Source of the DNA: Escherichia phage vB_EcoM_Lh1B | DNA length: 64,000 bases | Strand: one strand, 5' to 3' | Sequence record: OK428535.1 | In this document: positions 1-64,000 of the stretch, one piece after another | How the letters are laid out: every line of letters begins with the position of its first letter | How positions within the stretch are numbered: the stretch's first letter is position 1 | Translations under genes and position numbers: made by a program | The notes under the pieces: model-generated | What the model was told of the DNA's origin: nothing | What the model saw: only the letters and a program-made list of their open reading frames with translations | The model's database searches: none

Positions 1-1
1 G

Positions 2-634
2 CCTGATTGGAGTAAACCGCCGTCAATCACCTCTATCCTGTCACTGACCAGCAAATTGGGGTCGGTGAACGTATATGGGGAGTGGGGAACTCTTAGCACG
101 ACTGATGCTAACTTCCTGGATTACGTGTGGTTACGACACCAGTTCGGTGCCGACCAAGCGTATTACCAGTCTATCAGTGGGAGCTATCGTTCATACACCT
201 ACATCTACACCTCTTCTGGCTTTTGGCCAATCCTGGAGATGTTTGATGTTGCCAATGAACCTGTGCCGTTGATTGACGAAGGTGCAGAATTAACATGGGC
301 ACCGTCCGTGGTTACTCTGACGGACATCGACCAAAATGAATCGCTTCGTGTGGTGCCTATTACGGAAACCTCCGCTGCAGCGAATCCACGTCCGTTAGTT
401 TTCAACACCGACAACACCGAAACTGCCACCCCTGCCTGGGTGCGGGAAACGTCATCAGACTCACCACGTCCTCTGCTTGCCACGACGGACAATGATGAAC
501 GTGCATATTCCGTCGCGGTAACAGGCATGGCTAGCGTTAAGATTAGACCGATTATTCTCACGACTGACCAAATCGCCCAACCTTCAAAAATTACTCTGGG
601 CGATACTAACGGTGAGTTGGATGGATTCCAATAA
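2..634 (+). CDS. 3' portion of a virion-module protein; 5' end lies upstream of the window
   Basis: Frame is open from position 2 with no stop (the track start at 56 is only the first TTG); C-terminal motif TNGELDGF is shared with CDS 9033-9581. Confidence 0.5.
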   Translation, partial: PDWSKPPSITSILSLTSKLGSVNVYGEWGTLSTTDANFLDYVWLRHQFGADQAYYQSISGSYRSYTYIYTSSGFWPILEMFDVANEPVPLIDEGAELTWAPSVVTLTDIDQNESLRVVPITETSAAANPRPLVFNTDNTETATPAWVRETSSDSPRPLLATTDNDERAYSVAVTGMASVKIRPIILTTDQIAQPSKITLGDTNGELDGFQ

Positions 635-646
635 GAGGTAACGACA

Positions 647-1636
647 ATGGCTTTTACAATTCGTTGGNCGAACAATAACCCTGGGGCTTCGACCGTGAAG
701 CTGTACCGCGACACCAAACCTCTGGTGCGTACGGCATTACCTGAACCCCTGGCAACGTTCACTAACGGGGAAACTGAGTATACTGACCGAACAGCGATAC
801 TGGGGACAACGTATTACTACATGACCACTGTGACAGTGGGAAGCCGAACACTGTTCAGTCCGCAGAAATCAATTCTAATTCAGAACCGTCGCGGTATCGG
901 CATCGTGGCTCCACAGTACGGTGATGACCGCTTTGCGTATTACGGGTACGTGGCGTACGGNGAATTACCTAGNGCGGGNGATTTTCCGCCAGGGTTTGNG
1001 GCCCTTTCTGGATACGACCCAACTGTTAAGCCGGGCTTGATGAAGTTCCAGCTAGACGGTAAAATTCTGTATCTGTTTAGTGGTCTTCGTGTGAACGGCA
1101 ACACGCTGTATAGCCGTGATGCGATTTATAACGCGGGTTTGCTGTACGGTGTGGCGGGACCTGGTCCGGAAGGCGGTCATGGCGATTTACCTGACGTTGA
1201 CCAGGCTGGGGAGTTTACGTGGTTGGGTGACCGCTATCGGATGCGCCTGCTGCGCGGTTTAACACTCGACAGTGAAAGCCCGGTCATGACACTCGATGCA
1301 CAGTGGGACGGTAAACTCCATGACGCGTCACCGTATACTGCCGATAGCGAATACAACCGACTCATCTATGGGATAAGTAGCTGGTTCCCAGAAAAGAAAA
1401 AAGTGATGTCCCTGATAAAGTGGTCGAACTCCAGCATATTTGGAAATGGATNNNTGGTGGCAGGCCGTGGGGCGCATTGTCAGGAGTTTGACCCAGAACN
1501 TAAGTTGGGGCTGACGCGCGGATTGGCGGCGGTGGATTCCACTGATACCGTGGATAACCTCCAGCGTATACAACATGTCCCTGGTGCGACCGTGGGCGGT
1601 ATTTGGATTCCAGTAATCGAGCTTATCGAGGATTAA
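647..1636 (+). CDS. hypothetical virion-associated protein with FN3/Ig-like N-terminal domain
   Basis: 329-aa ORF with GAGG-type RBS; N-terminal 80 aa are paralogous to the N-terminus of CDS 1639-2538. Confidence 0.6.
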   Translation: MAFTIRWXNNNPGASTVKLYRDTKPLVRTALPEPLATFTNGETEYTDRTAILGTTYYYMTTVTVGSRTLFSPQKSILIQNRRGIGIVAPQYGDDRFAYYGYVAYXELPXAXDFPPGFXALSGYDPTVKPGLMKFQLDGKILYLFSGLRVNGNTLYSRDAIYNAGLLYGVAGPGPEGGHGDLPDVDQAGEFTWLGDRYRMRLLRGLTLDSESPVMTLDAQWDGKLHDASPYTADSEYNRLIYGISSWFPEKKKVMSLIKWSNSSIFGNGXXVAGRGAHCQEFDPEXKLGLTRGLAAVDSTDTVDNLQRIQHVPGATVGGIWIPVIELIED

Positions 1637-1638
1637 TC

Positions 1639-2538
1639 ATGCCTATTACATTACACTTTGCACAACGGAAGCCACAGGCGCTCGATAACATCGAAATCTA
1701 TCGCAAGACGCCGGGCAACGCCACAATTGATGTTAATGCACCGGGAACGCCTCTGGCAACCCTTCCGGGTGACGCTACATCGTACGAAGACAACGCTGTG
1801 GAAAACAACACCACTTACCGTTATTGGATAGCTGCGGTTAAAGACGGTGAGCGTGTCTTCAANACCCCNNCCNCCCAAGGGTTTTTTTTANACNCCGGGN
1901 CNGGCCCCCANAAANTGTTATACGGNGNCNGGCACNCNGGATACTTTGGAANANNAACNCCAGNAGANTTATTCACTAACACGGAACTGAACGGCCTCGT
2001 GGTGAATATGTTCAGTTCCGCCGTTGGTGCCTGGCATAAATTCATTTACAAAAACCGTATTCTGTTTATGTCCGATAACTCGATAATAAACGCTAGCCCG
2101 CAGTTCATTTATAACCAGGGGATGATGTACGGCCAGGATGGCAATGGATATGTACCGGGCTGGGCTACTGCACGTAACCAACGGCGCACGGTGACGAAAA
2201 ACGGTTACGAATACGTGGTGCGCTTGCCGTATTTGTTCGACTACAAATTCTGGACGTCTTACGTTGGAAGCGGTAACACTGAGTTGTATCTCGACGGTGA
2301 GTGGTTTAACACCTTCGCGCGCCTGTACAACNACAGGGGGCGGTTTCCGCGCTTTTACGAACTTCCGGTCGGTTCAATCGATTCGGTTACTGCCCAACAA
2401 TCTGCATTCTTTGCGGCTATGAATAACACGTCCAGTCAGTGGTACAACCGTCCACCTTACCCTGAGTCGCCGTCGTGGAGTAACTACGGTACCACTACAA
2501 TACGCTCCATTGCGGTACTTGAACTCGTTCTGCCTTAA
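1639..2538 (+). CDS. hypothetical virion-associated protein (paralog of 647-1636)
   Basis: ATG at 1639 preceded by GAGGA and immediately after the upstream TAA; shared N-terminal domain (TYRYWIAAV versus TYYYMTTV region). Confidence 0.6.
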   Translation: MPITLHFAQRKPQALDNIEIYRKTPGNATIDVNAPGTPLATLPGDATSYEDNAVENNTTYRYWIAAVKDGERVFXTXXXQGFFLXXGXGPXKXLYXXXHXGYFGXXXPXXLFTNTELNGLVVNMFSSAVGAWHKFIYKNRILFMSDNSIINASPQFIYNQGMMYGQDGNGYVPGWATARNQRRTVTKNGYEYVVRLPYLFDYKFWTSYVGSGNTELYLDGEWFNTFARLYNXRGRFPRFYELPVGSIDSVTAQQSAFFAAMNNTSSQWYNRPPYPESPSWSNYGTTTIRSIAVLELVLP

Positions 2539-2585
2539 CAGGAGACTTCATGGGATNGNATAGCGNACTTCACCATAACAGCTAA

Positions 2586-2617
2586 AAATAGGCCCTTCAG
2601 GGCCTATTTTCTTTTTT
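2586..2617 (+). terminator. rho-independent terminator
   Basis: Hairpin aaataGGCCC-ttca-GGGCCtattt followed by a T-run; intergenic. Confidence 0.5.
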
Positions 2618-2628
2618 AGGACGTTGCA

Positions 2629-3948
2629 ATGATCAACTATAACAAACCTGTCATGCAGCTGGTTTGGGATCAGATTAATCGTGATAACCCGCAGCTCAAG
2701 AAACCACTCAACGCAACCAACGTGGCGTTATTACAAGGTCCTTTAACCAATGCCTTGCGCGATGGCCGCAACAGCCGTATAGTGGTAAACGGATTACAGG
2801 GTGGCGGTTACAGCGGTAAGATGGACATCTACTACGACCGCTTAAACCTTTCGCAGTATTTTAAAGGCGTCAGCGTACCGGTTAAAGTACCTTATCGGGC
2901 GACGTCCTACCGCGACATCATCGACCGGATTTCCGCAGCTTGTGGGCTGGTGCTTACTGCTGACGATTTAACGTATCCTGACAGCCAGTTTGCAATGATC
3001 ACTGTGGCAACGGGCGATCGGACGGTGGCGATTAAATCGGATAACCCCGCATTCACGGGTCACATTCCTATTAGCTTTATTCGTGAAGAGCCCAGCTTTG
3101 CCGACTTGTACCACACCACCGAAACCGGAGCTTGGGAACCCATGGATGTTTACAGCACGGTCTATCGACTCGACTGGAGCATGTACACCCAACAGATAAT
3201 CAATATCCCGATGGGTACCCCGCTGCGACTAAACAGTAACTCGTACATGACCCAGTTCATCGCGGCGCTGTCGGCATGGTCGGGCATCCCGTTCACTATC
3301 GGTAATGCTGCTACTGATAACCCGTATGACCTCTATGGGTATGTCGCTACACGCAATAACAACCCAGGCTTAGACCCTGATATGCGTGGGGAGTACAATT
3401 ACTGCGTGAAGTTGACGCCACCTGAGGATATGGGTAATCTCCGCCGTCCGTTCTTCTTGCACTTTGGTCCGAAAAATAACGTGGCCNATTTGGCGCAGGA
3501 AAAGGANGNCGAACGTTATGCGCGTTACATGAGGTTCCGGGAAACCAGCCCAAATTCGATGAGCGTCACGTTGTATCAAAACGAGTACGTGTTGACTCGG
3601 GCAGAATCGCCTGAAACTGCGGATGATTTAACGGGTTCCCCGTATGGCACTCGATACTGTACCGGGAGTATTCGACGGCTGATGCAACACGCGTTTCCGA
3701 CCGAAGAGATGTTCCAAGAAAGTATTGCTAACCGGCGTCGGGTACTGTACCACACTGCTTACACCACCACGACATCAGCTATTACTTACCAGGGACTATA
3801 CCGTAACGGATACCAATCCAAACAAATGACGAGCCTCTACTCGAATTACTGTAACTATTTCATCTATTACGACCCAAGCAAAGGCGGCTATATGGTCTAC
3901 AGTCCATATAGCAAAACCGCCCCGGTCCCTTGGTATCCACCGCTATAG
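2629..3948 (+). CDS. putative tail fibre / virion protein
   Basis: 439-aa ORF; C-terminal motif YYD..G.M...PY.K.AP.PW shared with the C-terminus of CDS 3963-6131. Confidence 0.6.
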   Translation: MINYNKPVMQLVWDQINRDNPQLKKPLNATNVALLQGPLTNALRDGRNSRIVVNGLQGGGYSGKMDIYYDRLNLSQYFKGVSVPVKVPYRATSYRDIIDRISAACGLVLTADDLTYPDSQFAMITVATGDRTVAIKSDNPAFTGHIPISFIREEPSFADLYHTTETGAWEPMDVYSTVYRLDWSMYTQQIINIPMGTPLRLNSNSYMTQFIAALSAWSGIPFTIGNAATDNPYDLYGYVATRNNNPGLDPDMRGEYNYCVKLTPPEDMGNLRRPFFLHFGPKNNVAXLAQEKXXERYARYMRFRETSPNSMSVTLYQNEYVLTRAESPETADDLTGSPYGTRYCTGSIRRLMQHAFPTEEMFQESIANRRRVLYHTAYTTTTSAITYQGLYRNGYQSKQMTSLYSNYCNYFIYYDPSKGGYMVYSPYSKTAPVPWYPPL

Positions 3949-3962
3949 ACTAAGGTGTCACC

Positions 3963-6131
3963 ATGTCCTACACTCCTGATTTAGTGGCGACCNTGATTCG
4001 GTCGCTCAACCGTAAAAACGCGGTCGCCAAAGCAGTAGACCCCGCTAACGTTCGCCTGGTGTCCGTGGAGCATCGTGACGAAAAAACCCTAGACGTCACA
4101 CTGACAGGGGGTCCGGGGTATTCAAGTTACGGTCAAATTACGGCCCAAGTGACGAAGCAAAATATTGCTGATTATTTCGCTAAGGTTAAGTTGGATGCCA
4201 TTCCCACCTGTGCATCCATCCACGAGCTGTTGCCGCATTTAGACACTCTACTAGGGATTACCTTTTTAACCGACGACTTTGAAGACCTGCCTATCACTTG
4301 GACAAACAATGCTGCGCGCATCACGTTCCAGGCGAAACAGACAAGTCTTATCTGGTACGGCAGCCAAACGCTAGATGTGATAAACGGTGACGTGGATATC
4401 AACACTGTCTACACTGTTACCAATATCATTCTCACGCTAAAGGCTGCGAATAAACAGCAGTGGATTAACTTCTACTCTAATGCAGCCAAACGGATCGTGG
4501 ATCTTGATAAAGTCGATGTCAGCGCCCCGATGTCCCCGGAGGATATAGGCCAAACCTCTGCGTATAACAGCGTCGTGGCTTTGACCGCTAGACCGGGGAG
4601 CGGGATGTTTGGAACGAAGTATGTGTTCTTCTCACGTAACAAACTCGAGACATATGCAGGCAAAACCACATACGTCCCGGATGATTTCACCGGTAGCCTG
4701 CACGATGCTCTGGCCATCGAGACACTCGGCATTCGGAGCGTTTTTGATGTAAACGAAATTGCTCCTGTAGAGAACCTGGCAGGCGAGTGGCCGAGACAAG
4801 TGCAATTGGCACCCGTAGAGGGTTCGTACAAAGTCATGGGCAGCGCCACGTTGAATGTGGCACGCTATCAAGATAACGAGCAAACCCTTAACCTGAACTA
4901 CACAACTACGTCGCAAGTTTCGGACAGCTACTGGGCCACGACGTTGACCAACCATGCGGCGTGCGGGCGTTTGTTTNTTAACGTGACCGTAGANGNGGGG
5001 GNTTTNGTTTTTCGCNCCAACAACCTAAAACCGACGTTCGTTATCGACGAATTGCCGCAAATTGGCGAGGTGGTTTGGAACTTCGTTAACCGGGGAACCA
5101 TTCTTGGTCGNGGTGGTTCGGGTATGGTCTATTCTCTGCCTGCGAACACATCAGCAGACGGAGCTGACGCAATCCACATTACCGATACCTTCCGCGGCAA
5201 AGTCACCATCGAAAACTACGGCACCATCGCCGGAGGTGGGGGTGGGGGCGACTACTATGCGTTTACCACCNCCAAGNTCGGTGGAGCTGGTGGTGCGCCT
5301 CTCGGGCCAGGCGCGGCGGTACCCAGCGGCACCAATAACCGTAACGGCTTAGCTGGGTCCCGTGACAAAGGCGGTGCTACCCAGTTAGTCGTCGCACAAT
5401 TTACCGGCTACCAGAGTCGCNACTATGGCGGTCCTGGTGGCGATTGGGGCCAGCCGGGACGATATACAGCGTTCGAGCAATGGAACACCCCGGCTACCGG
5501 CTCGCCGGTCTATGTCTACGGTCGTGAAGACGGGATGTCATGGACTCGCCCTGGGATGGCAGGCGAAGCCGTCGGTGGGAATAAAAGTATCGTCAACNGG
5601 GTATCCNTCGNAACGGGGAAACCNAATTTCACCNACGAGTACCAANAGTTCCNCNNCNACCNCNCAGATTTAGATNCCAACCGATTGGCCAGTGCGGATG
5701 GGATAGATAAAGTCACCGACCCAACCAAACCTGTAGTTGTGGAGTTCTTAGGTACGATTATTTCAGGTACGCTNTTCAAAAAGCAAAACATACCCGGCGG
5801 TTTGGTGGGAACACCATACGGCGATGCTGTAGCCAACTTACCGAGCACCACATTGTTTGGTATCATGGCACACTGTGTATCGGAGTTTGATATTGTGCAC
5901 GACACTTGGCGTTACAACCGTGCGGTAATGTTCACCCTAAAACCCNCNCCTACCGGGGCGATTGGCCTCGCTGTGGAACGCAACCGGGTGAAATCGGCTA
6001 CCAGTAGTACACCGGTGGAGAGGTTCTATGTCGATCGCTTCGTGTATTACGATGCGTATCTCGGTAAAATGATGGAATGTAATCCGTATACCAAATCTGC
6101 CCCTAAACCGTGGGTGCGGCCAACGATATGA
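3963..6131 (+). CDS. putative tail fibre protein with Gly-rich repeats
   Basis: 722-aa ORF with poly-Gly/GGxGG stretches (GGGGGGDYY..GGAGGAPLGPGA) typical of fibre shafts; shares its C-terminal module with CDS 2629-3948; contains n-runs. Confidence 0.65.
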   Translation: MSYTPDLVATXIRSLNRKNAVAKAVDPANVRLVSVEHRDEKTLDVTLTGGPGYSSYGQITAQVTKQNIADYFAKVKLDAIPTCASIHELLPHLDTLLGITFLTDDFEDLPITWTNNAARITFQAKQTSLIWYGSQTLDVINGDVDINTVYTVTNIILTLKAANKQQWINFYSNAAKRIVDLDKVDVSAPMSPEDIGQTSAYNSVVALTARPGSGMFGTKYVFFSRNKLETYAGKTTYVPDDFTGSLHDALAIETLGIRSVFDVNEIAPVENLAGEWPRQVQLAPVEGSYKVMGSATLNVARYQDNEQTLNLNYTTTSQVSDSYWATTLTNHAACGRLFXNVTVXXGXXVFRXNNLKPTFVIDELPQIGEVVWNFVNRGTILGXGGSGMVYSLPANTSADGADAIHITDTFRGKVTIENYGTIAGGGGGGDYYAFTTXKXGGAGGAPLGPGAAVPSGTNNRNGLAGSRDKGGATQLVVAQFTGYQSRXYGGPGGDWGQPGRYTAFEQWNTPATGSPVYVYGREDGMSWTRPGMAGEAVGGNKSIVNXVSXXTGKXNFTXEYQXFXXXXXDLDXNRLASADGIDKVTDPTKPVVVEFLGTIISGTXFKKQNIPGGLVGTPYGDAVANLPSTTLFGIMAHCVSEFDIVHDTWRYNRAVMFTLKPXPTGAIGLAVERNRVKSATSSTPVERFYVDRFVYYDAYLGKMMECNPYTKSAPKPWVRPTI

Positions 6132-6190
6132 TTATCGTAATTTAACGNGGAACTTGNCGGGTTTAAANCCNGAANANAACCCNNNCCCNN

Positions 6191-6218
6191 TTCCCCNCGG
6201 GGAAGNGGNTTTNTTTTT
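6191..6218 (+). terminator. probable terminator (low-quality sequence)
   Basis: ttcccc-n-cggggaa hairpin followed by a T-run, inside an n-rich patch. Confidence 0.3.
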
Positions 6219-6836
6219 ATGACCCTATCAACTCAGGAGGTTATCGTGGTCGATCGTTGGAGTAAAGAGGGCATTATTCGTGCCAAAGTAAACATCGAAG
6301 CCGGTTACGTTAATAACCCGAAAGATTTGGGCAAAGCAACGAACCGCGGTGTCACCGAACTCACTGCGCGAGAATATGGCTATAAAGGGGATATGCGTGA
6401 CCTGAGCTTAGAAATCGCGTTAGACATTTACAACAAGCTCTGGTGGCAGCGGATGCGTTTAGACCAGATTATGAAAATGAATGTCCTGCTAGCTGACCGA
6501 ATGTTTGATTTCGGCATCAACGCAGGACGCGGTAACTGTATCAAGTCCCTGCAACGTATTCTGAACGTATTAAACCGCCAGGGTAAACTATACGATGATA
6601 TCGATGCCGATGGTGGTATCGGGCCACGTACGTTAACAGCGTTAGAAGGCTTCATCAAAGCCCGTGGGGAAGAGGGCCTGAATCGACTGATGTTCGCTTT
6701 AACCTGTCATCAGGTTGCGTATTACACGGAAATCAGTGAAGGGCGTGAGGATAACGAAGAGTTTACTTACGGCTGGTATGGCCGCGTCTATCAGGAAATG
6801 CCAGACTACGTGGCTAAGTTGGGGATGTGCAAATGA
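6219..6836 (+). CDS. endolysin: GH108-type N-acetylmuramidase with PG_binding_3 domain
   Basis: N-terminal EAGYVNNPKDLGKATNRGVTE matches the GH108 EGGYvnDP..GG.T..GIT signature; C-terminal DADGGIGPRTLTAL matches the PG_binding_3 DG.iGp.T..AL motif; no signal peptide or TM segment. Confidence 0.8.
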   Translation: MTLSTQEVIVVDRWSKEGIIRAKVNIEAGYVNNPKDLGKATNRGVTELTAREYGYKGDMRDLSLEIALDIYNKLWWQRMRLDQIMKMNVLLADRMFDFGINAGRGNCIKSLQRILNVLNRQGKLYDDIDADGGIGPRTLTALEGFIKARGEEGLNRLMFALTCHQVAYYTEISEGREDNEEFTYGWYGRVYQEMPDYVAKLGMCK

Positions 6837-7024
6837 AACAGAATTGGTTTGCTGCCTTAATGAAAGCTATCTGGCGCGCCCTTGTTTTTGCCNNAAGGAG
6901 AAAACGAAATGACCCACCGTCCAACTCCGCCTAAGTTCCCCGAAGTACAAACCGTTCCGGAAACGTATTACGATTCTGGGTTCTTCAAACTATTACGCGC
7001 GATCTTCTGTCGGAGGGTAAAGCC

Positions 7025-7117
7025 ATGCAATACGACAACGACGACTGGCCGAAAGGCTTAATGCCCATTTTACTGGGATTAATGGTCCTCACGATGCTCG
7101 TGCGTTATATGACGTGA
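7025..7117 (+). CDS. tiny single-TM peptide (30 aa)
   Basis: ATG preceded by GGAGGG; MQYDNDDWPKGLMPILLGLMVLTMLVRYMT has one hydrophobic helix; below the ORF-track length cut-off. Confidence 0.3.
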   Translation: MQYDNDDWPKGLMPILLGLMVLTMLVRYMT

Positions 7118-7124
7118 GGTCAGT

Positions 7125-7766
7125 ATGGAAGCACTTAAGTATAAGTTGTTAGAGAAGCCGTGGTTTATCCTCACGGATGATTTCCATTTCGAGTTTACGT
7201 TGCGCAGCCTCTATCGTGAGCACACCGGAATGGATGCGATGGTAGCATTAACAGGTGTACACCCGGATACTCCGTTATGGGTAACGGTACCGAAAGGATT
7301 TGTAACGGACCTGGCAAGCATTCCAGAAGCGNTNCNNCCTATCCTNCNNCCGGANGGGCCTTGGGCCGCNGCCNCTTGTGTGCATGATTTGTTTTACCAG
7401 AAACGTTCATCGGGGGTCTTGTACCCTGACACTGTCGAAGGTAATCTATCTCGTGCATGTGACAAAACATTCGCTGACCTGATGTTCTTACGTATCATGG
7501 AGGCATTAGGCGTTGACACCTTTATTCGTAAGTCCTTCTACCATGCCGTTCACGAGTTTGGTTGGCCGTCCTATGTAGACGATAACTCTAAGGTGGTTTA
7601 TAGCCGGCCGGTAGAAAAGACGTTGTCCTATAATCGCAACTACCTGTTCTTTAGAACGTCGCGTACGTTAGCGATTCCTGAACACGAACGTGTTGACATT
7701 ACTAATGGGCAACCGGTAAACGTGCAGTATTTGAATATCAAACGTGCGTTCCTGACTACCCCTTAA
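7125..7766 (+). CDS. hypothetical protein (DUF1353-like motif?)
   Basis: 213-aa ORF with GAGG RBS; motif VTDLASIP...CVHDLFY resembles the DUF1353 signature from memory. Confidence 0.55.
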   Translation: MEALKYKLLEKPWFILTDDFHFEFTLRSLYREHTGMDAMVALTGVHPDTPLWVTVPKGFVTDLASIPEAXXPIXXPXGPWAXAXCVHDLFYQKRSSGVLYPDTVEGNLSRACDKTFADLMFLRIMEALGVDTFIRKSFYHAVHEFGWPSYVDDNSKVVYSRPVEKTLSYNRNYLFFRTSRTLAIPEHERVDITNGQPVNVQYLNIKRAFLTTP

Positions 7767-7775
7767 GGAGAGAAA

Positions 7776-8291
7776 ATGTTTCATCCGAATCCTGCCAACT
7801 TCGCGTTAAAAGAGTTGATGCCGCAGGAGTACATCGCGAAATATGGTGAAGGTGCTATTCGTTTCCTTAATCCGTTACTGCTAATCTCGCTCCAACAGAT
7901 TCGTAATCGTTTTGGGCGGATGGTGATTTTAACCAGTTCCCAGCAACAGCGTAGTCTGCGTACCCTGCAGTTCTTTATTAATCAAGAGAAACCAAAGGGT
8001 GGAGATTGGCAAACTCGTGCAAACAAACTGTACGCCGAATCAGGCAGTATGCATAAATTCGGTAATGCGTTTGATGCAACAATGCTTGATACACCGTTGC
8101 AGAAAGTACACGACTATATTGCCGCGAACCCTAACGAGTTTCCGTTTATTCACTTTATCGAGTGCGATATTACCTGGCTGCATGTTGACGTACGCAACCA
8201 GCCTGATATCACCTTCTGGTCACCGACACGTGGTACCGTTAAAGTGGTTAAGCAACAACCCATCGATTGGAGCAAGCTAGTTAAAATCTAA
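7776..8291 (+). CDS. peptidase M15-family (Peptidase_M15_3-like) cell-wall peptidase
   Basis: AAGGAG RBS; motifs SMHKFGNAFDAT and WLHVDVRN match the Zn-binding S.H..G.A.D / HVDVR signature of M15 D-Ala-D-Ala / L-Ala-D-Glu peptidases. Confidence 0.6.
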   Translation: MFHPNPANFALKELMPQEYIAKYGEGAIRFLNPLLLISLQQIRNRFGRMVILTSSQQQRSLRTLQFFINQEKPKGGDWQTRANKLYAESGSMHKFGNAFDATMLDTPLQKVHDYIAANPNEFPFIHFIECDITWLHVDVRNQPDITFWSPTRGTVKVVKQQPIDWSKLVKI

Positions 8292-8383
8292 GCCACTTTA
8301 ATCAAAAGTAATATCATTTATCATTTGATACGTTTAATGCGCTTAGAGAGCGTTACAGAGCGTTTTAGAGGGTAAATAAAGCC

Positions 8384-8414
8384 CTTACCCACTCCCCTTA
8401 CGGGAGTGGGTAAG
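8384..8414. terminator. bidirectional rho-independent terminator
   Basis: Stem CTTACCCACTCCC / GGGAGTGGGTAAG with A-rich 5' and T-rich 3' flanks, between convergent genes. Confidence 0.6.
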
Positions 8415-8416
8415 CA

Positions 8417-8908
8417 TTATTTATTTTCTTCTAACGGAACAATCGTAATCGGAGTAGGAACTTCACCGATAAACCCGCTGCTGCAGCGAAAGAATGTCAT
8501 CCCTTTACCTTCGCCGGTATACGGGTTCACATCCGAAAAAGAATAAGTGGGGCTATCGTTTACGGTTTTATTAATACGGTAATAACGCTCACCTGTGGTG
8601 GTGTTAACATTCCCGTCGATTTTGCCGATCACGTCTTTAAACATCATCGGTGACTCTAGTTTGCCACCGTCCCACGCTGCTACCCAGTTTGCACCCACAT
8701 CCATTACTGTTACTGACCGCGGCATCATTTGTAGGTTGTCCAGTACCGGACGGTAGTCTACAAACTTCTCCTGCGTCCCTGTGCATGTATAAATCACCAA
8801 GTCGTGATTCTTTACTGGTGTGGCGCTAAATTGTCCTATGTTGCTTGGCGACTGAACACAACCGGCCAACAGGTTTATAATCGCGAATACGATAAATAGA
8901 CGTTTCAT
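8417..8908 (-). CDS. lipoprotein (possible superinfection-exclusion or receptor-masking protein)
   Basis: Signal peptide with lipobox MKRLFIVFAIINLLAGC; AGGA RBS. Confidence 0.65.
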   Translation of the reverse strand: MKRLFIVFAIINLLAGCVQSPSNIGQFSATPVKNHDLVIYTCTGTQEKFVDYRPVLDNLQMMPRSVTVMDVGANWVAAWDGGKLESPMMFKDVIGKIDGNVNTTTGERYYRINKTVNDSPTYSFSDVNPYTGEGKGMTFFRCSSGFIGEVPTPITIVPLEENK

Positions 8909-9032
8909 AGAGTATCCTTTCAGTGGTAAAAACTTTCTCGTTTAACAGCCAACTTTACTGTCATATTAAGCCCACTATGTTGTTTTTAGAACGATTTAGT
9001 ATGCACCACAAACCTACTATAAGGAAACAACC

Positions 9033-9581
9033 ATGGCAGTCATCTCTGCAAAAGACCAACTCGTCGCGCTGTTTAATGCTGCAAACAGCGGACTGTCTAG
9101 TCCGTTAACTACTGCTGACGTTACATTCGGCGCTGTTGCTGACTATTCACCAGCAGATTCTGGAGACACTCGCAACTCCAAACTCACCATCACTGCCACC
9201 GCGGAATCCGCTAACTTTACGGGCGAGAAAGAGCTGCACTATACCCGCCTCGATTCATTGAACATCATCGGTGCGAAAGCAGTTACCGCTGACCAGGCAG
9301 AATGGGATACCGATGAAGAAGTGCTTGCTTTTGTCAACGCAGATCTAATTGCCGCCGGTAAAACGGAAGATGCGTTTGCATTGTCTGAACTCACCATTTC
9401 ACGCGAGGACGGCGACAGTGGTGAGAAAATCATCACTGTTATGGTGAAAGAAGGCCACATTAAATACCAGCCTGCCAGCCTTGCAGTTTATACTGTAACG
9501 CAGCCAATCGTTAAAACTGACCTGAGCACCACCAACGGTGAACTAGACGGATTCGTTTCACAAAACAACGTTAGTATGTAA
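9033..9581 (+). CDS. hypothetical protein sharing a C-terminal motif with the first CDS
   Basis: 182-aa ORF; C-terminus DLSTTNGELDGFVSQ is paralogous to the TNGELDGFQ end of CDS 2-634. Confidence 0.55.
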   Translation: MAVISAKDQLVALFNAANSGLSSPLTTADVTFGAVADYSPADSGDTRNSKLTITATAESANFTGEKELHYTRLDSLNIIGAKAVTADQAEWDTDEEVLAFVNADLIAAGKTEDAFALSELTISREDGDSGEKIITVMVKEGHIKYQPASLAVYTVTQPIVKTDLSTTNGELDGFVSQNNVSM

Positions 9582-9620
9582 CTAAGAAATTAGTAGTTTC
9601 TAAGAAATAAATAAAAGGTA

Positions 9621-9644
9621 CCTACCTCCCTTCGGGGAGGTAGG
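9621..9644. terminator. bidirectional rho-independent terminator
   Basis: CCTACCTCCC-ttcg-GGGAGGTAGG hairpin with TTCG tetraloop and A/T-rich flanks, between convergent genes. Confidence 0.6.
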
Positions 9645-9661
9645 GCCTTTATTTTCTTTGC

Positions 9662-10333
9662 TTACATGCCGAGTGACTCGGACAATGTTTTTAATCCGGT
9701 GTAATCGCGCTTTTCAGCTAACTCACGGATTTGGCGTTTGTTATCTGCCATTGCTGAGTGCAACACTTGGTCACGTGCAACAATAGCGGCCAGCAACGCT
9801 TTACATTGGGCTACTGTAAACGGACTGTGCTTAGTATTCAGCGTATCGAGCCAGTATTCTGGTGCGGTATCTGCCTGAATGTATTGACCGAGGATGGTAC
9901 GCGACGATTCATCGGCTTGAAAGTGACTACCTTCAAACTCGATATAACCATGGCGCTCATCTTCGTAGCGGTGGTCGAGTTCCAACAGCATCTTCTGCAC
10001 GTCTTCGTAAATGTAACGTGCGGTAGATTTCAGATTCCCGCGAATTTCGTCGAGGTCAATCTCCAGCACATTAGCAATAAACTCTTTCGTGCGTTTCAAT
10101 GTGAAGTTAGCTTCAATCTCCGACATCTCATACAGCTTCATGCGTGCCAGGGCTTCTTTATCAGACATCCCTTCGATGAGATGGTAATGGAGTAATGCAC
10201 AAAATCCGGTACGACCCTGATCCTGCGCACCGATTCGTTCCATGAAATTACCGTGACGATCAATCGGCAAATCACGCTGGAAATAACNGGCGCGGATCTC
10301 TTCGTTCGTTAAGCTTTTGTCAGTAACAGACAT
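9662..10333 (-). CDS. hypothetical protein, last gene of the rSAM/Cys-peptide operon
   Basis: 223-aa ORF with GAGGAGG RBS; overlaps the upstream gene by 25 nt. Confidence 0.55.
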   Translation of the reverse strand: MSVTDKSLTNEEIRAXYFQRDLPIDRHGNFMERIGAQDQGRTGFCALLHYHLIEGMSDKEALARMKLYEMSEIEANFTLKRTKEFIANVLEIDLDEIRGNLKSTARYIYEDVQKMLLELDHRYEDERHGYIEFEGSHFQADESSRTILGQYIQADTAPEYWLDTLNTKHSPFTVAQCKALLAAIVARDQVLHSAMADNKRQIRELAEKRDYTGLKTLSESLGM

Positions 10334-10875
10334 TCGTCCTCCTCAATCAGGCCAAGTTCTAACAACAAACCGAAGTCCAGCATCTGGAAGTCCTGATCGA
10401 GGTTACCGGCCCACAACAGAGAAATGTTGTGTTGCTCTTCTTCTTCCAACTGCGGGAGCAGGTGTTCTTCGAAGATTTGACGTTCTGTGTAATAAGCGTC
10501 AACCGGGTTATTGGAGCGTAAGTTACGAATACGCATCCGCGGGAATGACAAGCCCAATGCCACTAAACTTTCAGGACTGGCTTCATCAATAGAGTGACGT
10601 AGCAGTTCGATTTTGTGGCGTGGGTATGCAAGCAGTCGCTTCTCAAAGCCAGGGTTGCGCTTTTCGATTTCCGCGACAGACTCGTGTCCTTTCTCAACGC
10701 AGTAGACCGGGATCATCACATTCAGCCCGTATTTAATCAACAGGCTTTGGATTTCATCAGTGAAGTCTTCCCCTGCCACAATTGCGTGCACATTGTACAG
10801 CTTGCTTTTGCGCAGGAAGCGATCGACCAAGTGCAGTTTACGCTTCGTAAAATTGTGAATCAGTATTGACTTCAT
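10309..10875 (-). CDS. hypothetical protein (start uncertain)
   Basis: ORF 10309-10953; most plausible start is the ATG at 10875 (MKSILIHNF...) with GGAG RBS; overlaps the rSAM/SPASM gene. Confidence 0.5.
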   Translation of the reverse strand: MKSILIHNFTKRKLHLVDRFLRKSKLYNVHAIVAGEDFTDEIQSLLIKYGLNVMIPVYCVEKGHESVAEIEKRNPGFEKRLLAYPRHKIELLRHSIDEASPESLVALGLSFPRMRIRNLRSNNPVDAYYTERQIFEEHLLPQLEEEEQHNISLLWAGNLDQDFQMLDFGLLLELGLIEEDECLLLTKA

Positions 10876-12166
10876 TCTGGGCTCCGTTTTGTAATTTTTC
10901 TGCTTCGGCACGTTGGCGTACACAACGTGAACAATAGCACATGGATTTATCATGCAAATCTGATGCGCGAGTCGTACCAGTTTTCTGATACCAATATTCC
11001 GCCGCCATCAGCTTCGCAGTAGTCCAACCACACTGACGACGCTCGGCGTGATACGCTTTACGGTCTTCCAGTGTACCTTCACCGTTTTCGTACGATGCTG
11101 CTGCGCAGCTACCGCAGCTGTGTTTCATCGGACACCCTAAACAAGTTTCTGGGTAGTTGGTGTACTGCGTTTGAATCTCTTCTAACAGCTTACCGCCGTC
11201 CAGGCTCACAAACTCACGACCGACCAGTTCCGCTACAGCAGAGCGGGAAGTTACCGTGGACATGAAACGGTTACAACCGTAAATCTTGCGATCAAAGCCG
11301 AGACAGGTCATGTGCGTCAACGTACCGCAGTACGGTTTCAGGCGTTCTGGGTCGAGACGAACAGAGTCGTCATGTAAGAGTTTGTCACGCCAATCCGGGT
11401 CCCAAGTTGCCATAAAGTTCAGGCCATCCGGGATGATGTGCGTAATCGTGTTACGCGGGTTGGTGTGCAGACCCTTCTCAATCCAGTAGTCCATCACGTC
11501 CATCATCTGGTTCGCGATATCCAACGCCATATGGCGCGGCAGGATATCTTCGTACGTCACGTTACCAGAAATGGTACCACCGCCGGACATGTCAATTAAC
11601 GATTTCATGCTGGCGGCATAGTGCGGCAATGTATCGATCGTAAACGTCGCCTTTACGCCCAGTTCAGCGATGCCAACACTCTTCAGATAATTGTAACCGC
11701 GTACCGCAGCTTCGTACGACCCTTCACGCGTCGTGGTAAAGATACGATATTTGTCATGGACTTCAGGTAAACCATCGATGGAGACCCCAATAGACAGTTT
11801 GTCTTTCCAGCGCTCGATAATTTCTTTGTTCAGCGGACGGTCCAGAAGCGTACCGTTCGTGGAGATACTGAACATATACGGGCGATTGTGTTCTGCGCAT
11901 AACTTCTCTGCGGTTTCAAAGGCCGCCAAAAGAAGTTTAGGCTGCATGAACGGCTCACCACCGATGATATCGATGATGACTTCAACGTTCGGGATATCTT
12001 TATCACGCTCGAAACAAGCGTGGATAAAATCAATCACGTCTGCTACTTTGTTGTTACGCGGATATTTACGCTCGTAGCAGTATTCGCAGTCCAGGTTACA
12101 TGACAAGTTAGTCACAACCTGATACGTGCGTGGTGTGTACTGGATTTGCTGTTCGTTATTACTCAT
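10838..12166 (-). CDS. radical SAM enzyme with SPASM-type C-terminal Cys cluster (anSME/peptide-maturase-like)
   Basis: CNLDCEYC (Cx3Cx2C) at residues 23-30; C-terminal CLGCPMKHSCGSC plus further Cys residues typical of SPASM auxiliary Fe-S domains. Confidence 0.8.
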   Translation of the reverse strand: MSNNEQQIQYTPRTYQVVTNLSCNLDCEYCYERKYPRNNKVADVIDFIHACFERDKDIPNVEVIIDIIGGEPFMQPKLLLAAFETAEKLCAEHNRPYMFSISTNGTLLDRPLNKEIIERWKDKLSIGVSIDGLPEVHDKYRIFTTTREGSYEAAVRGYNYLKSVGIAELGVKATFTIDTLPHYAASMKSLIDMSGGGTISGNVTYEDILPRHMALDIANQMMDVMDYWIEKGLHTNPRNTITHIIPDGLNFMATWDPDWRDKLLHDDSVRLDPERLKPYCGTLTHMTCLGFDRKIYGCNRFMSTVTSRSAVAELVGREFVSLDGGKLLEEIQTQYTNYPETCLGCPMKHSCGSCAAASYENGEGTLEDRKAYHAERRQCGWTTAKLMAAEYWYQKTGTTRASDLHDKSMCYCSRCVRQRAEAEKLQNGAQNEVNTDSQFYEA

Positions 12167-13073
12167 TGTTCGCCGCCCGTTTACGCTTAGCAGAAATTAC
12201 ACGGTTGATGTAGTTATACGCATCAACGCCGATAGAACGCGCCAGGCGATTACAGCCGACTTCCAATATCTCTGGGGCGTTCTGAATTTGCTCCTGCGTA
12301 CCGTCGGCGTTAAGCCACAGCACTTCACTGCACGTGTTGCACTCGGTATCGAACATTTTACTGATCGCAAGCCCACATTCAGAATCGTTCTGCATGTTAA
12401 GGCGTTCGATATTGTCGAGTATTTTCCAATACCCGTACATGAAGTTCATGACGTGGTCTGGCGATAACGGTTTCGGCATCATCGCATCAAACAACAACGA
12501 CACACCACCTGGACGGTAATGATAGATTGCTCGGTGCAGCTCGATGAAATCTTCGTACCAGCGTTTATCGCCTAACTGGTCACGCGTCATCACACCCCAG
12601 GTGTAATAATTGTCCAGCTCGTACAGCACTTCCAGCGCTTCGTGATTACCACCGTTTACAAAGTTCATAAACGGACGTTCCGACTTCTTGTAGCCGTCAA
12701 TGGACACAAAGATAAGGTCGAACTGTTTCAGCAACGGCAGATGTGATTTACGCATCTTTAAACCGTTGGTGTACATGTGATGACGGAGGTTCGGATGAGA
12801 CTCCTTCAACTCGTTCACGAAGTCTTCAATCTTACGCTGCGCTAACAGCGGCTCACCGCCCGTCCAATGAATCTCACCGATATCCGGATTCTTCTCTAAA
12901 ATCGAGAGAATCTCTTCACGTTGAAACTCACGAGAAGTATCTTCTCTATCCATGTAATAAGCCCCTCCACAGAAGCTACAGTCTAAGTTACACTTAGAAG
13001 TTGCGACAACCGACAGAATTGACGGTTTGTCGTACAGTTCAGACGAGATCCTGGATTCTACTTGATCTGTCAT
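12159..13073 (-). CDS. radical SAM enzyme (second, shorter)
   Basis: CNLDCSFC Cx3Cx2C motif near the N-terminus; C-terminal ECNTCSE...GCN partial Cys cluster; stop overlaps the start of the downstream rSAM gene by 8 nt. Confidence 0.75.
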   Translation of the reverse strand: MTDQVESRISSELYDKPSILSVVATSKCNLDCSFCGGAYYMDREDTSREFQREEILSILEKNPDIGEIHWTGGEPLLAQRKIEDFVNELKESHPNLRHHMYTNGLKMRKSHLPLLKQFDLIFVSIDGYKKSERPFMNFVNGGNHEALEVLYELDNYYTWGVMTRDQLGDKRWYEDFIELHRAIYHYRPGGVSLLFDAMMPKPLSPDHVMNFMYGYWKILDNIERLNMQNDSECGLAISKMFDTECNTCSEVLWLNADGTQEQIQNAPEILEVGCNRLARSIGVDAYNYINRVISAKRKRAANNE

Positions 13074-13094
13074 TGCAGGTTGCTCCAGTATTTT

Positions 13095-13982
13095 TTAAAT
13101 ATAATCAATGGCGAATAAAGGATCTTCGTCTACGTTAGCGCCAGGCACCAGTAACATCGGGTCGTGATAGGCAGCTAAAATTTTGTTCAGGTCGGCGTGT
13201 CTTTCGTTCAGACGTTTCAAATCGGCCAACGTTACCGAACGACCACGAATCTCAGAAACAGCTTCTGCTTCTTCTTTCGTTAAATCCACCTTCGTTAAGA
13301 GGAAACTTACCAGCTTACTCAAATCCGCTTCTGTCGCCGGGTAATCCCCATATCGGGTTTGAACCAGGTGTTGCATCCACGGCTTACGAATACGTTTGGT
13401 GATTTCAAAATCGTCAGTCAGCGCATACCAGACAGAACGCTTTTTATCCCACACGAACTTATAGCTATACGCCATCATGTCCGCTAAACGGGTGATGCCG
13501 AGTTCTTTATACCCCTCGATATCGATGTATGGTTCGGTGTCGAAATACGTTTCCGTATCGGCAGGTACCAGTACAAAGTAGTAAGGGAACGAGCCCAGAT
13601 AGTCCGGACTCCACCAACGGCGCGCCATCGGTTTTGCTTCAAGTTCGTCAAACGGTGTAAACATCAGTTCTAAATCGACGCTGTTGTTCAAAATCCCTTC
13701 GCTGAAGAAATACTTACCGTCGACTAACACGCCACGAGAGTTACCATCGCCGTTAAAGATAACGATGGCCTCTGCAACCATATCACGGATCTTAAACGTA
13801 TTTTCTACGGTGTAGTTCTTCTTGTCGGTCAAGAAGCGACCACGAACCTTTGGCCACTCACCAGGAATCTGTGCAATCAGTCTGACTTTGTCAGCAAGGT
13901 GCGCACGCACTGAATCTGGGGAAGATAGATGCAGCGGGTGGTTGAATGTGGTTTTATACGCAAGATGCAAATCGTTTTTCAT
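13095..13982 (-). CDS. hypothetical protein co-operonic with rSAM enzymes
   Basis: 295-aa ORF with GGAG RBS immediately after the peptide genes; no motif recognised. Confidence 0.55.
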   Translation of the reverse strand: MKNDLHLAYKTTFNHPLHLSSPDSVRAHLADKVRLIAQIPGEWPKVRGRFLTDKKNYTVENTFKIRDMVAEAIVIFNGDGNSRGVLVDGKYFFSEGILNNSVDLELMFTPFDELEAKPMARRWWSPDYLGSFPYYFVLVPADTETYFDTEPYIDIEGYKELGITRLADMMAYSYKFVWDKKRSVWYALTDDFEITKRIRKPWMQHLVQTRYGDYPATEADLSKLVSFLLTKVDLTKEEAEAVSEIRGRSVTLADLKRLNERHADLNKILAAYHDPMLLVPGANVDEDPLFAIDYI

Positions 13983-14004
13983 TTAATACTCCGAACGTTT
14001 TCTG

Positions 14005-14211
14005 TTATCGATTCCCCGCTCCACGGCTACAGCTTCCGCTGCAGGACCAGCTACACCCACCATTACAGTTATAGTGAGAAAGCGGTAAGCCAGCCAGGTT
14101 ATTTGTGGTCGACACGGTGCCCTGGTTAGCGATATAGTTGTTTGCCTGTGCGGTTGTAATGTAACCTTCTACCGTAACGAGACGGTTTCGAATAGTCTTG
14201 AGACTGATCAT
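14005..14211 (-). CDS. Cys-rich peptide, short paralog (leader + truncated core)
   Basis: 68 aa; leader MISLKTIRNRL... and core SHYNCNGGCSWSCSGSC are paralogous to the two larger peptides; GGAGG RBS. Confidence 0.55.
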   Translation of the reverse strand: MISLKTIRNRLVTVEGYITTAQANNYIANQGTVSTTNNLAGLPLSHYNCNGGCSWSCSGSCSRGAGNR

Positions 14212-14226
14212 ATAAGCCTCCGTCAG

Positions 14227-14631
14227 TTAGGAGTTAGGACCTGAACAACCACCAGAACACGCGCCGGAGCAGTTTGCGGAACAGGATTTGCCACAGCCGC
14301 CAGAGCAGTTACCAGTACACGTTCCGCTACAACCACCAGAACATGAAGAGCTGCAACCCGTACAGCTGCTGCTACAGCCCGATACACAGTTTGCGGAACA
14401 AGTCGACCCACAACCACCCGTAGCAGACCCAGTACACCCGCCAGAACAACTCGAGCAACTAAAAGAGCATGTGCCACCACAGTCATAGTGCGAACGGCCT
14501 TGACCTGCGAACAAGTCGGCGTTATTCGTAGCTTTATTGCGAATGTAGTTTTGCACATTCGTGGTGTTCTTTAAAGCGTTTGCATCGATCGTGTTTAATC
14601 GGTTATTCAGTTCTTTTAATCCAATTGCCAT
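14227..14631 (-). CDS. Cys/Gly/Ser-rich repeat peptide (candidate rSAM substrate)
   Basis: 134 aa; about 45-aa helical leader (MAIGLKELNNRLNTIDANALKN...) followed by an about 85-aa core of CSGGCSG-type repeats with more than 20 Cys. Confidence 0.65.
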   Translation of the reverse strand: MAIGLKELNNRLNTIDANALKNTTNVQNYIRNKATNNADLFAGQGRSHYDCGGTCSFSCSSCSGGCTGSATGGCGSTCSANCVSGCSSSCTGCSSSCSGGCSGTCTGNCSGGCGKSCSANCSGACSGGCSGPNS

Positions 14632-14641
14632 TTAATCCCCC

Positions 14642-15034
14642 TTAGCGACCTGAACAGCCGCCGGNGCAGGCCCCGGNGCAGTTTGCGGAANAGNAGCCNC
14701 CNCAACCNNCTGAAAAGTTACCGGTACAGCTACTACTGCAACCACCAGAACAACCAGAGCAACCAGAACAGTTACCGCCACACGTCGAAGAACAGCTACC
14801 GATACAAGAAGCAGAACAGCTTCCTGAACAGCTCGAACAGCCATGCGAGCAACCGTTAGAGCANGTCCAAGAACATGTCCCGCCGCAATCTAGCTGTGCT
14901 TTCGTCCAACCCCCAAATCGGTCTGCTGCATTATGGGCTTTAGAGGCCACTTGCGCCTCGATGCGGGGGCCTGTCGCCATGTTAGCTTCGACNATCTGGA
15001 CGCGGTTTCTGACGTCTTTAATAGATATCGCCAT
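14642..15034 (-). CDS. Cys/Gly/Ser-rich repeat peptide (candidate rSAM substrate)
   Basis: 130 aa; same leader/core architecture (..LDCGGTCSW.CSNGCSHGCSSCSGSC..); AAGGAAG RBS. Confidence 0.65.
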   Translation of the reverse strand: MAISIKDVRNRVQXVEANMATGPRIEAQVASKAHNAADRFGGWTKAQLDCGGTCSWXCSNGCSHGCSSCSGSCSASCIGSCSSTCGGNCSGCSGCSGGCSSSCTGNFSXGXXGXXSANCXGACXGGCSGR

Positions 15035-15045
15035 TACGCTTCCTT

Positions 15046-15090
15046 AAAAAGTAGAACGAGCGGACTATGTCCATAAACATAGTCCGGCTC
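15046..15090 (-). terminator. stem-loop / partial terminator between fibre gene and peptide genes
   Basis: Inverted repeat CGGACTATG...CATAGTCCG with T-run on the minus strand, directly upstream of the RBS of the first peptide gene. Confidence 0.4.
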
Positions 15091-15099
15091 GTAAACAAG

Positions 15100-16302
15100 T
15101 TACTTAGTACCCGCTTCAGCTTGAACATCGTCGCGCGAGGTGAGGCTGTTGTTGACGTGAACAGCAGCCTGCACAACACCTCCATACTGTTTATGGAGGT
15201 AATTCGGGTGTGGGTTATCCGCAGCCGCATGGTTCGCCAGATTCTGGTTTGCCTGCGAAATTGCGTTGGTGTTGTTTATAACCTGAGTTTTAAGACTGTT
15301 GATTTGTCCTTGCAGGTTATCAATTTGCTGTTGGAAGTCTTTGCCCTGATTCTCAAGATCCGTGACGCGCTGATTTGTTTCATTCAGTGCAGACTGAAGA
15401 TCGTTAACCATCTTCTGTAATTGCAACACCAGAGAATTAAGGTTAGCTAATGCTAACGACATTTTCTGGTAATTTTGAGCAACCACGTTAAGCTGGTCGT
15501 TCCACGCGGCTAACGAAGCCACAATTGCATCGATGCGTTGCCCCAACGCCGTGTCTGCTNCTCTTAAGTCGCCGATATCGTTGATAGTGGCGTCAATGGC
15601 AGTCTGTACACTTTGAATCAGGGCACGAATCTCCGTCTCCGTCAGGCCATTAACCTGATGAATGTCGAGATTGTGTACGTTACCTTCGGCGTTGATGTGT
15701 GTATTTAAGGCGTCGAGGAAGTCGTTTCTCAGACCGTCCAGAATACCTTTAATTTCTTCCAGCTGTACTGCAGAGCCGGAGTTAATCGCATCTTTAATCC
15801 CCGCGAGTACGGTAATGATATACTCAAAACCGTAGATATCGCCAAGGTCTTTATACGTCGGGGCGGACGGGAACGTATCGGGTACGTTTCGAAGATCCTT
15901 GAAGTCCACCACACGGTCTTCAATTTTCAGCGACGCAATCGCTTGTCGGATGCCTTCGACGTTCGCGGACTGAAAACCACCAACGACTTGCGCAGAGACT
16001 TCGATATCAGTAGGAATGGCCGAGTTAGTTACCACCACACCCATGACCACTTCGCGGTTCTTGGTCATTTTCTGATATGCAGTATGTGCAAAAATCAGTT
16101 CGTAGTCTGTGCCGCGTTTGTACGGGTAGACACCTGGTTTATTCGCAGCTGCCAAGCGGAAGGTATCCGCGTAGAAAGCTCCGTCAGGAAAAGCAAAAGC
16201 CCGGTTAACTTTACCAGAACCTAACGTAATACGCCGTGTAACGGCGTTCGACGTTAATGTCCCGGTAAGGTCGAGCGGGTACTGATGAATGATTTCGGCC
16301 AT
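15100..16302 (-). CDS. short fibre-like protein: N-terminal tail-attachment domain plus coiled coil
   Basis: ATG at 16302 with AAGGAG RBS; N-terminal PxGxFY...RGTDYEL motif shared with the three large fibre proteins; long heptad-like Q/N/L-rich segment. Confidence 0.65.
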   Translation of the reverse strand: MAEIIHQYPLDLTGTLTSNAVTRRITLGSGKVNRAFAFPDGAFYADTFRLAAANKPGVYPYKRGTDYELIFAHTAYQKMTKNREVVMGVVVTNSAIPTDIEVSAQVVGGFQSANVEGIRQAIASLKIEDRVVDFKDLRNVPDTFPSAPTYKDLGDIYGFEYIITVLAGIKDAINSGSAVQLEEIKGILDGLRNDFLDALNTHINAEGNVHNLDIHQVNGLTETEIRALIQSVQTAIDATINDIGDLRXADTALGQRIDAIVASLAAWNDQLNVVAQNYQKMSLALANLNSLVLQLQKMVNDLQSALNETNQRVTDLENQGKDFQQQIDNLQGQINSLKTQVINNTNAISQANQNLANHAAADNPHPNYLHKQYGGVVQAAVHVNNSLTSRDDVQAEAGTK

Positions 16303-16349
16303 TGCCAAACTCCTTTGATTGGGGCTTCCTTGCCCCATAGCGCTATCTG

Positions 16350-19300
16350 TTAGGTACGGAACATAAGATTGACCTGGATAATATCAGGCTGTTGACGTCC
16401 TCTCTCGTTCACCCAATCGTGTGCAATCGTTAACGTAAGATCATCGCCTTCCCACGACACGATCGGTGGTGGGAATAAACCCTGAGCGCCCGTGGTAACA
16501 ACCGGGATTGCACCTGCCACATTCGTAAACGTATAGCTACGACTGTTCAGAACAACCGGTGTGCCGTGGGTCTCTCCCGGCTGTGGTAAGATTTGAATCT
16601 TACTATCCGAAAGATCGGTGGTGATTGGTAGACCCCCAGCGTCCGTGAAAAGCCAAGAGCAAATATNCTGGTTNGCTGTTTCGAGCGCTGAAGAACTCTT
16701 CACAGCCGCGAAAGTAAAGGTGCACGGCACGCCTGCTGGCAGAGAGTGCTGTTTGTGGTGCACGGTATGTGGTGACGGCAATAACACTTCTGGATTTTCG
16801 TCAATGTTAACATCCGTACCTTCCGCCTCGACGTTGTAGAAAAAGCCATCCACCGCCTCCCATGGGGCAACGTGGACATTAAAGGTCGTTTCTACTCCCG
16901 GTGTACCTGGGACGACGAATTTACTTTGCACCACCACCATCATAGTTCTTGAGGTCGGTGAGAAAGCGGGCGTTGGAATACCTACCCACTCCATTCCCAA
17001 CGATGCCGCTTCACCGTTCTCATCAGCCGTTACCGTCGCGATTGTTGTAGGATGTTTCCAAAACGCCCCCGACTTGTTTGCCTGAGTAAACGCCGGCAAA
17101 GTTTTCAAGCCTTCGAAACGTTTGGACACCATCGCTTTACCGCGACGCTGTGCGTCAGATACGGTATAAAGCAACTGACTATCCAGATAGCCTTTCGTAG
17201 CATCGATCGACAAAGGACCCATCGCTTCTTTACGCAATGGTGCCAGTCTGCCCGTTGCTGCATCCCTTCCCACTTCCACATCATGCTTATTCTCAACCGC
17301 CGCATGTTCCAACAGTTGTTTCACCGCCCCCAATCGCTTAGCATGTTCGACGTTAGTCTCGACGACTCGTGACGAGCCCGTTTTAACATACCCGATATAG
17401 AGTTCCGTTTCAGTGTCTGGATGTTGAATCACGTCCATTACGTACTTCGGTGTACCATTTTCTACCTTGGCGTGCAGGTAGAATGTCCGGTTCTGATGGT
17501 TTGTTGGAAATGCTGCGCTGAGGTCAATATACCACGTAGGCAGCTTATAAGTGCTCGAGCCGAAACGCAGGTCAACTTCCTCAGTCACATATACCAGCCA
17601 ACCTTCGGCTGTTTCCACNCCAGCAATGACGACCGATTCAGTCGGGCCACTAAAATTAGGAGCCGCGACAAAATCACTCGACGACATTGCGATACCACCA
17701 CAATAGACGTAGTCGAGAGATGAGTTGTGTAGCATCACCTGATCACGATGAGCCAGATAAGCTGGGCTGACTGGAGTGTGTGATGGTGCCATGCGTCCAA
17801 TGCCGTGTGGAGCAGAAGAACGCGTCCAGGTACCATTAGACAGCGTAAGACCAACACCGTAGTTAAGCGCACCCAAGTCGCCAATTTGGCGCAAGGTTAA
17901 CGTGTGTGGAAGATACAACCCGAACTGCGTACCATCTACTGACACCAGTGTAGGTTGTCCCGGCCGGCGTGTTTTTCCTCCCGTTATCTCACCCAACGTA
18001 GCATAGTTCAAGCCATAGTCGAGGTTGTTATAGAAGTCAAACAATGCCAATATCGCTGCCGGGAATGTTACCTGCCCGTTACTGATTGTTGGTTTCAGTG
18101 TAAAGTAGTAGATATCCAACAAGTTAACATTGTTCACAGTACGCGTACATGCTACTTGTGCTAACGTGAGCGGTGTGGCCGTACCAATGCCGATGAACCA
18201 AATGGAGAACAGTGCCTTTCCGGCGTTATTTGCGGCAAGGATAAATTCCGAAGCATAACCATTCGCAGCGCCAGCCGGTGCGCCGTCGATAATCATCTGC
18301 TTCATCTTATCCCATTCGGCTTGTGACAGCGTCAACCGATCGGCATGAATCGTGAAAGTGCCAGAAACGTTGTGGTAAGGGAATGTTTCTGGTCCTGTGC
18401 AATACCAGCCGTTTAACTCTGTACCAGGCGACGCCGGTGTAACAATGTGGCACATCTGCGACAGATTCTCGTACGTGGTAGAATCTACTACACGACGATT
18501 GTTAGTTGGTCCATACCCCGCTTTACCTGAATAAGTGGTGTTCGGATCAAACTCAACTTCAATTGCCAAACGGGTACGCGGCTGTGACAACCAGATAAGT
18601 CTGGAATTCGCTCCCAGAGTCAGCGGATACGCCATGCCCAGCTCGTAGATAGAACCACGACCTTGGTTTAACATTACCGCACTAAAACTTCTGGCAGTGA
18701 AGTTGTAGTCGCACGACAGGTACTCGTACCAACTCACACCGTCATCTAACGTTGTAATCGTGACATAAGGCATTAGGTCGCGATCGCCTGCATGTCCTTG
18801 CGAAACGATATACTTGTCTTGCGATGTTGCAAAGGTTCGGTTATTAGCTTGACCTTCGCCCCATTTCCGGCTCGGAATCCCAATCTCAGCGCCACCGTTA
18901 TAACGAACCGTGGTAAGATCGGCCACAATAGGGAATCGATCAGCACCTTCCAGCGTTATCGTCATTGAACTACAATCAACAACAAAGCTTGACACCCATT
19001 GTTTAAAGTTAATAGTTTGCCCTGTAGTAGAAGCAAACCAAACCGTTGGAGTTAAACCAACACGAAAGTTCAGCCCATCCACACCAATCGCGTGATTACA
19101 TTCCGGACCATGGACAAATTTCGTCGCACTATTCCACTTCGCCGATGCGTCTGCGTAGATTTGTGTTACTGGCGCTACCAACACATCTGTATCAGAACGN
19201 TTCTGACCCTGACGCAAGTAGATATTATCTCCCGACGTTAACATCCCACCTGTTAACACATCCGCCACAAACGTGTTGCTACCACCCAGATTAAGTTCGT

Positions 19301-21533
19301 CGAGTGCGATGCTACGCATACTCACGAAATAGTCACCGGAGGTAAGCACAGTACGGAGCAGATAAACCCGCTCGTTGCAAACGATCAAATCGTTTGTTGA
19401 TGGATCAACAACCCATGGAGCGGTTGTAACTGACACCGGCCCGTTACCATTTCGGTAATCGCCCAACTGAACTTTAACAACACGATGATGTTTTGCATGG
19501 TCAATGGTGCCGTCAAAGATGACCAGGTAGTACGCACCGTCACTGCCTAAGCAGATCATTGCATCTGTACCGGTAATCACAATAGCAACCAGATTCACCC
19601 CAGGATACGCCGACATTCCAGCGGGTCGATAACGTACGGACGTCTGCTGCATATTTTCCAGCGTATTGCTTGGCGACACATCAGCATAGGCGTAATAGAT
19701 AGCCCAGTCACCTGGTGGATTCCCGTTAGAACCATTACGGAGCGAGTAAACCTTACCAGACTCGTAACGCGCCAAACCTTTCTGCCAGGTTTGGTTTTTG
19801 GTATACCCTTCGTAGTTCCCCTGGACAGGTATAGGCAAGAAGTTATTGTTGCCGTACGATGATCCGCCGACAGTCCATGCGGGCAACAGCGTAGCAATCT
19901 TGTCATTCAGTGTGTCAATCTTTTGTTCAAGCAAGAAGCCCTGACGCGAAGTGACCATCTTATCCGAGGTAGTGTCGATTGCATCCCACAGTTTAGCCAA
20001 ACCTGTAACAGACGTGGATGCGTACGGCACGTTATCGAGATCTGCAATGGTGTGGGTGTGCGTTGTAAGCGCTTTGCCTGATAGCACGGTGCGCAACGCA
20101 TTAGTAACCGGTTTCTCCAGCGGCCCGGTATTGTTCATCTTCTCAATACCGAAATCTGCCGCGGTTAAGGTCAGATGCATCTGCCCGTTTGAATCTAATA
20201 CAAACCCTTTACCATTGACTGTATACGTGTCGTCCACATATCCGTCGAGTTTGTTCTTCAAGTCAGTAACAGCTTTTTGGGAAATCGCTGTGGANGCCGC
20301 AGCGGACGCCGAAAGGTTAGTAATCGCAAACAAACCCTGCACAGTTGTGGTTGCTGCAGGCAGCTCCGCATTCATGTAAACTTTGTTTGTTTCTTTACCA
20401 GAGCCGTAAATCTTCAACGTGTCGCTGGACTTGAAGTAGGCGTTTGCTGGAAGTATCTTCACCGAGGTCAAGTACATCTTAACCATATCCGGTGTAACGA
20501 GATACACGCTGTTATACACAGGTGCAAGCACACCTGCATCATAAGCGCCCCACTTGTCACCTGCTTTACCCGAGTGAACCCAAAGCGTGTTCAGACCAGC
20601 ACTGAACTCCGTAGCGATACCCGGTTCGTTGTTATCCCGGTCAGCTTTTAATACCAGCGGTTTTGTCGAGGTGATAATGAACTTCTCACCCTTCATGCTG
20701 ATAACGTGACCAGACGTTGTTTGGAACGTAATCGCGTCGTTATTCAGAACACGCATACGGCCCAGTAAATCGCCCAGGGTATTATCCAGAAGCATGTCAA
20801 CGTGTTTCTGTTGGATGCCACTGGTAGACATTAACGTCACTAACTCTGCCAGTGTACGTCCAAACGCTTTAGTCGCATCCACGGCCTTACCGAGCACAGG
20901 GAGTGCGCCAATGTCACCGCAGGTGTAACCATGTGCATTTTTAATCAGGTGGTGTTGATACATTTCGTCATCAAACACCTGTTTACCGTTCTGATAAATC
21001 AAATCGGTAACTTCGGCAAATGCCTCATCCAGTTCGTGGGCGCGCTCTAAAATACCCAGACGGATATCTTCCAACGCCTTTACGATTTCATCGCGAAGAA
21101 TCGCTTCTTCGAGATCTTTTGGCGGGTCGATTGGCGAGATAATCGGTGGATATTTCATCAGCTCAGACCAATCGCAGTTGCGCGGGTCTTTCATATCCGT
21201 CTTAACCAGATACTTGCCGATTTCAGAAGCAGGGATGCGGTACTGTCGACCAACCGACAACAACTCGTATTCTACCTCTGTGGCGTTCAGCAGCATTATG
21301 CTGCCGTATATTGCATCGTTCTCAGCCTCGGCTAATTCCTGGAAGTAATGTCCTAAGAAATAATCAAGACCTTCTATTAACTTGCGTTTGGTTCCGGTTA
21401 TTTTATCGGTAACGGTTAACGTTAACCCGATGCGATAGAACGGTGCTTCGACGGGAATGACCGTCGAATAACGGTTCGGGTAAGTAGCGGTACTGAGGGT
21501 ACCGTTAAACTGCGCCGCATCTTCTCTCGGCAT
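16350..21533 (-). CDS. tail fibre protein (about 1727 aa)
   Basis: Giant ORF; ATG at 21533 with AGGAGT RBS; N-terminal anchor motif (PFY...GLDYF) shared with the other fibre genes. Confidence 0.7.
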   Translation of the reverse strand: MPREDAAQFNGTLSTATYPNRYSTVIPVEAPFYRIGLTLTVTDKITGTKRKLIEGLDYFLGHYFQELAEAENDAIYGSIMLLNATEVEYELLSVGRQYRIPASEIGKYLVKTDMKDPRNCDWSELMKYPPIISPIDPPKDLEEAILRDEIVKALEDIRLGILERAHELDEAFAEVTDLIYQNGKQVFDDEMYQHHLIKNAHGYTCGDIGALPVLGKAVDATKAFGRTLAELVTLMSTSGIQQKHVDMLLDNTLGDLLGRMRVLNNDAITFQTTSGHVISMKGEKFIITSTKPLVLKADRDNNEPGIATEFSAGLNTLWVHSGKAGDKWGAYDAGVLAPVYNSVYLVTPDMVKMYLTSVKILPANAYFKSSDTLKIYGSGKETNKVYMNAELPAATTTVQGLFAITNLSASAAXSTAISQKAVTDLKNKLDGYVDDTYTVNGKGFVLDSNGQMHLTLTAADFGIEKMNNTGPLEKPVTNALRTVLSGKALTTHTHTIADLDNVPYASTSVTGLAKLWDAIDTTSDKMVTSRQGFLLEQKIDTLNDKIATLLPAWTVGGSSYGNNNFLPIPVQGNYEGYTKNQTWQKGLARYESGKVYSLRNGSNGNPPGDWAIYYAYADVSPSNTLENMQQTSVRYRPAGMSAYPGVNLVAIVITGTDAMICLGSDGAYYLVIFDGTIDHAKHHRVVKVQLGDYRNGNGPVSVTTAPWVVDPSTNDLIVCNERVYLLRTVLTSGDYFVSMRSIALDELNLGGSNTFVADVLTGGMLTSGDNIYLRQGQXRSDTDVLVAPVTQIYADASAKWNSATKFVHGPECNHAIGVDGLNFRVGLTPTVWFASTTGQTINFKQWVSSFVVDCSSMTITLEGADRFPIVADLTTVRYNGGAEIGIPSRKWGEGQANNRTFATSQDKYIVSQGHAGDRDLMPYVTITTLDDGVSWYEYLSCDYNFTARSFSAVMLNQGRGSIYELGMAYPLTLGANSRLIWLSQPRTRLAIEVEFDPNTTYSGKAGYGPTNNRRVVDSTTYENLSQMCHIVTPASPGTELNGWYCTGPETFPYHNVSGTFTIHADRLTLSQAEWDKMKQMIIDGAPAGAANGYASEFILAANNAGKALFSIWFIGIGTATPLTLAQVACTRTVNNVNLLDIYYFTLKPTISNGQVTFPAAILALFDFYNNLDYGLNYATLGEITGGKTRRPGQPTLVSVDGTQFGLYLPHTLTLRQIGDLGALNYGVGLTLSNGTWTRSSAPHGIGRMAPSHTPVSPAYLAHRDQVMLHNSSLDYVYCGGIAMSSSDFVAAPNFSGPTESVVIAXVETAEGWLVYVTEEVDLRFGSSTYKLPTWYIDLSAAFPTNHQNRTFYLHAKVENGTPKYVMDVIQHPDTETELYIGYVKTGSSRVVETNVEHAKRLGAVKQLLEHAAVENKHDVEVGRDAATGRLAPLRKEAMGPLSIDATKGYLDSQLLYTVSDAQRRGKAMVSKRFEGLKTLPAFTQANKSGAFWKHPTTIATVTADENGEAASLGMEWVGIPTPAFSPTSRTMMVVVQSKFVVPGTPGVETTFNVHVAPWEAVDGFFYNVEAEGTDVNIDENPEVLLPSPHTVHHKQHSLPAGVPCTFTFAAVKSSSALETXNQXICSWLFTDAGGLPITTDLSDSKIQILPQPGETHGTPVVLNSRSYTFTNVAGAIPVVTTGAQGLFPPPIVSWEGDDLTLTIAHDWVNERGRQQPDIIQVNLMFRT

Positions 21534-21546
21534 TGCAAACACTCCT

Positions 21547-21592
21547 AATCTGTAATAAAACGGAGACCGCCCTCCCAATAACGGAAGGGCGG
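21547..21592 (-). terminator. intra-operon terminator/attenuator
   Basis: Hairpin CCGCCCTCC...GGAAGGGCGG followed on the minus strand by TTTTATT, between the 1376-aa and 1727-aa fibre genes. Confidence 0.4.
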
Positions 21593-21628
21593 TTTACCTA
21601 CGGACTACCCGCCCGTAGGCAGTCCGTC

Positions 21629-24600
21629 CTAAGAGGCCCACTCACCCGAGTTGTTGCCTTCGTTTCTACGTTCAGTATCCAACGTTTGTAAAATCCAATC
21701 CCATGTCCTGGTGGGGATGTGGAATGGATTACGCTTCTCAATGAGAATCGTCTCGCCACCCGTGCGAAGTTCCACCGGTGTCGTTTCAGTAATCACGAAC
21801 ATCGGATTACCACTACTACCCACACCGTTAATAGTGAACTTCGCTTGTAGCGGCGGCACAGAACCTTCCGGAGGCACGAACACGATGTGAATTGGCTGCA
21901 TCGGTTTCGTGCGGGCAAGAGTCCCAGATATCTGAACAGCTGTTGTCGATGCACTGAAAGGTATAACATTACCCGGAATTTTCTCACTACCCACGACGAT
22001 ATATCCAGGGTAGTTAGAGAGCATTGTCCCATTTACCGACACAAAACGCTCAGTTTGAGTTGGGCGATAAGCCCGCATAAAGCCGTACTTCCATTCACCA
22101 CCGTTAGACGTATAGTCTGCAGGAGCCGACTCAAGTAGCGGAGCACCACGTTTCTGCAGCCCTTTATAAAACGGCGCTGGGAGTTTACCGTTCGGTGCAA
22201 GTTCCGGATAACCCTCACTTGCAGCAGACATCGTGATGTATTCCGTAACCGGGTGATCAACGTTATCTCCAAATGACGCAAAAGGTACCGTTGTTACTGT
22301 CATCTCCTCGTGGCCGGAAGACTGTCTATCTGGTGTCCTTTCAATATACGACTCAAACAGTGAACGTAAATAATGGAAACGATTTATATCCACATCTGAG
22401 ATGATCGGCTGCATCAAACCGTGGTTAATAGTCACGTTGTCTCCAGTTTCAATACCGGAAACGTGGATGGCTAGCGCCCCACCTTTAAAGTAATCGATCG
22501 CATCAAACGGAATGTCGTATTCCATTTCGTAAACCTGCACCAGCGGATTGGCTATCAACTTAGAAACCATTGAGATGCGCAGTACCTGCGTATCAACAAT
22601 GTATCGATAACGTACAAGCCAACGATCTCCAAGCGGCGCAAGCTCACTATCGGTATGAACCGAAAGAAAATCTAAACACTCGGTAGATTGGCTCGTCAGG
22701 TTTTTAATTACCCTCGGATTTTCAAGCACCTTATTTGTAACACTGCCCTGCGTGGTCGAGATGATGCCTCCAGTTGCTTGGTTATAAGGAGACGTGATGA
22801 AGCCACAATTCAATTCTGGACGATTGCCACTCCATCTCAGTACCCTAGTCTTGCTTTTATCATCTGCAGACGGGGCCATGAAGTTTAATGTGATATCGCG
22901 ATCGCGAACAGTTTGCGCTTCCGACAAATCAACATCGACCACCACAGAACCTTCAAACGTCGCCATCCCTTTTTCTTTCGGGTTGCTTGGTGTAAACCAG
23001 CAGTACGGTGATGCGCTTTCTGTGGAGACAACCGCTCCAACAAACACTAGGCTTGAAATGGTGCTATCAAATTTATAATCGAATAACCCTCGGTCTAATC
23101 GAATATAGTGGTTACCAGAAACTGGACTATTAGGGTACGCATAAAGCCACTGTTTAGGCAACGGATCGACTTTGTTTAGCGGTAACATTTTTGGGTTATC
23201 CGTCAACGACCAGTCGGCATTACTCACTCCGTGTGCCAGACGTGTTTCGAAGTGCCGTTTAAGTTCGGACGCCATGCCAAAATCAAACGTCGTTTCAAAC
23301 TCGTAAGTCGTACCTGCAACCAATCCCGTCTCTGGTACATCAATATGTCCGATATAGCCGCGTTCCAAGTTAATACCTTCCGTGTCCACAATAGGTTCGG
23401 CGCGCGAATATAACGCATCGGTTATCATGTTCACATAGAGGTAATGCCTTAAACCATTCGGCGTCTTAACAAACTCCTGCAGGCGGGCAACTTTGGTGTT
23501 TTTATCCGAGGCCCCAACCGCAAAGTCACCGTCGTAAATTGTGAAACGAATTGCGGCTGCTTTAGCGCTATCGTTACACTCGGCACGGAATGCTAAGCAG
23601 TGTTGCTTCCACCCCTCCTTGACAGTCGCCTCCAGATACCCCGCTTCTGTAATACCCGCACCGATAATTTCACCGTCCAGATAAACAGAAACAGCACCAC
23701 CGCCACGAACCCAAATCCGCAGCTTACCAGAGTCGCAACGAACCCACGTTTTCGCCAAGAGGTTAACGACTGACAAATCACCCATTCCGGTTGTCGTTAA
23801 ACCAATCTGCGCACCGTAGTTCGTTTCCGGGACGGCAACCTCAAACCCACTAAAATCAATACCGGCACCGGTATTAATTACCGCGTTCTGCCACGTTCTT
23901 TCCATACGGTTATCTGGAGAGAACCACTGGAACATCGGTGTGGTTTGCAGGTCTATCGAACCAGATACCGTCCCCTCTTTACGTGCGCCATTTAACAGAT
24001 AGAAATAATTCAAATCCGTTATGGCGAGTGTGGTACGTGCTGACCCCACAGTCCAAGTCTTACCACGCACAGCGGCAAAATCGGTCACGGAATCCTCTTT
24101 CGCGTTTGCTAGCGCAGCTGCAACTACGTCTAAACGTTTTGACAAATCGTTCAGAACGTTCGGGGTAACGCCGCGATTACCCGACAAGCCGTTTAGGTTG
24201 GTAGAATATCGAGCGATACCGGGAACTGTTTGAGAAGCCGTTGGGATCTGTAAATCGGCGAAGTTGTGATGATGGCCTTTATCGCTAAGACCGGTAACTG
24301 CTTCTGCCAACGCATCAGAAAGTGGTTTATCGACGTCAGCTGTGTTATCAGCCAAGTCCAGACCCAAATCCTTTTTCGTTAGCGTTCGGCTACCAGTGTC
24401 CATCGGCTGGTTATTCAGCAGCGTTGTCTTCCTGACGTACGAAGACAGATCACCCTCGTACGGTAAGAGCGAAGCTGGGGTGGCTGCTTGTCCTTTGACT
24501 ACATCGCTCGGCTTATCAGTCAGCGTCACAACGCCGGGTTCAGAGGTCGTGGCGGGTTTGGCTGTAACCTTCCCGGTGACGGGATCGGCTTTTGACCCTT

Positions 24601-25759
24601 TGCCCGTGAAAGTAATACCGTTCACCCCGCTAATGTACAGTTTGTTGTCATCCGGGTCAACGGTACCGCCGCCGGTACCAGGGTCTTGTTGATAGCCCAT
24701 GAGAGCGGTGGTGGTCAGCAACGTTGTTCCGTTAAGTGTCAGCTTATCCATCCCCAAGGCACTGCCGGTTGACTCAATACGTAACGTATTGATGCCTGCT
24801 TTCCACTCCATAAACCGGACGGTTCCAGTAGTGTCAGCATACCCACACGCCAGCACGACAGAGCCATTAGATTTAAGAGTGAATGCCTCAGCAGAGAACA
24901 CAATTTCGGATTCGCCAGCAGGAGAACGGAACAGGGCACGAGTACCAGATATCGTCGCGTTAAACACCCCTTTGGATTCTTTCGATACCCATTTAGAAAT
25001 GTACTTGTCGATATCCGATTGTTGCAGGCCCAGTGCACGGACCTCGCTGGTTAATTGACGCAACGTCTTTCCATACGCCAGGAAAGTATCTGGCGTTTTC
25101 AGGTTGACAGGATGCGCCCCGGCCTGCGCCGCGGTAGTCCCATGAGGGTTAGTGGACGCAATGTGTCCGGGGTAGTTAAATGTGGCGATTTCAGTTCCTA
25201 AGCCCAGAACCGTATCTTTCAGCTCGGTAAGCTTTTCACGAATCTGCTCGTTGGCCGCCCCGGCATCTAACTCCACATCATGCACTGCAGAGGCAACATA
25301 CTTTTTATTCAGCATGTCTGACCAAGCTACCGCTGCGGGGGTGGCTGGGTACAGGGAAGGTCGATTACCTAAAAGCAGCCAATCTGCAGCCGTTGGATTG
25401 TTGAGAGCCTTAATTAACTCATCCAACATCTCAATCAGACCACTGTAAAACGTACCCCCGAGCATCTGGCCTTCAAAGACCACTGCACCACGCAGTTTAG
25501 GGTTAATAAGATGCACCCCACAGAACACCGGGGTCGTCACCGAGTCGTCCAACGGCGTTAAAGCATACTCCAGCTCATAGTCCGTCCCGCGGGTAAGCGG
25601 TATGGTCGAGCCGGCGAGCATTACCACCAATCCTTCGAAAAATGGGCGATGATCTAGCATCACCACCCGATCGTTAGGATTGTCGGAGTCGATGATACGT
25701 TCCTCGATGAAGTGACACTCGGGATTTACACCCCGAGGATCGTAAGGATACGTTTTCAT
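21629..25759 (-). CDS. tail fibre protein (1376 aa)
   Basis: Giant ORF with AAGGAG RBS; N-terminal PFFEGLVV...RGTDYELEY anchor motif. Confidence 0.7.
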   Translation of the reverse strand: MKTYPYDPRGVNPECHFIEERIIDSDNPNDRVVMLDHRPFFEGLVVMLAGSTIPLTRGTDYELEYALTPLDDSVTTPVFCGVHLINPKLRGAVVFEGQMLGGTFYSGLIEMLDELIKALNNPTAADWLLLGNRPSLYPATPAAVAWSDMLNKKYVASAVHDVELDAGAANEQIREKLTELKDTVLGLGTEIATFNYPGHIASTNPHGTTAAQAGAHPVNLKTPDTFLAYGKTLRQLTSEVRALGLQQSDIDKYISKWVSKESKGVFNATISGTRALFRSPAGESEIVFSAEAFTLKSNGSVVLACGYADTTGTVRFMEWKAGINTLRIESTGSALGMDKLTLNGTTLLTTTALMGYQQDPGTGGGTVDPDDNKLYISGVNGITFTGKGSKADPVTGKVTAKPATTSEPGVVTLTDKPSDVVKGQAATPASLLPYEGDLSSYVRKTTLLNNQPMDTGSRTLTKKDLGLDLADNTADVDKPLSDALAEAVTGLSDKGHHHNFADLQIPTASQTVPGIARYSTNLNGLSGNRGVTPNVLNDLSKRLDVVAAALANAKEDSVTDFAAVRGKTWTVGSARTTLAITDLNYFYLLNGARKEGTVSGSIDLQTTPMFQWFSPDNRMERTWQNAVINTGAGIDFSGFEVAVPETNYGAQIGLTTTGMGDLSVVNLLAKTWVRCDSGKLRIWVRGGGAVSVYLDGEIIGAGITEAGYLEATVKEGWKQHCLAFRAECNDSAKAAAIRFTIYDGDFAVGASDKNTKVARLQEFVKTPNGLRHYLYVNMITDALYSRAEPIVDTEGINLERGYIGHIDVPETGLVAGTTYEFETTFDFGMASELKRHFETRLAHGVSNADWSLTDNPKMLPLNKVDPLPKQWLYAYPNSPVSGNHYIRLDRGLFDYKFDSTISSLVFVGAVVSTESASPYCWFTPSNPKEKGMATFEGSVVVDVDLSEAQTVRDRDITLNFMAPSADDKSKTRVLRWSGNRPELNCGFITSPYNQATGGIISTTQGSVTNKVLENPRVIKNLTSQSTECLDFLSVHTDSELAPLGDRWLVRYRYIVDTQVLRISMVSKLIANPLVQVYEMEYDIPFDAIDYFKGGALAIHVSGIETGDNVTINHGLMQPIISDVDINRFHYLRSLFESYIERTPDRQSSGHEEMTVTTVPFASFGDNVDHPVTEYITMSAASEGYPELAPNGKLPAPFYKGLQKRGAPLLESAPADYTSNGGEWKYGFMRAYRPTQTERFVSVNGTMLSNYPGYIVVGSEKIPGNVIPFSASTTAVQISGTLARTKPMQPIHIVFVPPEGSVPPLQAKFTINGVGSSGNPMFVITETTPVELRTGGETILIEKRNPFHIPTRTWDWILQTLDTERRNEGNNSGEWAS

Positions 25760-25771
25760 TCAAAAATCTCC

Positions 25772-28700
25772 TTAATCACGAATAATAAGTGTTCGACCTG
25801 ACGTGTTTTTCGGATTGAACGTCATCATCTTGGATGGGTGCGCCGCCGGTGGAATTTTACCTGTATCCACTGGTCGGAACGAACTGTATGAATAGTTGCA
25901 CATCGCGCTGTTCATCTCATTAATCGTTGAACCTGCATCCACCACGCCAGTAAAGAATCTTGCGCGGTTTAAGCCGGAATAGTTAATCGCATAGTCAAGG
26001 AACGTGGCGTAATAACGATTCTTTGTCGGCATCGTGTTCAGGTTAGCGTAAGTCAAACGCGCTTCTGTGTCGGAACTAAACAAACCACCCACGCCGTGAT
26101 AAATCGGCGTACTCGGATCGGTAATCAGTTTCGTCAAGTCGATATAGTCAGGACGGAGACGGGTAGACAAATCCTCAGTCCACGACTCGCCGGTCGACTG
26201 CAAGGTGTATTTCAGCGTCTTTGTTGTCGCGGTTAGCGTCAGCTCAAAGTTGATCGTTTTGGAATCGATGTTAATCGTTCCCACGAACGAAATACCGTCC
26301 GCTGTTCGCGCGTGGCTGAAACGCACCGATGGATTAAGTGCCGTCCAGTCATGGCCGGAACCAGTGACGCCGTTCAAGCCAATAACAACCTGTGCAGCAC
26401 GTCCGTAGTTAACCGCGATTCCCGCATACGTGCTCACGCCGCCTGGAGTGGTAATACGCCCTGCGGTGCGTGCGACGAGTACAGAAATACGGTGCATGAA
26501 CGTGGCCGAGTGATGGCAACACCCAATTACCGTTTCTAGCACACTGTCCGCTGTTGCGGTTAAAGGTGTCCACGTCGCGGTAATGCCGTTATTCTGGAAC
26601 ATCGGGAATGTGTTGTGGACAAAACGATAATNGGTTACAGATAAACTGGTTGTTTTAAACGTCCATTTATCAGCAGCCGGATCGTAGTCCGCTTTCAACA
26701 TAGGCGTATAGCTGCTAGCCTGCGCGTAACGCCAATCGGCATCTATACGTTTTGTACCCGGTGCACCCGTGGACCACACAGGCCCGCCCGTACCGTAAGT
26801 AAATCCGAAATCAGCTTGCGTCATGCCCCGACGAATATGGGCGTTATCATCCTCGATATGCTCGCCTAATTCACGGAACTCACCTAAACGCGTCACGTTG
26901 CGGATTTCTACAAAAACCACACCGGTTTCACTGGTGACGATGGAACCTATTTTGGTCATCGTCTCAGTTTCTGCCGTGTTTGGATTTTCGTAGATAATGT
27001 ACTTGCCATCATNGCCCGCCGCGTCAACATACACGCCAAACTCGGCATCTTCGTGCGTCGCTGGGAATAGCTCAGCCAAGTTAAATGTGGAGAGAGGTAC
27101 TTTGTACTCGCGACCAACGAAATAATCGTTCGCTTTAATAGTAACCATCCAGTCGGTGTAAGTGATGCCGTTTTCAATGATATCCGTGCCGGGTAAACCG
27201 TAACGAATAATGTTGATTGAAGCACCAGAGTCGACTGTCTTCGCAACCTTCTCTATCTCTGTGATGGCGTCCGCCTGTCGGATGACCTCAGCGCCGTCTA
27301 ATGCCAGCGTGGCATCGTCAACCGCGGTGCCGAACTGTACTAAACCGAACTCCGTCGTTGTTGCACGCTTAATCCCGAGCGCATCAGGAGTGTGTGTGTG
27401 ACCGACGACTGCATACTTGTCCAGCTCAGCTCGTTGGAGCGGGGAAATCGGCAATTGCACATCTGGGATGTTCTGTACGTTCGATAAGCCGAAGTTAGTT
27501 TTATCGATGTAAATGGAACNCGTCAGCGGCATGTCGTTGATGTACGATTTAACGGCAACCAACTTGCCCGTAAACTGCTGATCCAATTTCTTGATGAGTG
27601 CCGGCGTTGCGGCCAAGTCCTCACGATCACCGAATTCAGTAGCCAACAAACGGACAGCCATCAGGCCAAGGTCATCGGACTCCGGTGGAACAAAAGTACA
27701 AATGAACGGAACAGACTGAATACCGTTACCGTTAATGGTTACAGTAGCTGTGGATGTTCCGTAAAACAGTCCATCACCACCCGACTCGTTACCCGGCAGG
27801 TACGGCCCGACCGTAGTAGGGTCCAACAGTTTCTTACCGTTGAACTCCAATCCACGGGAATCCGGATAAAGGATGAGTTGGTTAGCCCCACCTTGCCATG
27901 TAATCGGATTGTTCCCGGCGTTAACGGTTTGCGAATCGCGTCCAATAAAACGNATAACCCTCGGGTCAACCGTAAATTGTGCACCCACGCCTTCAGACTC
28001 ATCGGTACCCACTGCCGACGTTATTGAAGTCAGGCCAGGCTTCATGCCGAACGTGCCGTTGATAGACTGTGCAGCCGTCGGTAAACGTAAAAGCTTATTC
28101 GCCAGCGCTGACAGTTTCGGCAACAGATTGTTAACGTAATCTGTCAGCTGCGGTTGCGTTTTTCCGTATACCAGTGTCGCGTCCGAAGCAATACCGTTAT
28201 TCTCCAAAGCACGGATTGCGCCCCACGAATCGCGATGCGGGTTATCCTTGCGCGGCACGTGTGTGTGTGCCGGTGCATCACGGTACAGTTTATCGACAAT
28301 CTGGTGATATTTTACCAGCAGCTGGTACACGTCATTGTTAACGTCAGGTGACGGTGCGCCTGGTAATGAACGAATCTGGACGTAATCGTTCTCACCCGCC
28401 CACCAGTTTAGGTTGACGCCCGATTTAAACTTCAACCATTTAGCGACATCAGTTTTCTGATACCCTGGTGCAAATTCGCTCGGCGGGTTGTCAACGTTAA
28501 AGCTGTAGTTAACGGTTTGCTTGCTTGTTTTAACGGTGATGTCGTAAATGCCGTTACCTTCGCGTCTGACCACGCTAAACTCAACCTCACCCGCCAACTC
28601 GGCATCGGTCAGGCCAGTCGTCAACGTATAGCTGTAATTAGACGAACCGGAACCAATCGCTGTCGTTAAGGTAAGATAAATCGCGCGTTGCTTCAACTGA

Positions 28701-29485
28701 AGACGCAGGATACTTGCCCCACCGTTTGCGTAACAGAGCATCCAATCGATCAACTCGCCTGGATTCAACGTTGTTTCCGGTGGAATGCTCGGTAAACGGT
28801 ATTTTACCGCTAACGAATACGCACCGAACGTCGTGTTCTGGTAAGATAACGAATAACGACGACGCGACGCGTTATACGTGTAGCCGCCAGTACCGTCGTA
28901 CGTCGCATACTGCTCGGATGTGATAAGCGTGACACCGGCGCGATATTGAAGGTCTAACGTGTTACGAGCAATCGGGTCAACGCGACTGATCGCTTCACCG
29001 AGCTTAGCACCAACCGCAACAATGGCTTCCATCAACTCGGATTCGCCACGCCAGTTTTCCCAGTCGAACTTAATATCGACCGGTGGGAAATATAAGTCCC
29101 CAATGACGTTATCCCATTGGCAGTCTACGGGATAGCGATCTTTATTCGCTTCTCGTTCTGCGGCGATCATTTCTGCAGTGGCTTCACCGATGCCAATTGC
29201 GTGGTAATCGAGTGTAAAGCCACTCTGATATTTCGGGTTGGTAATCCACACGCCGCCGTGACAAACATGGCCAGTGCGTGCCATGCCCGTAACGTACGCA
29301 TGGGTGATGACGTAATCATCACCTAATGTTAATTTCTTGCCGCCACTCTTGACCACCAGGGATGTGGTATAAAAGGGGGCGTGTGCGGGGAACAGCATCC
29401 GGTACTTAGTACCGATCGGCGTTACCGCTTCACCGGTCTGCATATTCCCCGGTTCTTGATAGTGCGGGTCAGGGACGACAGCCAT
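25772..29485 (-). CDS. tail fibre protein (1237 aa)
   Basis: Giant ORF with AAGGAG RBS; N-terminal APFYTTSLVV...LGDDYVITH anchor motif; first gene of the minus-strand block. Confidence 0.7.
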   Translation of the reverse strand: MAVVPDPHYQEPGNMQTGEAVTPIGTKYRMLFPAHAPFYTTSLVVKSGGKKLTLGDDYVITHAYVTGMARTGHVCHGGVWITNPKYQSGFTLDYHAIGIGEATAEMIAAEREANKDRYPVDCQWDNVIGDLYFPPVDIKFDWENWRGESELMEAIVAVGAKLGEAISRVDPIARNTLDLQYRAGVTLITSEQYATYDGTGGYTYNASRRRYSLSYQNTTFGAYSLAVKYRLPSIPPETTLNPGELIDWMLCYANGGASILRLQLKQRAIYLTLTTAIGSGSSNYSYTLTTGLTDAELAGEVEFSVVRREGNGIYDITVKTSKQTVNYSFNVDNPPSEFAPGYQKTDVAKWLKFKSGVNLNWWAGENDYVQIRSLPGAPSPDVNNDVYQLLVKYHQIVDKLYRDAPAHTHVPRKDNPHRDSWGAIRALENNGIASDATLVYGKTQPQLTDYVNNLLPKLSALANKLLRLPTAAQSINGTFGMKPGLTSITSAVGTDESEGVGAQFTVDPRVXRFIGRDSQTVNAGNNPITWQGGANQLILYPDSRGLEFNGKKLLDPTTVGPYLPGNESGGDGLFYGTSTATVTINGNGIQSVPFICTFVPPESDDLGLMAVRLLATEFGDREDLAATPALIKKLDQQFTGKLVAVKSYINDMPLTXSIYIDKTNFGLSNVQNIPDVQLPISPLQRAELDKYAVVGHTHTPDALGIKRATTTEFGLVQFGTAVDDATLALDGAEVIRQADAITEIEKVAKTVDSGASINIIRYGLPGTDIIENGITYTDWMVTIKANDYFVGREYKVPLSTFNLAELFPATHEDAEFGVYVDAAGXDGKYIIYENPNTAETETMTKIGSIVTSETGVVFVEIRNVTRLGEFRELGEHIEDDNAHIRRGMTQADFGFTYGTGGPVWSTGAPGTKRIDADWRYAQASSYTPMLKADYDPAADKWTFKTTSLSVTXYRFVHNTFPMFQNNGITATWTPLTATADSVLETVIGCCHHSATFMHRISVLVARTAGRITTPGGVSTYAGIAVNYGRAAQVVIGLNGVTGSGHDWTALNPSVRFSHARTADGISFVGTINIDSKTINFELTLTATTKTLKYTLQSTGESWTEDLSTRLRPDYIDLTKLITDPSTPIYHGVGGLFSSDTEARLTYANLNTMPTKNRYYATFLDYAINYSGLNRARFFTGVVDAGSTINEMNSAMCNYSYSSFRPVDTGKIPPAAHPSKMMTFNPKNTSGRTLIIRD

Positions 29486-29552
29486 TTTACACTCCTTTTC
29501 TCTGAGGGCGTCGAGTTCATACTATGACCCGAATCCTTAGAGGAAACAGCCA

Positions 29553-30815
29553 ATGACTACTGCTTATCAAGTGCGGGCCGACAGCGCTTTTGGCTTCTCT
29601 CGAGACACCCGAACTTGGGGAACCATCGATGTCACGCAGCCCTTAAATACCCTTTGTGCTAACTACCACTTTTTCGAAGTAGGACTAGAAGCACTAGGTG
29701 CTGAATACACCTTCTATAGCCAGTATCACCTGGCTGATTTACAAAACCGTACGGACACGTTGCAAGATTGGTTAAACACCAANNCAGGAACCCCGATTCC
29801 CACGCTTGGGAAGGGCCTNCCGAANCTCNAATTNNTTGNGGCANATTACCAGTCTATTAATGCAGATGTGCCCGTAGAAACGCACCTGTGCCCTCCTGGG
29901 TACCACTACACTCAGGACTTCAATCCTGATGATGCACACGACGTTGTTGTAGTCTGCGACGATGAGTGGAAAGAGAAATACCGTACTGGGGTACTGTACA
30001 ACATCAACGGTCAATGGGTACCGCACCAATCTGACCCAGTGGGTGTTCGCTTAACCGGCGCTGGTAACATCGTGCGGAGAGCCAACACACCCNACANCGG
30101 CNGTCTAGTGATGGCGAATATTGGTAAAGTGAAGACTTACCCCATATCCGGTTTAACGATGAACAAACTCGATACTACGCGAGATTACTATTCTTCGTTA
30201 ATGTTGACCTTACCCGATTCCATTACAGGGAAAACCGTTGGGTTCGTCATCGGGGGTATTCTGCATTGGTTGCCACCGCAGGGCTATTTCAGCGACCGTG
30301 CGATTATGCTGAGTCTGCCAAACCTTAGCGTGGCGAAGATTGTATTGGAAACCCGTCGCTATTACGATTGGGACGCCATCGGTGTAGGTGATTTAAGTAC
30401 GCCTACGTCCGTTCAACGTATTCGTAACTCAGAAACGTTAAAAGCGTTGCTGACGCACGAATCCTCGTTTATCTTTACGATAGACAACCCGTATCTCGAA
30501 AAAGAGATTCACGGAATAAGCCACAACGCTATCTGGGGCCGGTTCTATTTAAAAGACCCGACTGACCCAGATGGGAAGAAGACGCTAGGTCCTATCTTTA
30601 ACCGTATTGGTAAATGTGTAGGGTACTGGCCGACCTGGGAAGAAGGGGAGTGGGTCTTTAATACCACATTCTTCGACCGGGAAAACTTTTTNTTGGGGAA
30701 CGCACGTTGGTNTAACCAGAATTTGGNAAANGACNCNCAGGNAATNGNNGGGCCTTTCGGGGNTTGGGGTAAGCCGTTTNTTGAAATGCATCGCTACAAA
30801 GNAAGAAAAAAATAA
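29553..30815 (+). CDS. hypothetical protein
   Basis: 420-aa ORF with GAGGAA RBS, divergent from the fibre operon; n-rich at the 3' end. Confidence 0.55.
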   Translation: MTTAYQVRADSAFGFSRDTRTWGTIDVTQPLNTLCANYHFFEVGLEALGAEYTFYSQYHLADLQNRTDTLQDWLNTXXGTPIPTLGKGXPXLXXXXAXYQSINADVPVETHLCPPGYHYTQDFNPDDAHDVVVVCDDEWKEKYRTGVLYNINGQWVPHQSDPVGVRLTGAGNIVRRANTPXXGXLVMANIGKVKTYPISGLTMNKLDTTRDYYSSLMLTLPDSITGKTVGFVIGGILHWLPPQGYFSDRAIMLSLPNLSVAKIVLETRRYYDWDAIGVGDLSTPTSVQRIRNSETLKALLTHESSFIFTIDNPYLEKEIHGISHNAIWGRFYLKDPTDPDGKKTLGPIFNRIGKCVGYWPTWEEGEWVFNTTFFDRENFXLGNARWXNQNLXXDXQXXXGPFGXWGKPFXEMHRYKXRKK

Positions 30816-30823
30816 AAGGTAAA

Positions 30824-30846
30824 CCCTACTCCCAATGGGAGNAGGG
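30824..30846. terminator. bidirectional rho-independent terminator
   Basis: CCCTACTCCC-aat-GGGAGnAGGG hairpin with A-rich and T-rich flanks. Confidence 0.55.
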
Positions 30847-30877
30847 NACCTATATNTTTTTTTTGCCNGNNGGCCGA

Positions 30878-31087
30878 TTACGCGTTTACNTAATANATGG
30901 CGTTGCCGAACATTTTGTTGTTGCCGCCACAAGCGGTAACTTTAAATGCTACGCCGCCTTCAGCTTCGGCTTTCTTAGCCAGCGCTTCGGTAACTTCGGT
31001 AACGGTGCTCAGTCCAGAAACCTGAACGGTGCCTGCTTCTACCAGACCAGAAACGTCGCTGCCTGCGGTGATTTCACGAATGCTCAT
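30878..31087 (-). CDS. small protein with YdgH/BhsA/McbA (DUF1471)-like domain, no signal peptide
   Basis: 69 aa with GGAGA RBS; GTVQVSGLSTVTEVTEALAKKAEAEGGVAFKVTACGGNNKMFGNA.Y fits the DUF1471 pattern as recalled. Confidence 0.45.
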   Translation of the reverse strand: MSIREITAGSDVSGLVEAGTVQVSGLSTVTEVTEALAKKAEAEGGVAFKVTACGGNNKMFGNAXYXVNA

Positions 31088-31295
31088 TTACTTATCTCCA
31101 TTAACAAATGATAGCAGAAGAACCCTATGTTCAACTACTTGTACTTCGAGGCATATTAACTGCCCCGTCTCGTAAATTAGTTGACAATAAACCGGCTTTT
31201 GTGCGAAAAAAGTGGCTAACCGTGTACAAGCGATTTGGGTTATCGTTNCAGTTAGGNGGTTTATTGTCACAATATACAGCTCACACGTAATTAAA

Positions 31296-32228
31296 TTAGT
31301 GCGGTGTGCTAGTGTCGTTGCCCGGACCATGGCCAGTATGCAAGTGAAGACTAAAGGTAATGCCGCCGATAACCGATTCGGTAACTGTGAATGTACCCTT
31401 ACCTTCACCCTTGCCATTATAGAGGAAATCCTTACCTACTTCCAGGTTGCCGGTAAATAGATTCGTTGGACAATCGGTCTTCCAGTCTTCAGTCGTCCAT
31501 GCCATGTTTTTCGACGCTGTAGAGTTGCGAGTTTCGCACTTCTCGTTAATCGTTTTTGTCTCGAGATTAATAGAACGTTTAGCATAAATGAAAGCGTCCT
31601 CTTTATTGATATTAACCTTCGATCGGCAGGCGTTTTCAAACCCTAAGTCATCCTCTGGGGAGTTAAGGTAGAACTTACGCCCTTCGTCATCTACTAACTG
31701 GAAAAACCCATCGCGTGTGTTCAATTGAAATAGATACGCATTTTTCTCACCGTTAGTCATACTGGTACGTAAAGTAACGTGACCATCCATCGGGGAGATA
31801 TTCAGTACGTAGGCGTTAGAGAGGTCATCGGCCATCTGGTTTACTGGGTCAGCAGACCAGGCGTATACCCCATCTTCCAGTCGCTTAACGTTACTGTTGT
31901 TTAAATCTTCCCAGAAGTACATATCAGTTTCACCGATACGCCAGATTCTTACGTAGTCTTCTTTTTTCACATCCGGAGGGTTAACCCGGTTGCTGTTGGA
32001 CTTCATCCATTTTGCAGTGATGGCATTACCTTGCTTTACAGTAAGGTTGTCAGTACCACTTAAACTGTTGTGTTGCTTCTCTACAGGTGTCTCTGTTGCA
32101 TCGACAGCTGTAGGATTAATAAAGTTAACTTCGATAGGGATGACTTTAACTCGAGTGGCACCACGAGGTTTATCTTCCGCGACGATACCTATCGAGAAGA
32201 TGTGCAACCCTGACTTAGATTTATTCAT
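31296..32228 (-). CDS. hypothetical protein
   Basis: 310-aa ORF with GAGGAGGG RBS. Confidence 0.55.
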   Translation of the reverse strand: MNKSKSGLHIFSIGIVAEDKPRGATRVKVIPIEVNFINPTAVDATETPVEKQHNSLSGTDNLTVKQGNAITAKWMKSNSNRVNPPDVKKEDYVRIWRIGETDMYFWEDLNNSNVKRLEDGVYAWSADPVNQMADDLSNAYVLNISPMDGHVTLRTSMTNGEKNAYLFQLNTRDGFFQLVDDEGRKFYLNSPEDDLGFENACRSKVNINKEDAFIYAKRSINLETKTINEKCETRNSTASKNMAWTTEDWKTDCPTNLFTGNLEVGKDFLYNGKGEGKGTFTVTESVIGGITFSLHLHTGHGPGNDTSTPH

Positions 32229-32408
32229 ACCACCCTCCTCTCATACTACACTTTTTTACGTTTCGATCTCATCGTTTGACAATCGAGGAGTGTACGGGGG
32301 TAAGGGGGTTTATGTATTGGATGCGAACATAAACGGAGGTATCCGTAGGATACCGACATCCTTTTTGTAGTTGACCTTGACTTTTAACCTAACGAGGAGT
32401 GCAGTACC

Positions 32409-32726
32409 ATGTCTTTATTTCAAACCATTAAAAGTGCATTAGAGCGTAATGATGCAGACAGTGCCTTTACTGCGTTACAGAAAGCCAGTAACGGGAAGCT
32501 AGACAGCGTCTTTGCTAACAATCAAAGAATGCGCTTTTACAAAGTGGGGGAAGTAGACCAGTTCTACGACGAACTGTTTACGGGGGTAGTGCAAAGCGCG
32601 GTATACGCCATGCCGACTGAACAATTAAGTCAGTTTGAAAAAGGGATGCGTTACCAGCGGTTAAGTAACGACTACGCATTACTGAATCTGGCTATCGATG
32701 ACTGCGTCGTGCTGGTCGTATACTAA
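32409..32726 (+). CDS. hypothetical protein
   Basis: 105-aa ORF with GAGGAG RBS. Confidence 0.5.
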   Translation: MSLFQTIKSALERNDADSAFTALQKASNGKLDSVFANNQRMRFYKVGEVDQFYDELFTGVVQSAVYAMPTEQLSQFEKGMRYQRLSNDYALLNLAIDDCVVLVVY

Positions 32727-32732
32727 GTTTTT

Positions 32733-32751
32733 ACAGATAGATGTCATCTTA
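32733..32751 (+). promoter_or_regulatory. partial copy of the recurring intergenic motif (candidate phage promoter element)
   Basis: ACAGATAGATGTCATCTTA resembles the CTCAGA-YAGATATTATCTA motif seen upstream of other plus-strand genes. Confidence 0.25.
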
Positions 32752-32846
32752 GTGAGCATTGTGTATAAACCCACAGTCGCTTAAACACCAACTGTTCTTT
32801 AGTAACAGTTTTTGGTCGCTTTAGTGTACTTTAAAGGAAATACCAA

Positions 32847-34085
32847 ATGTATAACGAATACGAATTAGTTTACCAGACACCGAAAGAAGCATTCTTTAAT
32901 GCAGTAATTACTAACTCAATTGTACTGTTGGGAATGCAGTTCAGTATTCGGAGTATGGCTTACAGCGACGTAACGTGGCAGGATTGTGCGTACCTGCCAC
33001 AAAAGCTCTCAACCGTTGTCGAAAAGCGGCTGCTTGACAAAGGGGAAGTAAAGTGCCGTTTAGGCCACCACGTCTCTGACTTTGAGCCGTGGGTTGAGTT
33101 AACCATGACATTCGAAGGGGATTCGCGGGTAGCTTACCTATCGGGTAATCAAAACATCGGACGCGCCATTGCTGAGGGTAACACAATGTGGGTGCACTAC
33201 ATTCTTACTCTGCTGACCGGTAAACCGGTGTTCGAGTTAACACCTGACATGCCCGCACTAAGCGATAGCAACTGGTGGACTGGCGGAGAGCTGAATACAG
33301 GGTTTAATGAGAAATTACAAAACTTTAATTCAGAGCGACTCGATGTTGATGCGGAAGTGTTAGTGCAGCAGTTCCCCGAATTCACTGCGTACCAAATTAC
33401 TACCGTATGGAATAGAGCGGTAAGCAAGCGCAGATTCTACACGAAAAACGCACCGCGTGAAGCAGCCAAACCTGTGGAAATTGACGAAGACACCAAAGAA
33501 GCACTGCGTGATCTAGTCACCATAGCCAATGATAGCAATATGATGTTCTGGACATCTGATGAAAACGCTAACCATTATTTCGGTGAGATGTTAGACGCCG
33601 ATGTTTGGTCAGTAATGCCGATAGCAGAGCCCGGAAACCTTAAAGATTACCATAAGGTCGAAAAAGGCGATGTGGTTAATGAGAAGGTCGTCACCCTTCT
33701 TAACGTTTTCCGCGAAGTTATCCAGTCAGAAATACTGTTAAGCATCTATAAACGCAAGACCCCGGCCAGTGAAAATGACACGGCGTGGGTATTTGACTGT
33801 CGACCGACAAATACAATATCGCCTGCGTTCTGGATACAGGTGACAGGAAAGCTGCAGCGTGTGAACAGTTCCGTTGTTTCTCGCCTGCCAGATTCTGAAA
33901 NGCGCTCCGTTGCCGAACCTGCTTATTTGNTGTCGGNGAAGGNGGTANGGGATGCGTGGGGTACCAACGAACTGAAACAGTGGCATTACGATGCCATCAT
34001 CAAATGGGGTGTTAACAATGGCTGGAAAGAAGTGACTAAGTACGGCCGTCAACTATTGTTTGTCGCTGATTTGCGTTTACTGTAA
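32847..34085 (+). CDS. hypothetical protein
   Basis: 412-aa ORF. Confidence 0.55.
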   Translation: MYNEYELVYQTPKEAFFNAVITNSIVLLGMQFSIRSMAYSDVTWQDCAYLPQKLSTVVEKRLLDKGEVKCRLGHHVSDFEPWVELTMTFEGDSRVAYLSGNQNIGRAIAEGNTMWVHYILTLLTGKPVFELTPDMPALSDSNWWTGGELNTGFNEKLQNFNSERLDVDAEVLVQQFPEFTAYQITTVWNRAVSKRRFYTKNAPREAAKPVEIDEDTKEALRDLVTIANDSNMMFWTSDENANHYFGEMLDADVWSVMPIAEPGNLKDYHKVEKGDVVNEKVVTLLNVFREVIQSEILLSIYKRKTPASENDTAWVFDCRPTNTISPAFWIQVTGKLQRVNSSVVSRLPDSEXRSVAEPAYLXSXKXVXDAWGTNELKQWHYDAIIKWGVNNGWKEVTKYGRQLLFVADLRLL

Positions 34086-34095
34086 TCTCGTCATC

Positions 34096-34126
34096 GGGGG
34101 TCTTGTACCCCCTTCTTATTTTTTAA
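34096..34126 (+). terminator. rho-independent terminator
   Basis: GGGGGT-cttg-TACCCCC hairpin followed by TTCTTATTTTTT. Confidence 0.5.
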
Positions 34127-34145
34127 CCGTAAAGAGTATTTAACC

Positions 34146-34727
34146 ATGCCACAACCAATTATTGAACAACATGAAATGAACTACGAAGAACTGACCCGCC
34201 GCTATCGCGTGAAAGCCCCACGGGTAGTAGAAGGTTGCGAGAAATACAAAGAAGCAGACTTCGTGGTATTCCAACGCGAAGGTGTTCCGATGCTGGTGTT
34301 CGTAAAACACGTCACCACCGATAACGACGACCGTCTAGTGATGCTGTATAACGTGATGGCTACCGTACTAGATACTGATATTGGGTTGTTACGTCGTTAT
34401 AAATCATCCTACGAACAGAAAGCGAAGGTGGTTGCTTTTGACTTACCACGCACGGTACTAGTAGATGGTTCCCGTCCGGCTATTCTTCGTTTTACGAAAA
34501 GCGAAGACGACAGTAACCCAGCGCATATTGTTCAGCCACTAACGCTGTCGCAAGATACGTTACAGCAGAACGGTGGGATGGATTGGCTAAACGTCATGTT
34601 ACCGGGCCTAGCTGAAGGTCAGGAACTGCATCTGGTTTGCTACACCCCATCCGTCGAGCACACCTATGCGCGTTACCTTACCGAAGAACACGGTTTCCGT
34701 AACCACCGTGGTATTTACATTGCGTAA
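34146..34727 (+). CDS. hypothetical protein
   Basis: 193-aa ORF. Confidence 0.55.
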   Translation: MPQPIIEQHEMNYEELTRRYRVKAPRVVEGCEKYKEADFVVFQREGVPMLVFVKHVTTDNDDRLVMLYNVMATVLDTDIGLLRRYKSSYEQKAKVVAFDLPRTVLVDGSRPAILRFTKSEDDSNPAHIVQPLTLSQDTLQQNGGMDWLNVMLPGLAEGQELHLVCYTPSVEHTYARYLTEEHGFRNHRGIYIA

Positions 34728-34736
34728 GGTGAGTGT

Positions 34737-35300
34737 ATGTTCCGTTTACTAGAAATTCGAAACGATATCTGGCAAGAGCACATCCGCAACGATCCGGAGT
34801 GGGAAGGGGTTGAAAGTGATTTACCGGATAACCCCGACCAGCTGTTGGTGTTCCTTTATAGCGATAAAGCCAAACAGATCAAGGGGATATTTGAACGTAA
34901 AACGACAAGCTTGTCGACCTTACTGAGCTGCATTTGCTGTGGCGTCAGTGAGCTTGATCCCAATCTATTCACCAACTATCTTGCGCGTAAAGTCCGTACA
35001 CCGCTACTGGAGGTTACACTCCCGCCAGATATTCGTATCAGTAAAACTGTACCGACTGTTTTGCGTTTACAGGATGTCTCTGGCAGCAGCGACGACGGGG
35101 AAACAACGATTACCCTTTCCTCGTCAGAGAGTGAACTCGCAACCGAATCGTTTCTTAGCGAAGTCGAGGCCGGATTAAAGCAGGACGTAATCGTCTATAA
35201 TCTCGGCGGTGTGCCCATTGAGCCCATTTTACACTTCTTTGAAAGCCAAACCTGCCATCTCGTAGAGAGCTTAACATATCACTTTAAAGGAGCCTTATAA
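34737..35300 (+). CDS. hypothetical protein
   Basis: 187-aa ORF. Confidence 0.55.
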   Translation: MFRLLEIRNDIWQEHIRNDPEWEGVESDLPDNPDQLLVFLYSDKAKQIKGIFERKTTSLSTLLSCICCGVSELDPNLFTNYLARKVRTPLLEVTLPPDIRISKTVPTVLRLQDVSGSSDDGETTITLSSSESELATESFLSEVEAGLKQDVIVYNLGGVPIEPILHFFESQTCHLVESLTYHFKGAL

Positions 35301-35584
35301 TGAAACTCGAAGGTTATATTGTTACTGATAAGCCGTTTGTTGAGGCTAACCTTTCACGTTCTCAAGTTGTCTATAAAGACATCGATGTCCCTGCTGAAAT
35401 TGTTAAAGCGAANCCCAGCTGGCNAATCAACCNCGTTTCTTTGGAAATCACNAANCCGTTTATCAACGANCCAACCGNCCCATTTGTCGACATGGGTAAT
35501 TTCCGCGAGATTCTTTCCCCGCATCAATACCAGACAGTTGCACAGAAGAAAGGGAAGCTGCTCATTGAAACGTTGAGTGTGTAG
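35300..35584 (+). CDS. hypothetical protein
   Basis: 94-aa ORF; start overlaps the upstream stop; n-rich. Confidence 0.45.
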   Translation: MKLEGYIVTDKPFVEANLSRSQVVYKDIDVPAEIVKAXPSWXINXVSLEIXXPFINXPTXPFVDMGNFREILSPHQYQTVAQKKGKLLIETLSV

Positions 35585-35589
35585 TTTAT

Positions 35590-35630
35590 CTCCAGTAACC
35601 ACGAGGGTTACTGGAGTCCTCTTATTTTTT
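35590..35630 (+). terminator. rho-independent terminator
   Basis: CTCCAGTAACC-acgag-GGTTACTGGAG hairpin followed by a T-run. Confidence 0.6.
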
Positions 35631-35663
35631 ACACTTAACTCAAATTAATTTGAGGTGTGGTAT

Positions 35664-36251
35664 ATGACAGAACGTATTTTACGACTGCAAGAGAACAAGT
35701 TAGAAGACCTGCACGTAATGCGTAGTCGTGGCTTGTTTCCGGTGGGGCTTGATGTGAGTGGATTATTAACTGCCGCAGAGCACGGGGATAGGGTCATTAC
35801 AATGCATTCGCGTGGGAGCGAAGTGGTCTCTGCGATTTTCATCGATAAGGTTATTCCAGACTCGGAAAGCGGTAGGGAGGCAGGACACATCATTTACGAA
35901 TACTTTCGCAGCATTCTATACGAGGAAAAGATAAATGTCAAAACTTTTATGGAGTACGCTAAGCGAAATAACTACATCGATGCGCGACTGATGGTCACGG
36001 AAGGCACCCCAACTATAAACGGTAAAGTCCATCATCGTTTACTTGGGGCGCAGTTGCCGAGACTGGGTGAGTTACCGACGNNGNTAGAGCTANACCAAAA
36101 AACAGATTGGCGACACAAAATCGAAGTGCTTCACAAGCTTTACGATTTATCGATCGTTCAAATCAAACTGGTGGACTTCACGCCTGCAAATATGCAAATC
36201 GCTAAGCGAGCATTGGGTTTTCGTATTCTTAACACAACCTTCACATTGTAA
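35664..36251 (+). CDS. hypothetical protein
   Basis: ATG at 35664 with GAGGTG RBS. Confidence 0.55.
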   Translation: MTERILRLQENKLEDLHVMRSRGLFPVGLDVSGLLTAAEHGDRVITMHSRGSEVVSAIFIDKVIPDSESGREAGHIIYEYFRSILYEEKINVKTFMEYAKRNNYIDARLMVTEGTPTINGKVHHRLLGAQLPRLGELPTXXELXQKTDWRHKIEVLHKLYDLSIVQIKLVDFTPANMQIAKRALGFRILNTTFTL

Positions 36252-36255
36252 AATA

Positions 36256-36277
36256 TCTCAGATATATATTACCTAGG
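36256..36277 (+). promoter_or_regulatory. recurring intergenic motif (candidate phage promoter element)
   Basis: TCTCAGATATATATTACCTAGG upstream of the secreted-protein gene cluster. Confidence 0.3.
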
Positions 36278-36302
36278 TGAGAGTTAAGAGATTAACTCAA
36301 CT

Positions 36303-36331
36303 GGCTACCCTCGGGTAGCCTATTCTTTTTT
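36303..36331 (+). terminator. rho-independent terminator
   Basis: GGCTACC-ctcg-GGTAGCC hairpin followed by TATTCTTTTTT. Confidence 0.5.
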
Positions 36332-36356
36332 AAACCAATCGACTATAGAGTAAAAC

Positions 36357-36758
36357 ATGACTATCAAGAAGTTCTTACAAGCAGTAGTAGTTCTGGCCGC
36401 ATGTGGTATTGCAGCAACTTATGCTTTCGATAAGCCAGACGTGACTGAATACACATCAGCTGATTCGGATTATGGCATTGCACCGAATGAAAAACCGGAA
36501 CTGATGCGTGAGGTCGAACAGTTACAAATCTACAGACTGACGGACGGTAAGAACTGCACAGGGCTGGTTATCGCTGATAAGAAATTGAAAATGTATCAGC
36601 GGTTAATCGACATATCGTGCAATCAACCAAAAGTCACCTCGGTCAGTGTATCGCCACTGGAATTACCGAATTTGGTTGCTGTGAGCTTTTATCACAACGA
36701 TGTGCTCGTCGGTCGCATCACCCTCAATCGTGGAGATATCAAAAATGAAATGCAATAA
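36357..36758 (+). CDS. putative lipoprotein / secreted protein
   Basis: Signal peptide MTIKKFLQAVVVLAACG with lipobox-like LAAC. Confidence 0.55.
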   Translation: MTIKKFLQAVVVLAACGIAATYAFDKPDVTEYTSADSDYGIAPNEKPELMREVEQLQIYRLTDGKNCTGLVIADKKLKMYQRLIDISCNQPKVTSVSVSPLELPNLVAVSFYHNDVLVGRITLNRGDIKNEMQ

Positions 36759-37236
36759 CGTCAATCGCCNCTTGGCCAAAGTGGTGCTTTTTACTGTGCT
36801 GTTGATGGCAGTTGTTGTTGGGCTACGGATTTCTAAGGCACGCGCTGACGAATTCAGCGGGTTCCAGGGCAGTATTAACGGCAGCATTCCAGCATATACC
36901 CGCACCATCAATCTTAATGATAAGCCGTTCTGGTGCAATGCGCGTAAGCTGCTTAAGAAACAGTGTCGTGTAGTTGACATATCCTTCAACGGTCGTGTCG
37001 CTATCGTACACCGTCCTGGCGATAAAGATTGCCCAGGTGGTTGGTGGGGTGCAGTCGACCGTCACAATGGTGACGCGTTATGGCTTATCCCTAATCGTGA
37101 TGAACTATCAGTGGAGAAAATTTGCAGCAAAGATTTCAGGGCCGGTTTTGTACAGCGACCGGATACCAAAACTCTGGCCTCCATCGCTATGTACTACGGT
37201 ATGGAAACCATCAAAACAATCGACTATTCAGAATAA
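36745..37236 (+). CDS. secreted Cys-containing protein (paralog family member A)
   Basis: ATG at 36745 with GGAGA RBS; signal peptide; PFWC-x-C motif shared with 37259-37669. Confidence 0.55.
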   Translation: MKCNNVNRXLAKVVLFTVLLMAVVVGLRISKARADEFSGFQGSINGSIPAYTRTINLNDKPFWCNARKLLKKQCRVVDISFNGRVAIVHRPGDKDCPGGWWGAVDRHNGDALWLIPNRDELSVEKICSKDFRAGFVQRPDTKTLASIAMYYGMETIKTIDYSE

Positions 37237-37258
37237 CTCAAAAAATTGAGGTACTATT

Positions 37259-37669
37259 ATGAAACATTTTTTATTACCAGTTTTACTTGCTACTCTGGCC
37301 ATTAGCTTCTTCGCTCGCGCTGGAAGTATCGAGTTACCAAAAGTTGTTAACGATCACGAATACGGCGGGCCGTTCTGGTGCCAGAACTCTGACGTACAAG
37401 GCGGTAGCTGTCAGATCGTTGCGATGTCCGATAACAACCGTTACCTGTTAGTGAAAACGATGGGCGGTGTCGCATGTGGCGACCCTGAATACGGGGTTAT
37501 TAACATGGCAACAGGTCAGGCCGAATCCATGAACTACAATGATAACCAAGCCTGCAGTGGTGAAGCCGTTGCTGAGTTTACTCGCGACCCAGGTGATAAT
37601 GCCCTGACGGTTATCATGTACGACCCTACGATTAAGAAAAACGTGGGCATCAATAAACTCGACTTTTAA
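37259..37669 (+). CDS. secreted Cys-containing protein (paralog family member B)
   Basis: Signal peptide MKHFLLPVLLATLAISFFARA; GGPFWCQNSDVQGGSC motif. Confidence 0.6.
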   Translation: MKHFLLPVLLATLAISFFARAGSIELPKVVNDHEYGGPFWCQNSDVQGGSCQIVAMSDNNRYLLVKTMGGVACGDPEYGVINMATGQAESMNYNDNQACSGEAVAEFTRDPGDNALTVIMYDPTIKKNVGINKLDF

Positions 37670-37682
37670 GTAAGGAAACAAC

Positions 37683-38066
37683 ATGCGTGGACTTATGGGT
37701 ATTATCGCGGCGGTGTTCTTGACCGCTTCTGCTTCAGCTACAACCAGCGTAGAAGATTTACTGCCAGGCACACCGTATCAGTACAACCCGCCTTCATTCG
37801 AAGTCTGTACTGGCGACAATGGCAGATGTGAAGAAGTCAGCCGTCACGACGAGTATATCCTGGTCCACGCAAAGGGCGAGGAAACTTGTCCGGCTGGTTA
37901 CTACTTCTTGTTGAACTCAAAGGCACAAGAGATTGTGCCGGTAGAGACAATAACGTGCGACCCGACGCTTCGCGCGTCGCTCGCTTACAATACGAAAACC
38001 AAACAACGCCTCCTGGTTATTGAACAGCAAGGGGTGGTGCGTGGTTCAGTAGCGCTCGACCAGTAA
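37683..38066 (+). CDS. secreted Cys-containing protein (paralog family member C)
   Basis: Signal peptide MRGLMGIIAAVFLTASASA; similar Cys spacing (C.GDNGRC...C). Confidence 0.6.
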   Translation: MRGLMGIIAAVFLTASASATTSVEDLLPGTPYQYNPPSFEVCTGDNGRCEEVSRHDEYILVHAKGEETCPAGYYFLLNSKAQEIVPVETITCDPTLRASLAYNTKTKQRLLVIEQQGVVRGSVALDQ

Positions 38067-38076
38067 CCGAAAAGTT

Positions 38077-38100
38077 TTCAGACAGATGTTATAACGTGAG
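38077..38100 (+). promoter_or_regulatory. recurring intergenic motif (candidate promoter element)
   Basis: TTCAGACAGATGTTATAACGTGAG; variant of the CTCAGA-YAGATATTATCTA motif. Confidence 0.25.
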
Positions 38101-38120
38101 ATGACGACCCATCTCACTTT

Positions 38121-38166
38121 GGCCCTGCGGTGATTTCCCCAACACTTAGCCGCAGGGTCCTTTTTA
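38121..38166 (+). terminator. stem-loop / terminator
   Basis: GGCCCTGCGG ... CCGCAGGGTCC inverted repeat with 19-nt loop followed by TTTTT. Confidence 0.45.
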
Positions 38167-38195
38167 ATCGACTATTACTCGTAAGGATTAAGCAA

Positions 38196-38696
38196 ATGAA
38201 CATGAACATTCTCGACGATACCCGTTCTTCTTTCTTTACTCAGATGAACGTCAATCCCGAACGTACCCNTGCCATTCTTTCCACTGGCTGGAAGTTAAAG
38301 CTGTTAGGCGAGTTAACCCTAAACCGCACCGACTGGCCAGAAGAAGCGACCGTATTGATTAACAGCATTCACAGCGAGTGGCTAGATGCTGCGTTGAATG
38401 CCCCACAACTACGTCCGTACTATCGGATGCTTCATGCGGGTTATGAAGTATACCGCAAAGGTTGGTACGCTGCAGCCACTTATTGCAAAACCCCTGAAGG
38501 TCGTGAAGACAACACTGTCGACCACGTATTAGTAAACAATTTCTGGGGCGACCAAATCGAAGTCTTACAACTTTCCACCGGNGACCGTATTCCGGCCTGT
38601 GAGTTATTCGAAACTAACGCACAAATGTACGAACCATATGCAATGATTCGTGGCCGTAAGGTCCCAATCATTTCCCTTATGCATATGGGGCTGTAA
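38196..38696 (+). CDS. hypothetical protein
   Basis: ATG at 38196 with AAGGA RBS (track start 38130 lies inside the upstream stem-loop). Confidence 0.5.
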   Translation: MNMNILDDTRSSFFTQMNVNPERTXAILSTGWKLKLLGELTLNRTDWPEEATVLINSIHSEWLDAALNAPQLRPYYRMLHAGYEVYRKGWYAAATYCKTPEGREDNTVDHVLVNNFWGDQIEVLQLSTXDRIPACELFETNAQMYEPYAMIRGRKVPIISLMHMGL

Positions 38697-38704
38697 ATAC
38701 GAGA

Positions 38705-38733
38705 GGTAGCCCGTAGGCTACCTTCTTTTTTTG
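38705..38733 (+). terminator. rho-independent terminator
   Basis: GGTAGCC-cgta-GGCTACC hairpin followed by TTCTTTTTTT. Confidence 0.55.
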
Positions 38734-38750
38734 TTGAAGAAGGATTAAAC

Positions 38751-39377
38751 ATGAACGAGATTACCCTGATTCGTTTCATCGACGACATGGTGACGTGTCA
38801 GAAAGCGAATCGTCAGGATACCAAACTGCGTATCAATCTGATGGAAGAAGAGGTAGAAGGGTTTCTGGAATACCCGCGATTGGTGAAGTGGTTTAAAGAA
38901 GCGCTGCCGCGTAGCTGGGAACAGCTAGAAGCGTGGTTTGCTCTACCTATTGCAGAACGTAATCCCAATAATACGATCTTCACCGGAACTACTGCATTAG
39001 ATTTGGCTGGTTCGGTGGAGCAACCTAAACGTTTAGTTTTCTTCTACGTCAATGGCGATTCAATAATGGCTGATACAGTTAACTGGATTTCCGATGAGTT
39101 AACTGTAAACACCACTTTGGTCGGTAGCGCTGCTGATGCCTGGGTTGTTGGTCAGCACCAATCGCAACCGTACGAAGAAATCAAAACCGGTTATTTAATC
39201 CCGATATATCTCGACGGCGTGGCACCGGGTCGCAGCGCAGAACTGTTCAAATTCCTGCTTACTGAAACGTTAAAGGTTGTCGATTCTGATGCCGGGCGTG
39301 CGTGGTATGAATTAACCAAAGAGCGCACCGATAGTTTTTGGGAATCACTCGGACACCGTAAGTTTATTCCGCAATAA
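38751..39377 (+). CDS. hypothetical protein
   Basis: 208-aa ORF with AAGGA RBS. Confidence 0.55.
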   Translation: MNEITLIRFIDDMVTCQKANRQDTKLRINLMEEEVEGFLEYPRLVKWFKEALPRSWEQLEAWFALPIAERNPNNTIFTGTTALDLAGSVEQPKRLVFFYVNGDSIMADTVNWISDELTVNTTLVGSAADAWVVGQHQSQPYEEIKTGYLIPIYLDGVAPGRSAELFKFLLTETLKVVDSDAGRAWYELTKERTDSFWESLGHRKFIPQ

Positions 39378-39387
39378 CTCTCCTCTC

Positions 39388-39420
39388 TGGAACCCTTCGG
39401 GGTTCCATTTNTTCTTTTTT
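39388..39420 (+). terminator. rho-independent terminator
   Basis: TGGAACCC-ttcg-GGGTTCCA hairpin followed by a T-run. Confidence 0.55.
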
Positions 39421-39473
39421 ACGCATGACCTTTTGGATATGAACNNCTAATNCTTTCTCATTANAAGGCAAAC

Positions 39474-41984
39474 ATGCACAAGGTCGAACGTATCATTTTN
39501 AAAGNNTTTACCGGCATGGGGTTACATGAAANNNAAANNTTTGATTTCACCCTTAANTCAACCGTTACCANCATCCTCGGTGGCAACGGCTGCGGTAAAA
39601 CAAGCCTCCTGTCTGTTTTTCTCCCCTTAGCTCCAGCAAAATCAGAATTCCGTGAAGGTGGTTCCTACACTAACTACGCGTTAGTTGGGGACGACCGTCT
39701 TAAGTTTGAAGTCCTGCGTCGTGGCTCTTCTCTGTCTTGTAGTATTTTCAATATCACTAAAGGTGTCTCCATCGTAGACTCGGTAAACGCCAAAGTTTAC
39801 AACTCCATGGTGGAGCAATTAACCGGAATCACCAAAGAAATCAAAGAGTTAATTAATGGTGAGACCTTATTAACTGACGCCACTACCGAAGTTCGTCGTA
39901 AATGGTTTACGTTAATGTCAGAATCTGATCTGACGTACGTTGTTGGTTGCTATCGACGTTTGCGTAAACTCGCTTCCAGTTTAAGTGGGGCCATTGAGCA
40001 CACCGGCCGTAAAATCGGTGAGGCAAAAATGCGCGTGGTGGACGATGAAGAAGATCGTGCACGTTTAGAAGTTCGTTTGAAAGAACTCGATGCTGAGCTT
40101 CAGGAATTAAACCGCACAATTGAAGCGAGACCCGGTTTAGATAACGCCGTTTCGGTTGATAGTATCCGGAAACGCATTGCTTCGTTGCAACCGGCTGTAA
40201 AACTCATTATGGAACGTTATGGCGTTCTGCCTTCTGACGAACTGATTAACGAGTTTCAAAGTCGTGTGGTTGCCTGGCGTGAGCAAGCTGCCTCTGCTGA
40301 AACTGAATGCAACATGTACAATAAAGAGTTGTCACAGCTACTGGATGAGGAGTCGCGTCAAGCGTATCTGATGCGCAACCATACCGGTCTAAAACAAACA
40401 ATCGACAGCTTAAAACAGGAACTGGCAACGTTCCAACAGAACTGGATGTTCCCGGCTCTGTTTGAAGGTACCCGCATTGATGTGGATAGCATTCAGAACG
40501 CGTTAAACGATGCCTGTAACTGGAATTTACCGTTGTCCATGCATCTGGACCAGTTAAAGACAACAGATCGCCTGGGAGCGTTAGAGAAGCGTTTACAGGG
40601 TATGGATTTAACCTCTGCGGGTCTATCTGAAAAGCTGCAACGTTGTGAGAATGTGCTACACGGTTTATACCACGACCGTCAACACTTCTTAGAAACTGCA
40701 GAAGTTGATTGTCCACAGTGTAACCACCGTTTCCGTCCTGGGATTCGTAAGTCGTTACCTGAAATTGAAAAGGCCATCAACGATAATGAAGGTTGGAAGA
40801 AGCAGCTGAAAGACGAAATGGATAGTCTTTTGCGTGACCGCAAAGAGATTGAAGAGGACGTCCGTAGCTTACGTACGATTCGCGAAATCGTCATGTCGTA
40901 TTCCAACCATCCTGTTGTCGGTTTGTTTTTCCGTAAACTGCAGGAGCTGGATATCTTCACCACGGCGCGGGATCGTTACGGTGCCATTGCACGTGCCTTT
41001 ACTGAAGAGCTAGATTCGGCCATGATGTATCTGCGTCAATCGGCGAAGCTTGCAACAGCGGAACGGGAATGGCAAGAGGCTGTTGCCGCAGTAGGTAACG
41101 TTGATGGTGCGCTGAGCCAGAAAATTGAACATATCCGTTCACAACTGGACGGGGCTAACCGTCGACTGATAGAATACCGCAGACAAGCCAATGAGCTGGA
41201 ACGCGAAACCACCCAACTGCAACAAACCAAAGAAGCAATCGAACGTTTCCAAAAAGGCTACGAACATCTGGTATCGGAAATGAACATCTCCGTTAACAAC
41301 GTCGTGGTTCGTGAGTTGTTAAACCGACGCGAAGCGAAGCTCGATGCGTATACTTCAGCTCGTGAACGGTTTCGTCAAATGGAAGGGGCTATTGCACGTT
41401 TAGCGGAATTGGAAAAAGAGCAAGCTGAGTTGCTCAAAGAACACCATCNNGNCNGATTGATTATCAATGCCGTCTCACCCGAAAAAGGATTATTGCGTCG
41501 TTACTTTTATGCTGCGATTACCCGCATCATGGATTTAATGAATCGGTATATCGAAATGGTGTGGGCATATCCGATGCAGGTTATTCCATGCGATCTAACC
41601 GACGGGGATTTGGATTATACTTTCCCGGTGCGATTAAAAGACCATGAAGAACTGGTGCCGGATGTGAAGAAAGGTTCGAAGGCACAGCGTATTATCTTTA
41701 ACATGATGTTTCGTTTAACGGCGTATAAAGCGCTTGGTTTACAAAACTATCCTTTGTTNTTNGATNAANCCNCNNAAGGCATGGATGAANAACANAAAAA
41801 NCGCCTGGTCAACTTCTTTAAATCGTTGGNGTTGTTGGGGGAGTTTTCTNAANTGCTGGTCGTTTCGCATGAAGCGGAAGTTCATTCTAAACTTAACGAA
41901 GCCACCTACTGTGTCGTGGAGCCAGAAGGTGTAACGCTTCCACCGGTTTATAACGAAGGGGTAATAATCAAATATGCATCATAA
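39474..41984 (+). CDS. SbcC/Rad50-like recombination ATPase
   Basis: N-terminal Walker A ILGGNGCGKTSLL; very long central coiled coil with central CPQC zinc-hook-like motif; C-terminal Walker B/D-loop (..GMDE..) and LVVSHEAEV H-loop. Confidence 0.75.
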   Translation: MHKVERIIXKXFTGMGLHEXXXFDFTLXSTVTXILGGNGCGKTSLLSVFLPLAPAKSEFREGGSYTNYALVGDDRLKFEVLRRGSSLSCSIFNITKGVSIVDSVNAKVYNSMVEQLTGITKEIKELINGETLLTDATTEVRRKWFTLMSESDLTYVVGCYRRLRKLASSLSGAIEHTGRKIGEAKMRVVDDEEDRARLEVRLKELDAELQELNRTIEARPGLDNAVSVDSIRKRIASLQPAVKLIMERYGVLPSDELINEFQSRVVAWREQAASAETECNMYNKELSQLLDEESRQAYLMRNHTGLKQTIDSLKQELATFQQNWMFPALFEGTRIDVDSIQNALNDACNWNLPLSMHLDQLKTTDRLGALEKRLQGMDLTSAGLSEKLQRCENVLHGLYHDRQHFLETAEVDCPQCNHRFRPGIRKSLPEIEKAINDNEGWKKQLKDEMDSLLRDRKEIEEDVRSLRTIREIVMSYSNHPVVGLFFRKLQELDIFTTARDRYGAIARAFTEELDSAMMYLRQSAKLATAEREWQEAVAAVGNVDGALSQKIEHIRSQLDGANRRLIEYRRQANELERETTQLQQTKEAIERFQKGYEHLVSEMNISVNNVVVRELLNRREAKLDAYTSARERFRQMEGAIARLAELEKEQAELLKEHHXXXLIINAVSPEKGLLRRYFYAAITRIMDLMNRYIEMVWAYPMQVIPCDLTDGDLDYTFPVRLKDHEELVPDVKKGSKAQRIIFNMMFRLTAYKALGLQNYPLXXDXXXXGMDEXXKXRLVNFFKSLXLLGEFSXXLVVSHEAEVHSKLNEATYCVVEPEGVTLPPVYNEGVIIKYAS

Positions 41985-42165
41985 AGGTTGGCGCTTATGG
42001 GCTTGGTGGGGTTTCCAGTTCCTTCAGTTTGTTGTGATGGTACTGTACCTCTCCTTTTGTGCAACCGTAGTGGTTATCGCTGCGGTCGTTTATTTAGCTG
42101 CTGCTCTTAAAGAACGTCTGTTCGACACGCGTTGTGAGTGGCGAGATATGGGGGAACGGACATGA
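41974..42165 (+). CDS. small membrane protein (63 aa)
   Basis: One long hydrophobic segment FVVMVLYLSFCATVVVIAAVVYLAAAL; overlaps the SbcC-like stop. Confidence 0.4.
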   Translation: MHHKGWRLWAWWGFQFLQFVVMVLYLSFCATVVVIAAVVYLAAALKERLFDTRCEWRDMGERT

Positions 42166-42266
42166 TTGAAGGTATCGTATTAACCGGTATTGCACTGTGG
42201 TTGATTCGTGGTGCCTGGGGTTGGATTATCCGCACGAAAGGATGGGCGTTCCATGGCAACACGTAA
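42162..42266 (+). CDS. tiny TM peptide (34 aa)
   Basis: ATGA overlap with the upstream stop; MIEGIVLTGIALWLIRGAWGWIIRTKGWAFHGNT. Confidence 0.3.
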   Translation: MIEGIVLTGIALWLIRGAWGWIIRTKGWAFHGNT

Positions 42267-42444
42267 ACCACGTCGCTTAAAATCTTGGGNGGTTGTGGTA
42301 ATGCACACTGTAGTGTTGCTGGGTNTTTTCTTGTCTCGTGCCACNCCTGCCTTTTGGGGCTTAGTTGTTTTGGTGTTCTTAGAAGGGGTTTACTTCGGTA
42401 ATCTGTGGAGCAAGCCCCCCGNGTTTAAGGGACCCGGCTTATGA
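42253..42444 (+). CDS. small membrane protein (about 63 aa)
   Basis: ATG at 42253; two hydrophobic stretches (VVVMHTVVLLG, FWGLVVLVFLEGV); contains n. Confidence 0.35.
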   Translation: MATRKPRRLKSWXVVVMHTVVLLGXFLSRAXPAFWGLVVLVFLEGVYFGNLWSKPPXFKGPGL

Positions 42445-42572
42445 CAGTCGTGAATAGTGTCAACGCGGCGATGATTGNAACGGGTGCGTATGACGGTGCC
42501 ACATGGACAGATGTTGGTATCACGCTTATCATTTGCGCAATCGGAGCGTTTGTAGCAACATGGTTATTTTAG
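42441..42572 (+). CDS. tiny TM peptide (43 aa)
   Basis: ATGA overlap; C-terminal hydrophobic helix VGITLIICAIGAFVATWLF. Confidence 0.3.
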   Translation: MTVVNSVNAAMIXTGAYDGATWTDVGITLIICAIGAFVATWLF

Positions 42573-43018
42573 TGAAATGGGTTGGGTGTATCGTCTGTAG
42601 CCTGATACTAGGAGCGGGCGCATACGCCCTAGGCGCAATCCTTGCATTGACGCAAGGTTGGTTTTAACAGGAGGGTAATTACGAAGTGGGAGAAGTATCA
42701 TGTAACAGTGAAACAGTCTCTGATCCCGTGGTCGTGGGTTCAGGGGCGGCCGAGCCAACCCGGCGTATCGTTCTTTCGAGCGCGGGGATGGCTATAGGGT
42801 CTTCAAAGAACCTTCTAGCAGACATCGCGGAAGTCTGCGGGCCGGATGATTTTGCAGTTTCACGTACAGTCGGGGAAGACTGGCGTGGTAATCAGAAGCG
42901 CCATGAGCGAATGTGGCGACGGAAGGTTACCTCAGCATCGCGACGTTTTCAACGTCGTTGCTGATTATAGACACGGTTCCGATAGAGAACTGGTCTTCAC
43001 CTCTGGCGGTATACACCG

Positions 43019-43042
43019 CTTAAGTTTACCGGTAAACTTAAG
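43019..43042. promoter_or_regulatory. perfect 24-bp palindrome (candidate operator / protein-binding site)
   Basis: CTTAAGTTTACCGGTAAACTTAAG equals its own reverse complement; adjacent smaller inverted repeat GCGGT-ata-ACCGC at 43005-43018. Confidence 0.35.
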
Positions 43043-43110
43043 AAAACACAAACCCAATTCTTCGTTACTCNCTTTCATCGCAGGTGAAAGCTCACTTAGG
43101 AATTCAGCTC

Positions 43111-43599
43111 ATGGCCGAAATTGTCATTCTTTCCTCATCCTCAGATTTAACGGAAGCACAAAATAAACAGCTGTTGGGGCTGCATTATAAATTTCTGAAC
43201 CACCAACGTACCATACTCCATATCGAAAAAGGTGAGATTCCGAACCTCACTCTGGAGAAACTGTTGGCGGGGAACCGTGCTTGTGTTGCTCTGGAAGGGG
43301 GTACCCCTGTTGGTTACTGTTTGTATCGCGTAATCGCTGGGGTTCTGAAGATTCGTACGATGTTCGTGTCTGAAATGGCACGCCGTCGTAAAACGATGAC
43401 GCAGATTTTTGATGCGCTTGATGTGAATGNGCAGTTCACCAGTGCGCATGGGGGAATATACGCTTGCCAGGAAGCTGGTATTGCGTTCTTTACCNCTCGC
43501 GGTTTTGACAAGACCGTCTCTACAGACGGACAATGGCTTGAATTTAAGAAGCAGGTTCTTGCGGAAGCAGATGAACCTTTAAGGACTGCGGTAGCATAG
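43111..43599 (+). CDS. hypothetical protein
   Basis: ATG at 43111 with AGGAA RBS; 162 aa. Confidence 0.5.
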   Translation: MAEIVILSSSSDLTEAQNKQLLGLHYKFLNHQRTILHIEKGEIPNLTLEKLLAGNRACVALEGGTPVGYCLYRVIAGVLKIRTMFVSEMARRRKTMTQIFDALDVNXQFTSAHGGIYACQEAGIAFFTXRGFDKTVSTDGQWLEFKKQVLAEADEPLRTAVA

Positions 43600-43634
43600 T
43601 CCTGTTTTAGCACTCCTTACGATTATGCCTCACT

Positions 43635-43880
43635 ATGAGTGGGGTATTTTTTACGCGAGGAGTGCTATTTATGTTTCACCGTCCCGGGTTTTCAGCTTTA
43701 AACACCGATGTCTGTTGGGCTGAGTACGAGCGGGTGAAGGAGTTCTTACCCGTAAATCCTAAACACATCAACGTGGGTACTATCGGGCGTGTTGCGTTCG
43801 ATGACACTCCGCTGAGTACGTGTATTAAAGCTGCGCTTGGTACGCTGCCGGCGTCTATAGTGTTTGAGGAATTAAAATGA
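43635..43880 (+). CDS. hypothetical small protein
   Basis: 81-aa ORF ending with an ATGA overlap into the next gene. Confidence 0.4.
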   Translation: MSGVFFTRGVLFMFHRPGFSALNTDVCWAEYERVKEFLPVNPKHINVGTIGRVAFDDTPLSTCIKAALGTLPASIVFEELK

Positions 43881-44395
43881 CGGACATTCGTGTTGACATA
43901 TATGGGGAAATTCATACCACGGCCGATCGTAATCGTGTTGAATGGGCTATCATCGATAACCATCGGAAAAAACCATACGATTTTTTACTGTGTGAAGAAC
44001 TGGGGCCGTATGAACATCACACTGCAAAAGCGCAAGATAAGGCATTAAAGGAGAAGATGTACTCTATTGGACCCATGGGGCTGGAGTTGGCTAAGAAACT
44101 CGGCATCCCTGCTATTGGGATCGATGACTGGAGCGACGCAACCTACGCTAAAGATATCAAGGATAAAAAGGGAATGGCTGTAAACTTTAGCCGTTCTTTT
44201 TATATTNGTGAAACTAAAATGGTTGCAAAAATTAAAAAGTATATGGCAAAAGGGCGTTGTGCTGTTATGCTTGGCGACTCACACTTGCGCACCACGAAAA
44301 CTAAAGAGCTTGGTGATGCGTCCCTTATCTGGGAAACGTTTAAGGATAATCCTGAAGTGAAGTTTCACAGGAGCCCTAAACGCGAGATTGATTAA
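43877..44395 (+). CDS. hypothetical protein
   Basis: 172-aa ORF. Confidence 0.55.
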   Translation: MTDIRVDIYGEIHTTADRNRVEWAIIDNHRKKPYDFLLCEELGPYEHHTAKAQDKALKEKMYSIGPMGLELAKKLGIPAIGIDDWSDATYAKDIKDKKGMAVNFSRSFYIXETKMVAKIKKYMAKGRCAVMLGDSHLRTTKTKELGDASLIWETFKDNPEVKFHRSPKREID

Positions 44396-44413
44396 ATCTA
44401 AAGGAGCATTAAA

Positions 44414-44836
44414 ATGGTTACCGCTATTCGCGAAACAAAATCACTATACGATCATTTATCAGAAGAAGAAACAGCCTTATTCTACGACCTGTTACCTGAA
44501 ACCAAAGCAAATGTTCAGTGGTGGTTACGTTTAGCGCTACGTGATAAAGTTGGGGAAACGCCGGTTAGTATTCTCGCACACACGTTGGACATGACACCCA
44601 TGATTGAAATCGCGATTACCCGCCCTAAATTCTGGCGACCTGGTATGGTGCGTGAGGCGTATCTACTCCAACGCTTAGGTGTTGACCCGGAGAAGTGTTG
44701 GCGTAAGATGGACGACCATCGCTACCGTGAAGAAATTACGAATAGCCTCAACACTATGTTGGCAATGAAACGACTCGGTATCGAANACGAAGGTTTCGAG
44801 TCTGCGGTGCAAGCGTGGGTGAGAAGGAATAGCTAA
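44414..44836 (+). CDS. hypothetical protein
   Basis: 140-aa ORF with AAGGAG RBS. Confidence 0.55.
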   Translation: MVTAIRETKSLYDHLSEEETALFYDLLPETKANVQWWLRLALRDKVGETPVSILAHTLDMTPMIEIAITRPKFWRPGMVREAYLLQRLGVDPEKCWRKMDDHRYREEITNSLNTMLAMKRLGIEXEGFESAVQAWVRRNS

Positions 44837-45085
44837 ATGCAAAAAACAATCATCGGAATAATGGTTAGTTCTTTCTGTGGTTTCCCTACCCCGCAGACAG
44901 AACCCCAATATTTGGGCGCAGGCAAACCTGATCCGGAAGTCCGTAAGTTGCGCGAAGAAGCAAAAGCCAGAGTTCTTACTGAGCTGGAATCGTTGCTTCA
45001 GTCTCCGGTTATTTCACAATGGGGTATGGCAATAGATGTCACTCGAACTGATCGACGAGGCTATTATCTCCCACGACCTGTTTAA
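44837..45085 (+). CDS. hypothetical small protein (overlaps next gene by 50 nt)
   Basis: 82-aa ORF with AGGAA RBS. Confidence 0.35.
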   Translation: MQKTIIGIMVSSFCGFPTPQTEPQYLGAGKPDPEVRKLREEAKARVLTELESLLQSPVISQWGMAIDVTRTDRRGYYLPRPV

Positions 45086-45536
45086 CGCGCCTGAGCGCTT
45101 CAAGGTCGTTACAGTTAACTGTGTTGGTGCAATGGGAAGGGGCATTGCCTTGGCGTGCCGAGAACGCTTCCCATCGCTTTATAATGACTATCGCCAGAAA
45201 TGTCGTAAAGAGCAAATCGTTATCGGTGAGGTCTATTGTTATCCTGAGGAAGGGGTAATACTCCTTCCTACTAAAACCCATTTTCGCTATAAATCGCAGA
45301 TTTACTATGTCACGTCCGGCATTGATGCGCTGGCGCGACTAGGGGAAGACTTAGAAGGAGGGATTGCGATACCNCCCCTAGGGATGGCTAACGGTTGGTT
45401 ACGTTACCATGAGCGATTGGAAATCTTTATACACTTACAGAAACGACTACAGCACACGGAGCAGACTTATCGATTCTATTTACCAGACACCCTGCTGAGG
45501 GAAGCAGAGAAAATCATCCCAAAAAGTTTCAAATAG
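45036..45536 (+). CDS. macrodomain protein, Macro_2/TARG1 (OARD1)-like; probable ADP-ribosyl hydrolase
   Basis: HDLFNAPE...VNCVGAMGRGIALACRERFP...IGEVYCY...LLPTK...PLGMANGW follows the TARG1 pattern GDLF.CP...C.....MGAGIA..F...F...GEV..L...K...IGCGLD (recalled from memory). Confidence 0.55.
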   Translation: MSLELIDEAIISHDLFNAPERFKVVTVNCVGAMGRGIALACRERFPSLYNDYRQKCRKEQIVIGEVYCYPEEGVILLPTKTHFRYKSQIYYVTSGIDALARLGEDLEGGIAIXPLGMANGWLRYHERLEIFIHLQKRLQHTEQTYRFYLPDTLLREAEKIIPKSFK

Positions 45537-45551
45537 ATATTATTATCAGGG
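45530..45551 (+). promoter_or_regulatory. recurring intergenic motif (candidate promoter element)
   Basis: CAAATAGATATTATTATCAGGG, overlapping the stop of the macrodomain gene. Confidence 0.25.
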
Positions 45552-45635
45552 CACATTACAAAGGAGCACAATGCCGTCCGCGCCGTCTTCCCGGATTGGG
45601 AACGGAAAAGTATAAATCCGTTTGGAGATACATCC

Positions 45636-46358
45636 ATGTTTCNCACCATTTTATTTCTTCTGGTAGCAGTGACCACATTCAACAGCAACGCTTCTTACCA
45701 GACCACCAGTAACAAACACCAAAAAGAATTCGTCCTTATCCAGGACCAGTTCAATGAGATTAAACCTCTCATCGTCACCGCATCTCGAAAACAAGGCGTA
45801 CATGCCGGGATGCTCGCGACCACCATTTATCGTGAATCCCGTTTTAATAAAAACGTGGGTAAGAATAAATCGAGCAGTGCTAGTAGTGTTGTCCAAATGA
45901 CGACAGGCACTAAACGCTCCATGATACGTCTGTATGGGAAACAACTTAACATCCCAAAGAATGCGGACCTTAATAAACCGAAGTATGCTGTACAGCTTGC
46001 TGCCGTTTACATGAAACACATCGAGGATCATCTGACAAAACAACTCAAACGCAAGCCGAGCACAGCCGAAATCGCTTTAGGCTATCGCTTCGGTGAGGGT
46101 GCCGCTGTTGCGATGATTAAAAAGAAATCACCGGTCGGGAAACGCTGGATGGCNNGCNACNGAAAAGACGCAGCATTCTACGGTGCGAAAATGACACCAC
46201 CGAAAGNTGAAANACNNCNGNTTNNNTTTGNGNAGGNAGNCCANGNCCAACGNGTCGCCGAACTTCAGAAAATCTGGGATACGCTGTACACCAAAATATC
46301 ACCTGCGGCCGGTACATTACTGGCAAATAACACTATCATGAAAGGAGCATTGCTATGA
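45636..46358 (+). CDS. SLT-domain lytic transglycosylase-like protein with N-terminal signal peptide
   Basis: Hydrophobic N-terminus; YRESRFNKNVG...SSASSVVQMTTGT...YAVQLAAVYMKH...ALGYRFGEG matches the ES / Q-M / AYN-G motif order of SLT domains; n-rich C-terminal part. Confidence 0.5.
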   Translation: MFXTILFLLVAVTTFNSNASYQTTSNKHQKEFVLIQDQFNEIKPLIVTASRKQGVHAGMLATTIYRESRFNKNVGKNKSSSASSVVQMTTGTKRSMIRLYGKQLNIPKNADLNKPKYAVQLAAVYMKHIEDHLTKQLKRKPSTAEIALGYRFGEGAAVAMIKKKSPVGKRWMXXXXKDAAFYGAKMTPPKXEXXXXXFXXXXXXQXVAELQKIWDTLYTKISPAAGTLLANNTIMKGALL

Positions 46359-46948
46359 CACTCGTAACACGCCCCTGGTATCCAGGTCTTAAAACAGCCG
46401 NACAAATCACCGCCAAAGACGTTTACGAACTGATTCGCGCGGGTGCGGAACACGTTCAAACCAATCCGAACTACGTTGAGCGTCCTATCGGTGAAGTCGA
46501 TGGGGAAGCTGTCGAAGCACCTGTCTACGTTGAGTACGGCGAATGGTTCGCAGAGAACCACGGTTTCTACGACGCGTTAAACGCGGCGTTTGGTGATGAC
46601 GAAGACGAAGGTATCGAATTCGACTGGAACGTTAATCTGGCGCTGATGTGGATTTGTGGTTTACGTCCAGCAATTAACGAAACCGAAGCAGGCTTCGTGC
46701 TGACGTGGCGACAGTCGGCGGGTTACGATAAAGAACTCGACTTCAAACAGGCGTATATGGATGTGTCGATTGCACTGCAGAAACTGTTCTTCGGCGATCG
46801 TGCTTTCTGCCAGCTCAGCTGGTTGACCATCCTGGAAAAACTGGCAACGTGCCACAAACTGTGGCGAGCAGAAGATGCCCCAGAACATCTTTTCGTGCTC
46901 GAATATGCAGTGGTACCGAACCAGCCGTTCTTTGAGGCCGAAGCGTAA
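46355..46948 (+). CDS. hypothetical protein
   Basis: 197-aa ORF, ATGA overlap with the upstream gene. Confidence 0.55.
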   Translation: MTLVTRPWYPGLKTAXQITAKDVYELIRAGAEHVQTNPNYVERPIGEVDGEAVEAPVYVEYGEWFAENHGFYDALNAAFGDDEDEGIEFDWNVNLALMWICGLRPAINETEAGFVLTWRQSAGYDKELDFKQAYMDVSIALQKLFFGDRAFCQLSWLTILEKLATCHKLWRAEDAPEHLFVLEYAVVPNQPFFEAEA

Positions 46949-46953
46949 TTAAC

Positions 46954-46986
46954 GGTCAGACCTTCGGGTCTGACCNCCTTTTATTT
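46954..46986 (+). terminator. rho-independent terminator
   Basis: GGTCAGACC-ttcg-GGTCTGACC hairpin followed by CTTTTATTT. Confidence 0.6.
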
Positions 46987-46999
46987 AATTCTTGGGTGT

Positions 47000-47266
47000 G
47001 TGTTCGTGAAACGTTTAATAAATATTCTCTACTGGATGGAGAAACGCTATAGCCACAACATTCCGATGATGTATAGTTTGTTATTCTCTACGGTAATGTT
47101 GGTGATCGGTGCGATTGTCGCGCATCTGATGGAACTCACGTCTCCATGGGCGCAACTCTTTCTTACCATCTGGATGTTGTTCTCAGGCTACCACATACGT
47201 GGTTTCATAACCCGATTCTTTCGCTGGCGTAGTACCTGGCACGTCTTTAATTCCGACCGTAACTAG
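47000..47266 (+). CDS. small membrane protein (GTG start)
   Basis: 88 aa with two hydrophobic segments; start codon GTG. Confidence 0.45.
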   Translation: MFVKRLINILYWMEKRYSHNIPMMYSLLFSTVMLVIGAIVAHLMELTSPWAQLFLTIWMLFSGYHIRGFITRFFRWRSTWHVFNSDRN

Positions 47267-47326
47267 TTTTTTACAGCAGTAACTAATCATCTGAAAATAC
47301 CATTGACTTTTATAAGGACTATTAAC

Positions 47327-48460
47327 ATGCAATTTCCAATTTCCGTAATCGAAGATATGGCTCGTGTAGTACGTGACCGTGCGTATGTGCTTAGCTACGA
47401 AGGTATTCGTGCATATTCAGAAGCTCTGATTGCACAACACGTCACTGGCACCGGTGTTATCAACCCGGATCTTTACAATGCGCTGGTCGATAACAATGTG
47501 GAGGCTTATCTGCCGCTGCCGCACCTGCGTAATAAGTTGTGCCTTTCTTCTCAAACTCTTCAGTTTGATAACCTGCCGCCACTGAAATATTCGCCAGATG
47601 ACCGTTGGGGAAGTATGCTGGGCGTAGCTTTCCAAAATTGCCACGCGCCTTATAACTGGTCTATTCTCGTTGAAGGTGTTGATGGTGTCTGGTATGCCAT
47701 TGCACATTCTGACGGATTCTTCTTCGAACCAGGTGAGTTGATTAAACCAGTAAGTGCCCCACAAGGTCGTGCTAAGGTTGGGCATTGTTACATTGAATTG
47801 ACTCATGTCCAGTGGACTATCGAAGACTGGCGTGCTGCCTCCGTTATCTTCGGTGACGGTAAACCACACTCAGTTACTTTCGAGCGTTGTGAAGCAGAGC
47901 ATGTTGAAGAGACTGACAATGACGAAGTGGGAGATCGTTACGCGCCGCTGGAAGAGTGTCGTAACATCGNNAACANCNACTGGGTGAAAGTCTTTACGGC
48001 CAACCCCGGTTTCCGTGGCCANACNATCAACCCCGGNGAAGNAACCTGGGAAGGTTTCGTACAACTCGCAGATAAACTCGGTTATGACGTGTGGGATTAT
48101 ACCTACAAACGTCCATACCCGAATGCGTCGGAAGATGAAGACCACGATGAAATCATTCTGGAAAACCTGGCTGATATCGAAAACGTGTTCATCGATGATG
48201 AAATCTTCATCACCCTCGGCATTGAGCGTCCGAAATCAACCGCATATCCGGTATCGGTTGCCAGCGTTATTCAGGAACTGGGCAAGATGCAGGAGCAGAC
48301 CGTCGAAGTGAAAATCGACGAAGAGCAAATGCATATCGTTGCACAGGTACAGAAAACTCTGAACCTGGATAAACTGTACGCGGAAATCCGCAAGCAGCCG
48401 AAAAAGAAACGTACTGCTGCCACAATCAAAGCAATGATGCGTGAAATTATCGGCAAGTAA
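47327..48460 (+). CDS. hypothetical protein
   Basis: ATG at 47327 with AAGGA RBS. Confidence 0.55.
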   Translation: MQFPISVIEDMARVVRDRAYVLSYEGIRAYSEALIAQHVTGTGVINPDLYNALVDNNVEAYLPLPHLRNKLCLSSQTLQFDNLPPLKYSPDDRWGSMLGVAFQNCHAPYNWSILVEGVDGVWYAIAHSDGFFFEPGELIKPVSAPQGRAKVGHCYIELTHVQWTIEDWRAASVIFGDGKPHSVTFERCEAEHVEETDNDEVGDRYAPLEECRNIXNXXWVKVFTANPGFRGXXINPXEXTWEGFVQLADKLGYDVWDYTYKRPYPNASEDEDHDEIILENLADIENVFIDDEIFITLGIERPKSTAYPVSVASVIQELGKMQEQTVEVKIDEEQMHIVAQVQKTLNLDKLYAEIRKQPKKKRTAATIKAMMREIIGK

Positions 48461-48479
48461 TGCGATAAAAAATAAAAGC

Positions 48480-48505
48480 CTACCTACTCCCAAGGGAGTA
48501 GGTAG
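48480..48505. terminator. bidirectional rho-independent terminator
   Basis: CTACCTACTCCC / GGGAGTAGGTAG stem with A-rich and T-rich flanks between convergent genes. Confidence 0.6.
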
Positions 48506-48517
48506 TTCTTTTTTTCT

Positions 48518-49141
48518 TTAATTTGTTAACCCGTTATCTTTCAGGATTTTCAACATCGCATCATTCAACGCCTGCAGTTCTTGATTCTGCTTAGTGAGTG
48601 TTGCAACTTGTTCTGTCAGAGGAACCTGCTCACGGATTTTGGCTTTACGCACCGCTTCCATTTGCAAGTGTTCTTCTTCCGTCACCGTCCCTTCGTAATC
48701 CATCGATGTGATGTCCACACGTGCATCGATTCCTAAACCGCGTTCTAAGATGCTTTTCAGGTCGTTCGTTAGCAGTGTGACATCGACGTATTCGGGTATT
48801 AATGCCAGGTCAATAACCACCACATTGCGTCTATAATTTAACCCGTTCAGTCCAGGATACGTCTCAATGTACGTATCAGGCAACTCGTAGACTTGACCGT
48901 CCCTCGACTTTAATGTTACAATCGAGGCTTCGACATTAGCGTCGCTGATATAGTCGTCACGAGTTAGGCCGACAGGTTTATAATACTTGTTATAAACGTC
49001 AATATTATTACGTTGGAGTTTCGGAAAGTTCTGTACCGCGTCAACACGGTAAATCACTTTATCTGGCAACGTATAAGGTGCCTTAACCTTGAACAACCCC
49101 TCAAGGTTAACCTGAGGCGTGTTAGGCAACAGTTGTGCCAT
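48518..49141 (-). CDS. hypothetical protein (possibly structural)
   Basis: 207-aa ORF downstream of the 459-aa ORF. Confidence 0.55.
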   Translation of the reverse strand: MAQLLPNTPQVNLEGLFKVKAPYTLPDKVIYRVDAVQNFPKLQRNNIDVYNKYYKPVGLTRDDYISDANVEASIVTLKSRDGQVYELPDTYIETYPGLNGLNYRRNVVVIDLALIPEYVDVTLLTNDLKSILERGLGIDARVDITSMDYEGTVTEEEHLQMEAVRKAKIREQVPLTEQVATLTKQNQELQALNDAMLKILKDNGLTN

Positions 49142-49151
49142 TTAACCCTCC

Positions 49152-50531
49152 TTAGGCTTCTGGCTCTGCCNCAGGGACATCCCAAACAGCTTTGCGGGCC
49201 AAGACACGATACTCCACGTTATCGAATTCGAAGACGTAGAAGTAAACGTTAGGATCGACGTCGTCTACGAGCTTCACGATATCCAGCGGGGTGGAATGTG
49301 GGTGATACTCTTCCGCTGCGATTAACGCCTGGAAGAACAAGTCCAGCCACTCGGTGGTTTTCTTCGACATTCTCGCAATATCTGCATTGTTAGTGCCGAT
49401 TAATGCGTAGTCGGGAATCGTATCATGCAGGGTCGTTTTGCGTGAATCGTTTTCAGGGCCCGCGATAACTACAGCGTTTAGTGATTTATAGATGGACGGT
49501 AAATCCGTTACATCGGTAGTTGGAGTTGAGATTGCTCCACTATTTTTTTCCGTAATGGTTTGAACAGTCCACTCCCCAAATCGGGAGATTGCTTTGACCC
49601 AGAAATCATATGGGAGAATCGGCGAGTATAATGCCGCAACGTCTTCCTCATTTGGAANCCCACNAATTGACCAACCGGGAACAATTGTGAANTTGGNGGT
49701 CGTAAANATTTCTGGGAACACCTTGACACCCAACGCCACAGNAAAACTGGNGTTTNCCAAAATGTAATCACNNAACNCTTGTTTAATCCTGNTCGGGTTA
49801 CGACCCGCGCGTCCGTAGATGATAGCCGACATCGGTATCGGTAAGGTGGAATCAAAGTCTTCCTGGTCGTGCCAAGTATAGATGTTAGTAATCAGGCTAG
49901 TGTACGGATAACCGTCAGCTAATTCGTTAATCTTATTATGGTGATCCGGAAGGTTGAACCCTTCCATTGCCTTTTCGACTACAGATTTCACAGCCAAGAA
50001 AGTATCAACCGGTAATATCGGCATTTGGACTTCAATTTCAAATCCGGTATAGTCCTGATTGAAATCTTCATCAGCAAACCAGAGAATAATCTGGTTATTC
50101 ACATCAGATGGGTCTTCGACTTTATCTGCTGTGGTTTCAAGTTTCCAACTGACCCAACGTGGGAACCAGTTACTGTTAGTCTGAATCATCGCGCCAGACT
50201 GAACACCGCTGATGACACTATTAAATTGCCCCAACAGCAAACGCTGGAATTCAACTTCGTCGTTTCTTAAGTTGCCCAGGATAGACTGTTGGTAGATCCA
50301 TTGGGAAACAGTAAGAACGTGGTCGCTAAAGACGGCCGGGGTCTTAATAGGCAACTCGTCACGTTTAGAAGTAAAAGCAACCAGTTCCACCTGCAGATTT
50401 TCTTTAGTAAAATACTGCTTGCTTTTAGCGAACGAATATGACAGCTCAGACAACTCACCTACCGGAGCGGTGTTGCCAGGGCCATTATCAATCAGAGCCG
50501 CTATTTGAATAAAGCCTTGTAAATCATACAT
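49152..50531 (-). CDS. hypothetical protein (possibly structural)
   Basis: 459-aa ORF; contains n-run. Confidence 0.6.
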   Translation of the reverse strand: MYDLQGFIQIAALIDNGPGNTAPVGELSELSYSFAKSKQYFTKENLQVELVAFTSKRDELPIKTPAVFSDHVLTVSQWIYQQSILGNLRNDEVEFQRLLLGQFNSVISGVQSGAMIQTNSNWFPRWVSWKLETTADKVEDPSDVNNQIILWFADEDFNQDYTGFEIEVQMPILPVDTFLAVKSVVEKAMEGFNLPDHHNKINELADGYPYTSLITNIYTWHDQEDFDSTLPIPMSAIIYGRAGRNPXRIKQXXXDYILXNXSFXVALGVKVFPEXFTTXXFTIVPGWSIXGXPNEEDVAALYSPILPYDFWVKAISRFGEWTVQTITEKNSGAISTPTTDVTDLPSIYKSLNAVVIAGPENDSRKTTLHDTIPDYALIGTNNADIARMSKKTTEWLDLFFQALIAAEEYHPHSTPLDIVKLVDDVDPNVYFYVFEFDNVEYRVLARKAVWDVPXAEPEA

Positions 50532-50549
50532 AATTAAAAACTCTCCGAG

Positions 50550-51065
50550 GTGAGCATGATAGCATCAGTTTTCAAACTGCTTCCATTCTTACAAATGCTG
50601 TGGGAAGCATTTAAACCGGGCGAGGGGGAGAAAGTAACACGAGCCGGGAAAATAGTGACACTAGTGATAGTGGCACTGATCGCGTTCTCTGCATTTGTCT
50701 CATACGCCTACATTGTTCAATACCACACACTGGTTAGCGTTCAATCGCGTACTCAGTATCTGGAGATATCCTATAAGGAGCTAAAAGAGAAGTCCGATCA
50801 TGGCGAAGTGGAGAACAATAAGTTGTACGATCGTCTCTTCACGTGCCTGGGTTCTCGACCGCCATATGATGGTACCAAATCTCCAACAGGAACAGGCACT
50901 GAGGCCGCGGTTCCGCCTGTANAAANCAANCCNGTAANNCCNCCGGCNCCGTTNAATCCNTCTANCCCNCCNNCCAAGAAATACCNGGCCNCTTCTCNCC
51001 CGGTAGGGTCGCAGGAGGCAAATGATTTCCGACAGGAGATTATCAGTACGCTTAATAATCCATGA
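50550..51065 (+). CDS. membrane protein with periplasmic coiled coil (i-spanin candidate)
   Basis: TM segment IVTLVIVALIAFSAFVSYAYIV followed by charged helical region (ISYKELKEKSDHGEVENNKLYDRL); n-rich C-terminus. Confidence 0.4.
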   Translation: MSMIASVFKLLPFLQMLWEAFKPGEGEKVTRAGKIVTLVIVALIAFSAFVSYAYIVQYHTLVSVQSRTQYLEISYKELKEKSDHGEVENNKLYDRLFTCLGSRPPYDGTKSPTGTGTEAAVPPVXXXXVXXPXPXNXSXXXXKKYXAXSXPVGSQEANDFRQEIISTLNNP

Positions 51066-51074
51066 GGAGCATAC

Positions 51075-51554
51075 ATGAAGTTATTTTTGGTGGCGATACT
51101 GGTGCTATTGTTGACAGGATGCCCTGGAGCCATCCGTCACGTAGACCCAGATTACTCCTCAACCGGAGATTGGCCTTTTCGTCCTTTAGAACACCCACCA
51201 GTTTATGCTGGTGGGAACAGTCCTGAGGCGAAAAAGCTGGCAGGGAAAATGTTTGTTGCGGATGTGAACGCTTATGCTTATTACGTTTATCTGTACGCTA
51301 AGTCGTTGAACAATTACGCAGAAGCTAAGGGGTGGCGCACCCCGATGGCCGCACCGCTTTGTGAAGAGTTTATTCGCCCCACTCTTCATGATATACCCTC
51401 CGGGATATATCTCGACCCTGGTTCTCGTAGCCCTCAAGACATTAGTCGTGATTTGTCACGACAGATTAAGTCNCTCATTCGCAGCTATCGCGAAGACAGA
51501 GAGTCTTTTAATCATGCCTACGAACGGCACAAAAGTAGTTGCCTTGTGCAATGA
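51075..51554 (+). CDS. lipoprotein (o-spanin candidate)
   Basis: MKLFLVAILVLLLTGC lipobox immediately downstream of the membrane protein. Confidence 0.55.
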   Translation: MKLFLVAILVLLLTGCPGAIRHVDPDYSSTGDWPFRPLEHPPVYAGGNSPEAKKLAGKMFVADVNAYAYYVYLYAKSLNNYAEAKGWRTPMAAPLCEEFIRPTLHDIPSGIYLDPGSRSPQDISRDLSRQIKXLIRSYREDRESFNHAYERHKSSCLVQ

Positions 51555-51560
51555 AAACTC

Positions 51561-51597
51561 CCTCTTACCTTCGGGTAAGAGGGGATTTCCTTTTTTA
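51561..51597 (+). terminator. rho-independent terminator
   Basis: CCTCTTACC-ttcg-GGTAAGAGG hairpin followed by a T-run. Confidence 0.6.
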
Positions 51598-51614
51598 NNT
51601 TAATANTCAATANT

Positions 51615-51629
51615 GTGATATATAATCTC
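51615..51629 (+). promoter_or_regulatory. recurring intergenic motif (candidate promoter element)
   Basis: GTGATATATAATCTC upstream of the exonuclease gene. Confidence 0.25.
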
Positions 51630-51642
51630 NTGGNGAGTTGAA

Positions 51643-52362
51643 ATGACATATCCTAAAATTCTGCCTGTTTTAACGCCCACCGTTGTTGTTGGGACGGACT
51701 TAGAGACCCTGGCTTTACGTCCAGATGCCTACATCTTAACGTTGGCAAACGTGGCATTCGATGTTCCGACAATGAAAATGATCGGTTCATGTTACCACAA
51801 AATCGACCCCAATGATGCAAAAGCAAAAGAAATCTTCTACATCGATCCACAAACGGTCGGTTATTGGGAAGGTAAAGGCGACCCCGAATACGCACCGAGC
51901 GAGAAAGCACGTATTGAAGCGTTTTCTGGGACCACTCCACTGCCAGAAGCACTGTGGGCGGCCAAAAAATGGTTGGATGATCTGGGCAACGTGAAAATGG
52001 TTATCACCATGCGCGGTCCCGATTTCGATGCTCCAATTCTGATGAACGCATTCGCGCAGTGCGATATCCCGCCGGGCAAGTACCGCAAGTTTTCTATATT
52101 GGACTCTGACCGGACTGCAGAACGTATTGCATATGCGTTTGGCCTGGAACCGAACTGGCACGCAGAAGCGCACCATTGGACCCGTGGCAAAGAAGCGTAC
52201 GAGCATAACGCTAGCTTCGATGCTGCGAAGGAAGCGTATTCTACGGCACGCATCTATCATTTGGCCCTGGTCGCGCGTACGTACGGCTTCGAACGCATGT
52301 TAGAAGCCCACCGCGAAATGTGCACAGGTGAATACATTCCACCGCAGTTGCGAGGAGAATAA
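51643..52362 (+). CDS. DEDD-family (DnaQ-like) 3'-5' exonuclease
   Basis: Exo I motif VVGTDLETLALRP (DxE) near the N-terminus; Exo III-like H..S.DA (HNASFDA) near the C-terminus. Confidence 0.5.
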   Translation: MTYPKILPVLTPTVVVGTDLETLALRPDAYILTLANVAFDVPTMKMIGSCYHKIDPNDAKAKEIFYIDPQTVGYWEGKGDPEYAPSEKARIEAFSGTTPLPEALWAAKKWLDDLGNVKMVITMRGPDFDAPILMNAFAQCDIPPGKYRKFSILDSDRTAERIAYAFGLEPNWHAEAHHWTRGKEAYEHNASFDAAKEAYSTARIYHLALVARTYGFERMLEAHREMCTGEYIPPQLRGE

Positions 52363-53876
52363 TGAAAGACGTCGACGTAGCGGTTATTTATACCGATGGT
52401 AGTCATACTGAGTCCCCGAAAGGTTCGGGGGCTGGTATTCATGGTTATTTATTCAACAACGGAGATTTGGAAGACAGTCAGGCTTATAGCCATCCGGGTG
52501 TTTCANAANGGATTACCACTGTTGGATANAAAAAAGNGCCGCAGGNTGNGAAGTGTCCGGNGTTGCCGGACACCGTTNAATTTNTNGACGCCGTTNTTCC
52601 CGTTCCNAAANAGTTNTNCNCAGATGTGGGNGNGTTAATCNCCTTCATCACGTTNTTTGAGAACGCGCCCTTCCGCGCGAAGAACTATATCATCTACGTG
52701 GATGCCAGTTACGTTGTAAACACTTTTAACGAGTGGATAGACGGCTGGCATAAACGTGGTTGGGTTCGTGCTGACGGTACTCCGCTGGCGAACAAAGAAC
52801 TTATTGTTCGTATCTGGGAAATCAAACAGCAGATGAAAAAAGAAGGACGGGGTGTTAAGGTTATCAAAATCAAAGGACACTCCGGCCACTACGGTAACGA
52901 CCGGGCGGACGAATTGGCTAGAAAAGGTTCAGCCATCACAGCGACCAACGACGGCGTTCCATATCAGCCGTACTGGTCGAAGGATGAGTTGCCTGCATCC
53001 GCGGAACCCGAGCCCATCGCCGCTGGGATGAACCTTGCGGCATATCCGCCTATTTGTACGGTTAAATATTGCTATCCGTTGGTGAACGAGGACCATCCTA
53101 CTGTAAAAGTGAAAGATGAAACTTTCTATTACATGTTTGGTGGCAACCATGCAAAGAACAAGGACGACTTGGTGTTTATTGGGAAAATGATTCCTGATGC
53201 ACACTTTTCCGTAATGTTCACTAAACAACCGTGGGATAACATCTACACGATTGTAAATACCCACGCCGCCCTGGCATGGAAAGATACACCGAAGATGCGG
53301 CAGTATGATCCAATCGGTGTTGTTAACAATGAGTTCGTTAAACGTAAGAAGTTCGTTGATGTGGCAGGTGATGGATTACCGGCAGACAAGATGCATTTCA
53401 GTGGAGAAGATTCCAATGTCTGGTTCTTTGAAGACCTGGCCATCTCCAGAATGCTTCGCCCGCCCTTATTGTCGTACCGTGCGCTGGATATTCGTGATGA
53501 ACTCGCTACAACGTTGCGAGATGTTCTGCATCAGGAAAAGGGTTACGTCTTAAACGACATTACCGACTTGCTATTCGACGACAAAGGTAAACCTGTCAAG
53601 GAATACTACCGTAGCGTCGATAAGTCAATAACGTTAAAGATTGACTTTCCGATGGGTAAACGACCTGTCTCGGTTATTTTGACTCGCGGTATCGATATTC
53701 CATCACGTACGGAAATCAACCGTATTAAAGAACCCGAAGGCCGTTATTACATCGCGGTGTGTCGTCCTGAAAAATACTACATCCGTTACTTCTTAATCTA
53801 TATCGGTAAAGAGTATCATGGGTTGTGGTGTGCGTATTACGCAAACCGTCGCATACTGCGAGAAGAAGAGGTGTAA
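52362..53876 (+). CDS. RNase H-domain protein with about 300-aa C-terminal extension
   Basis: IYTDGS ... NEWIDGWHKRGW ... KGHSGHYGNDRADELARKG match the RNase HI catalytic signature; ATGA overlap with the exonuclease stop; n-run inside the domain. Confidence 0.6.
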   Translation: MKDVDVAVIYTDGSHTESPKGSGAGIHGYLFNNGDLEDSQAYSHPGVSXXITTVGXKKXPQXXKCPXLPDTVXFXDAVXPVXKXXXXDVXXLIXFITXFENAPFRAKNYIIYVDASYVVNTFNEWIDGWHKRGWVRADGTPLANKELIVRIWEIKQQMKKEGRGVKVIKIKGHSGHYGNDRADELARKGSAITATNDGVPYQPYWSKDELPASAEPEPIAAGMNLAAYPPICTVKYCYPLVNEDHPTVKVKDETFYYMFGGNHAKNKDDLVFIGKMIPDAHFSVMFTKQPWDNIYTIVNTHAALAWKDTPKMRQYDPIGVVNNEFVKRKKFVDVAGDGLPADKMHFSGEDSNVWFFEDLAISRMLRPPLLSYRALDIRDELATTLRDVLHQEKGYVLNDITDLLFDDKGKPVKEYYRSVDKSITLKIDFPMGKRPVSVILTRGIDIPSRTEINRIKEPEGRYYIAVCRPEKYYIRYFLIYIGKEYHGLWCAYYANRRILREEEV

Positions 53877-53877
53877 C

Positions 53878-54618
53878 ATGTTGCGAGTCGTGAGTGAATC
53901 GCTCACGCTCCACACACAAAGTCTGATTAACTGTGTGGAGCAATACGGATGGATGTCGTGGATGGCAACGAACCGTGAGTTTGGTGCTGCGCCCATGGAA
54001 GATTACGACGTGTTGTACAAGTGGGGATTTGAAGCGGCTTGTGATGTTGTGGCAGAGCTGGTTACCGAAACAATTGCGCGTTACAACGCAAGATGTGATG
54101 AACCGATGCCTAAACAAGTCCCGCCGCAAATACCTCCGCTACCGACAATCGATCGTGAGCATTGTCGAATCTGGACAATGGAAGAGTTGTACGACGAACA
54201 CGTTAGAATGCTGAAACCGAACGAGCTAATAACCGGTGCGTTGAACTGGTTCTTACATCGTTTCTGGACAGAGTTGGTCGATGTGGCGGGTGACGAAGAT
54301 AATTGTTCTCAGGTTATTTGGTACGATCGAGCGATGTTTCATCGCAGTCTTAAAGATCGTAGTCTCTGCAACCTGTATATTGTTGACCCGTGTGAAGACA
54401 TTGTAAAGGTTGCAGAAGGTAACTCTTATTCCGACTTGGTGATGCCCGTGGTAGAAAAACCGATGGGTATTTTCCTGCAGGGNGACGNTTGGGTTTTAAC
54501 GGATGATATCTCGGGCTACCTGCTGGACCCGGATGACATTCACTCGGACGAACCTGATACCATCGAGTATTTTCACTTTACAGAACAGGCAGCACGCTTC
54601 TTGCATCTCTTAAAGTAA
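53878..54618 (+). CDS. hypothetical protein
   Basis: ATG at 53878; N-terminus MLRVVSESL is paralogous to that of CDS 55802-56209. Confidence 0.5.
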   Translation: MLRVVSESLTLHTQSLINCVEQYGWMSWMATNREFGAAPMEDYDVLYKWGFEAACDVVAELVTETIARYNARCDEPMPKQVPPQIPPLPTIDREHCRIWTMEELYDEHVRMLKPNELITGALNWFLHRFWTELVDVAGDEDNCSQVIWYDRAMFHRSLKDRSLCNLYIVDPCEDIVKVAEGNSYSDLVMPVVEKPMGIFLQXDXWVLTDDISGYLLDPDDIHSDEPDTIEYFHFTEQAARFLHLLK

Positions 54619-54619
54619 T

Positions 54620-54640
54620 CTGAGATAGATATTATCTACA
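54620..54640 (+). promoter_or_regulatory. recurring intergenic motif (candidate promoter element)
   Basis: CTGAGATAGATATTATCTACA, preceded by TTGCAT at 54601. Confidence 0.3.
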
Positions 54641-54671
54641 GGGACGTAACCTTAAGGAGAATTTATTCACG

Positions 54672-55406
54672 ATGCTTAAAGTCGAAGTGCCAGTGCTTTT
54701 AAACCTCACGCCCCAGTTCTTTGAAGCGTTGTTCGAAAAGCATTGGCCCGCGTTCGCGAAGAACGAACTAAAGGATAACCCACAGTGGTATCCACTGCGC
54801 GATGAATTCAAGTACACAGCCATCAACGTCTGTATAGAAGTCTTCACTGCGTGGTTACAAGAGATGTACGACTGCATCAACACCGAACGGTTGTTCACGC
54901 TAGAACATGTAGAGATTAATGTTGTTGACGTCTACGAAGGTTACACCTACGAAGAAGGCATTACTGCCACGGGGTTAAGCCAACAAGACGTTGAAGAACA
55001 AATCTTTGCGTGGATCGAGTGGTTCACGGAAAAGTTGATGCTGGCTGATTTTGTCACGCAGGTGGAAGATGTATTCATCCCAATGTACGAGCGGTTAGCT
55101 GAGATACGTCGTAACCATCGTCTGCTCGGTTACTGGTATGACACTTATACCACCTCCTCAACATTGTGGTCTTCCGCTACTGCCGCATTTGGCATAACTG
55201 AAGGCGATTACGATGTCATTCATTCCGGCCCTTGGCAGTATGGTTTCGGCACCCTGTGGCACGAGCTGACCGATGCCATGTGCCTGGACTTTTATCTGTG
55301 TGGAGGTAAGTTTTACACGGATAACTGCGTGAGCCAAATTCCGAATGGTGCGATGGTGGTGATGTGTCGCATCCGTAAAGAAGTCGCTGAGAAACTAAAC
55401 TACTGA
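54672..55406 (+). CDS. hypothetical protein
   Basis: 244-aa ORF with AAGGAG RBS. Confidence 0.55.
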   Translation: MLKVEVPVLLNLTPQFFEALFEKHWPAFAKNELKDNPQWYPLRDEFKYTAINVCIEVFTAWLQEMYDCINTERLFTLEHVEINVVDVYEGYTYEEGITATGLSQQDVEEQIFAWIEWFTEKLMLADFVTQVEDVFIPMYERLAEIRRNHRLLGYWYDTYTTSSTLWSSATAAFGITEGDYDVIHSGPWQYGFGTLWHELTDAMCLDFYLCGGKFYTDNCVSQIPNGAMVVMCRIRKEVAEKLNY

Positions 55407-55419
55407 AGGAGTATTTAAA

Positions 55420-55791
55420 ATGACGCAAGACGAATTTGAAACGATGGTAAAACAGTATTACAAAGAAGGGACTATTCTGTACATAGTCGCACCCGAGAGC
55501 GAAAACTGGTTGACGTTATCGTCGCGGGTAACCACCCTACGCGGCCCAGTTTCTCAAGAAATAAGACAGATGGCTCGTATAGTTCGAGATACCGCCATCC
55601 AGGGCGGTAAAGTCGTCAGCTTCTCCCACCTCTCTCCGATCGGCCACTCTAACTTAGAAACCGAAGTTGATGTCGTTGCTACTGTTGGTTTTGATTTAGA
55701 TGGCTCTCCAGGCTCGAACCTTGTCGTGATTAAGAAATGGCGTGGATACGATGCAATCCCATCGCCAGGGGTGTGGCCGGCAACCAACTAG
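55420..55791 (+). CDS. hypothetical protein
   Basis: 123-aa ORF with AAGGAG RBS. Confidence 0.5.
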   Translation: MTQDEFETMVKQYYKEGTILYIVAPESENWLTLSSRVTTLRGPVSQEIRQMARIVRDTAIQGGKVVSFSHLSPIGHSNLETEVDVVATVGFDLDGSPGSNLVVIKKWRGYDAIPSPGVWPATN

Positions 55792-55801
55792 AGGGGTCGC
55801 T

Positions 55802-56209
55802 ATGTTAAAGGTGTATAGCGAGTCATTGATGGACTTGCAAGAGTATCTAAAGCATGTGGAAATTAACGGCAACCGTGGAATGATATACTCCATGGTTGTC
55901 GAGATTTTAATTAAAATCGTGCTTGTTTCATTCCACGTAGCAGAAAATGGCACTGCTGTACCAGGAGATGTTTATAAAGGCGTTATTAAGCATCTTAGCG
56001 AGCGCTACAGTTGTTTACGTGAACCGGATATCTTTAATGAGGTGCAGCGTGTTGTGTTGCTTATCCTCGACAACCGTGAAGACTTGGCGTACAAGCTTGC
56101 GCATGAATTGGCAGACACGTCACAGCACGGTGGACAACTGAAATATAACGTTGTGGATCTCGTAGCGTGCAGATACTGGTATACGCAGCCCGAGGTAAGT
56201 AACTTTTAA
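55802..56209 (+). CDS. hypothetical protein
   Basis: ATG at 55802 with GAGGGG RBS; N-terminus MLKVYSESL. Confidence 0.5.
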   Translation: MLKVYSESLMDLQEYLKHVEINGNRGMIYSMVVEILIKIVLVSFHVAENGTAVPGDVYKGVIKHLSERYSCLREPDIFNEVQRVVLLILDNREDLAYKLAHELADTSQHGGQLKYNVVDLVACRYWYTQPEVSNF

Positions 56210-56219
56210 GGAGCATTAG

Positions 56220-56759
56220 ATGCAAATCGTAATTGACTTCGCTCTGTCGGAGTCGAGACGTCAGCTAGATGAAATTCTGTTAGGATTAAAACGTGACGTG
56301 GAATTTGAACTTCACGATGCGTTGGCCGTCCACGAAAATCGTTTGTCTGACGAAATAGGTTCGGGTGTAGATGTGGCTATCTGTGACACTGGGGATATGG
56401 TAAATCAGCTTATTGAACGTATGTTCACGCGGCTGCGTAACATTCTGAACTATCCCCATCGTTTTGAACTGGTAGAAGGGACGGACCAAATCACCGACTT
56501 ATTGAGTGAAGCCTTTGATAAGGTTGGTGAATCTCTGGCGGGGTTACATCAAGAGAACCTGGGCGAGACATATGTTGCTGTGGTCATTAACGGGCAAACG
56601 TCGAACGTTACGGATACGGTAACATGGTCCGATATCGTTGACCAGCCAATCATTGACAAAATCACCAAGCTGTATCNTGAGGCGGAGATGAAGGTGCTGG
56701 CTATCTGTCGTCGCGAACTGCTCTATCTCGGCGAGAAATATGGGAAACCTGTTGAATGA
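56220..56759 (+). CDS. hypothetical protein
   Basis: 179-aa ORF with AAGGAG RBS. Confidence 0.55.
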   Translation: MQIVIDFALSESRRQLDEILLGLKRDVEFELHDALAVHENRLSDEIGSGVDVAICDTGDMVNQLIERMFTRLRNILNYPHRFELVEGTDQITDLLSEAFDKVGESLAGLHQENLGETYVAVVINGQTSNVTDTVTWSDIVDQPIIDKITKLYXEAEMKVLAICRRELLYLGEKYGKPVE

Positions 56760-57298
56760 AAATATTCATTGATTTACTCGATGACGAATTTCGTGAAATA
56801 TTTCCAGCGGCGTTGTTCGAGTTTAAGCGTAAGTGTGAAGACTATCTGATACCGAAGAATATCGATCGTCAACACCTCGCTGGACTTATCTCTGCGGCGT
56901 ACGTCAATATCGCGGTAAATGAAGTTCATCAACTCGCGCAACGTATTGCGTGTTTCGAATACAACGACGAAGACATTGAAGACGGCTTCCTGCAGTCTAA
57001 GATGGGTCGCTTCTCACTCGAACTCAAGACCGATGAGGTTATTGATAAGGTCGGTAAAGCCTTTGATGAAATGAAGGACATCGAAATGATGATTAAGATG
57101 TCTGGACCGGAAGCAGGCCCATTGAAAGAAGCGTGGGAACATCTCAACCGCGACGAGTATAAAGAGATGTACATGGGTGAGTTCACCACCATGCTACGTC
57201 ACCTCGAAGCACAGGTCTGGGAGCATATCGTTTCACGTCTGAAAGAAATACTGATTGTGATTGAGCCAATGCAGCCACTCGCTATTAGTAAATTCTAG
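56756..57298 (+). CDS. hypothetical protein
   Basis: 180-aa ORF, ATGA overlap. Confidence 0.55.
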   Translation: MKIFIDLLDDEFREIFPAALFEFKRKCEDYLIPKNIDRQHLAGLISAAYVNIAVNEVHQLAQRIACFEYNDEDIEDGFLQSKMGRFSLELKTDEVIDKVGKAFDEMKDIEMMIKMSGPEAGPLKEAWEHLNRDEYKEMYMGEFTTMLRHLEAQVWEHIVSRLKEILIVIEPMQPLAISKF

Positions 57299-57302
57299 TT
57301 AA

Positions 57303-57337
57303 ACGGACACTCTTCGGGGTGTCCGTAGTTTTATTTT
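57303..57337 (+). terminator. rho-independent terminator
   Basis: ACGGACAC ... GTGTCCGT hairpin followed by AGTTTTATTTT. Confidence 0.55.
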
Positions 57338-57366
57338 AATCGACCATTAATCTAAAGGAGTATTAA

Positions 57367-58290
57367 ATGGACAGCTTTCTTTTTGATTTGGCAGAATCGG
57401 TAAATGTAGATGTAATCGGTATGCGCGAATCCCCGAGTAATTTCTTAAACGGTCTTACTAAAATCGACGAACGTGTGAAATCCAGAAGTGGAGATCCCGC
57501 CATCATCGAGCAATACGCAATAGCCCATTGTGGCGAGATAGGCCAGCACTTTATACCGATTGAGGCGTTCCTAAAGAACTGCTTCGCCGAAGAATGCACC
57601 GCAGACTTCCTGTCTCTTGCCTACGGCTGGCGATACGGGGGTATCCAAATGGAATTTGATCTTAATATTTTTGAACAAGTTCTACTTGGCGACGTTCTCA
57701 CTGAGATACCACGCAGCTGGATAGACAAGATTCCCGGTTGGGCCGTCTCCTTTTCAGTGTGCTATCGCGCTAAAGATATCGGTATCCAAGAAAAGACTTA
57801 CGTTTTCGGTCGGCGAATGTTTAAAGGGAAAGATTGTTTAACAATGATGATTTTTGGAAAACGTATCGAGGGGGAAACCTTTGAAATCGTGGACGTGGGT
57901 GACGGCTTTGTATCCTTGCGTGTGGCGGAAACTGGTACGCCGGCCAATGAGAAAACGTTACGCATTGTCGGCGCTACCATGTTTACATTCTCACTGATCC
58001 CGCACAACCCTACACCCGTCAAACTGAGACAATTAACTGGAAAGAAACGTATCGCCAATTACCACATTGAACCAAAATCTAAACCGACTGTCCTCTCCAC
58101 CGTAAAAGCACAAAGCGAGTATCTTGAAGAATTTGATACTGATACGGAGAAAAGAACACAAGGTAGCAGATGTGCGCATATGCGTCGTGCACACTGGTGT
58201 ACTTACTGGCTCGGTCCACGTGACGGGAATCGGACAAAGATTTTGAAATGGATACCGCCGACATTTGTCAACGGTTCTAAATGCAAATAA
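57367..58290 (+). CDS. hypothetical protein
   Basis: 307-aa ORF with AAGGAG RBS. Confidence 0.55.
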   Translation: MDSFLFDLAESVNVDVIGMRESPSNFLNGLTKIDERVKSRSGDPAIIEQYAIAHCGEIGQHFIPIEAFLKNCFAEECTADFLSLAYGWRYGGIQMEFDLNIFEQVLLGDVLTEIPRSWIDKIPGWAVSFSVCYRAKDIGIQEKTYVFGRRMFKGKDCLTMMIFGKRIEGETFEIVDVGDGFVSLRVAETGTPANEKTLRIVGATMFTFSLIPHNPTPVKLRQLTGKKRIANYHIEPKSKPTVLSTVKAQSEYLEEFDTDTEKRTQGSRCAHMRRAHWCTYWLGPRDGNRTKILKWIPPTFVNGSKCK

Positions 58291-58299
58291 AATAAAGCC

Positions 58300-58326
58300 T
58301 ACCCACTCCCGTAAGGGGAGTGGGTA
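58300..58326. terminator. bidirectional rho-independent terminator
   Basis: TACCCACTCCC-gtaa-GGGGAGTGGGTA; same stem sequence as the terminator at 8384. Confidence 0.6.
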
Positions 58327-58341
58327 CTGCTTACTTNNTNT

Positions 58342-59097
58342 TTATTTTTTGTTTGCTTTCAGGGTCTTGAGGCGATCACCGGTTACGTTCAGACATTCTG
58401 TCAGTTCATTAATCTGTTTCATAAACAGTCCGAACAGCTCAACCCAGTCAGCACCCATGTCAGCCATTTTCACTAACTCTGCCGCCACATTAGGATGGAC
58501 TTGTGAATTAGAGATAATGTCTACAGAGACGTTGATGCTTTCAACTGTACGGTCAATACCTTTCTGGAGTTTCTTAGTCACTTCCAGGTTCAGCGCTTTG
58601 GCACGATTAAACGCAACGTCAATCTCACCTGCACTGTGGTAGGTCTTTTCAATCGCACGCTGGTCGATCACATTGTTGGTGTACGACTTCGCCAGTTTTT
58701 CAACCAGGTCTTTCGGATTGATGTTTTTCAGTGGATAGTTCAGGTCTTTGAACTTAAACCNAATCGNNNGAGTTAACATGCCCNGGTCGTGTGTCATCGC
58801 GCCGAAACGTTTGTCGATGGGACTTAAAACCCCTTCCTGAATCTTCTGGAGCACAGCCCATACAGATTCCAACCGTTCTATGTGGTCCATCACATACGTG
58901 TTGAAGCCCGGTGGTACGGGTACAAGCATTCCGGTAAAGTTTAAAAACTTCTCTTGCTGCATCCACTTGGACACATCAGACATGTCGTCATAGGTGGTCA
59001 GCGCGAGTTCCTGTTGAGAGCCGCTGAAGGCTTTAGGCAGAATCGTGGATGCTTTGGCAACAAAGCCCGACAACGCTGCAAGTGGATTAACATTCAT
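58342..59097 (-). CDS. hypothetical protein
   Basis: 251-aa ORF on the minus strand, flanked by terminator. Confidence 0.55.
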   Translation of the reverse strand: MNVNPLAALSGFVAKASTILPKAFSGSQQELALTTYDDMSDVSKWMQQEKFLNFTGMLVPVPPGFNTYVMDHIERLESVWAVLQKIQEGVLSPIDKRFGAMTHDXGMLTXXIXFKFKDLNYPLKNINPKDLVEKLAKSYTNNVIDQRAIEKTYHSAGEIDVAFNRAKALNLEVTKKLQKGIDRTVESINVSVDIISNSQVHPNVAAELVKMADMGADWVELFGLFMKQINELTECLNVTGDRLKTLKANKK

Positions 59098-59195
59098 TCT
59101 ATCAACCTCGAATATATAAGGGATTGGGCTACATAGTAAGTCTTTTACGTATCACCCAAACCTTATGTACGAGAACTGCAAAAAGGTAACACCTG

Positions 59196-59495
59196 ATGAA
59201 AATCAAATTACTGACTCGTGCTTTAACCTCTCGTATCGAACCTGAGATTTACACCACCCCGACGAAGAAGAATACCGATGGTAGTCCGATCGTGGTTGGT
59301 AAAATCCTGAACGTGACCACACGTGCTGATGGTCAACGCGTTCTGGAAATCGAAATCGACGAACGTAACCGTAACCGCTTCAAAAGCATTTCTAACATCA
59401 ATCCTAAGGATGACAACCAAGTCACCGAGTGGGCAGAAGTGCATTTCGAAGTTTGGCATAAACGTCGTCTGTTACTCCCACTGAAAAAACGCTAA
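59196..59495 (+). CDS. hypothetical protein
   Basis: 99-aa ORF. Confidence 0.5.
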   Translation: MKIKLLTRALTSRIEPEIYTTPTKKNTDGSPIVVGKILNVTTRADGQRVLEIEIDERNRNRFKSISNINPKDDNQVTEWAEVHFEVWHKRRLLLPLKKR

Positions 59496-59510
59496 TTGAC
59501 GGNGCGNTAA

Positions 59511-61004
59511 ATGGCAGGTCCAGCTAAACAAGTCATGGGTGAAGTGATTCGCCCTCGTTTTAACGTATATACCATCATGGACCACGCTCTCGGTAACTAC
59601 GAGCGCGGGGAAGATGGTTTGTACTACCTCAACGGTGGTTTTGCCCACATCATGGGCTTCGCAGGTCGTGGGAATACCTTTAAGTCTACCTTATTGGACT
59701 TCTGTATTTTCATGATTCTGCAACGTTATAATGCAGCCTGGGGATCGAAATACGATACCGAAGTTACGGCAGCATTAAGTCGTCTGGAAACGGGGTACAT
59801 TTCCGCAGCGAAAGCAAACGGATTAGAAGTATCGCCAACAGGCGGCGTGCTGGACCTGATCCACGAAGGTCGTTACAACATGGTTGGCTCGGATATCATG
59901 GCGGGTGAGGAGTATTACTCTGCTTATATCCGTGACGAAGTCGAAAAACGTTTCAAAGAGTATATGGCTGGTAAGGCACGTGAAACACCGTTCCCGGACC
60001 CAATCCGTCGCTCTGCGAAAAAGATTCTCGACCCGTGGTTGTACTCGATTGACTCCCTGTCCGAATGGCACACCTCTTCCCTGGAAGAGAAACACGCCAA
60101 ATCAGAAGTCGGTGATTCTGAACAGAACATCCTGAACGCCCACGATGCGCTGCAGAAATCGAACATGATGAGCCGTTGGCCGTCTGCGTTTGCGCGTGGT
60201 GGTTTCTATATGGGCTTCGTTGCTCAGTTGGCCGACGATGCGGGNAAAGCAATGGCGGCAGGTGGCCGGGGTGGACCGAAGGCGAACGGTAAACTGTTGG
60301 ACGATGCAGGCGATGATCTGAAGTTTGCGGGTATCCCGCGCCGTCAGTTGTCGTTCTTAACTAACTCCCTGCTGGTTGCAACCAAGTCTGGTGAGTTGAA
60401 GCAGGATCAGACTTACAACGCGAAGACCGGTGTAAACGAAGAGAAATACCCGACTGCGCGTTCGAAAGCAATGAATGCTTCGGTGAACGACCTGAAAGAA
60501 ATTGTTTTCACGCAGTACCGTGCGAAGGGTGGTCACACAGGCGTTAAGTTCAAAATGGTCTTCTCGCAGGAGATGGGTCTGCTTTATCACCTCTCTCTGT
60601 GGCATTACCTGAGCGACACACTGAAAGATGAATGGGGCTACAAACGTAGTGGTGCTAACTATACCCTCGATTTGCTACCTGGTACATCTTTCATGCGTAC
60701 CACGATTCGCGACATGTGTGACAGCAACCCGCGTTTGCGCCGTGCGTTGGAAATCACCGCCGCACTAGCGTACATGCAGAATAACTACCACCGACTGGAA
60801 ATGAAGTACCATCTCTCACCGGCGGAGCTTTATAAAGTTATCGACGAAAAGTGGGACTGGAATGAAATTCTGGACAATACAGTGGAATACTGGATGTTCA
60901 AGGATCAGGAAGTCAAAGGTGGTAAGCGTTGCTTAACAGCAATGTCATTACTGGCGATGGCCGTGGATGGTCTGGAACCTAAGTTCTTGACTAAGAAGAA
61001 ATAA
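59511..61004 (+). CDS. hypothetical protein
   Basis: 497-aa ORF followed by a strong terminator. Confidence 0.6.
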   Translation: MAGPAKQVMGEVIRPRFNVYTIMDHALGNYERGEDGLYYLNGGFAHIMGFAGRGNTFKSTLLDFCIFMILQRYNAAWGSKYDTEVTAALSRLETGYISAAKANGLEVSPTGGVLDLIHEGRYNMVGSDIMAGEEYYSAYIRDEVEKRFKEYMAGKARETPFPDPIRRSAKKILDPWLYSIDSLSEWHTSSLEEKHAKSEVGDSEQNILNAHDALQKSNMMSRWPSAFARGGFYMGFVAQLADDAXKAMAAGGRGGPKANGKLLDDAGDDLKFAGIPRRQLSFLTNSLLVATKSGELKQDQTYNAKTGVNEEKYPTARSKAMNASVNDLKEIVFTQYRAKGGHTGVKFKMVFSQEMGLLYHLSLWHYLSDTLKDEWGYKRSGANYTLDLLPGTSFMRTTIRDMCDSNPRLRRALEITAALAYMQNNYHRLEMKYHLSPAELYKVIDEKWDWNEILDNTVEYWMFKDQEVKGGKRCLTAMSLLAMAVDGLEPKFLTKKK

Positions 61005-61009
61005 GCATG

Positions 61010-61034
61010 GGCGGGGCAACCCGCCTGTTTTTTC
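61010..61034 (+). terminator. rho-independent terminator
   Basis: GGCGGG-gcaa-CCCGCC hairpin (GNRA loop) followed by TGTTTTTT. Confidence 0.5.
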
Positions 61035-61049
61035 CCCTNAGGATTAGCG

Positions 61050-61325
61050 ATGCGTTATCAGAAAGATATTGTAGAGCGTCTGTGTCTGGGTCTCGCTGGT
61101 ATTAGCCAGGAACTTAGCACCGCGTTCCATAACGAGTTCTCAGCACCGCGACATGCACTGTCTGAATTTAGTCATCAGGTAAATGCCCATTACGGCAACC
61201 TGATTAATGATAAACCGAAGGTTGATGCGGTCGGTGTGCCTGAACACAATGAAGATATCCCGTACTGGATTGAAGACCTGGAACGTGTGGTTCTTCCAGT
61301 GCTCCGTGAGAGGATGAAAAAATGA
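61050..61325 (+). CDS. hypothetical protein
   Basis: 91-aa ORF. Confidence 0.5.
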   Translation: MRYQKDIVERLCLGLAGISQELSTAFHNEFSAPRHALSEFSHQVNAHYGNLINDKPKVDAVGVPEHNEDIPYWIEDLERVVLPVLRERMKK

Positions 61326-61990
61326 GATTAGACCCGGCACGGCGAAAAAAAGCAGAAGCTTATGCTTTACAGTTACTGAACTTAGTTGACCCGACCGGGA
61401 TTAACGCGGAAGCTGCCAAGCGCGCTTTCTCACGAATGTCTGACGAAGAGTTCAATCGTCTGCGCGAAGGGTTGCCTGTTTACAACCCAACTGGTGNCAA
61501 GGTCAAAATTGACCATATGCGCAATATTAAAATTTGCGAAGCGATGGGACTGAACTTGTGTCAGCGCCTGTGGCTCACGGAACCGAAAACCGGTATCCTG
61601 CAGCGTACCCGTTACCCCCATTTAGTCTTCCGCCTGCCTGCACGTCGCCAGACGCAGATGCAAGAGAAGAAAATGGCGGTGGCGAAGAACGATAAAGTCC
61701 GCGATAAACTCTCAGGTCAGGTAGTAGGGCCTTCCAAAGCTTCGGGTGTTTCGTTTCCAGAAGCGTACATCATGTACTCGGATGGACACGACTCAACGCT
61801 CCAGGAGTTCCTGTGGGCGCGTGGTGGTAACGATACGTTACAACGTGCGTTCTATCAATCGCTACGGCAAACCGGTAAAGGTCGCATCAACCTGGAAGGG
61901 GCTGAGCGTACCAGTTCAAAAGCGCCGCGTACATGGTCTTCGTACTTTAAAGCAATGCACATCGGTAACAACTTAGGACGCCCGGAATGA
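61322..61990 (+). CDS. hypothetical protein
   Basis: 222-aa ORF, ATGA overlap. Confidence 0.55.
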   Translation: MRLDPARRKKAEAYALQLLNLVDPTGINAEAAKRAFSRMSDEEFNRLREGLPVYNPTGXKVKIDHMRNIKICEAMGLNLCQRLWLTEPKTGILQRTRYPHLVFRLPARRQTQMQEKKMAVAKNDKVRDKLSGQVVGPSKASGVSFPEAYIMYSDGHDSTLQEFLWARGGNDTLQRAFYQSLRQTGKGRINLEGAERTSSKAPRTWSSYFKAMHIGNNLGRPE

Positions 61991-62715
61991 GATTAGGACG
62001 CCGTTTCTTAGTCGATATCGACACAATCTTCGATACACGAATTGGTTGGGCGAAAGTGTTGCAGCCTGATGTATTAGAGAAGCTTGATTTAGAAGTGTAT
62101 CGGATGCGGTTCACGGATGCGTGGGCCGAAGTGGTAGGAATTCAGGACTGGAATAAAAAGTTCGCGGAGCGTGATAAACGCGCGTTGCAGAACGCGCAGC
62201 CAACAGAAATGTTGCTTACGCTAAAGAACGAAGTACAGGCAATGTTAATGACGATACAGATGCACGCTCCTATCGAGCGACCAGTCTTAACGTTTAACCT
62301 GTGGCCGTACGCCGATCTCGATGATGAAGAACGTCATGCGTTTTTGGAAGAACTGCGTTACTACTATAACGAAGTGCAAGTAGACGTCGTTGTTATTCCT
62401 CACAGCGATCTTACACCAGGACGACTTGCTTCGGCGTGGGACGGTTGGATAATGTACGACTGGTACCCGTGGATAGAACAACACGCGGGCCATTTCCAGA
62501 AACCGATTCCGGACTTCACTATTACCCGACCGAGTATGCTGACCAGCGAATTAACGGAAGAAGCCATCGCGCAAATAAAAAGAGATAAGGTGAACCCCTT
62601 TAAGGAGTCCACCCGTTTTCTTGCTCAGTACGTCGGTACTGACGTAAAGGACACTGCGCTGTTTAGTCTTCGTCGTCATCAGCAGGACGACGACTCGCAA
62701 ACGCAGACGCCATGA
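61987..62715 (+). CDS. hypothetical protein
   Basis: 242-aa ORF, ATGA overlap. Confidence 0.55.
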   Translation: MRLGRRFLVDIDTIFDTRIGWAKVLQPDVLEKLDLEVYRMRFTDAWAEVVGIQDWNKKFAERDKRALQNAQPTEMLLTLKNEVQAMLMTIQMHAPIERPVLTFNLWPYADLDDEERHAFLEELRYYYNEVQVDVVVIPHSDLTPGRLASAWDGWIMYDWYPWIEQHAGHFQKPIPDFTITRPSMLTSELTEEAIAQIKRDKVNPFKESTRFLAQYVGTDVKDTALFSLRRHQQDDDSQTQTP

Positions 62716-63133
62716 TCTGGTCAACGTCAATCTTTTCGCCTACTGGTGCCAACTCACCTTCTTTCGGAGGCCGTACTGCGGCAATCTGTGGGACGGTGGG
62801 TTGGTATCCGTTATTTAAATCTTCTTCATCGTCGTGACGTTTGATACCAACGCCAGCACGGGTCATTAAGAAGCCGTTTAAACTGTTGGCCAAATNTTGA
62901 GTCGCCTCAGCGCCTTTCNCAGCAGCTTTAATTTTCCGCTTCGTCATGACCTGTTTGTCGATGCCGTTGATTAGGCGTTCGATTCGGTCGACGGCTTTTA
63001 AGTCTTTGTGTACTTCACCGTCGTTCACCATATCCGTGACGAGCTTAACGCGTAGCTGTTGTGTTTGGCGGAGAAGCGAATCTTCGTTGTCCACATCTCC
63101 GTCGAACGCTTGGTATTTCACTTCTTCGCTCAT
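62663..63133 (-). CDS. hypothetical acidic protein (convergent, 3' ends overlap by about 50 nt)
   Basis: 156-aa ORF with GAGGT RBS on the minus strand. Confidence 0.45.
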   Translation of the reverse strand: MSEEVKYQAFDGDVDNEDSLLRQTQQLRVKLVTDMVNDGEVHKDLKAVDRIERLINGIDKQVMTKRKIKAAXKGAEATQXLANSLNGFLMTRAGVGIKRHDDEEDLNNGYQPTVPQIAAVRPPKEGELAPVGEKIDVDQIMASAFASRRPADDDED

Positions 63134-63157
63134 GGGATAACCTCATCTCAAAAAGAA

Positions 63158-63179
63158 CTCAGACAGATATTATCTATCC
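63158..63179 (+). promoter_or_regulatory. recurring intergenic motif (candidate promoter element)
   Basis: CTCAGACAGATATTATCTATCC upstream of CDS 63210. Confidence 0.3.
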
Positions 63180-63209
63180 GAGACAACATCTCATAATAGG
63201 ATAACACCT

Positions 63210-63740
63210 ATGCTTTTTAAATGGCTTTCAACACTCCTGCGTCGTAAGGCTGTAGAAGCTCGCAGACGCTCTTTGGAGGCTGAGTTTCATAAGAATACCC
63301 ATAACACCCTACACAGAGTGATGGTGGGCTTAGAACTCATTACAGAGCCTCTGGAATATAATGGGAAAGAATACCTTCCTTTTTCATTGCGTGGACAACT
63401 CGAATTACGTATTCGAGATTTTGACACGTTGGTGGAGCGATTGGAATTCTTCATTTCTGAGTATAACCGTGTATCCAGTAGCAACATTCCCAATCAACGT
63501 TGGTTAGAGTTGCCTGAGGCAATCGATAGAAAAGGAGAGAGTTCAGAACCACGATGGCTTGATCATTATTTCGGTGCATCCGATCCTGAAGTCGCGCGCG
63601 AAAAACTGCGCACAGTCTTCGCTATGTTAGAACTGTATCAGCGTGCATTTGATAAACAAACACCCGAACAGGATACGCTGTTTAATCAAACCGCACATAT
63701 CTTCCGCGAGTTAGAAGTGATAGTGGAACACTATCTCTAA
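63210..63740 (+). CDS. hypothetical protein
   Basis: 176-aa ORF. Confidence 0.55.
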   Translation: MLFKWLSTLLRRKAVEARRRSLEAEFHKNTHNTLHRVMVGLELITEPLEYNGKEYLPFSLRGQLELRIRDFDTLVERLEFFISEYNRVSSSNIPNQRWLELPEAIDRKGESSEPRWLDHYFGASDPEVAREKLRTVFAMLELYQRAFDKQTPEQDTLFNQTAHIFRELEVIVEHYL

Positions 63741-63773
63741 CTTTTAATCTATTCCCTTGTAACAAGGTGATGT

Positions 63774-64000
63774 ATGGATGATGAGAAAAAGCCGCCGCTG
63801 AATAGCACACGCGAGCAAATTTGGCACGGTACGCCACCGGCGTCAGATTCCAGCTACCCGTTAAGGAAAGCTTATTGGAATCTGGTTAAGTTGATGGGTA
63901 TTAGCGACGGGATATGGAAAGACCTTATCCGTCAACATGTCAACGACCCGGAGTATCTGAAACAGTTTCGCGACAGCAAACTGACCACGATGACCGACCG
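63774..64000 (+). CDS. hypothetical protein, 3'-truncated by window end
   Basis: ATG at 63774 with AAGGTG RBS; frame open to the end of the window. Confidence 0.45.
   Translation, partial: MDDEKKPPLNSTREQIWHGTPPASDSSYPLRKAYWNLVKLMGISDGIWKDLIRQHVNDPEYLKQFRDSKLTTMTD

Follow-up and report, generated by a model that had tools for sequence, protein, structure and literature searches.

A conserved array of five overlapping genes for small membrane-type proteins downstream of an SbcC-like gene in a Seoulvirus jumbo phage

Directly 3' of an SbcC-like gene in a Seoulvirus, an SPN3US-like nucleus-forming jumbo phage, five short open reading frames (ORFs), here termed O1 to O5, are tiled on the plus strand. 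This locus, which lies within the 64-kb genome segment that was analysed as a whole (the window), raises the question of whether such minute frames are genes at all and, if so, to which process their products contribute. An earlier note, made from the sequence alone, had described them as a chain of tiny membrane peptides and had proposed holin/antiholin-like or host-membrane-targeting functions.

All five ORFs were recovered on the plus strand where the earlier note had placed them, with the end of O5 at 42667 (Table 1). The chaining described there holds insofar as all junctions overlap, by 1 to 14 nt, while inspection of the individual junctions confined the ATGA type to O1/O2 and O3/O4; SbcC and O1 overlap by 11 nt, and O2 and O3 by 14 nt. 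At the O4/O5 junction the overlap comprises 1 nt (TAGTG) if O5 starts at GTG 42572, as had been assumed, and 13 nt if it starts at ATG 42560. The frame itself is real, but the upstream ATG, yielding 35 instead of 31 aa, appears to be the more likely start, as it is common to the relatives and annotated in EC001. Shine-Dalgarno sites were found upstream of O1 to O4, that of O2 reading GGGGGA.

Table 1. Features of the SbcC-to-GNAT region and of two genes further downstream (window positions; + denotes the plus strand).
Feature	Position	Strand	Description
Intrinsic terminator	39388–39407	+	TTCG tetraloop hairpin and T-run; closes the upstream unit, just 5' of the SbcC-like gene
Putative phage-RNAP promoter motif	39416–39441	+	TTTTTAC-N12-TATG; lies 33 nt before the start of SbcC
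SbcC/SMC-like ATPase (SPN3US gp186)	39474–41984	+	First gene of the unit
O1 (SPN3US gp187)	41974–42165	+	63 aa; basic N-terminus, hydrophobic stretch of 33–37 residues (probable hairpin), charged C-tail
O2	42162–42266	+	34 aa; N-terminal helix, then conserved W-x-W-I-I-(R/K)-x-K-G-W-A-F tail
O3 (SPN3US gp188)	42253–42444	+	63 aa; two-helix hairpin, strongly basic N-terminus
C6 homopolymer tract	42415–42420	+	Within O3; C5 in four relatives
O4 (SPN3US gp189)	42441–42572	+	43 aa without basic residues; GAY(D/E)GxxWTD conserved at the N-terminus; C-terminal helix to the final residue
O5	42560–42667	+	35 aa from ATG 42560; nearly all hydrophobic; invariant C-terminal ALTQGWF
O6	42686–42964	+	92-aa soluble, non-membrane protein; same unit as O1–O5; strong AGGAGGG Shine-Dalgarno
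GNAT acetyltransferase gene	43111–43599	+	Final gene of the unit; matches to Acetyltransf_1 and Acetyltransf_7 fall below the Pfam cut-off
Intrinsic terminator	43625–43647	+	Closes the SbcC-to-GNAT unit
Second promoter-like motif	43648–43673	+	TTTTTAC-N13-TATG, directly after the preceding terminator
SLT gene	45636–46358		Likely endolysin gene
Gene for two-helix protein	47000–47266		88 aa; basic C-terminus

The coding status of the array is borne out by several signatures of selection. Compared with SPAsTU, in which all five ORFs are intact at 68.6% nucleotide identity, dN/dS amounts to 0.30 for O1, 0.065 for O2, 0.22 for O3, 0.075 for O4 and 0.47 for O5. Across comparisons, O2 is the most strongly constrained (0.065–0.12), O3 ranges from 0.18 to 0.22 within Seoulvirus, and O5 from 0.3 to 0.5, with 0.69 between phiEaH2 and Asesino. 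The variable sites of the array ORFs among four close genomes fall on codon positions 1, 2 and 3 in a ratio of 12/3/37, and all five frames are intact in each of six genomes of the SPN3US species. In addition, the ORF frame obtained the highest codon-usage score of all six frames for each gene, for O5 by a slim margin, and a tiling of hydrophobic ORFs like the observed one was reached in only 4 of 5000 dinucleotide-preserving shuffles. O1 to O5 are hence genuine conserved genes for small membrane-type proteins, and all five are under purifying selection; the earlier note had regarded a lack of conservation in related genomes as the finding that would speak against them, and the frames are kept in relatives. 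It is extremely improbable that the array, wholly or in part, consists of untranslated frames that arose by chance in a spacer behind SbcC: the ORFs are very short, several records omit them and the coding statistics of O5 are weak, but purifying selection and third-position bias extend to all five frames, which persist at 69% nucleotide identity and across genera, Shine-Dalgarno sites exist, the shuffle test disfavours chance, and an Rfam search returned no match that would offer an RNA alternative. For O5, the dN/dS values given above, marginal codon usage and the lack of a significant PHROG match make up a weak coding signal.

The hydrophobic character of the peptides emerges from hydropathy. 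Transmembrane (TM) segments were called by a simple hydropathy scan with a crude threshold, combined with charge distribution. By this measure the one or two hydrophobic helices that had been ascribed to every peptide were found in O1, O3, O4 and O5, while the helix of O2 is weaker, lying just below the threshold in the window and above it in SPAsTU. O1 and O3 would accordingly be helical-hairpin proteins, and O2, O4 and O5 single-helix peptides; insertion of all five into the host cytoplasmic membrane is predicted. For O1 (gp187), whose C-tail carries a conserved CEWR, a TM prediction had already been made (PMC5105663).

The third gene of the array has been altered. Its homopolymer tract comprises six C residues in the window and in EC001, and five in SPN3US, SPLA1a, SPFM4 and Proteus phage 7. 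In the window, a +1 frameshift turns the conserved O3 C-terminus, ...PPRLRDPAYDSRE, into ...PPxFKGPGL, and the C-terminus is also frameshifted in EC001. The extra C causes both the frameshift and the O3/O4 ATGA overlap, the latter being a derived state. Moreover, O3 is deleted in pEa_SNUABM_29, so that deletion in one relative and frameshifting in the window mark this gene as dispensable.

The array families are confined to the SPN3US-like clade in IMG/VR and among 1.84e9 representative proteins, and an exhaustive search of the latter returned only two clusters for O3. Within the clade, four genera have a detectable O2 and O5, while O1 and O3 occur in two, namely Seoulvirus and Erskinevirus, and O4 in Seoulvirus only, being absent from the Erskinevirus, Machinavirus and Wellingtonvirus loci. 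Matches of O2 in Kwan, pSal04 and Caitlin range from E 1e-7 to 3e-4, and those of O5 in the same three genomes have E 2e-11 for Kwan, 2e-7 for Caitlin and 0.01 for pSal04. O2 and O5 thus form the conserved core, and O4 is a Seoulvirus addition. Kwan possesses an additional annotated gene of 128 aa within the array, and in Derbicusvirus non-homologous TM genes occupy its position. Neither the array nor a TM gene directly after SbcC was found in PA7 (phiKZ-like), Goslar, RSF1, Simmy50, OBP or PS119XW. O1 to O4 belong, with full-length profile matches, to phrog_16515 (E 5e-29), phrog_13448 (E 1e-8), phrog_18173 (E 1e-31) and phrog_29196 (E 2e-29), all labelled 'unknown function', so that they already figure in a catalogue as hypothetical phage proteins, while the array as a unit has not previously been described. 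The PHROG search with O5 gave no significant match, the best being a weak one to phrog_8626 (E 0.016). Annotation is patchy, the earlier note having called such arrays rarely annotated: Seoulvirus records annotate between none and all five of the ORFs, and O2, which lacks annotation in SPN3US and EC001, is usually missed.

A predicted operon surrounds the array. The hairpin of the upstream terminator is kept in position in phiEaH2, Asesino, Caitlin, Kwan, pSal04, CR5, EarlPhillipIV and Phobos, where the TTCG loop is unchanged and the stem differs in sequence by compensatory changes. It is followed by a TTTTTAC-N12-TATG motif ahead of SbcC, which, together with its spacing, is preserved across genera at each of the 12 loci that were compared. 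The 64-kb window holds two matches to the motif, versus 0.24 expected, and both directly follow terminators. In phiKZ, the middle promoter is an AT-rich element at -24 and the late promoter is T-3ATG+1 (PMC7598289); the motif resembles both, which suggests middle or late transcription. The promoter assignment leans on this short motif and the phiKZ analogy. Between the two terminators, a plus-strand scan revealed no comparably strong interior one, the weaker matches all lying in coding sequence, e.g. at 42064–42086 in O1 and 42640–42657 in O5. A single mRNA would hence start at the phage-RNAP-type promoter, cover SbcC, O1 to O5, O6 and the GNAT gene and end at the downstream terminator, and the start/stop overlaps would couple translation of the five small genes to SbcC and to one another.

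Starting from the observed coding status, hydrophobic architecture, overlaps and distribution and from the predicted operon boundaries, we tentatively favour, at somewhat less than even confidence, the explanation that these presumably co-transcribed genes constitute a clade-specific accessory inner-membrane module, which is neither the primary holin nor an SbcCD anchor. Function, as well as any hetero-oligomer formation of O1 to O5, is judged from context. Such a module would fit the many genes of the block that are directed at the envelope, namely those for four secreted proteins, the Sec-exported SLT, the two-helix protein and the spanin-like pair, and its likeliest task would be a membrane modification that benefits the phage, for instance superinfection exclusion in the manner of T4 Imm/Sp or modulation of lysis timing. 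Imm and Sp are likewise small inner-membrane proteins encoded among replication genes and not with lysis genes; imm, situated between genes 42 and 43, specifies 83 aa with two hydrophobic segments. However, imm is an early gene, while the motif preceding the SbcC unit looks middle or late; if the unit is indeed transcribed at that stage, exclusion would set in late during infection. Searches for a superinfection-immunity family among O1 to O5 yielded no Pfam match at E <= 1, and BLASTP against T4 Imm was not significant. By the evidence available, the array represents no new type of system but an uncharacterised accessory module such as large phages commonly carry, and the finding is solid yet fairly ordinary for a phage of this size. 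The analysis provides a clear-cut gene model for five small membrane proteins whose annotation is incomplete in most records, sorts core (O2, O5) from dispensable (O3, O4) genes and, by setting the array in a predicted operon near candidate lysis genes, supplies a small and tractable list of targets for the SPN3US genetic system.

With the likely endolysin gene only some 3 kb further downstream, a role in lysis, perhaps a regulatory or accessory one, is plausible. Specifically, one or both of the hairpin proteins O1 and O3 might serve as a class II holin of the pinholin type, and the single-helix peptides might act as its antiholins or regulators; they would depolarise the membrane and thereby activate the Sec-exported SLT endolysin. 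Like the class II holins, pinholins and antiholins typified by S68/S71 of phage 21, O1 and O3 are of small size (about 63–67 aa) and carry two helices and a charged, putatively cytoplasmic C-terminus, but these gross features are generic among small TM proteins and not diagnostic. The SLT is homologous to the catalytic domain of the phiKZ endolysin gp144 (E 7e-11), so that a muralytic enzyme related to a member of the gp141–gp144 lysis cassette of phiKZ is encoded within a few kb of the array. Since it carries a predicted cleavable Sec signal, it would need only a membrane-depolarising partner; a holin is annotated in none of the Seoulvirus records examined, and the lysis genes of this genome are scattered without a tight cassette. 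We nevertheless consider the proposal unlikely, and the holin/antiholin reading of the earlier note found no backing: searches of Pfam, NCBIfam and PHROGs gave no holin family for any of O1 to O5 at E <= 1 and no other lysis family, and none of the five resembles phiKZ gp142. This protein, the sole experimentally defined chimallivirus holin, is a 131-aa class III holin with a large cytoplasmic domain; its lethality is PMF-triggered, lambda Sam7 complementation and DNP triggering assays were used to study it, its gene adjoins that of the endolysin, and its cassette was not defined until 2026 (PMC12894885). The window encodes no similar protein. The array, on the contrary, is not adjacent to muralytic or spanin genes but is enclosed with SbcC and the GNAT gene between predicted terminators, with the SLT gene beyond the downstream one, 3 kb from the array, and the spanin-like pair 8 kb downstream. 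Better candidates for lysis are found 3–9 kb downstream, at 45.6–51.6 kb, i.e. the SLT, the spanin-like pair and the two-helix protein, which is encoded nearer to the SLT. Moreover, a holin role of O3 is opposed by its deletion or frameshifting in the genomes named above, and O4 is genus-specific.

The five peptides could also be anti-defence or host-physiology effectors, which block or mimic host membrane machines that are regulated by small proteins, or which neutralise membrane-acting abortive-infection effectors. The region from SbcC to the SLT gene is a variable accessory island, whose gene content differs between genera and which, besides the GNAT gene, holds macro-domain genes, both typical of host-modifying functions. 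The distribution is narrow and evolution at the DNA level is fast, identity to SPN3US being 92.9% over the array region (41900–42720) versus 95.2% over the 3 kb spanning it (41000–44000). We regard this reading, too, as unlikely, because its case is drawn purely from context and PADLOC profiles (no match of O1 to O5 at E <= 1) as well as the other family searches gave no defence match. To our knowledge, TM anti-defence peptides are without precedent in this phage group.

Quite improbable, in our assessment, is a more ambitious model in which the five peptides assemble into one hetero-oligomeric inner-membrane complex that is produced in a fixed ratio with the SbcC nuclease subunit. Such a complex could be a new multi-component pinholin/antiholin system that gates the Sec-exported SLT endolysin in nucleus-forming phages, or a membrane device by which envelope events are tied to DNA processing or to late-cycle status.

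A physical link to SbcC is conceivable from gene order. O1, perhaps with others, might hold the phage SbcC/SbcD nuclease at the membrane or control it there, as envisaged for T4 gp47.1 with gp46/gp47; the parallel between gp187 and T4 has been raised before in a study that also assigned SPN3US gp186 to SbcC and found it to be essential (PMC5105663). The O1 start overlaps the SbcC stop, and a small TM gene lies at most 17 nt to either side of this stop in all five genera of the SPN3US-like clade, namely Seoulvirus, Erskinevirus, Machinavirus, Wellingtonvirus and Derbicusvirus, even where no homology to O1 is detectable; that the coupling is kept despite non-homology could point to a real link. 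Similarly, T4 gp47.1 is a hydrophobic, predicted membrane protein of 46 aa, and its gene shares 4 nt with gene 47, a member of the SbcD/SbcC family. However, 47.1 precedes gene 47 (SbcD) in the Mre11/Rad50 operon 47.1-47-46.2-46.1-46, whereas O1 follows SbcC; T4 has one such gene and no phage nucleus, the window has five, and the anchoring role of gp47.1 is itself only a proposal. The association is missing from the phiKZ-like, Goslar, OBP, RSF1, Agricanvirus and PS119XW loci, and O1 to O5 bear no similarity to T4 47.1 (BLASTP E >= 2, profile E >= 7). In addition, a phage nucleus has been shown for Asesino (PMC11724907). Since the clade forms this structure, DNA metabolism would presumably proceed within a protein shell and at a distance from the inner membrane. 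As this tethering model would, moreover, account for O1 only and not for the five-gene array, we deem it very improbable.

Downstream of the membrane-type genes, O6 belongs to phrog_15402 (E 1e-11) and features a conserved basic C-terminus, EDWRGNQKRHERMWRxKVTSASRRFQRRC; in this region the SPN3US and EC001 records annotate different frames.

On several agreeing lines of sequence evidence, the five small hydrophobic open reading frames that directly follow the SbcC-like gene (O1-O5) are real genes, and they belong to a familiar kind, the small uncharacterised membrane proteins that a large phage encodes. The source phage is a jumbo phage of the SPN3US group, roughly 240 kb in size and belonging to a group related to phiKZ, and the 3-kb stretch around the array shares 95-97% identity with Escherichia phage vB_EcoM_EC001 (EC001), Salmonella phage SPN3US and some 30 further Seoulvirus genomes. 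Existing catalogues list four of the five genes as hypothetical proteins and PHROGs. Moreover, the transmembrane (TM) nature of gp187, the SPN3US counterpart of O1, and the essentiality of gp186, the SbcC-like gene, have been noted before (PMC5105663), and gp186-189 are unmentioned in the supplements of PMC7411985. New are a gene model that covers all five genes, with O2, which is usually overlooked, and a corrected O5 start, the evidence of selection on each of the five frames, the core versus variable gene structure over genera, the predicted operon context, and the examination of the holin idea in the light of the recently defined phiKZ lysis cassette.

All five plus-strand frames described in the earlier note were found in the window, and the chain of ATGA/GTGA-type overlaps proposed there stands in part: ATGA junctions exist for O1/O2 and O3/O4 only, the overlaps of SbcC with O1 and of O2 with O3 amounting to 11 nt and 14 nt, respectively. 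The GTG start suggested for O5 is less likely, as it is devoid of a Shine-Dalgarno sequence and an upstream ATG, most likely the true start, is common to relatives and annotated in EC001. According to a hydropathy scan, O1 begins with a basic N-terminus, continues with a hydrophobic stretch of 33-37 residues, probably a hairpin, and ends in a charged C-tail; in O2, the N-terminal helix is weaker and a tail rich in Trp and Lys comes after it; and O3 combines a very basic N-terminus with two helices. O4 contains no basic residues and its C-terminal helix extends to the final residue, and O5 is hydrophobic over almost its entire length. Paralogy within O1-O5 was not found.

Features of the O1-O5 region and its surroundings in the window
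Feature	Coordinates	Strand	Remarks
Four consecutive signal-peptide genes	36357-38066	+	133, about 163, 136 and 127 aa; two genes upstream of SbcC
Strong intrinsic terminator	39388-39407	+	between gp185 and SbcC
TTTTTAC-N12/13-TATG sites	39416-39441, 43648-43673	+	each directly after one of the two strong terminators
SbcC/SMC-like gene (SPN3US gp186)	39474-41984	+	5' neighbour of array
O1	41974-42165	+	63 aa
O2	42162-42266	+	34 aa
O3	42253-42444	+	63 aa
Poly-C tract	42415-42420	+	C6 in window and EC001; C5 in SPN3US, SPLA1a, SPFM4 and Proteus phage 7
O4	42441-42572	+	43 aa
O5	42560-42667	+	35 aa from ATG 42560, begins MVILVKW; rival start GTG 42572
O6	42686-42964	+	92 aa; strong AGGAGGG Shine-Dalgarno; phrog_15402
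GNAT acetyltransferase gene	43111-43599	+	3' of array
Strong intrinsic terminator	43625-43647	+	3' of GNAT gene
SLT transglycosylase	45636-46358	+	240 aa; match to gp144 catalytic domain, E 7e-11
88-aa protein	47000-47266	+	two hydrophobic helices, basic C-terminus; after terminator 46954-46975, downstream of SLT
i-spanin-like protein	50595-51065	+	N-terminal TM helix; helical, then Pro-rich periplasmic part; phrog 8719 (unknown function)
o-spanin-like lipoprotein	51075-51554	+	lipobox LLTGC; phrog 8165 (unknown function)

The ATGA junction of O3 and O4 is a derived state caused by an extra C in the poly-C tract near the end of O3. This insertion shifts the last 13 O3 codons, turning ..PPRLRDPAYDSRE into ..PPxFKGPGL, and the window O3 thereby loses the C-terminal motif (R/L)LRDPAYD(S/N)RE, which is the best-conserved part of O3 between Seoulvirus and Erskinevirus. 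The C6 tract may represent a genuine truncation allele, O3 being dispensable, or it may stem from slippage or from a sequencing error at the homopolymer in both records. At its other end, the window O3 carries three substitutions, R3T, G7R and F11S, that are unique to it among the six SPN3US-species genomes compared. Scattered over the 64-kb window are 315 N characters, in single positions and short runs; five of these lie inside the array, where they yield X residues in O3 and O4 and alter no reading frame.

Conservation of the frames in relatives, on which the earlier note had made its proposal depend, was confirmed. O1-O5 are intact in six close genomes (the window, SPFM4, Proteus phage 7, EC001, SPN3US and SPLA1a), and all five are open and annotated in the diverged Seoulvirus SPAsTU, although DNA identity is only 68.6%. 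Between EC001 and SPAsTU, the dN/dS ratios (Nei-Gojobori) are 0.30 for O1, 0.065 for O2, 0.22 for O3, 0.075 for O4 and 0.47 for O5. Counted in the frame of each ORF, the 51 variable sites in four close genomes split 12/3/37 over codon positions 1/2/3, and by codon-usage log-odds its own frame is the best of six for each ORF, the margin for O5 being small. In addition, Shine-Dalgarno-like sequences precede O1-O4, and when the 694 nt were shuffled 5000 times with dinucleotides preserved, the observed tiling by hydrophobic ORFs was reached only 4 times. Since Rfam returned no matches across 39300-44000, an RNA element offers no alternative for the array.

In order to follow the array across phages, syntenic loci were located via the SbcC C-terminus and the DNA 3' of SbcC was then read. 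Seoulvirus possesses O1-O5, with O3 absent from Erwinia phage pEa_SNUABM_29, and Erskinevirus (phiEaH2, Asesino) has O1, O2, O3 and O5 and is devoid of O4. Machinavirus (Caitlin, pSal-SNUABM-04) and Wellingtonvirus (Kwan) feature 4-5 small TM ORFs at the array position, among which local profiles recovered O2 (E 1e-7 to 3e-4) and O5 (E 2e-11 to 1e-2), the proteins that occupy the places of O1 and O3 giving top-ranked but non-significant matches; in Kwan, an annotated 128-aa gene lies within the array. Derbicusvirus (CR5, EarlPhillipIV, Phobos) encodes other TM proteins at this position. From this genus distribution, O2 and O5 therefore constitute a conserved core, O1 and O3 are common to two genera, and O4 was added in Seoulvirus. 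At the six loci from distant chimalliviruses, PA7 (phiKZ-like), Goslar, RSF1, Simmy50, OBP and PS119XW, the array is missing after SbcC, and the idea that SbcC is generally linked with a TM gene downstream of it in chimalliviruses was rejected on these loci. IMG/VR scans with O2 and O3 profiles retrieved only SPN3US, phiEaH2 and one Asesino-like contig, alignments including Machinavirus and Wellingtonvirus being too divergent for scanning. Word-indexed searches with O1 and O3 returned Seoulvirus proteins only, and when 1.84 billion representatives were searched exhaustively with O3 by HMMER, the only gains were the Erskinevirus cluster and two long TM proteins that are spurious. No genuine homologue from beyond the clade emerged from these searches.

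The array appears to belong to a larger transcription unit. Between the strong terminators upstream of SbcC and downstream of the GNAT gene, none of comparable strength was detected; weaker interior plus-strand matches, e.g. at 42064-42086 (in O1) and 42640-42657 (in O5), all lie inside coding sequence. In every genus examined (five genera), the upstream hairpin keeps its position and TTCG loop, with compensatory stem changes, and in 12/12 loci it is followed by TTTTTTAC, 12-14 nt, (A/T)TAT(G/A) and then a conserved leader. The motif TTTTTAC-N10-15-TATG has 2 exact sites in the 64-kb window versus 0.24 expected. In phiKZ, an AT-rich element is present near -24 in middle promoters, and T(-3)ATG(+1) in late ones (PMC7598289); the T-run in the present motif lies at -26 to -21 relative to the G of TATG (manual count). 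The terminator and motif pairs have the appearance of punctuation marks at which a terminator and a promoter for the phage's own RNA polymerase are combined. From the terminators and the conserved motif, we infer one unit SbcC-O1-O2-O3-O4-O5-O6-GNAT with boundaries predicted from sequence; the non-virion RNA polymerase of the phage would transcribe it during the middle or late phase, with translation coupled along the SbcC-O1-O5 chain. Sigma-70-type promoters showed no excess over shuffles, which is what a phage with RNA polymerases of its own would be expected to show. Just 5' of the SbcC Shine-Dalgarno sequence lies a leader element, CTAATACTTTyTCATTAG (39447-39464), shared by Seoulvirus, Erskinevirus and partly Machinavirus; its interpretation as a 5'-UTR hairpin (CTAAT...ATTAG) was rejected, as it forms no stable fold.

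Any estimate of function is conditional on O1-O5 being expressed. At E <= 1, Pfam, NCBIfam and PADLOC provided no holin, superinfection-immunity, toxin or defence family for O1-O5, and PHROGs assigned O1-O4 to four families of 'unknown function' and O5 to none. Likewise, O1-O5 lack similarity to T4 gp47.1, T4 Imm and the phiKZ holin gp142. Tentatively, O1-O5 may form an accessory inner-membrane module which alters the membrane of the infected cell and is not the lysis trigger, for instance by Imm/Sp-like exclusion or by fine control of lysis timing. This reading is suggested by the narrow distribution, the adjoining GNAT and macro-domain genes and the patchy gene content, as O3 is lost or frameshifted, O4 is genus-specific, Kwan bears an insertion and Derbicusvirus a replacement.

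A holin/antiholin system proper, as envisaged in the earlier note, is unlikely, given that no holin-family match emerged and that O1-O5 are neither the closest nor the most conventional holin candidates. The phiKZ lysis cassette, which has been defined by experiment, comprises i-spanin gp141, o-spanin gp141.1, class III holin gp142, regulator gp143 and endolysin gp144 (PMC12894885). A cassette of this type in the window was rejected, since, of the cassette proteins searched, the catalytic domain of gp144 alone was matched. The matching SLT transglycosylase displays a classical, cleavable Sec signal, MFRTILFLLVAVTTFNSNA|SYQ, where gp144 has its peptidoglycan-binding domain, and is likely the secreted endolysin of the SPN3US-like clade. 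OBP also harbours a syntenic signal-peptide SLT shortly after SbcC. The 88-aa protein encoded downstream of SLT, which is restricted to Seoulvirus, unannotated in most records and without a PHROG, is by its predicted features a more conventional holin candidate than the O1-O5 array, and two adjacent genes further downstream have the look of an i-spanin/o-spanin pair. Owing to these genes and the signal-peptide genes upstream of SbcC, the plus-strand block at 36-52 kb is unusually rich in envelope-directed products, a theme that O1-O5 fit. The four signal-peptide genes form a cluster coding for secreted or periplasmic phage proteins, two of which (phrog_8968, phrog_5248) are distant paralogues.

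A role of O1-O5 as anti-defence or host-physiology effectors is as doubtful as the holin reading. A dedicated multi-subunit membrane complex, which would be coupled to SbcC expression or gate the Sec-exported endolysin, seems rather improbable. Most improbable is a membrane partner of SbcCD, raised for gp187 by analogy with T4 gp47.1 (PMC5105663): 5/5 genera of the clade have a TM gene directly at the SbcC stop, even where it is non-homologous to O1, but distant relatives are without this association, and DNA metabolism of these phages is expected within the phage nucleus, which has been demonstrated in Asesino, a relative of the SPN3US group (PMC11724907).

Between O6, the soluble ORF that follows the array, and the GNAT gene lies a 24-bp perfect palindrome, CTTAAGTTTACCGGTAAACTTAAG (43019-43042), which is missing from more distant relatives, imperfect in SPN3US and SPLA1a, and perfect in EC001. 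O6 itself was found in Seoulvirus and in Caitlin (gp200), and its C-terminus, EDWRGNQKRHERMWRxKVTSASRRFQRRC, is conserved and very basic. Because other frames are annotated over it in SPN3US (12339-12461 of sequence L019) and EC001 (3347-3667 of sequence L001), the O6 region is probably mis-annotated in these two records.

Follow-up and report, generated by a model that had tools for sequence, protein, structure and literature searches.

We consider it likely that the region at 42686-43110 of the window (the whole 64,000-nt stretch analysed here) contains a real gene of the phrog_15402 family, followed by a structured intercistronic leader, and that the palindrome within this leader was perfected recently and is not conserved. 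The initial annotation had called the entire region doubtfully coding. That doubt is justified for the open reading frame (ORF) at 42846-43166, which is not a gene, and for the final ~146 nt, which are non-coding and structured, but not for 42686-42964; comparison with related phages identifies the latter ORF as a genuine protein-coding gene under purifying selection.

The window derives from an SPN3US-like jumbo phage of the genus Seoulvirus, and the region is 96-99% identical to that of about 33 SPN3US-like jumbo phages (Seoulvirus), the SPFM phages being the closest relatives of the window (98.7% identical). Window coordinates correspond to SPN3US (NC_027402) coordinates minus 129426. The neighbouring genes are all on the + strand, in the order SMC-like gene, tiny hydrophobic ORFs, phrog_15402 gene, GNAT gene, small genes and macro-domain gene. 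The coding features and the signals that flank them are the following:

39474-41984, + strand: SMC/SbcC-like gene, 836 aa
42560..42667, + strand: small hydrophobic ORF, 35 aa, ending in ...ILALTQGWF and a stop, the last of the tiny membrane-like genes 3' of the SMC-like gene
42640-42657, + strand: terminator-like hairpin, then TTGGTTTT, at the 3' end of ORF 42560..42667
42669..42675, + strand: Shine-Dalgarno (SD) sequence AGGAGGG, 10 nt 5' of the GTG start
42686..42964, + strand: protein-coding gene by comparative evidence, GTG start, 92 aa, phrog_15402 member
42846..43166, + strand: spurious shadow ORF, ATG start, 106 aa, frame +1
42913..43023, + strand: spurious shadow ORF, frame +2, counterpart of SPN3US_0190 / ACQ60_gp076 and SEGD1_195
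43092..43113, + strand: conserved box (T/C)CACT(C/T)AGGAA, with SD AGGAA at 43098-43102 and ATG at 43111-43113
43111..43599, + strand: GNAT-type acetyltransferase gene, 162 aa, the downstream cistron
43625..43657, + strand: canonical intrinsic terminator, a stem then TATTTTTTAC, 3' of the acetyltransferase gene

The 35-aa hydrophobic ORF is annotated in EC001, in Stratton (gp211) and in ChrisDB (gp212), and is without annotation in SPN3US. The product of the downstream cistron matches Pfam Acetyltransf_1 and Acetyltransf_7 (E=7e-4, slightly below the gathering score); it is annotated as an acetyltransferase in relatives, and its homologues have precomputed Pfam hits. GTG 43084, given as its start in the ORF list, was rejected, as the conserved start is ATG 43111. 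When the acetyltransferase protein was used as a query against IMG/VR, SPN3US itself was the sole return, and the diversity sampled therefore comes from phages in GenBank and contigs in Logan, ENA and JGI.

Around the GTG start of the 92-aa ORF, a GGAGG-type box and AGTGGGAGA are conserved in SPN3US, pEa29 and SPAsTU. The window was aligned with SPN3US and with two phages that are separate Seoulvirus species, pEa_SNUABM_29 (pEa29) of Erwinia and SPAsTU of Salmonella; in this alignment the amino acids encoded by the 3' third of the ORF are nearly invariant and the third codon positions alternate (CGA/CGT/CGG/AGA, CAG/CAA, TCG/TCA). Third-position synonymous changes predominate between Seoulvirus species, and for the C-terminal 40 codons compared with pEa29 we obtained pS=0.47 and pN=0.022, that is, a dN/dS of 0.03 (Nei-Gojobori); over the whole gene, Caitlin compared with pEa4 (Machinavirus) gives a dN/dS of 0.06. 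The N-terminal half is weakly constrained, as 16 non-synonymous against 6 synonymous polymorphisms, and 0 stops, are found there within the SPN3US species. The 22 genomes fetched (Seoulvirus, Machinavirus and Erskinevirus) and 4 metagenomic contigs all have the frame intact, and the succession of SMC-like gene, tiny ORFs, phrog_15402 gene and GNAT gene is invariable in all of them. Syntenic homologues with 35-40% identity were found by tblastn in Machinavirus and Erskinevirus phages of Erwinia; beyond the genus, conservation of the gene is seen at the protein level only, the related phages being recovered solely via tblastn. Several homologues carry hypothetical-protein annotations (Caitlin gp200, Machina gp201, Stratton gp212).

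The 92-aa product matches the PHROG phrog_15402 HMM with E=1e-11 over residues 25-91, and the syntenic homologues match it with E-values of 3e-38 and 3e-41. A profile search of 5.8 billion proteins returned 19 clusters, each of 75-96 aa; four more small members, together with two repeat-protein false positives, came from an exhaustive HMM search among 1.8 billion representatives. The protein has a variable N-terminal half, a conserved E[DN]W[RQH]G motif and a basic C-terminal tail predicted to be helical; of its 12 Arg residues, 9 lie within the last 26 positions, along with 2 Lys. An AlphaFold2 model has a pLDDT of 56 overall, and moderate values (~70-77) only in the C-terminal helix, residues 68-91. 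Pfam and NCBIfam searches gave no significant match, and homology to known RNA-binding families was not found in Pfam, NCBIfam and PDB profile searches. The PDB profile search gave marginal N-terminal matches (the N-terminal helix of acyl carrier protein, ACP, and a Rossmann fold) at E-values of at least 0.03, which we judged to be compositional. The alignment to ACP by hhalign has a probability of 46% over 32 columns; an ACP-like fold was rejected, the resemblance being marginal, confined to the N-terminus, and held unproven because there is no conserved Ser at the position of the ACP serine. Our guess is that the C-terminal tail might bind nucleic acid.

The initial annotation had described two overlapping, out-of-frame ORFs of odd, Arg-rich composition, and both are present as described (92 aa with a GTG start and 106 aa with an ATG start). 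The offset of 160 nt between their starts places ORF 42846-43166 in frame +1. From its behaviour in related genomes this ORF is evidently an out-of-frame shadow and not a gene. Among close relatives, frame +1 carries 3 synonymous and 19 non-synonymous polymorphisms and 1 stop, the ORF is broken in SPAsTU, and it crosses the non-coding spacer into the acetyltransferase gene; in frame +2, six polymorphic sites among close relatives create stops. The abundance of CGN codons in the true frame keeps the alternative frames open and likewise accounts for the Arg-rich look of both ORFs. The frame +1 ORF has been wrongly annotated in EC001 (ACEC001_1897) and in pEa29 (pEa29_00243), and in 14 of the 22 close Seoulvirus records with a full, single-piece match nothing is annotated beneath the match. 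A genuine gene has mostly been missed by SPN3US-type annotations or replaced by shadow ORFs in the other two frames; SPN3US is the Seoulvirus reference genome, and the gene is missing there as well as in most close relatives. Proteomic and genetic screens that rely on these annotations are blind to the real product. In SPN3US coordinates the gene lies at 172111-172389, on the + strand. The predicted tryptic peptides of the 92-aa product include IVLSSAGMAIGSSK, NLLADIAEVCGPDDFAVSR and TVGEDWR.

The non-coding part of the flagged region is only the 146-nt spacer 42965-43110, for which folding predicts four hairpins (A, B, C and D). The elements of the spacer are:

42969..42996, + strand: predicted hairpin A, a bulged stem of 10-11 bp that begins 5 nt past the stop codon
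43006..43019, + strand: predicted hairpin B, GCGGT-ATAC-ACCGC, with a 4-nt loop
43019..43042, no strand assigned: perfect 24-bp palindrome (predicted hairpin C), CTTAAGTTTACCGGTAAACTTAAG, with arms of 12+12 nt, 100% complementary and without a spacer
43028..43068, + strand: conserved linear, unpaired tract, ACCGGTA.ACTTAAG + AAGA..ACA.AC.CAA..TTCTTCGT
43071..43091, + strand: predicted hairpin D, (G)CTTTCA-TCGCAGG-TGAAAG(C), ending ~6 nt 5' of the acetyltransferase SD AGGA

Hairpin A has a predicted energy of -11.4 kcal/mol (z=-3.5); in 10 Seoulvirus sequences, 99% of the cells are paired and 5 of the 10 pairs show double-sided changes. A hairpin resembling A, also in its loop, is found in Erskinevirus; A is absent from Machinavirus, in which the basic tail of the protein is kept. 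Hairpin B had been reported with a loop of ATA; the hairpin is there, at 43006-43019, but its loop is ATAC, of 4 nt. Its cells are paired in 98% of cases, with one compensatory pair (G-C to A-U, in pEa29 and SPAsTU), and Machinavirus has a positional analogue, CCGCA-N6-7-TGCGG. At the position of hairpin D, 12 lineages from three genera have a hairpin (-6.8 to -15.8 kcal/mol), with stem sequences that differ in 10 of them and a fixed spacing to the SD; Fisher's combined shuffle p is ~2e-12. Compensatory changes, or conservation of structure alone, indicate that hairpins A, B and D are kept by selection on RNA pairing. The unpaired tract behaves in the opposite way: its sequence is conserved throughout Seoulvirus and recognisable in Machinavirus and Erskinevirus (across genera, ...ACCGGTA.ACTTAAGA..ACA.AC.CAA..TTCTTCGT), whereas the flanking stems change sequence. 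No second copy of any tract 9-mer, with up to one mismatch, occurs in the other intergenic gaps of the 64-kb window. The tract at 43028-43068 might be a site recognised in single-stranded RNA or, alternatively, an internal promoter, and the conserved right half of the palindrome may have a DNA- or RNA-binding function. A covariance-model scan, which had been proposed as a check of the structured-RNA reading, found no Rfam 15 family at E<=10 over 41500-44000 on both strands.

The perfect 24-bp palindrome lies exactly where it had been placed, at 43019-43042, and the ~70 bp given as its distance from the next gene agrees with the 68 nt that separate it from ATG 43111. It is the longest perfect palindrome of the 64-kb window, the runners-up being of 16 bp, and a half-length of 12 was reached in 0 of 200 shuffles; the palindrome is thus beyond chance. 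Even with a tolerance of 3 mismatches the window contains no second site, and further copies of the palindrome or of its right half do not occur there above chance. The initial annotation had suggested looking for it elsewhere in the genome, and across the phage genomes there is a single site in each, the two places returned per record being both strands of one palindrome. The perfect form is present in only 3 of 34 records (the window, EC001 and JN03). The other 31 have a majority imperfect allele, CTAAGCTTTACCGGTAAACTTAAG, with the left arm in a 1-nt register shift, and in pEa29 and SPAsTU the right half alone is present, with neither a left half nor a hairpin. RNA folding gives -8.4 kcal/mol for the perfect allele and -0.8 kcal/mol, a weak bulged hairpin, for the majority allele. 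The palindrome was rejected as a conserved RNA hairpin, given this low stability of the majority allele and the 77.8% of cells that are paired in hairpin C; in 5 of its 9 pairs the only variation is that pairing is lost, and two pairs exist in only 3 of 10 sequences. What is conserved is the core ACCGGT and the right arm.

Since the outgroup pEa29 has CTAAGC, like the majority allele, the imperfect form is ancestral, and we reconstruct this state as CTAAGC-TTTACCGGTAAA-CTTAAG. The change to the perfect allele affects 5 nt of the left arm only (TAAGCT to TTAAGT), through the gain of a T and the loss of a C, equivalent to 3 substitutions, after which the left arm is exactly complementary to the conserved right arm. 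The SPFM phages, closest to the window, have the imperfect allele, and the perfect allele is found on two distinct flanking haplotypes. By this allele distribution, the perfect palindrome is evidently a derived, recent minority allele of a quasi-palindrome rather than an element conserved for its function. Quasi-palindromes are known to be corrected through template switching in E. coli and in phage T4, and we infer that the perfect allele arose in this way, by an intramolecular switch; recombination between alleles could equally explain its distribution over haplotypes. The predicted accessibility of the acetyltransferase SD is equal for both palindrome alleles. Anti-SD sequestration by the right arm or by AATTCTT was rejected, as the alleles are equal and only SPN3US-type phages conserve the pairing.

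The palindrome was also rejected as an intrinsic terminator: it is not listed in the terminator scan, its stem is AT-rich, with 2 of 10 pairs being G-C, and there is no T-run on either strand, the stem being followed by AAAACAC on the + strand and by CGGTGTA on the - strand. Genuine terminators of the window have GC-rich stems, then T6-8; they lie in the gaps 2539-2628, 30816-30862, 34086-34145, 35585-35654, 38697-38750, 39378-39473, 46949-46999, 57299-57366 and 61005-61049, in addition to the site at 43625-43657. An early-promoter-like motif, CAGAYAGATATTATCTA, recurs 5' of genes (6 matches against 0.11 expected) and is absent from the spacer, which speaks against an early promoter there. A scan for sigma-70 promoters found no excess over chance and none in the spacer; its relevance is doubtful, as the phage has its own RNA polymerases. 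Middle and late promoters of phiKZ-type phages show little consensus, and their bioinformatic prediction is not possible (PMC7598289). Transcript or promoter mapping for SPN3US was not found in a search of the literature.

The main rival to a gene with a structured leader holds that 43028-43068, comprising the palindrome's right half and the CA-rich tract, is an internal middle or late promoter for the phage multisubunit RNA polymerase, which would drive the acetyltransferase gene, hairpin D being the 5' end of that transcript. Nothing in the spacer except this tract keeps its linear sequence across three genera, no gap between the terminator-like sites 39378-39473 and 43625-43657 is longer than the spacer, and the poor consensus of phiKZ-type middle and late promoters (PMC7598289) would be compatible with such a role. 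However, the tract 9-mers do not recur in other intergenic gaps of the window and the window allele is without a TATG-type late motif, and we regard this promoter as unlikely. A much smaller probability attaches to the palindrome being the operator of a dimeric DNA-binding protein, as the initial annotation had proposed, which would then regulate the downstream gene. A perfect 12+12 bp inverted repeat that is statistically unusual, stands 68 nt 5' of a gene start and has a conserved core and right arm does resemble an operator, but the 1-nt register shift in 31 of the 34 genomes would misplace the outer half-site, the left half is missing in pEa29 and SPAsTU, there is a single copy per genome, and perfect and imperfect alleles segregate among near-identical phages. 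With its half-sites out of register and one of them not conserved, the palindrome is not supported as a dimeric operator; no HTH-type gene was recognised among the scanned neighbours.

Two further proposals involve the Arg-rich tail, and we think each of them very improbable. The C-terminal helix could be an RNA-binding motif for hairpins A and B, of the lambda N/boxB kind or autoregulatory, since its last 26 residues, with 9 Arg and 2 Lys, are predicted to be helical (pLDDT ~70-77) and conserved, covarying hairpins start 5 nt past the stop codon; the case is, however, purely positional and compositional, the loops are not boxB-like, Machinavirus keeps the basic tail without hairpin A, and the protein has no known RNA-binding homology. 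By extension, the 92-aa protein and the downstream leader might be a cis-encoded pair, a long shot in our view, in which the Arg-rich helix would bind A/B or the CA-rich tract and control the acetyltransferase cistron; control would act via read-through, processing or translation and would be tuned by the palindrome polymorphism, in a nucleus-forming jumbo phage using its own RNA polymerases. Least probable is that the entire 42686-43110 is a non-coding structured RNA or sRNA locus with a fortuitous ORF, the other suggestion of the initial annotation. Many annotators left the region blank, its composition is unusual (56% GC against ~47% nearby) and a 9-nt inverted repeat is found at the 3' end of ORF 42686-42964. 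Nevertheless, the substitution pattern (dN/dS 0.03) effectively refutes this reading, and against it stand also the phrog_15402 match (E=1e-11), the intact frame and conserved start context in 22 genomes, conservation across genera at the protein level only, and the lack of an Rfam match at E<=10.

We therefore favour the real phrog_15402 gene and its structured leader, for which a working model can be outlined. The 146-nt spacer would be an intercistronic leader within a same-strand string of genes that ends in a terminator. By analogy with other systems, hairpins A and B may protect the 3' end of the upstream message or direct its processing, and hairpin D may be a 5' stem that stabilises or insulates the acetyltransferase cistron for translation, with the conserved, unpaired CA-rich tract lying between hairpins A/B and D; a template switch in the left arm would have perfected the quasi-palindrome in a few genomes. 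The result amounts to an annotation correction and a modest structured leader, and its value is mainly practical. With its covarying hairpins and conserved unpaired tract, the spacer provides a compact group of candidate elements for regulation at the RNA level, and little is known of transcription signals in these phages. The palindrome, for its part, is a caution: a perfect repeat, however striking, can have arisen recently as a by-product of mutation and need not be a binding site.

Relative to known systems, the gene fits the phrog_15402 family of SPN3US-like Erwinia and Salmonella jumbo phages in its HMM match, its size (72-96 aa in the family), the E[DN]W[RQH]G motif with the basic tail, and its site between small hydrophobic ORFs and a GNAT gene; the Seoulvirus members differ in having a GTG start, a longer variable N-terminus and a C-terminal Cys, and are missing from most Seoulvirus annotations. 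Hairpins A, B and D resemble the intercistronic stem-loops of phage and bacterial polycistronic mRNAs in that they have no U-tract, keep their pairing by compensatory change, and stand directly after a stop codon or directly before an SD sequence. Classical RNase III sites have longer stems than the 5-11 bp seen here. The palindrome is like the phage's own intrinsic terminators in being an intergenic hairpin, and these differ from it in their GC-rich stems and T6-8. It shares with quasi-palindrome correction a clustered, multi-base change that touches a single arm of an imperfect inverted repeat and by which complementarity becomes exact; the difference is that here the event is deduced from comparative sequence, and recombination could have spread the allele.

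Stable hairpins that lack a U-tract are found in other intercistronic gaps of the window, so that stems of this type are a general feature of the genome and are not peculiar to the flagged spacer, the non-coding stretch between the gene for the 92-aa protein (42686-42964) and the GNAT acetyltransferase gene. The canonical intrinsic terminators form a highly uniform set: each has a GC-rich stem and then a run of T6-8, in many cases with AC after it. This set suggests that classical terminators are recognised by the phage polymerases.

Stable hairpins without a U-tract, and canonical intrinsic terminators, in the window
7062-7124, hairpin without U-tract
38067-38129, hairpin without U-tract
53877-53932, hairpin without U-tract
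15035-15099, minus strand, hairpin without U-tract
21579-21628, minus strand, hairpin without U-tract
2539-2628, gap with terminator
30816-30862, gap with terminator
34086-34145, gap with terminator
35585-35654, gap with terminator
36252-36360, gap with terminator
38697-38750, gap with terminator
39378-39473, gap with terminator
46949-46999, gap with terminator
57299-57366, gap with terminator
61005-61049, gap with terminator
43625-43657, terminator

Upstream of the 92-aa gene, the 3'-end of a short hydrophobic ORF forms a terminator-like hairpin directly before the Shine-Dalgarno (SD) sequence of that gene. The ORF is conserved in Seoulvirus and Erskinevirus, is missing from the SPN3US annotation, and its final 30 nt are nearly invariant in nucleotide sequence.

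42560-42667, plus strand, hydrophobic ORF of 35 aa, C-terminus ...ILALTQGWF
42640-42657, plus strand, terminator-like hairpin CCTTGC-ATTGAC-GCAAGG, then TTGGTTTT

Downstream, in the stretch 43098-43145, base pairing is predicted between the acetyltransferase SD (AGGAA) and UUCUUUCCUC, which lies within codons 6-9 of the acetyltransferase gene itself. For Seoulvirus and Erskinevirus the predicted probability that the SD is unpaired amounts to 0.13-0.23, as against about 0.5 for Machinavirus; this pairing may represent an SD-sequestering structure.

Elsewhere in the window, the motif CAGAYAGATATTATCTA has six matches with up to three mismatches (0.11 expected), mostly in intergenic gaps that precede plus-strand genes, and is a candidate for the early (virion RNA polymerase) promoter consensus of the phage. 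Two AT-rich perfect palindromes of 16 bp were also found, one of them (CTCAAATTAATTTGAG) immediately upstream of an ORF that starts at 35655.

32734-32750, plus strand, CAGAYAGATATTATCTA site
36259-36275, plus strand, CAGAYAGATATTATCTA site
54622-54638, plus strand, CAGAYAGATATTATCTA site
63160-63176, plus strand, CAGAYAGATATTATCTA site
19215-19231, further CAGAYAGATATTATCTA site
35639-35654, palindrome CTCAAATTAATTTGAG
55903-55918, palindrome GATTTTAATTAAAATC

In 11 records of the closely related SPFM phages (SPFM1, 5, 6, 7, 8, 9, 10, 12, 14, 15 and 20; GenBank LR535901, LR535903-08, LR535911-13 and LR535917), BLAST returned the region as 9-15 separate pieces per record. What these records annotate as protein P0004 corresponds to the true 92-aa protein, but with the order of its 20-aa (60-nt) blocks reversed; the deposited sequences look as if their 60-base lines had been turned round, probably a database artefact.

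Within the SPN3US species, 15 of the 22 variable sites of the 92-aa gene fall in its first third (42695-42783), where the polymorphism is mainly non-synonymous and shows no A-specific bias that would point to a diversity-generating retroelement. The N-terminal segment of the Machinavirus members of the 92-aa protein family (for example, IEDRVRKIVVIGLGM) shows a marginal resemblance to helix I of acyl carrier protein (ACP), with an E-value of about 0.03 against PDB profiles and an hhalign probability of 46%. The gene adjoins a GNAT acyltransferase gene, but conservation does not extend to the ACP serine.

Follow-up and report, generated by a model that had tools for sequence, protein, structure and literature searches.

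A short gene in the genome of Escherichia phage vB_EcoM_Lh1B, whose product resembles a macrodomain, raises the question of whether a phage copy of this fold reverses ADP-ribosylation imposed by the host and, if so, which mark it removes. The window analysed here is a stretch of 64,000 nucleotides of sequence record OK428535.1. Within it, the open reading frame lies on the plus strand at 45036..45536, with its ATG at 45036 and its stop codon at 45534-45536, and encodes 166 amino acids; position and length are exactly those given by the first-pass annotation, which had been made from the sequence alone. This is a genuine gene, a chance frame being excluded by the homologues present in the databases: 51 proteins matched its product at E<=1e-5, and tblastn found matches to the frame in 241 phage records. 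At least 22 Seoulvirus genomes contain the frame in intact form, with protein identities of 97-100%, and related phages carry the gene as a single copy per genome. The start codon is backed by the orthologue of Erwinia phage Asesino, which aligns over residues 1 to 166, and by the first beta-strand (residues 3-7), placed at a pLDDT of about 91 in the AlphaFold2 model described below. The GC content of the frame is 47%, and that of the window 48%. Its sole ambiguous base, 45374, is the third of codon 113 (ccN), and residue 113 is therefore a proline whichever base is present; P0001, a public protein 99% identical to the one encoded here, has Pro at this residue.

At the nucleotide level the window is 97-98% identical to Salmonella phage SPN3US, and its region 43800-47000 shares 96-98% identity with SPN3US and the related phages MET_P1_082_240, 1252, SEGD1, JN03 and EC001. 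All of these are members of Seoulvirus, a genus assigned by the NCBI taxonomy to the Chimalliviridae, the nucleus-forming jumbo phages. The macrodomain protein is 98% identical to its SPN3US orthologue, called a 'hypothetical protein' in GenBank (SPN3US_0196) and a 'macro domain-containing protein' in RefSeq (ACQ60_gp070 / YP_009153490.1), while orthologues in other records carry the labels 'protein-ADP-ribosylation protein', 'phosphatase' or 'putative Appr-1-p processing protein'. A literature search on SPN3US gp196 found nothing relevant. The features of the locus are collected in Table 1.

Table 1. Features of the macrodomain locus, with positions numbered along the window.
Feature	Position	Strand	Remarks
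adfM-like gene, stand-alone DarG-type macrodomain, 166 aa	45036..45536	+	orthologue of SPN3US_0196 / YP_009153490.1 and Asesino gp217
Codon Asn28	45117..45119	+	equivalent by alignment to Thermus DarG N22 and PhiKZ AdfM N23
Gly-rich loop 1 GAMGRG, residues 31-36	45126..45143	+	aligned with DarG GVMGKG
Codons Thr79-Lys80	45270..45275	+	Lys80 corresponds to Thermus DarG K80 and PhiKZ AdfM K78; TARG1 lysine aligned
Loop 2 PPLGMANGW, residues 113-121	45372..45398	+	aligned with DarG PPLG(A/V)GNGG and PhiKZ PPLGCANGG; contains N base 45374
GNAT acetyltransferase	43084..43599		flanking gene
SLT transglycosylase	45636..46358		flanking gene
Terminator-like hairpins	43625..43647 and 46954..46975	+	stems of 10 and 9 bp, followed by T-runs

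Two observations concern the records themselves. There are 315 N bases in the window, grouped into 279 runs of one to three bases and clustered for example at 1863-1968 and 46120-46250; they look less like assembly gaps than like polymorphic positions that were masked or left ambiguous, and put X residues into several of its translations. In addition, the database returned a number of 'shuffled' homologues (P0037, P0041, P0042, P0046 and others), which were rejected as biology and ascribed to a database artefact. In LR535917.1 (SPFM20) the DNA of the window is divided into consecutive blocks of 60 nt that each read forward but follow one another in the opposite order, and the same reversal was recognized in SPFM1, 6, 8, 12, 14 and 15, as judged from their proteins. 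Apparently, these FASTA records were reversed line by line without reverse-complementing, and their annotated 'proteins' therefore string together 20-aa segments of the macrodomain from last to first.

Sequence searches placed the protein next to the antitoxin DarG. The PADLOC DarG profile matched at E=1.1e-30, residues 12-152 covering profile positions 6-147 of 329, and the NCBIfam model antitoxin_DarG (NF048014) at E=6e-29 over its positions 7-150 of 338; the score of the latter, 101 bits, falls under the equivalog cut-off of 250 set for full-length DarG because the match covers just the macrodomain half of the model. Against the PDB, phmmer returned as the best match the DarG macrodomain of M. 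tuberculosis (5M3I, E=1.9e-19), followed by Thermus aquaticus DarG (5M31/5M3E, E=8e-18) and by the Thermosipho DarTG fusion (7OMU). The ranking was the same with a profile derived from an alignment of 44 homologues, down to 31% identity (alignment A1), which matched 5M3I at 9e-38, Thermus DarG at 5e-34 and 7OMU at 7e-26, and reached TARG1 at just 4e-4 and the yeast protein Poa1p at 4e-3. Searched against 1.84 billion proteins, this profile recovered 10,718 cluster representatives (E<=1e-3), of which 5,181 had E<=1e-10. Most of the top matches are proteins of 290-450 aa with the macrodomain at one end, which is the layout of DarG and of DarT-macro fusions; the matches also include proteins of 145-185 aa in which, as in the one studied here, the macrodomain stands alone.

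The first-pass annotation had described a protein of the TARG1 (OARD1) pattern, Macro_2-like and of the same fold family as DarG. The fold family was right, and within it DarG proved to be the closest member and TARG1 a distant one (4e-4 versus about 1e-37). The Macro_2 assignment fell, as Pfam PF14519 gave no match at E<=10. For Pfam Macro (PF01661), the other profile it had proposed, a match does exist (E=0.0015), confined to residues 25-68 and, at 19 bits, below the gathering score of 22 bits; some close homologues carry a precomputed PF01661 match. Macro_2/TARG1 was thus rejected as the family of this protein, on account of the missing Macro_2 match, the sub-threshold Macro score and the TARG1 aspartate, which has no counterpart here.

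An AlphaFold2 model was built on alignment A1 with P0001 as target. It consists of one alpha/beta/alpha domain spanning the entire protein, predicted with a mean pLDDT of 93 and a pTM of 0.89. A Foldseek search of the PDB with this model listed first the apo form of Thermus DarG (5M31, TM 0.77/0.84, E about 1e-12) and its complex with ADP-ribose (5M3E, TM 0.76/0.82, E about 1e-12), and then M. tuberculosis DarG (5M3I), Thermosipho DarTG, TARG1 (E=4.5e-7, TM 0.68/0.76) and the alphavirus nsP3 macrodomains; the top three (5M31, 5M3E and 5M3I) had TM scores of 0.75-0.84. There were 156 PDB matches at E<=1e-3, and the best 50 of these 156 are almost all macrodomains. The superposition suggested in the first-pass annotation therefore comes out, for the predicted structure, best on DarG macrodomains and next on TARG1. 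That annotation was to be abandoned if profile searches returned no macrodomain or if the predicted fold lacked the ADP-ribose cleft; macrodomain profiles did match, and the predicted fold is that of a macrodomain with its cleft.

To locate the candidate catalytic residues we used A1 together with a second alignment, A2, of the protein with Asesino gp217, PhiKZ gp104, two DarG macrodomains and TARG1. Thr79 and Lys80 are invariant in both alignments, and Asn28 is conserved in at least 90% of the A1 homologues. Loop 1 has four residues without variation in A1, G31, M33, G34 and G36, and the last three of them do not vary in A2 either, across AdfM, DarG and TARG1; we take this loop (residues 31-36) to be the one that binds the phosphates of ADP-ribose, as in macrodomains generally. 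In loop 2, all A1 homologues have G116 and G120, while P113, P114, L115, N119 and W121 are each conserved in at least 90%. In A2, Asn28 pairs with PhiKZ N23 and Thermus DarG N22, and Lys80 with PhiKZ K78 and Thermus DarG K80, the pairs being those identified as catalytic in Thermus DarG (N22/K80) and PhiKZ AdfM (N23/K78) (PMC13309987). The profile search also aligned Lys80 to the 'TKK' motif of TARG1. As read from these alignments, the putative catalytic residues Asn28 and Lys80 and both glycine-rich loops predicted to bind ADP-ribose are intact. The protein is one complete DarG2-type macrodomain.

Phage proteins of this kind have been described by Morgan et al. [quoted passage not shown] In that work PhiKZ AdfM stripped the thymine-linked ADP-ribose made by DarT2 from an ssDNA oligonucleotide, the N23A mutation lowered this activity, and the protein relieved DarT2 toxicity in E. 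coli. The titre of PhiKZ without AdfM went down 3-6 logs on DarTG2-expressing hosts and that of PhiPA3 without AdfM was also reduced, the defects of the deficient phages being in DNA replication and packaging (PMC13309987). Fused to GFP, the AdfM proteins of Asesino, PhiKZ and PhiPA3 entered the phage nucleus; the evidence for Asesino gp217 consists of this localisation, and hydrolysis of the oligonucleotide was reported for PhiKZ gp104 only (PMC13309987). An earlier PNAS paper had found the import of gp104 to be PicA-dependent and to proceed via a species-specific surface patch, an import signal that is not readable from sequence. In an antisense screen, PhiKZ104 was given as a non-core 'macro domain protein'.

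The protein of vB_EcoM_Lh1B can be connected to this family directly. In BLASTP it shared 35% identity with PhiKZ gp104 over 132 residues (E=3e-24), and in a tblastn search of the window with gp104 the macrodomain frame was the only match. Asesino gp217 (YP_009290835.1) is 70% identical over all 166 residues, and Asesino and the window have a common gene order, namely an SMC/SbcC-like gene, small ORFs, the GNAT acetyltransferase, small ORFs, the macrodomain and the SLT transglycosylase. Full-length identity of this degree together with synteny establishes orthology with AdfM, beyond mere resemblance, and on these grounds the gene is the Seoulvirus (SPN3US-group) orthologue of AdfM.

Besides the acetyltransferase and the transglycosylase, the flanking genes comprise four small PHROG families of unknown function and further unknowns, with no recognisable link to ADP-ribosylation. 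Scans of the neighbouring genes with Pfam, PHROGs and PADLOC revealed neither a DarT nor a DarG C-terminal domain. A full DarTG module carried by the phage was accordingly rejected, as the gene has no darT neighbour and a DarG C-terminal domain is absent from the protein and from the small upstream ORFs. Terminator-like sites numbered 11 within 43000-47500, compared with 4.5 +/- 1.8 in shuffled sequences, and the two hairpins of Table 1, both strong, bracket a block of seven genes (43635-46948) that includes adfM, which suggests a single transcription unit. A scan for sigma-70 promoters showed no enrichment over shuffles, and is uninformative because chimalliviruses use their own RNA polymerases.

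Several other genes of the window were also noted. The last 50 nt of an 82-codon ORF (44837..45085, plus strand; SPN3US_0195) are at the same time the beginning of the macrodomain gene; this ORF had no match in Pfam, PHROG or PADLOC. Its counterpart in Asesino (3811..4047 of that locus) is open but unannotated, with 43% identity (E=2e-13) and an overlap of ~47 nt; a large part of this identity falls within the tail that overlaps, and a motif upstream of it, CG(F/Y)P..Q.TEP(Q/E)Y, is common to both. This small ORF may be a genuine gene with translational coupling. A 172-aa ORF lying two genes upstream of adfM (43877..44395, plus strand; PHROG 14325, unknown function) is without counterpart in the syntenic Asesino locus, where two different small genes (gp215-216) are found, and it marks a variable spot near adfM. 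Elsewhere in the window, a 307-aa ORF (57367..58290, plus strand; PHROG 6160, unknown function, without Pfam or PADLOC match) lies within an insertion of ~1 kb that only two of the 33 related phage records, EC001 and JN03, contain and that is missing from SPN3US, whose flanking genes are 63 nt apart; this ORF is a variable accessory gene. On the minus strand, at 10838..13073, there are two adjacent radical SAM domain genes, recognized by their correspondence to SPN3US (ACQ60_gp103 and gp102), which are an unusual cargo for a phage structural region.

By analogy with its characterised homologues, the protein very probably acts as AdfM does, entering the phage nucleus, removing thymine-ADP-ribose from single-stranded phage DNA and thereby protecting the phage against DarTG2. 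The first-pass annotation had proposed a phage macrodomain that reverses ADP-ribosylation by host systems, for example of the DarT type, and this proposal gains support from the DarG matches, the candidate catalytic residues and the experiments on AdfM homologues. Extrapolating from PhiKZ gp104, PhiPA3 gp108 and Asesino gp217, the protein would be made in the cytoplasm after infection and imported through the PicA pathway into the phage nucleus bounded by chimallin. There it would hydrolyse the ADP-ribose that DarT2 attaches, within TNTC motifs, to thymine on the single-stranded DNA of the phage, and replication and genome packaging would then continue in hosts with DarTG2. Overall, it would behave as a phage-borne catalytic antitoxin minus the toxin-binding half. 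Escape by avoidance of the DarT2 motif was considered and rejected, since the window shows no depletion of TNTC (2073 observed vs 1999 +/- 38 expected), its density being about one site per 31 nt over both strands. This absence of avoidance is consistent with reliance on enzymatic reversal.

Other substrates have to be weighed against this role. It is unlikely that the protein reverses another mark, be it on protein or RNA ADP-ribosylated by other toxins or defences of the host, the guanine-ADP-ribose made by DarT1, or the products of an ADP-ribosyltransferase of the phage itself. The fold also occurs in hydrolases directed at protein and RNA, among them TARG1 and the nsP3 macrodomains of alphaviruses, loop 2 of its clade (GMANGW, with Trp121) is unlike those of both DarG and PhiKZ AdfM, and more than 40% of jumbo phages encode ADP-ribosyltransferases and 56% macrodomains (PMC9503650). 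However, the nearest relatives in sequence as well as in structure are all DarG2-type, and DarG2 macrodomains counter DNA ADP-ribosylation exclusively, the marks of DarT1 being removed by NADAR and not by macro domains (PMC13309987); moreover, no ADP-ribosyltransferase was found among the scanned neighbouring genes.

A narrower departure concerns the Seoulvirus/Erskinevirus branch of AdfM, marked by the conserved Trp121, an extra C-terminal helix and the conserved overlap of ~50 nt with the upstream 82-codon ORF. The differences in loop 2 and the additional helix mean that substrate preference could differ from that of PhiKZ AdfM, and we give a low probability to the idea that the substrate range or the mode of action of this branch has diverged. 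Among the forms that such a divergence might take, with no higher probability, are action on further ADP-ribosylated substrates, whether nucleic acid or protein, and participation of the small upstream protein as a partner for import or toxin binding. None of the branch differences, which include the absence of an insertion discussed below, touches the catalytic residues.

The names that the protein bears in databases point to a further activity, that of an ADP-ribose-1''-phosphate phosphatase or of an enzyme acting on small ADP-ribose derivatives (O-acetyl-ADP-ribose, NAD-derived immune signals), which we consider very unlikely. PHROG 335 is labelled 'phosphatase', and several GenBank records say 'Appr-1-p processing protein' or 'phosphatase', but these are inherited generic macrodomain labels and not the outcome of assays. 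Many macrodomains have side activities on small ADP-ribose derivatives. The match to yeast Poa1p is weak (E=0.004-0.05) and confined to residues 10-58, full-length similarity to the Poa1p-type family being absent, and the DarG match is better by over 30 orders of magnitude; the Asn and Lys specific to DarG are retained. In addition, the characterised homologue acts on ADP-ribosylated DNA and the phenotype of its loss is specific to DarTG2 (PMC13309987).

Finally, a catalytically dead macrodomain acting as an ADP-ribose 'reader', or a decaying accessory gene without function, would agree with the sub-threshold Pfam Macro score and with the occurrence of AdfM in just about half of chimalliviruses (PMC13309987), which implies that it is dispensable in some hosts, but is extremely unlikely given that both Gly-rich loops and the catalytic Asn-Lys pair are intact and conserved across the 44 homologues, even at 31% identity, that the frame is intact throughout the Seoulvirus genomes mentioned above and that the fold is predicted with confidence.

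The assignment as an AdfM orthologue that would act on DarT2-modified DNA has some practical consequences. The family, its mechanism and its anti-defence role are already published as AdfM, so that the finding is correct and not new; its outcome is a sharper annotation, with no biology beyond PMC13309987. "AdfM-like anti-DarT2 DNA ADP-ribosylglycohydrolase" would be a better name for the gene than "macro domain-containing protein", "phosphatase" or "hypothetical protein". AdfM makes clear that the phage nucleus is an incomplete shield, and that nucleus-forming jumbo phages need to repair ADP-ribosylated DNA on DarTG2 hosts. SPN3US-like phages are studied as biocontrol agents of Salmonella, and the presence of an adfM gene in them predicts resistance to DarTG2 and bears on host range; a literature search on DarTG and Salmonella yielded nothing informative on the prevalence of DarTG2.

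Compared with known systems, the protein is furthest from TARG1 / OARD1 (4J5Q/4J5S), with which it shares the macrodomain sub-fold and an aligned catalytic lysine at an identity of about 15-17%. The Lys84-Asp125 dyad of TARG1 is incomplete, Asp125 being replaced by Gly120 as in DarG and AdfM, and TARG1 has a serine where the phage protein has Asn28; by these two positions, the protein is DarG-like and not TARG1-like. AdfN, AdfA and AdfB share with it the logic of counter-defence against DarTG, but have unrelated folds: AdfN is a NADAR domain of T4-like phages that removes the guanine-linked ADP-ribose made by DarT1, whereas AdfA and AdfB are inhibitors of DarT (PMC13309987). The macrodomains of DarG2 antitoxins (5M31/5M3E, 5M3I) are much closer, with 30-36% identity, a TM score of about 0.8 and the PPLGxxNG loop in common. 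In contrast to DarG, which has about 330-400 aa, the phage protein ends at 166 aa without a C-terminal DarT-binding domain and its gene lacks an adjacent darT; being phage-encoded, it would serve counter-defence rather than as an antitoxin. The closest system is AdfM itself (PhiKZ gp104 and its relatives), likewise a stand-alone DarG2-like macrodomain of ~160 aa from a nucleus-forming jumbo phage, with the same predicted catalytic Asn and Lys. The protein described here comes from a genus other than those of the characterised members, Seoulvirus, whose hosts are Salmonella and E. coli. An acidic insertion of 15 residues found in PhiKZ gp104 is missing from it, it has an extra C-terminal helix (residues 151-160), and its loop 2 reads GMANGW, as in the Seoulvirus/Erskinevirus branch, instead of the GCANGG of PhiKZ gp104 or the G(A/V)GNGG of DarG, Trp121 being specific to this clade.

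Follow-up and report, generated by a model that had tools for sequence, protein, structure and literature searches.

In the embedded two-component spanin of phage lambda, a canonical one, Rz contains two long coiled-coil helices without an extended proline-rich spacer, and its partner Rz1 has a mature part of 40 aa that is proline-rich and unstructured; the T4 pair PseT.3/PseT.2, likewise canonical, has a separated gene arrangement. Lambda Rz/Rz1 and T4 PseT.3/PseT.2 share with the gene pair analysed here an inner-membrane-anchored helical protein, an outer-membrane lipoprotein, periplasmic cysteines and the i-then-o gene order. When the descriptions of Rz/Rz1 and of this pair are compared, the proline-rich element is found here on the inner-membrane partner, and the mature lipoprotein has 143 aa and is partly folded.

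In phiKZ, amber defects in lambda Rz/Rz1 are complemented by the overlapped spanins gp141 and gp141.1 (Manohar et al. 2026, PMC12894885). This pair, from a phage of the same family, also combines a type II membrane protein with a downstream outer-membrane lipoprotein, whose mature part is rather long at about 100 aa, and its locus adjoins the genes of the holin (gp142), the regulator (gp143) and the endolysin (gp144); however, no sequence similarity to the present pair was detectable, and the phiKZ genes overlap whereas those described here are separated. The Cronobacter proteins CR5_183 and CR5_184 are included as a separated i-spanin/o-spanin pair in SpaninDB (Kongari et al. 2018, PMC6139136), an assignment that is bioinformatic only. 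They are direct homologues of the pair: in tblastn the membrane proteins are about 40% identical, and the lipoproteins 33% in their C-terminal part. The gene order is identical, the gap is 10 nt instead of 9 nt, the proteins have 171 and 148 aa, which the comparison took as the same lengths as those of the pair, and the neighbouring genes, for a virion protein, an exonuclease and an RNase H, agree as well. SPN3US was absent among the SpaninDB supplementary entries listed.

The window, that is the whole stretch of 64,000 nucleotides analysed, is from an SPN3US-like Salmonella jumbo phage of the Chimalliviridae. Its + strand carries the gene of an inner-membrane protein, the candidate i-spanin (50556..51065, 169 aa; SPN3US gp204/ACQ60_gp062; PHROG 8719), followed by a lipoprotein gene, the candidate o-spanin (51075..51554, 159 aa; SPN3US gp205/ACQ60_gp061; PHROG 8165). 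Both proteins are annotated as 'hypothetical' in all GenBank and RefSeq records. The sequence-only reading had described an N-terminal TM helix protein, then a lipoprotein with an LTGC lipobox and then a terminator, and all three elements have been confirmed on this strand. The analysis gives about an even chance that the pair is a bridge between the inner and outer membranes, conserved among nucleus-forming phages, which SPN3US-type phages most likely use as their spanin.

The first-listed form of ORF1 (50550-51065) starts with a GTG that falls within the Shine-Dalgarno sequence GAGGTGAG of the membrane-protein gene (50547..50554, +), as read from the sequence, and the start is likely the ATG at 50556, which yields the protein of 169 aa. 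The equivalent start is used by the SPLA1a annotation and by SpaninDB for CR5, and the SpaninDB entry for the CR5 homologue marks an identical GAGG as Shine-Dalgarno (PMC6139136), while the RefSeq start of SPN3US gp204 at Met14 removes the conserved N-terminal motif. Both genes are on the same strand with an intergenic gap of 9 nt. The Shine-Dalgarno GAGGAG of the lipoprotein gene, also read directly (51064..51069, +), overlaps the ORF1 stop codon, so that translational coupling is likely. A strong intrinsic terminator (51559..51594, +) closes this two-gene unit, a small operon; its 11-bp stem is capped by a TTCG loop (51559-51584) and followed by a T tract, and the genes for the exonuclease and RNase H lie beyond it.

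The genes are adjacent, with the coupled Shine-Dalgarno/stop arrangement, in the same 72 enterobacterial-clade phage records, and dN/dS values of 0.11-0.26 were obtained for the pair wherever synonymous sites were unsaturated, revealing purifying selection. The n-rich C-terminus previously attributed to the membrane protein corresponds to 17 ambiguous bases (N) in ORF1, between 50923 and 50999, and is no property of the protein, the matching region being clean in SPN3US and SPLA1a. These ambiguous bases are the one point in favour of considering one or both ORFs as chance ORFs or annotation artefacts, a reading of negligible probability since the pair is conserved in Salmonella phages as well as in those of Pseudomonas and Ralstonia, shows the low dN/dS values mentioned above, has good Shine-Dalgarno sequences and a terminator, and has phiKZ counterparts for which transcripts exist. 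On the basis of conservation and dN/dS, the proposal that these are not real genes was rejected.

An N-terminal cytoplasmic amphipathic helix with the motif (L/W)PFL (residues 3-18; 50562..50609, +) was identified in the membrane protein by AF2 and alignment. Pro10 is the sole invariant residue across all clades (18 sequences) and L12 is nearly invariant. About 30 conserved cytoplasmic residues precede the TM domain, which is atypical for an i-spanin; the long disordered spacer described below is equally unusual among Rz/Rz1-like spanins. The single TM helix, IVTLVIVALIAFSAFVSYAYIVQ, located by sequence and AF2, covers approximately residues 33-55 (50652..50720, +), and the basic loop KPGEGEKVTRAGK ahead of it suggests, according to the positive-inside rule, a type II topology with the N-terminus in the cytoplasm and the C-terminus outside (N-in/C-out). 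AF2 predicts one unbroken helix from residue 29 to 98, with pLDDT values of 82-92 at residues 31-60. The periplasmic part of this alpha-helix (residues 56-98, 43 residues; 50721..50849, +) has near its end Cys97 (FTCLG), which is conserved throughout the enterobacterial clade. A TonB-like, Pro-rich spacer that AF2 predicts as disordered comes next (residues 99-152, 54 residues; 50850..51011, +); it shows pLDDT below 50 at residues 104-151 and contains the 17 N bases. The protein finishes with an amphipathic helix, ANDFRQEIISTLN, also predicted by AF2 (residues 153-167; 51012..51056, +), so the model has two periplasmic helices, 56-98 and 153-167, with 54 of about 113 periplasmic residues Pro-rich and disordered. 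For the CR5 i-spanin, SpaninDB gives a helix content of 30% and predicts one coiled coil, at residues 66-99, which are equivalent to the periplasmic helix here (PMC6139136). The C-terminal helix is conserved in the clades bearing the lipoprotein and is missing from the lipoprotein-less Goslar and Xoo-sp14, and it has been proposed here as the contact site for the lipoprotein.

The lipoprotein starts with the signal peptide MKLFLVAILVLLLTG ahead of the lipobox cysteine (LLTG/C; 51075..51122, +, from the sequence). The lipobox Cys16 corresponds to codon 51120-51122, and outer-membrane sorting is predicted because the +2 residue is Pro and not Asp. Cys16 is invariant in 16 family members, and no member has Asp at +2. 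The mature protein of 143 aa is partly folded, with three predicted helices. Its residues 17-49 (51123..51221, +) form a flexible tether without secondary structure in the AF2 model, with pLDDT below 50 at residues 18-33 and of 52-61 on to residue 50. The tether is followed by a long helix containing VNAYAYYVYLYAKSLNNYA (residues 50-84; 51222..51326, +; AF2, pLDDT about 70) that is specific to the enterobacterial clade, the Pseudomonas and Ralstonia members being without an aligned counterpart. A conserved C-terminal module (residues 96-156; 51360..51542, +) was delimited by alignment, AF2 and hhalign. It comprises a Cys96-x5-Pro102-x5-Pro108 loop and a helical hairpin reaching Cys156, with C96, P108 and C156 invariant, P102 nearly so, and pLDDT values of 88-95; it is probably held by a Cys96-Cys156 disulfide.

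A profile search with the lipoprotein retrieved 57 proteins, whose named sources are all jumbo phages and the remainder metagenome contigs. A Foldseek search with the lipoprotein model found nothing in the PDB and only family members in BFVD; an annotated o-spanin scored E 4.6. The PDB sequence profile search gave matches at signal-peptide level only (to lipoproteins such as RcsF and T5 Llp, E 0.2-0.3, not significant). Together with the existence of relatives that have the TM protein and no lipoprotein, these matches would favour two proteins that act separately, the lipoprotein alone having, for example, a receptor-blocking or lytic-conversion role of the kind known from T5 Llp or Cor, while the job of the membrane protein is unrelated and their adjacency is due to shared transcription only. 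This is improbable, because adjacency and the coupled Shine-Dalgarno/stop were found in 72 of the 72 enterobacterial-clade records and the order is the same in the phages covered from the Pseudomonas and Ralstonia clades, the C-terminal helix of the TM protein co-varies with the presence of the lipoprotein, and nothing like Llp or Cor was found beyond the signal peptide.

The earlier proposal of a separated i-spanin/o-spanin pair is supported in part. It is in agreement with the architecture, a type II inner-membrane protein encoded directly before an outer-membrane-sorted lipoprotein, both with conserved periplasmic cysteines, as in most two-component spanins (PMC6139136). A six-frame lipobox scan considering all starts revealed that this is the sole TM-then-lipoprotein pair in the 240-kb genome of SPN3US; as further credible lipoproteins the same scan gave gp107 and possibly gp086, neither of which has a TM partner or a C-terminal TMD. 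The 143-aa lipoprotein departs from the Rz1-like o-spanin profile, which is short, proline-rich and mostly unstructured. However, SpaninDB accepts o-spanins with periplasmic lengths of 134 (CR5), 148 (Ea35-70) and 132 (OBP), so that shortness is a typical and not a defining feature. No sequence or fold likeness to any validated spanin was found with PHROGs, Pfam, tblastn or Foldseek against the PDB and BFVD, and searches in Pfam, PHROGs, NCBIfam and PADLOC only yielded the unknown-function PHROGs 8719 and 8165 together with sub-threshold noise, for example FtsH_ext and PhrA.

The phiKZ-type spanin genes have been lost from the SPN3US clade. No tblastn match to phiKZ gp141, gp141.1, gp142 or gp143 was obtained in the window or in the whole SPN3US genome, and SPN3US gp181, a homologue of phiKZ gp140, is followed 2 nt later by a holin-like protein gene, leaving no room for spanin genes; the equivalence between SPN3US gp180 and holin gp142 (E 0.22) is by position and topology only. 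In the SPN3US clade the bridge is most likely the spanin because of this loss and because there is no other candidate.

Synteny and profile comparisons identify phiKZ gp156.1/gp156 as the orthologues of the two genes. The phiKZ gp157 sequence matches the window at 49185-50531 on the - strand (tblastn, E 7e-50) and that of gp155 at 52374-53840 on the + strand (tblastn, E 4e-32), and in the 14 phages examined the pair lies between a divergent gp157-like virion protein gene and a gp155-like RNase H gene. For the lipoprotein, hhalign between the enterobacterial and Pseudomonas subfamilies gave a probability of 95.8% (E 8e-9, 63 columns, residues 96-158), and a single profile retrieves both subfamilies. 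Direct pairwise and profile comparisons of the TM protein with phiKZ gp156.1 were not significant; the link is transitive, from enteric to Ralstonia-type proteins (91.2%, E 1e-6) and from these to the Pseudomonas gp156.1-type (95.8%, E 7.5e-9), and it emerged only with deeper subfamily alignments, through the Ralstonia-type proteins. phiKZ gp156.1/gp156, PhiPA3 gp180/179 and 201phi2-1 gp242/241 share the locus, the topology and the N-terminal PFL motif, and all the Pseudomonas- and Ralstonia-clade phages examined have the two genes in this order. However, the Pseudomonas TM proteins have just 93-99 aa and are without the Pro-rich spacer and the C-terminal helix, a low-complexity linker replaces the 50-84 helix in the Pseudomonas lipoproteins, and the Pseudomonas pair leads straight into the RNase H gene with no annotated exonuclease gene between. 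A gp156.1 homologue without the lipoprotein is found at the locus in Xoo-sp14 and, on weaker homology evidence, in Goslar; the TM/coiled-coil protein that Agricanvirus has there corresponds by position only.

This orthology, together with the coexistence of the pair with proven spanins, speaks against the separated-spanin proposal. Since gp141/141.1 and gp156.1/gp156 are both present in phiKZ, they are different systems. In Ralstonia FLC4-5C, the slot corresponding to the phiKZ cassette contains i-spanin-like, o-spanin-like and holin-like genes, of which gp95 is equated with gp141.1 by position and topology only (E 0.03), and this phiKZ-like spanin/holin cassette is present together with an intact gp156.1/gp156-type pair (gp60/gp59). 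The idea that the pair decays where another spanin exists, and survives intact only as the sole candidate, was rejected on this whole genome. According to SpaninDB, 201phi2-1 also has a separate spanin beside its gp242/241 pair. Because the pair coexists with gp141/141.1 and with the FLC4-5C cassette, its ancestral role was probably not that of sole spanin. Considering in addition the lipoprotein-less relatives and the lack of similarity to validated spanins, function is not assignable from architecture alone.

As the main rival reading, it is possible, if on the doubtful side, that the pair is a conserved envelope-bridging or envelope-acting module of nucleus-forming jumbo phages that is not a spanin, the SPN3US-like phages having no two-component spanin at all and breaching the outer membrane otherwise; possible roles would include the sensing or regulation of lysis timing, superinfection exclusion, or the membrane anchoring of an assembly or infection step. 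The orthology to gp156.1/gp156 points in this direction, as do the two deep clades in which the pair occurs beside a validated or phiKZ-like spanin, the relatives with the TM protein alone (Xoo-sp14 and, less firmly, Goslar) and the conserved cytoplasmic N-terminal motif with its invariant Pro10, which i-spanins do not need. About 13% of the phages of Gram-negative hosts are without a recognisable spanin. The phiKZ pair is transcribed together with the RNase H-like gp155 (and gp154), which is not a lysis cassette; gp155 is needed for nucleus maturation, and its expression is high at 20 min. In the trimmed TnSeq table for phiKZ, gp156.1/gp156 and gp141/141.1 have zero or one insertion, and the zero counts for the pair, alongside those of the essential-looking gp141/141.1, also argue for a non-spanin role. 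Such low counts, within that table, would be unexpected for redundant spanins, although they could be explained by polarity on gp155. Against a non-spanin role, no direct support was obtained for any specific other function, no matches were found in PADLOC, NCBIfam, Pfam or the PDB, the pair is still intact in the SPN3US clade that lost the phiKZ-type spanins, and experts chose the CR5 pair as a spanin in SpaninDB. For SPN3US gp204/gp205 and phiKZ gp156/156.1, the literature contained no functional data beyond the co-transcription and the TnSeq counts.

It is quite possible, though short of an even chance, that gp156.1/gp156-type pairs are a hitherto unrecognised envelope module distinct from the spanin, which only in the SPN3US clade has been mistaken for a spanin or co-opted as one. 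Such a module of nucleus-forming jumbo phages may link the inner and outer membranes, serve an envelope function of its own, occur across much of the family and, as far as the trimmed TnSeq table indicates, possibly be essential.

Under the preferred reading of the pair as a bridge used as spanin in the SPN3US clade, the first product would be anchored in the inner membrane, N-in/C-out, and would project into the periplasm a helix of about 6 nm carrying a single cysteine, then a Pro-rich spacer with a possible reach of about 15 nm, and a short terminal helix. The second product would receive its lipid at Cys16 and, after sorting, sit in the inner leaflet of the outer membrane, with its helical domain on a flexible tether. 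Binding of the terminal helix of the membrane protein to the lipoprotein module would then form a bridge threading the peptidoglycan, and once the peptidoglycan is degraded the complexes would be freed and collapse, disrupting or fusing the outer membrane as the last step of lysis.

If the pair is a spanin, two 'hypothetical' genes could be named in about 70 jumbo phages of Salmonella, Erwinia and Cronobacter, among them several candidates for therapy or biocontrol. The TM-then-lipoprotein rule, the usual architectural basis for spanin calls, selects in one clade a pair that in sister clades occurs beside proven spanins. According to one interpretation, nucleus-forming phages would ancestrally have had two envelope-spanning systems that are mutually replaceable; according to another, the CR5 call in SpaninDB would be a false positive and the outer membrane would be opened by some other route.

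The pair had also been described as distant from the endolysin. This is correct for the GH108 endolysin (6219-6836), located about 44 kb away, but an SLT transglycosylase (45636-46358) homologous to the phiKZ endolysin gp144 lies 4.2 kb upstream of the pair. This enzyme is SPN3US gp198, named 'putative endolysin' in the original record, and together with a small membrane protein (one or two hydrophobic segments) it is found 3-4 kb upstream of the pair. If the pair is a spanin, the lysis genes of SPN3US-type phages would be scattered over several loci.

The membrane protein resembles TonB in having an N-terminal anchor, a Pro-rich spacer and a small C-terminal element for an outer-membrane partner, an architectural analogy only; it differs in showing no homology in Pfam or NCBIfam, no TonB C-terminal domain and no ExbB/ExbD partners. 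One of the Ralstonia-type homologues carries the automatic JGI name 'TonB'.

The proposed pair consists of a transmembrane (TM) protein gene (ORF1, 50556-51065, + strand, 169 aa) and a lipoprotein gene (ORF2, 51075-51554, + strand, 159 aa), which are separated by 9 nt, with the Shine-Dalgarno sequence of ORF2 overlapping the ORF1 stop codon, and are followed by a terminator with an 11-bp stem (51559-51584). The 1.5 kb around the pair shares 96-98% identity with SPN3US and related Salmonella jumbo phages (genus Seoulvirus). ORF1 and ORF2 correspond to SPN3US gp204 and gp205 in the original numbering (ACQ60_gp062 and ACQ60_gp061 in RefSeq). Both products are labelled as hypothetical proteins in all records; they were assigned to PHROG 8719 and 8165, respectively, neither with an assigned function, and no Pfam family was found for either. 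Adjacent homologues of both genes are present in the same 72 phage records (hosts Salmonella, Erwinia, Cronobacter, Proteus and Escherichia), and dN/dS values of 0.11-0.26 for both genes, considering only comparisons with unsaturated synonymous sites, indicate purifying selection. The membrane protein, downstream lipoprotein and terminator described in the sequence-only reading were confirmed. In the SPFM records LR535901, LR535904, LR535906-LR535908, LR535911-LR535913 and LR535917 (SPFM1, 7, 8, 9, 10, 12, 14, 15 and 20 in GenBank), the pair locus is matched in 3-7 short pieces only, and deposited proteins (e.g. P0127, P0135-P0137) resemble block-wise rearrangements of the ORF1/ORF2 products, which suggests assembly or sequence-order artefacts.

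The most likely start of ORF1 is the ATG at 50556; the GTG at 50550 falls within the Shine-Dalgarno sequence GAGGTGAG. The start annotated for SPN3US gp204 (ACQ60_gp062) in RefSeq and GenBank is an internal methionine, residue 14 (position 6296 versus 6257 in the SPN3US stretch L001), so that the (L/W)PFL motif conserved at the N-terminus is lost. SPLA1a and, for phage CR5, SpaninDB use the upstream ATG, which has a good Shine-Dalgarno sequence. The AF2 model of ORF1, built from 29 homologues, includes an N-terminal amphipathic helix (residues 3-18), a continuous helix (residues 29-98) beginning with the hydrophobic TM segment (about 33-55), a Pro-rich disordered stretch (residues 99-152) and a terminal helix (residues 153-167). 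The "n-rich" C-terminus previously ascribed to ORF1 turned out to be 17 ambiguous bases (50923-50999), in a region where the SPN3US and SPLA1a sequences are clean. Scattered single Ns are clustered in patches within otherwise well-conserved genes of the window (50923-50999, 51474, 51590-51635 and many more, e.g. 49200-49800 and 52500-52640), giving X residues in several ORFs; masking or a consensus of variable positions are possible origins.

The N-terminus of ORF2 is MKLFLVAILVLLLTG|C, with Pro at position +2. Its AF2 model (54 sequences, mean pLDDT 73.6) displays a flexible tether (residues 17-49), a long helix (residues 50-84) and a confident C-terminal module (residues 96-156, pLDDT 88-95), and 16/16 members of the lipoprotein family share the lipobox Cys as well as Cys96, Pro108 and Cys156. 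One product of the pair is an inner-membrane anchor extended by a helix of 43 residues, a Pro-rich spacer of 54 residues and the terminal helix; the other is a lipoprotein, predicted to be sorted to the outer membrane, which has a tether and a conserved module with two cysteines. Both products would form an inner-to-outer membrane bridge, with a joint reach that simple geometry places far above the 20-25 nm of the periplasm. The C-terminal helix of the TM protein is conserved in clades with the lipoprotein and missing in clades without it, a correlation that points to this helix as the lipoprotein contact site, by analogy with the C-terminal Rz-Rz1 contact.

This architecture is the one by which two-component spanins are called, and a published precedent, purely bioinformatic, exists: the CR5 genes 168815-169330 and 169340-169786, catalogued as a separated i-spanin/o-spanin pair in the SpaninDB supplementary tables (Kongari et al. 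2018), are exactly the CR5 tblastn homologues of ORF1 and ORF2. The whole SPN3US genome was assembled and scanned for lipoboxes (six frames, all start codons, strict and relaxed pattern), and the only credible lipoproteins were gp205, the lone beta-rich gp107 (8417-8908, - strand, 163 aa, LLAG|C, PHROG 9559 with no assigned function) and possibly gp086. The gp107 gene lies 1.6 kb from, and on the opposite strand to, gp110 (6219-6836, +), a RefSeq "endolysin" with Glyco_hydro_108 and PG_binding_3 domains that is a second muralytic enzyme located amid tail genes. The gp086 gene belongs to a cluster of four small proteins (gp086-gp083, 36357-38066, +, 127-163 aa). All four contain several cysteines and carry a signal peptide or a lipobox-like sequence at the N-terminus, none (0/4) has a Pfam match, and they appear to be a family of proteins secreted to the periplasm. 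Since neither an upstream TM partner nor a C-terminal TMD was found for gp107 or gp086, gp204/gp205 is the sole spanin-like candidate in the SPN3US genome.

Complementation of lambda Rz-am Rz1-am was obtained with gp141/gp141.1, the validated spanins of phiKZ (Manohar et al. 2026, PMC12894885), whose cassette also encodes the holin gp142, the regulator gp143 and the endolysin gp144. No similarity of the window pair to these spanins was found. The pair occupies instead the position of phiKZ gp156.1 (96 aa, with amphipathic N-terminus, TM and helix) and gp156 (lipobox LISG|C), which are flanked by gp157 (virion protein) and gp155 (RNase H-like); these two flanking genes match the window at 49185-50531 (- strand, E 7e-50) and 52374-53840 (E 4e-32), respectively. 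The same arrangement is present in PhiPA3, 201phi2-1, Phabio, Psa21, PS119XW, Noxifer, CR5, Asesino, Caitlin, Wellington, Phobos, STsAS and Ralstonia phage FLC4-5C. In a profile-profile comparison, enterobacterial and Pseudomonas lipoproteins matched across the C-terminal module with 95.8% probability (E 8e-9). Direct comparisons of enterobacterial and phiKZ-type TM proteins yielded no significant match, and the link is transitive, through deeper subfamily alignments from database search: enteric versus Ralstonia/Burkholderia-type family, 91.2% (E 1e-6), and the latter versus the Pseudomonas gp156.1 type, 95.8% (E 7.5e-9). On locus and homology of both partners, the window pair is orthologous to gp156.1/gp156 and not to the validated spanins.

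The idea that the gp156-type pair is intact only where another spanin is absent failed when the entire FLC4-5C genome was scanned. In this phage the pair is intact (gp60, 165 aa and including a Pro-rich spacer, and lipoprotein gp59), and three genes "hypothetical" in the record (90184-91891, - strand; 40184-41891 in stretch L027) are found downstream of the gp140 homologue gp97 (E 4e-15). They encode the TM protein gp96, the lipoprotein gp95 (LSG|C), which contains a PPPP motif and whose gene overlaps gp96 by 4 bp, and gp94, with an acidic N-terminus and a TM segment. Together they resemble an i-spanin/o-spanin/holin cassette of phiKZ type that has escaped annotation. Phage 201phi2-1 has a separate spanin too (ORF226, SpaninDB). 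As both systems occur together in two deep clades, both are probably ancestral. At the SPN3US locus outside the window (84325-86286; 35325-37283 in L018), gp180 (190 aa, PHROG 8722, with about 100 soluble N-terminal residues and two TMDs) starts 2 nt after the gp140 homologue gp181. The likeness of gp180 to the holin gp142, and of gp179 (212 aa, PHROG 8034) to the regulator gp143, is one of position and topology alone. Spanin genes are absent between gp181 and gp180, the slot before the holin in phiKZ, so phiKZ-type spanins are missing from the SPN3US clade. At the RNase H locus of Xoo-sp14, Goslar and Deimos-Minion a TM/coiled-coil protein is encoded, with no lipoprotein gene before RNase H. 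Xoo-sp14 gp153 (183 aa, 3001-3552 in L015) is a well-supported gp156.1 homologue (96.2% with the Pseudomonas type); Goslar gp247 (183 aa, 2093-2644 in L023), whose C-terminal end contains the segment YYVCNSL...QRNQC, matches more weakly (57% to the Ralstonia and 42% to the Pseudomonas type), and for the Deimos-Minion (Agricanvirus) protein the missing N-terminal motif leaves homology uncertain.

The spanin assignment of the sequence-only reading therefore holds in part: the architecture, the sole candidacy in SPN3US and the CR5 precedent speak for it, but the orthologues gp156.1/gp156 coexist with proven phiKZ spanins. With phiKZ-type spanins lost and no other candidate, a bridge acting as spanin in the SPN3US clade is the single most likely function, with a roughly even chance of being correct. 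A bridge with a conserved non-spanin envelope role, to which that coexistence would correspond, is nearly as likely, somewhat short of even. In phiKZ, gp154, gp156 and gp156.1 are co-transcribed with gp155, a gene required for maturation of the nucleus whose expression is high at 20 min (Gerovac et al. 2025). Trimmed phiKZ TnSeq data contain 0 insertions in gp156 and gp156.1 and 1 each in gp141 and gp141.1, with raw counts of 5 sites/23 reads for gp156 and 6 sites/4631 reads for gp156.1; since its authors documented polar artefacts at the neighbouring orf157 (Chan et al. 2025), essentiality of gp156.1/gp156 is suggestive and not established.

As a spanin candidate, the pair joins the SpaninDB family of bioinformatic calls exemplified by CR5; membership in any validated spanin family was not found by sequence or fold. 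No paper combining phiKZ with gp156 was found in the searchable literature, nor any discussion of the orthology or of the coexistence with proven spanins, and the sole paper naming PHIKZ156 mentions it just as co-transcribed with gp155. The gene call is ordinary, and it raises a concrete, cheaply testable question on how spanins are called, together with that of a conserved envelope module in nucleus-forming phages.

A lysis cluster of SAR-endolysin/pinholin type may lie 3-4 kb upstream of the pair. It would include the SLT-domain transglycosylase corresponding to the "putative endolysin" SPN3US gp198 (45636-46358, +), homologous to the catalytic part of phiKZ gp144, an acidic 197-aa protein (46355-46948, +, PHROG 8114) and an 86-aa protein (47006-47266, +) that has a further hydrophobic stretch besides its one scored TM segment. 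In gp198 the peptidoglycan-binding domain of gp144 is replaced by the N-terminal hydrophobic segment MFxTILFLLVAVTTFNSNAS, reminiscent of a signal or SAR sequence.
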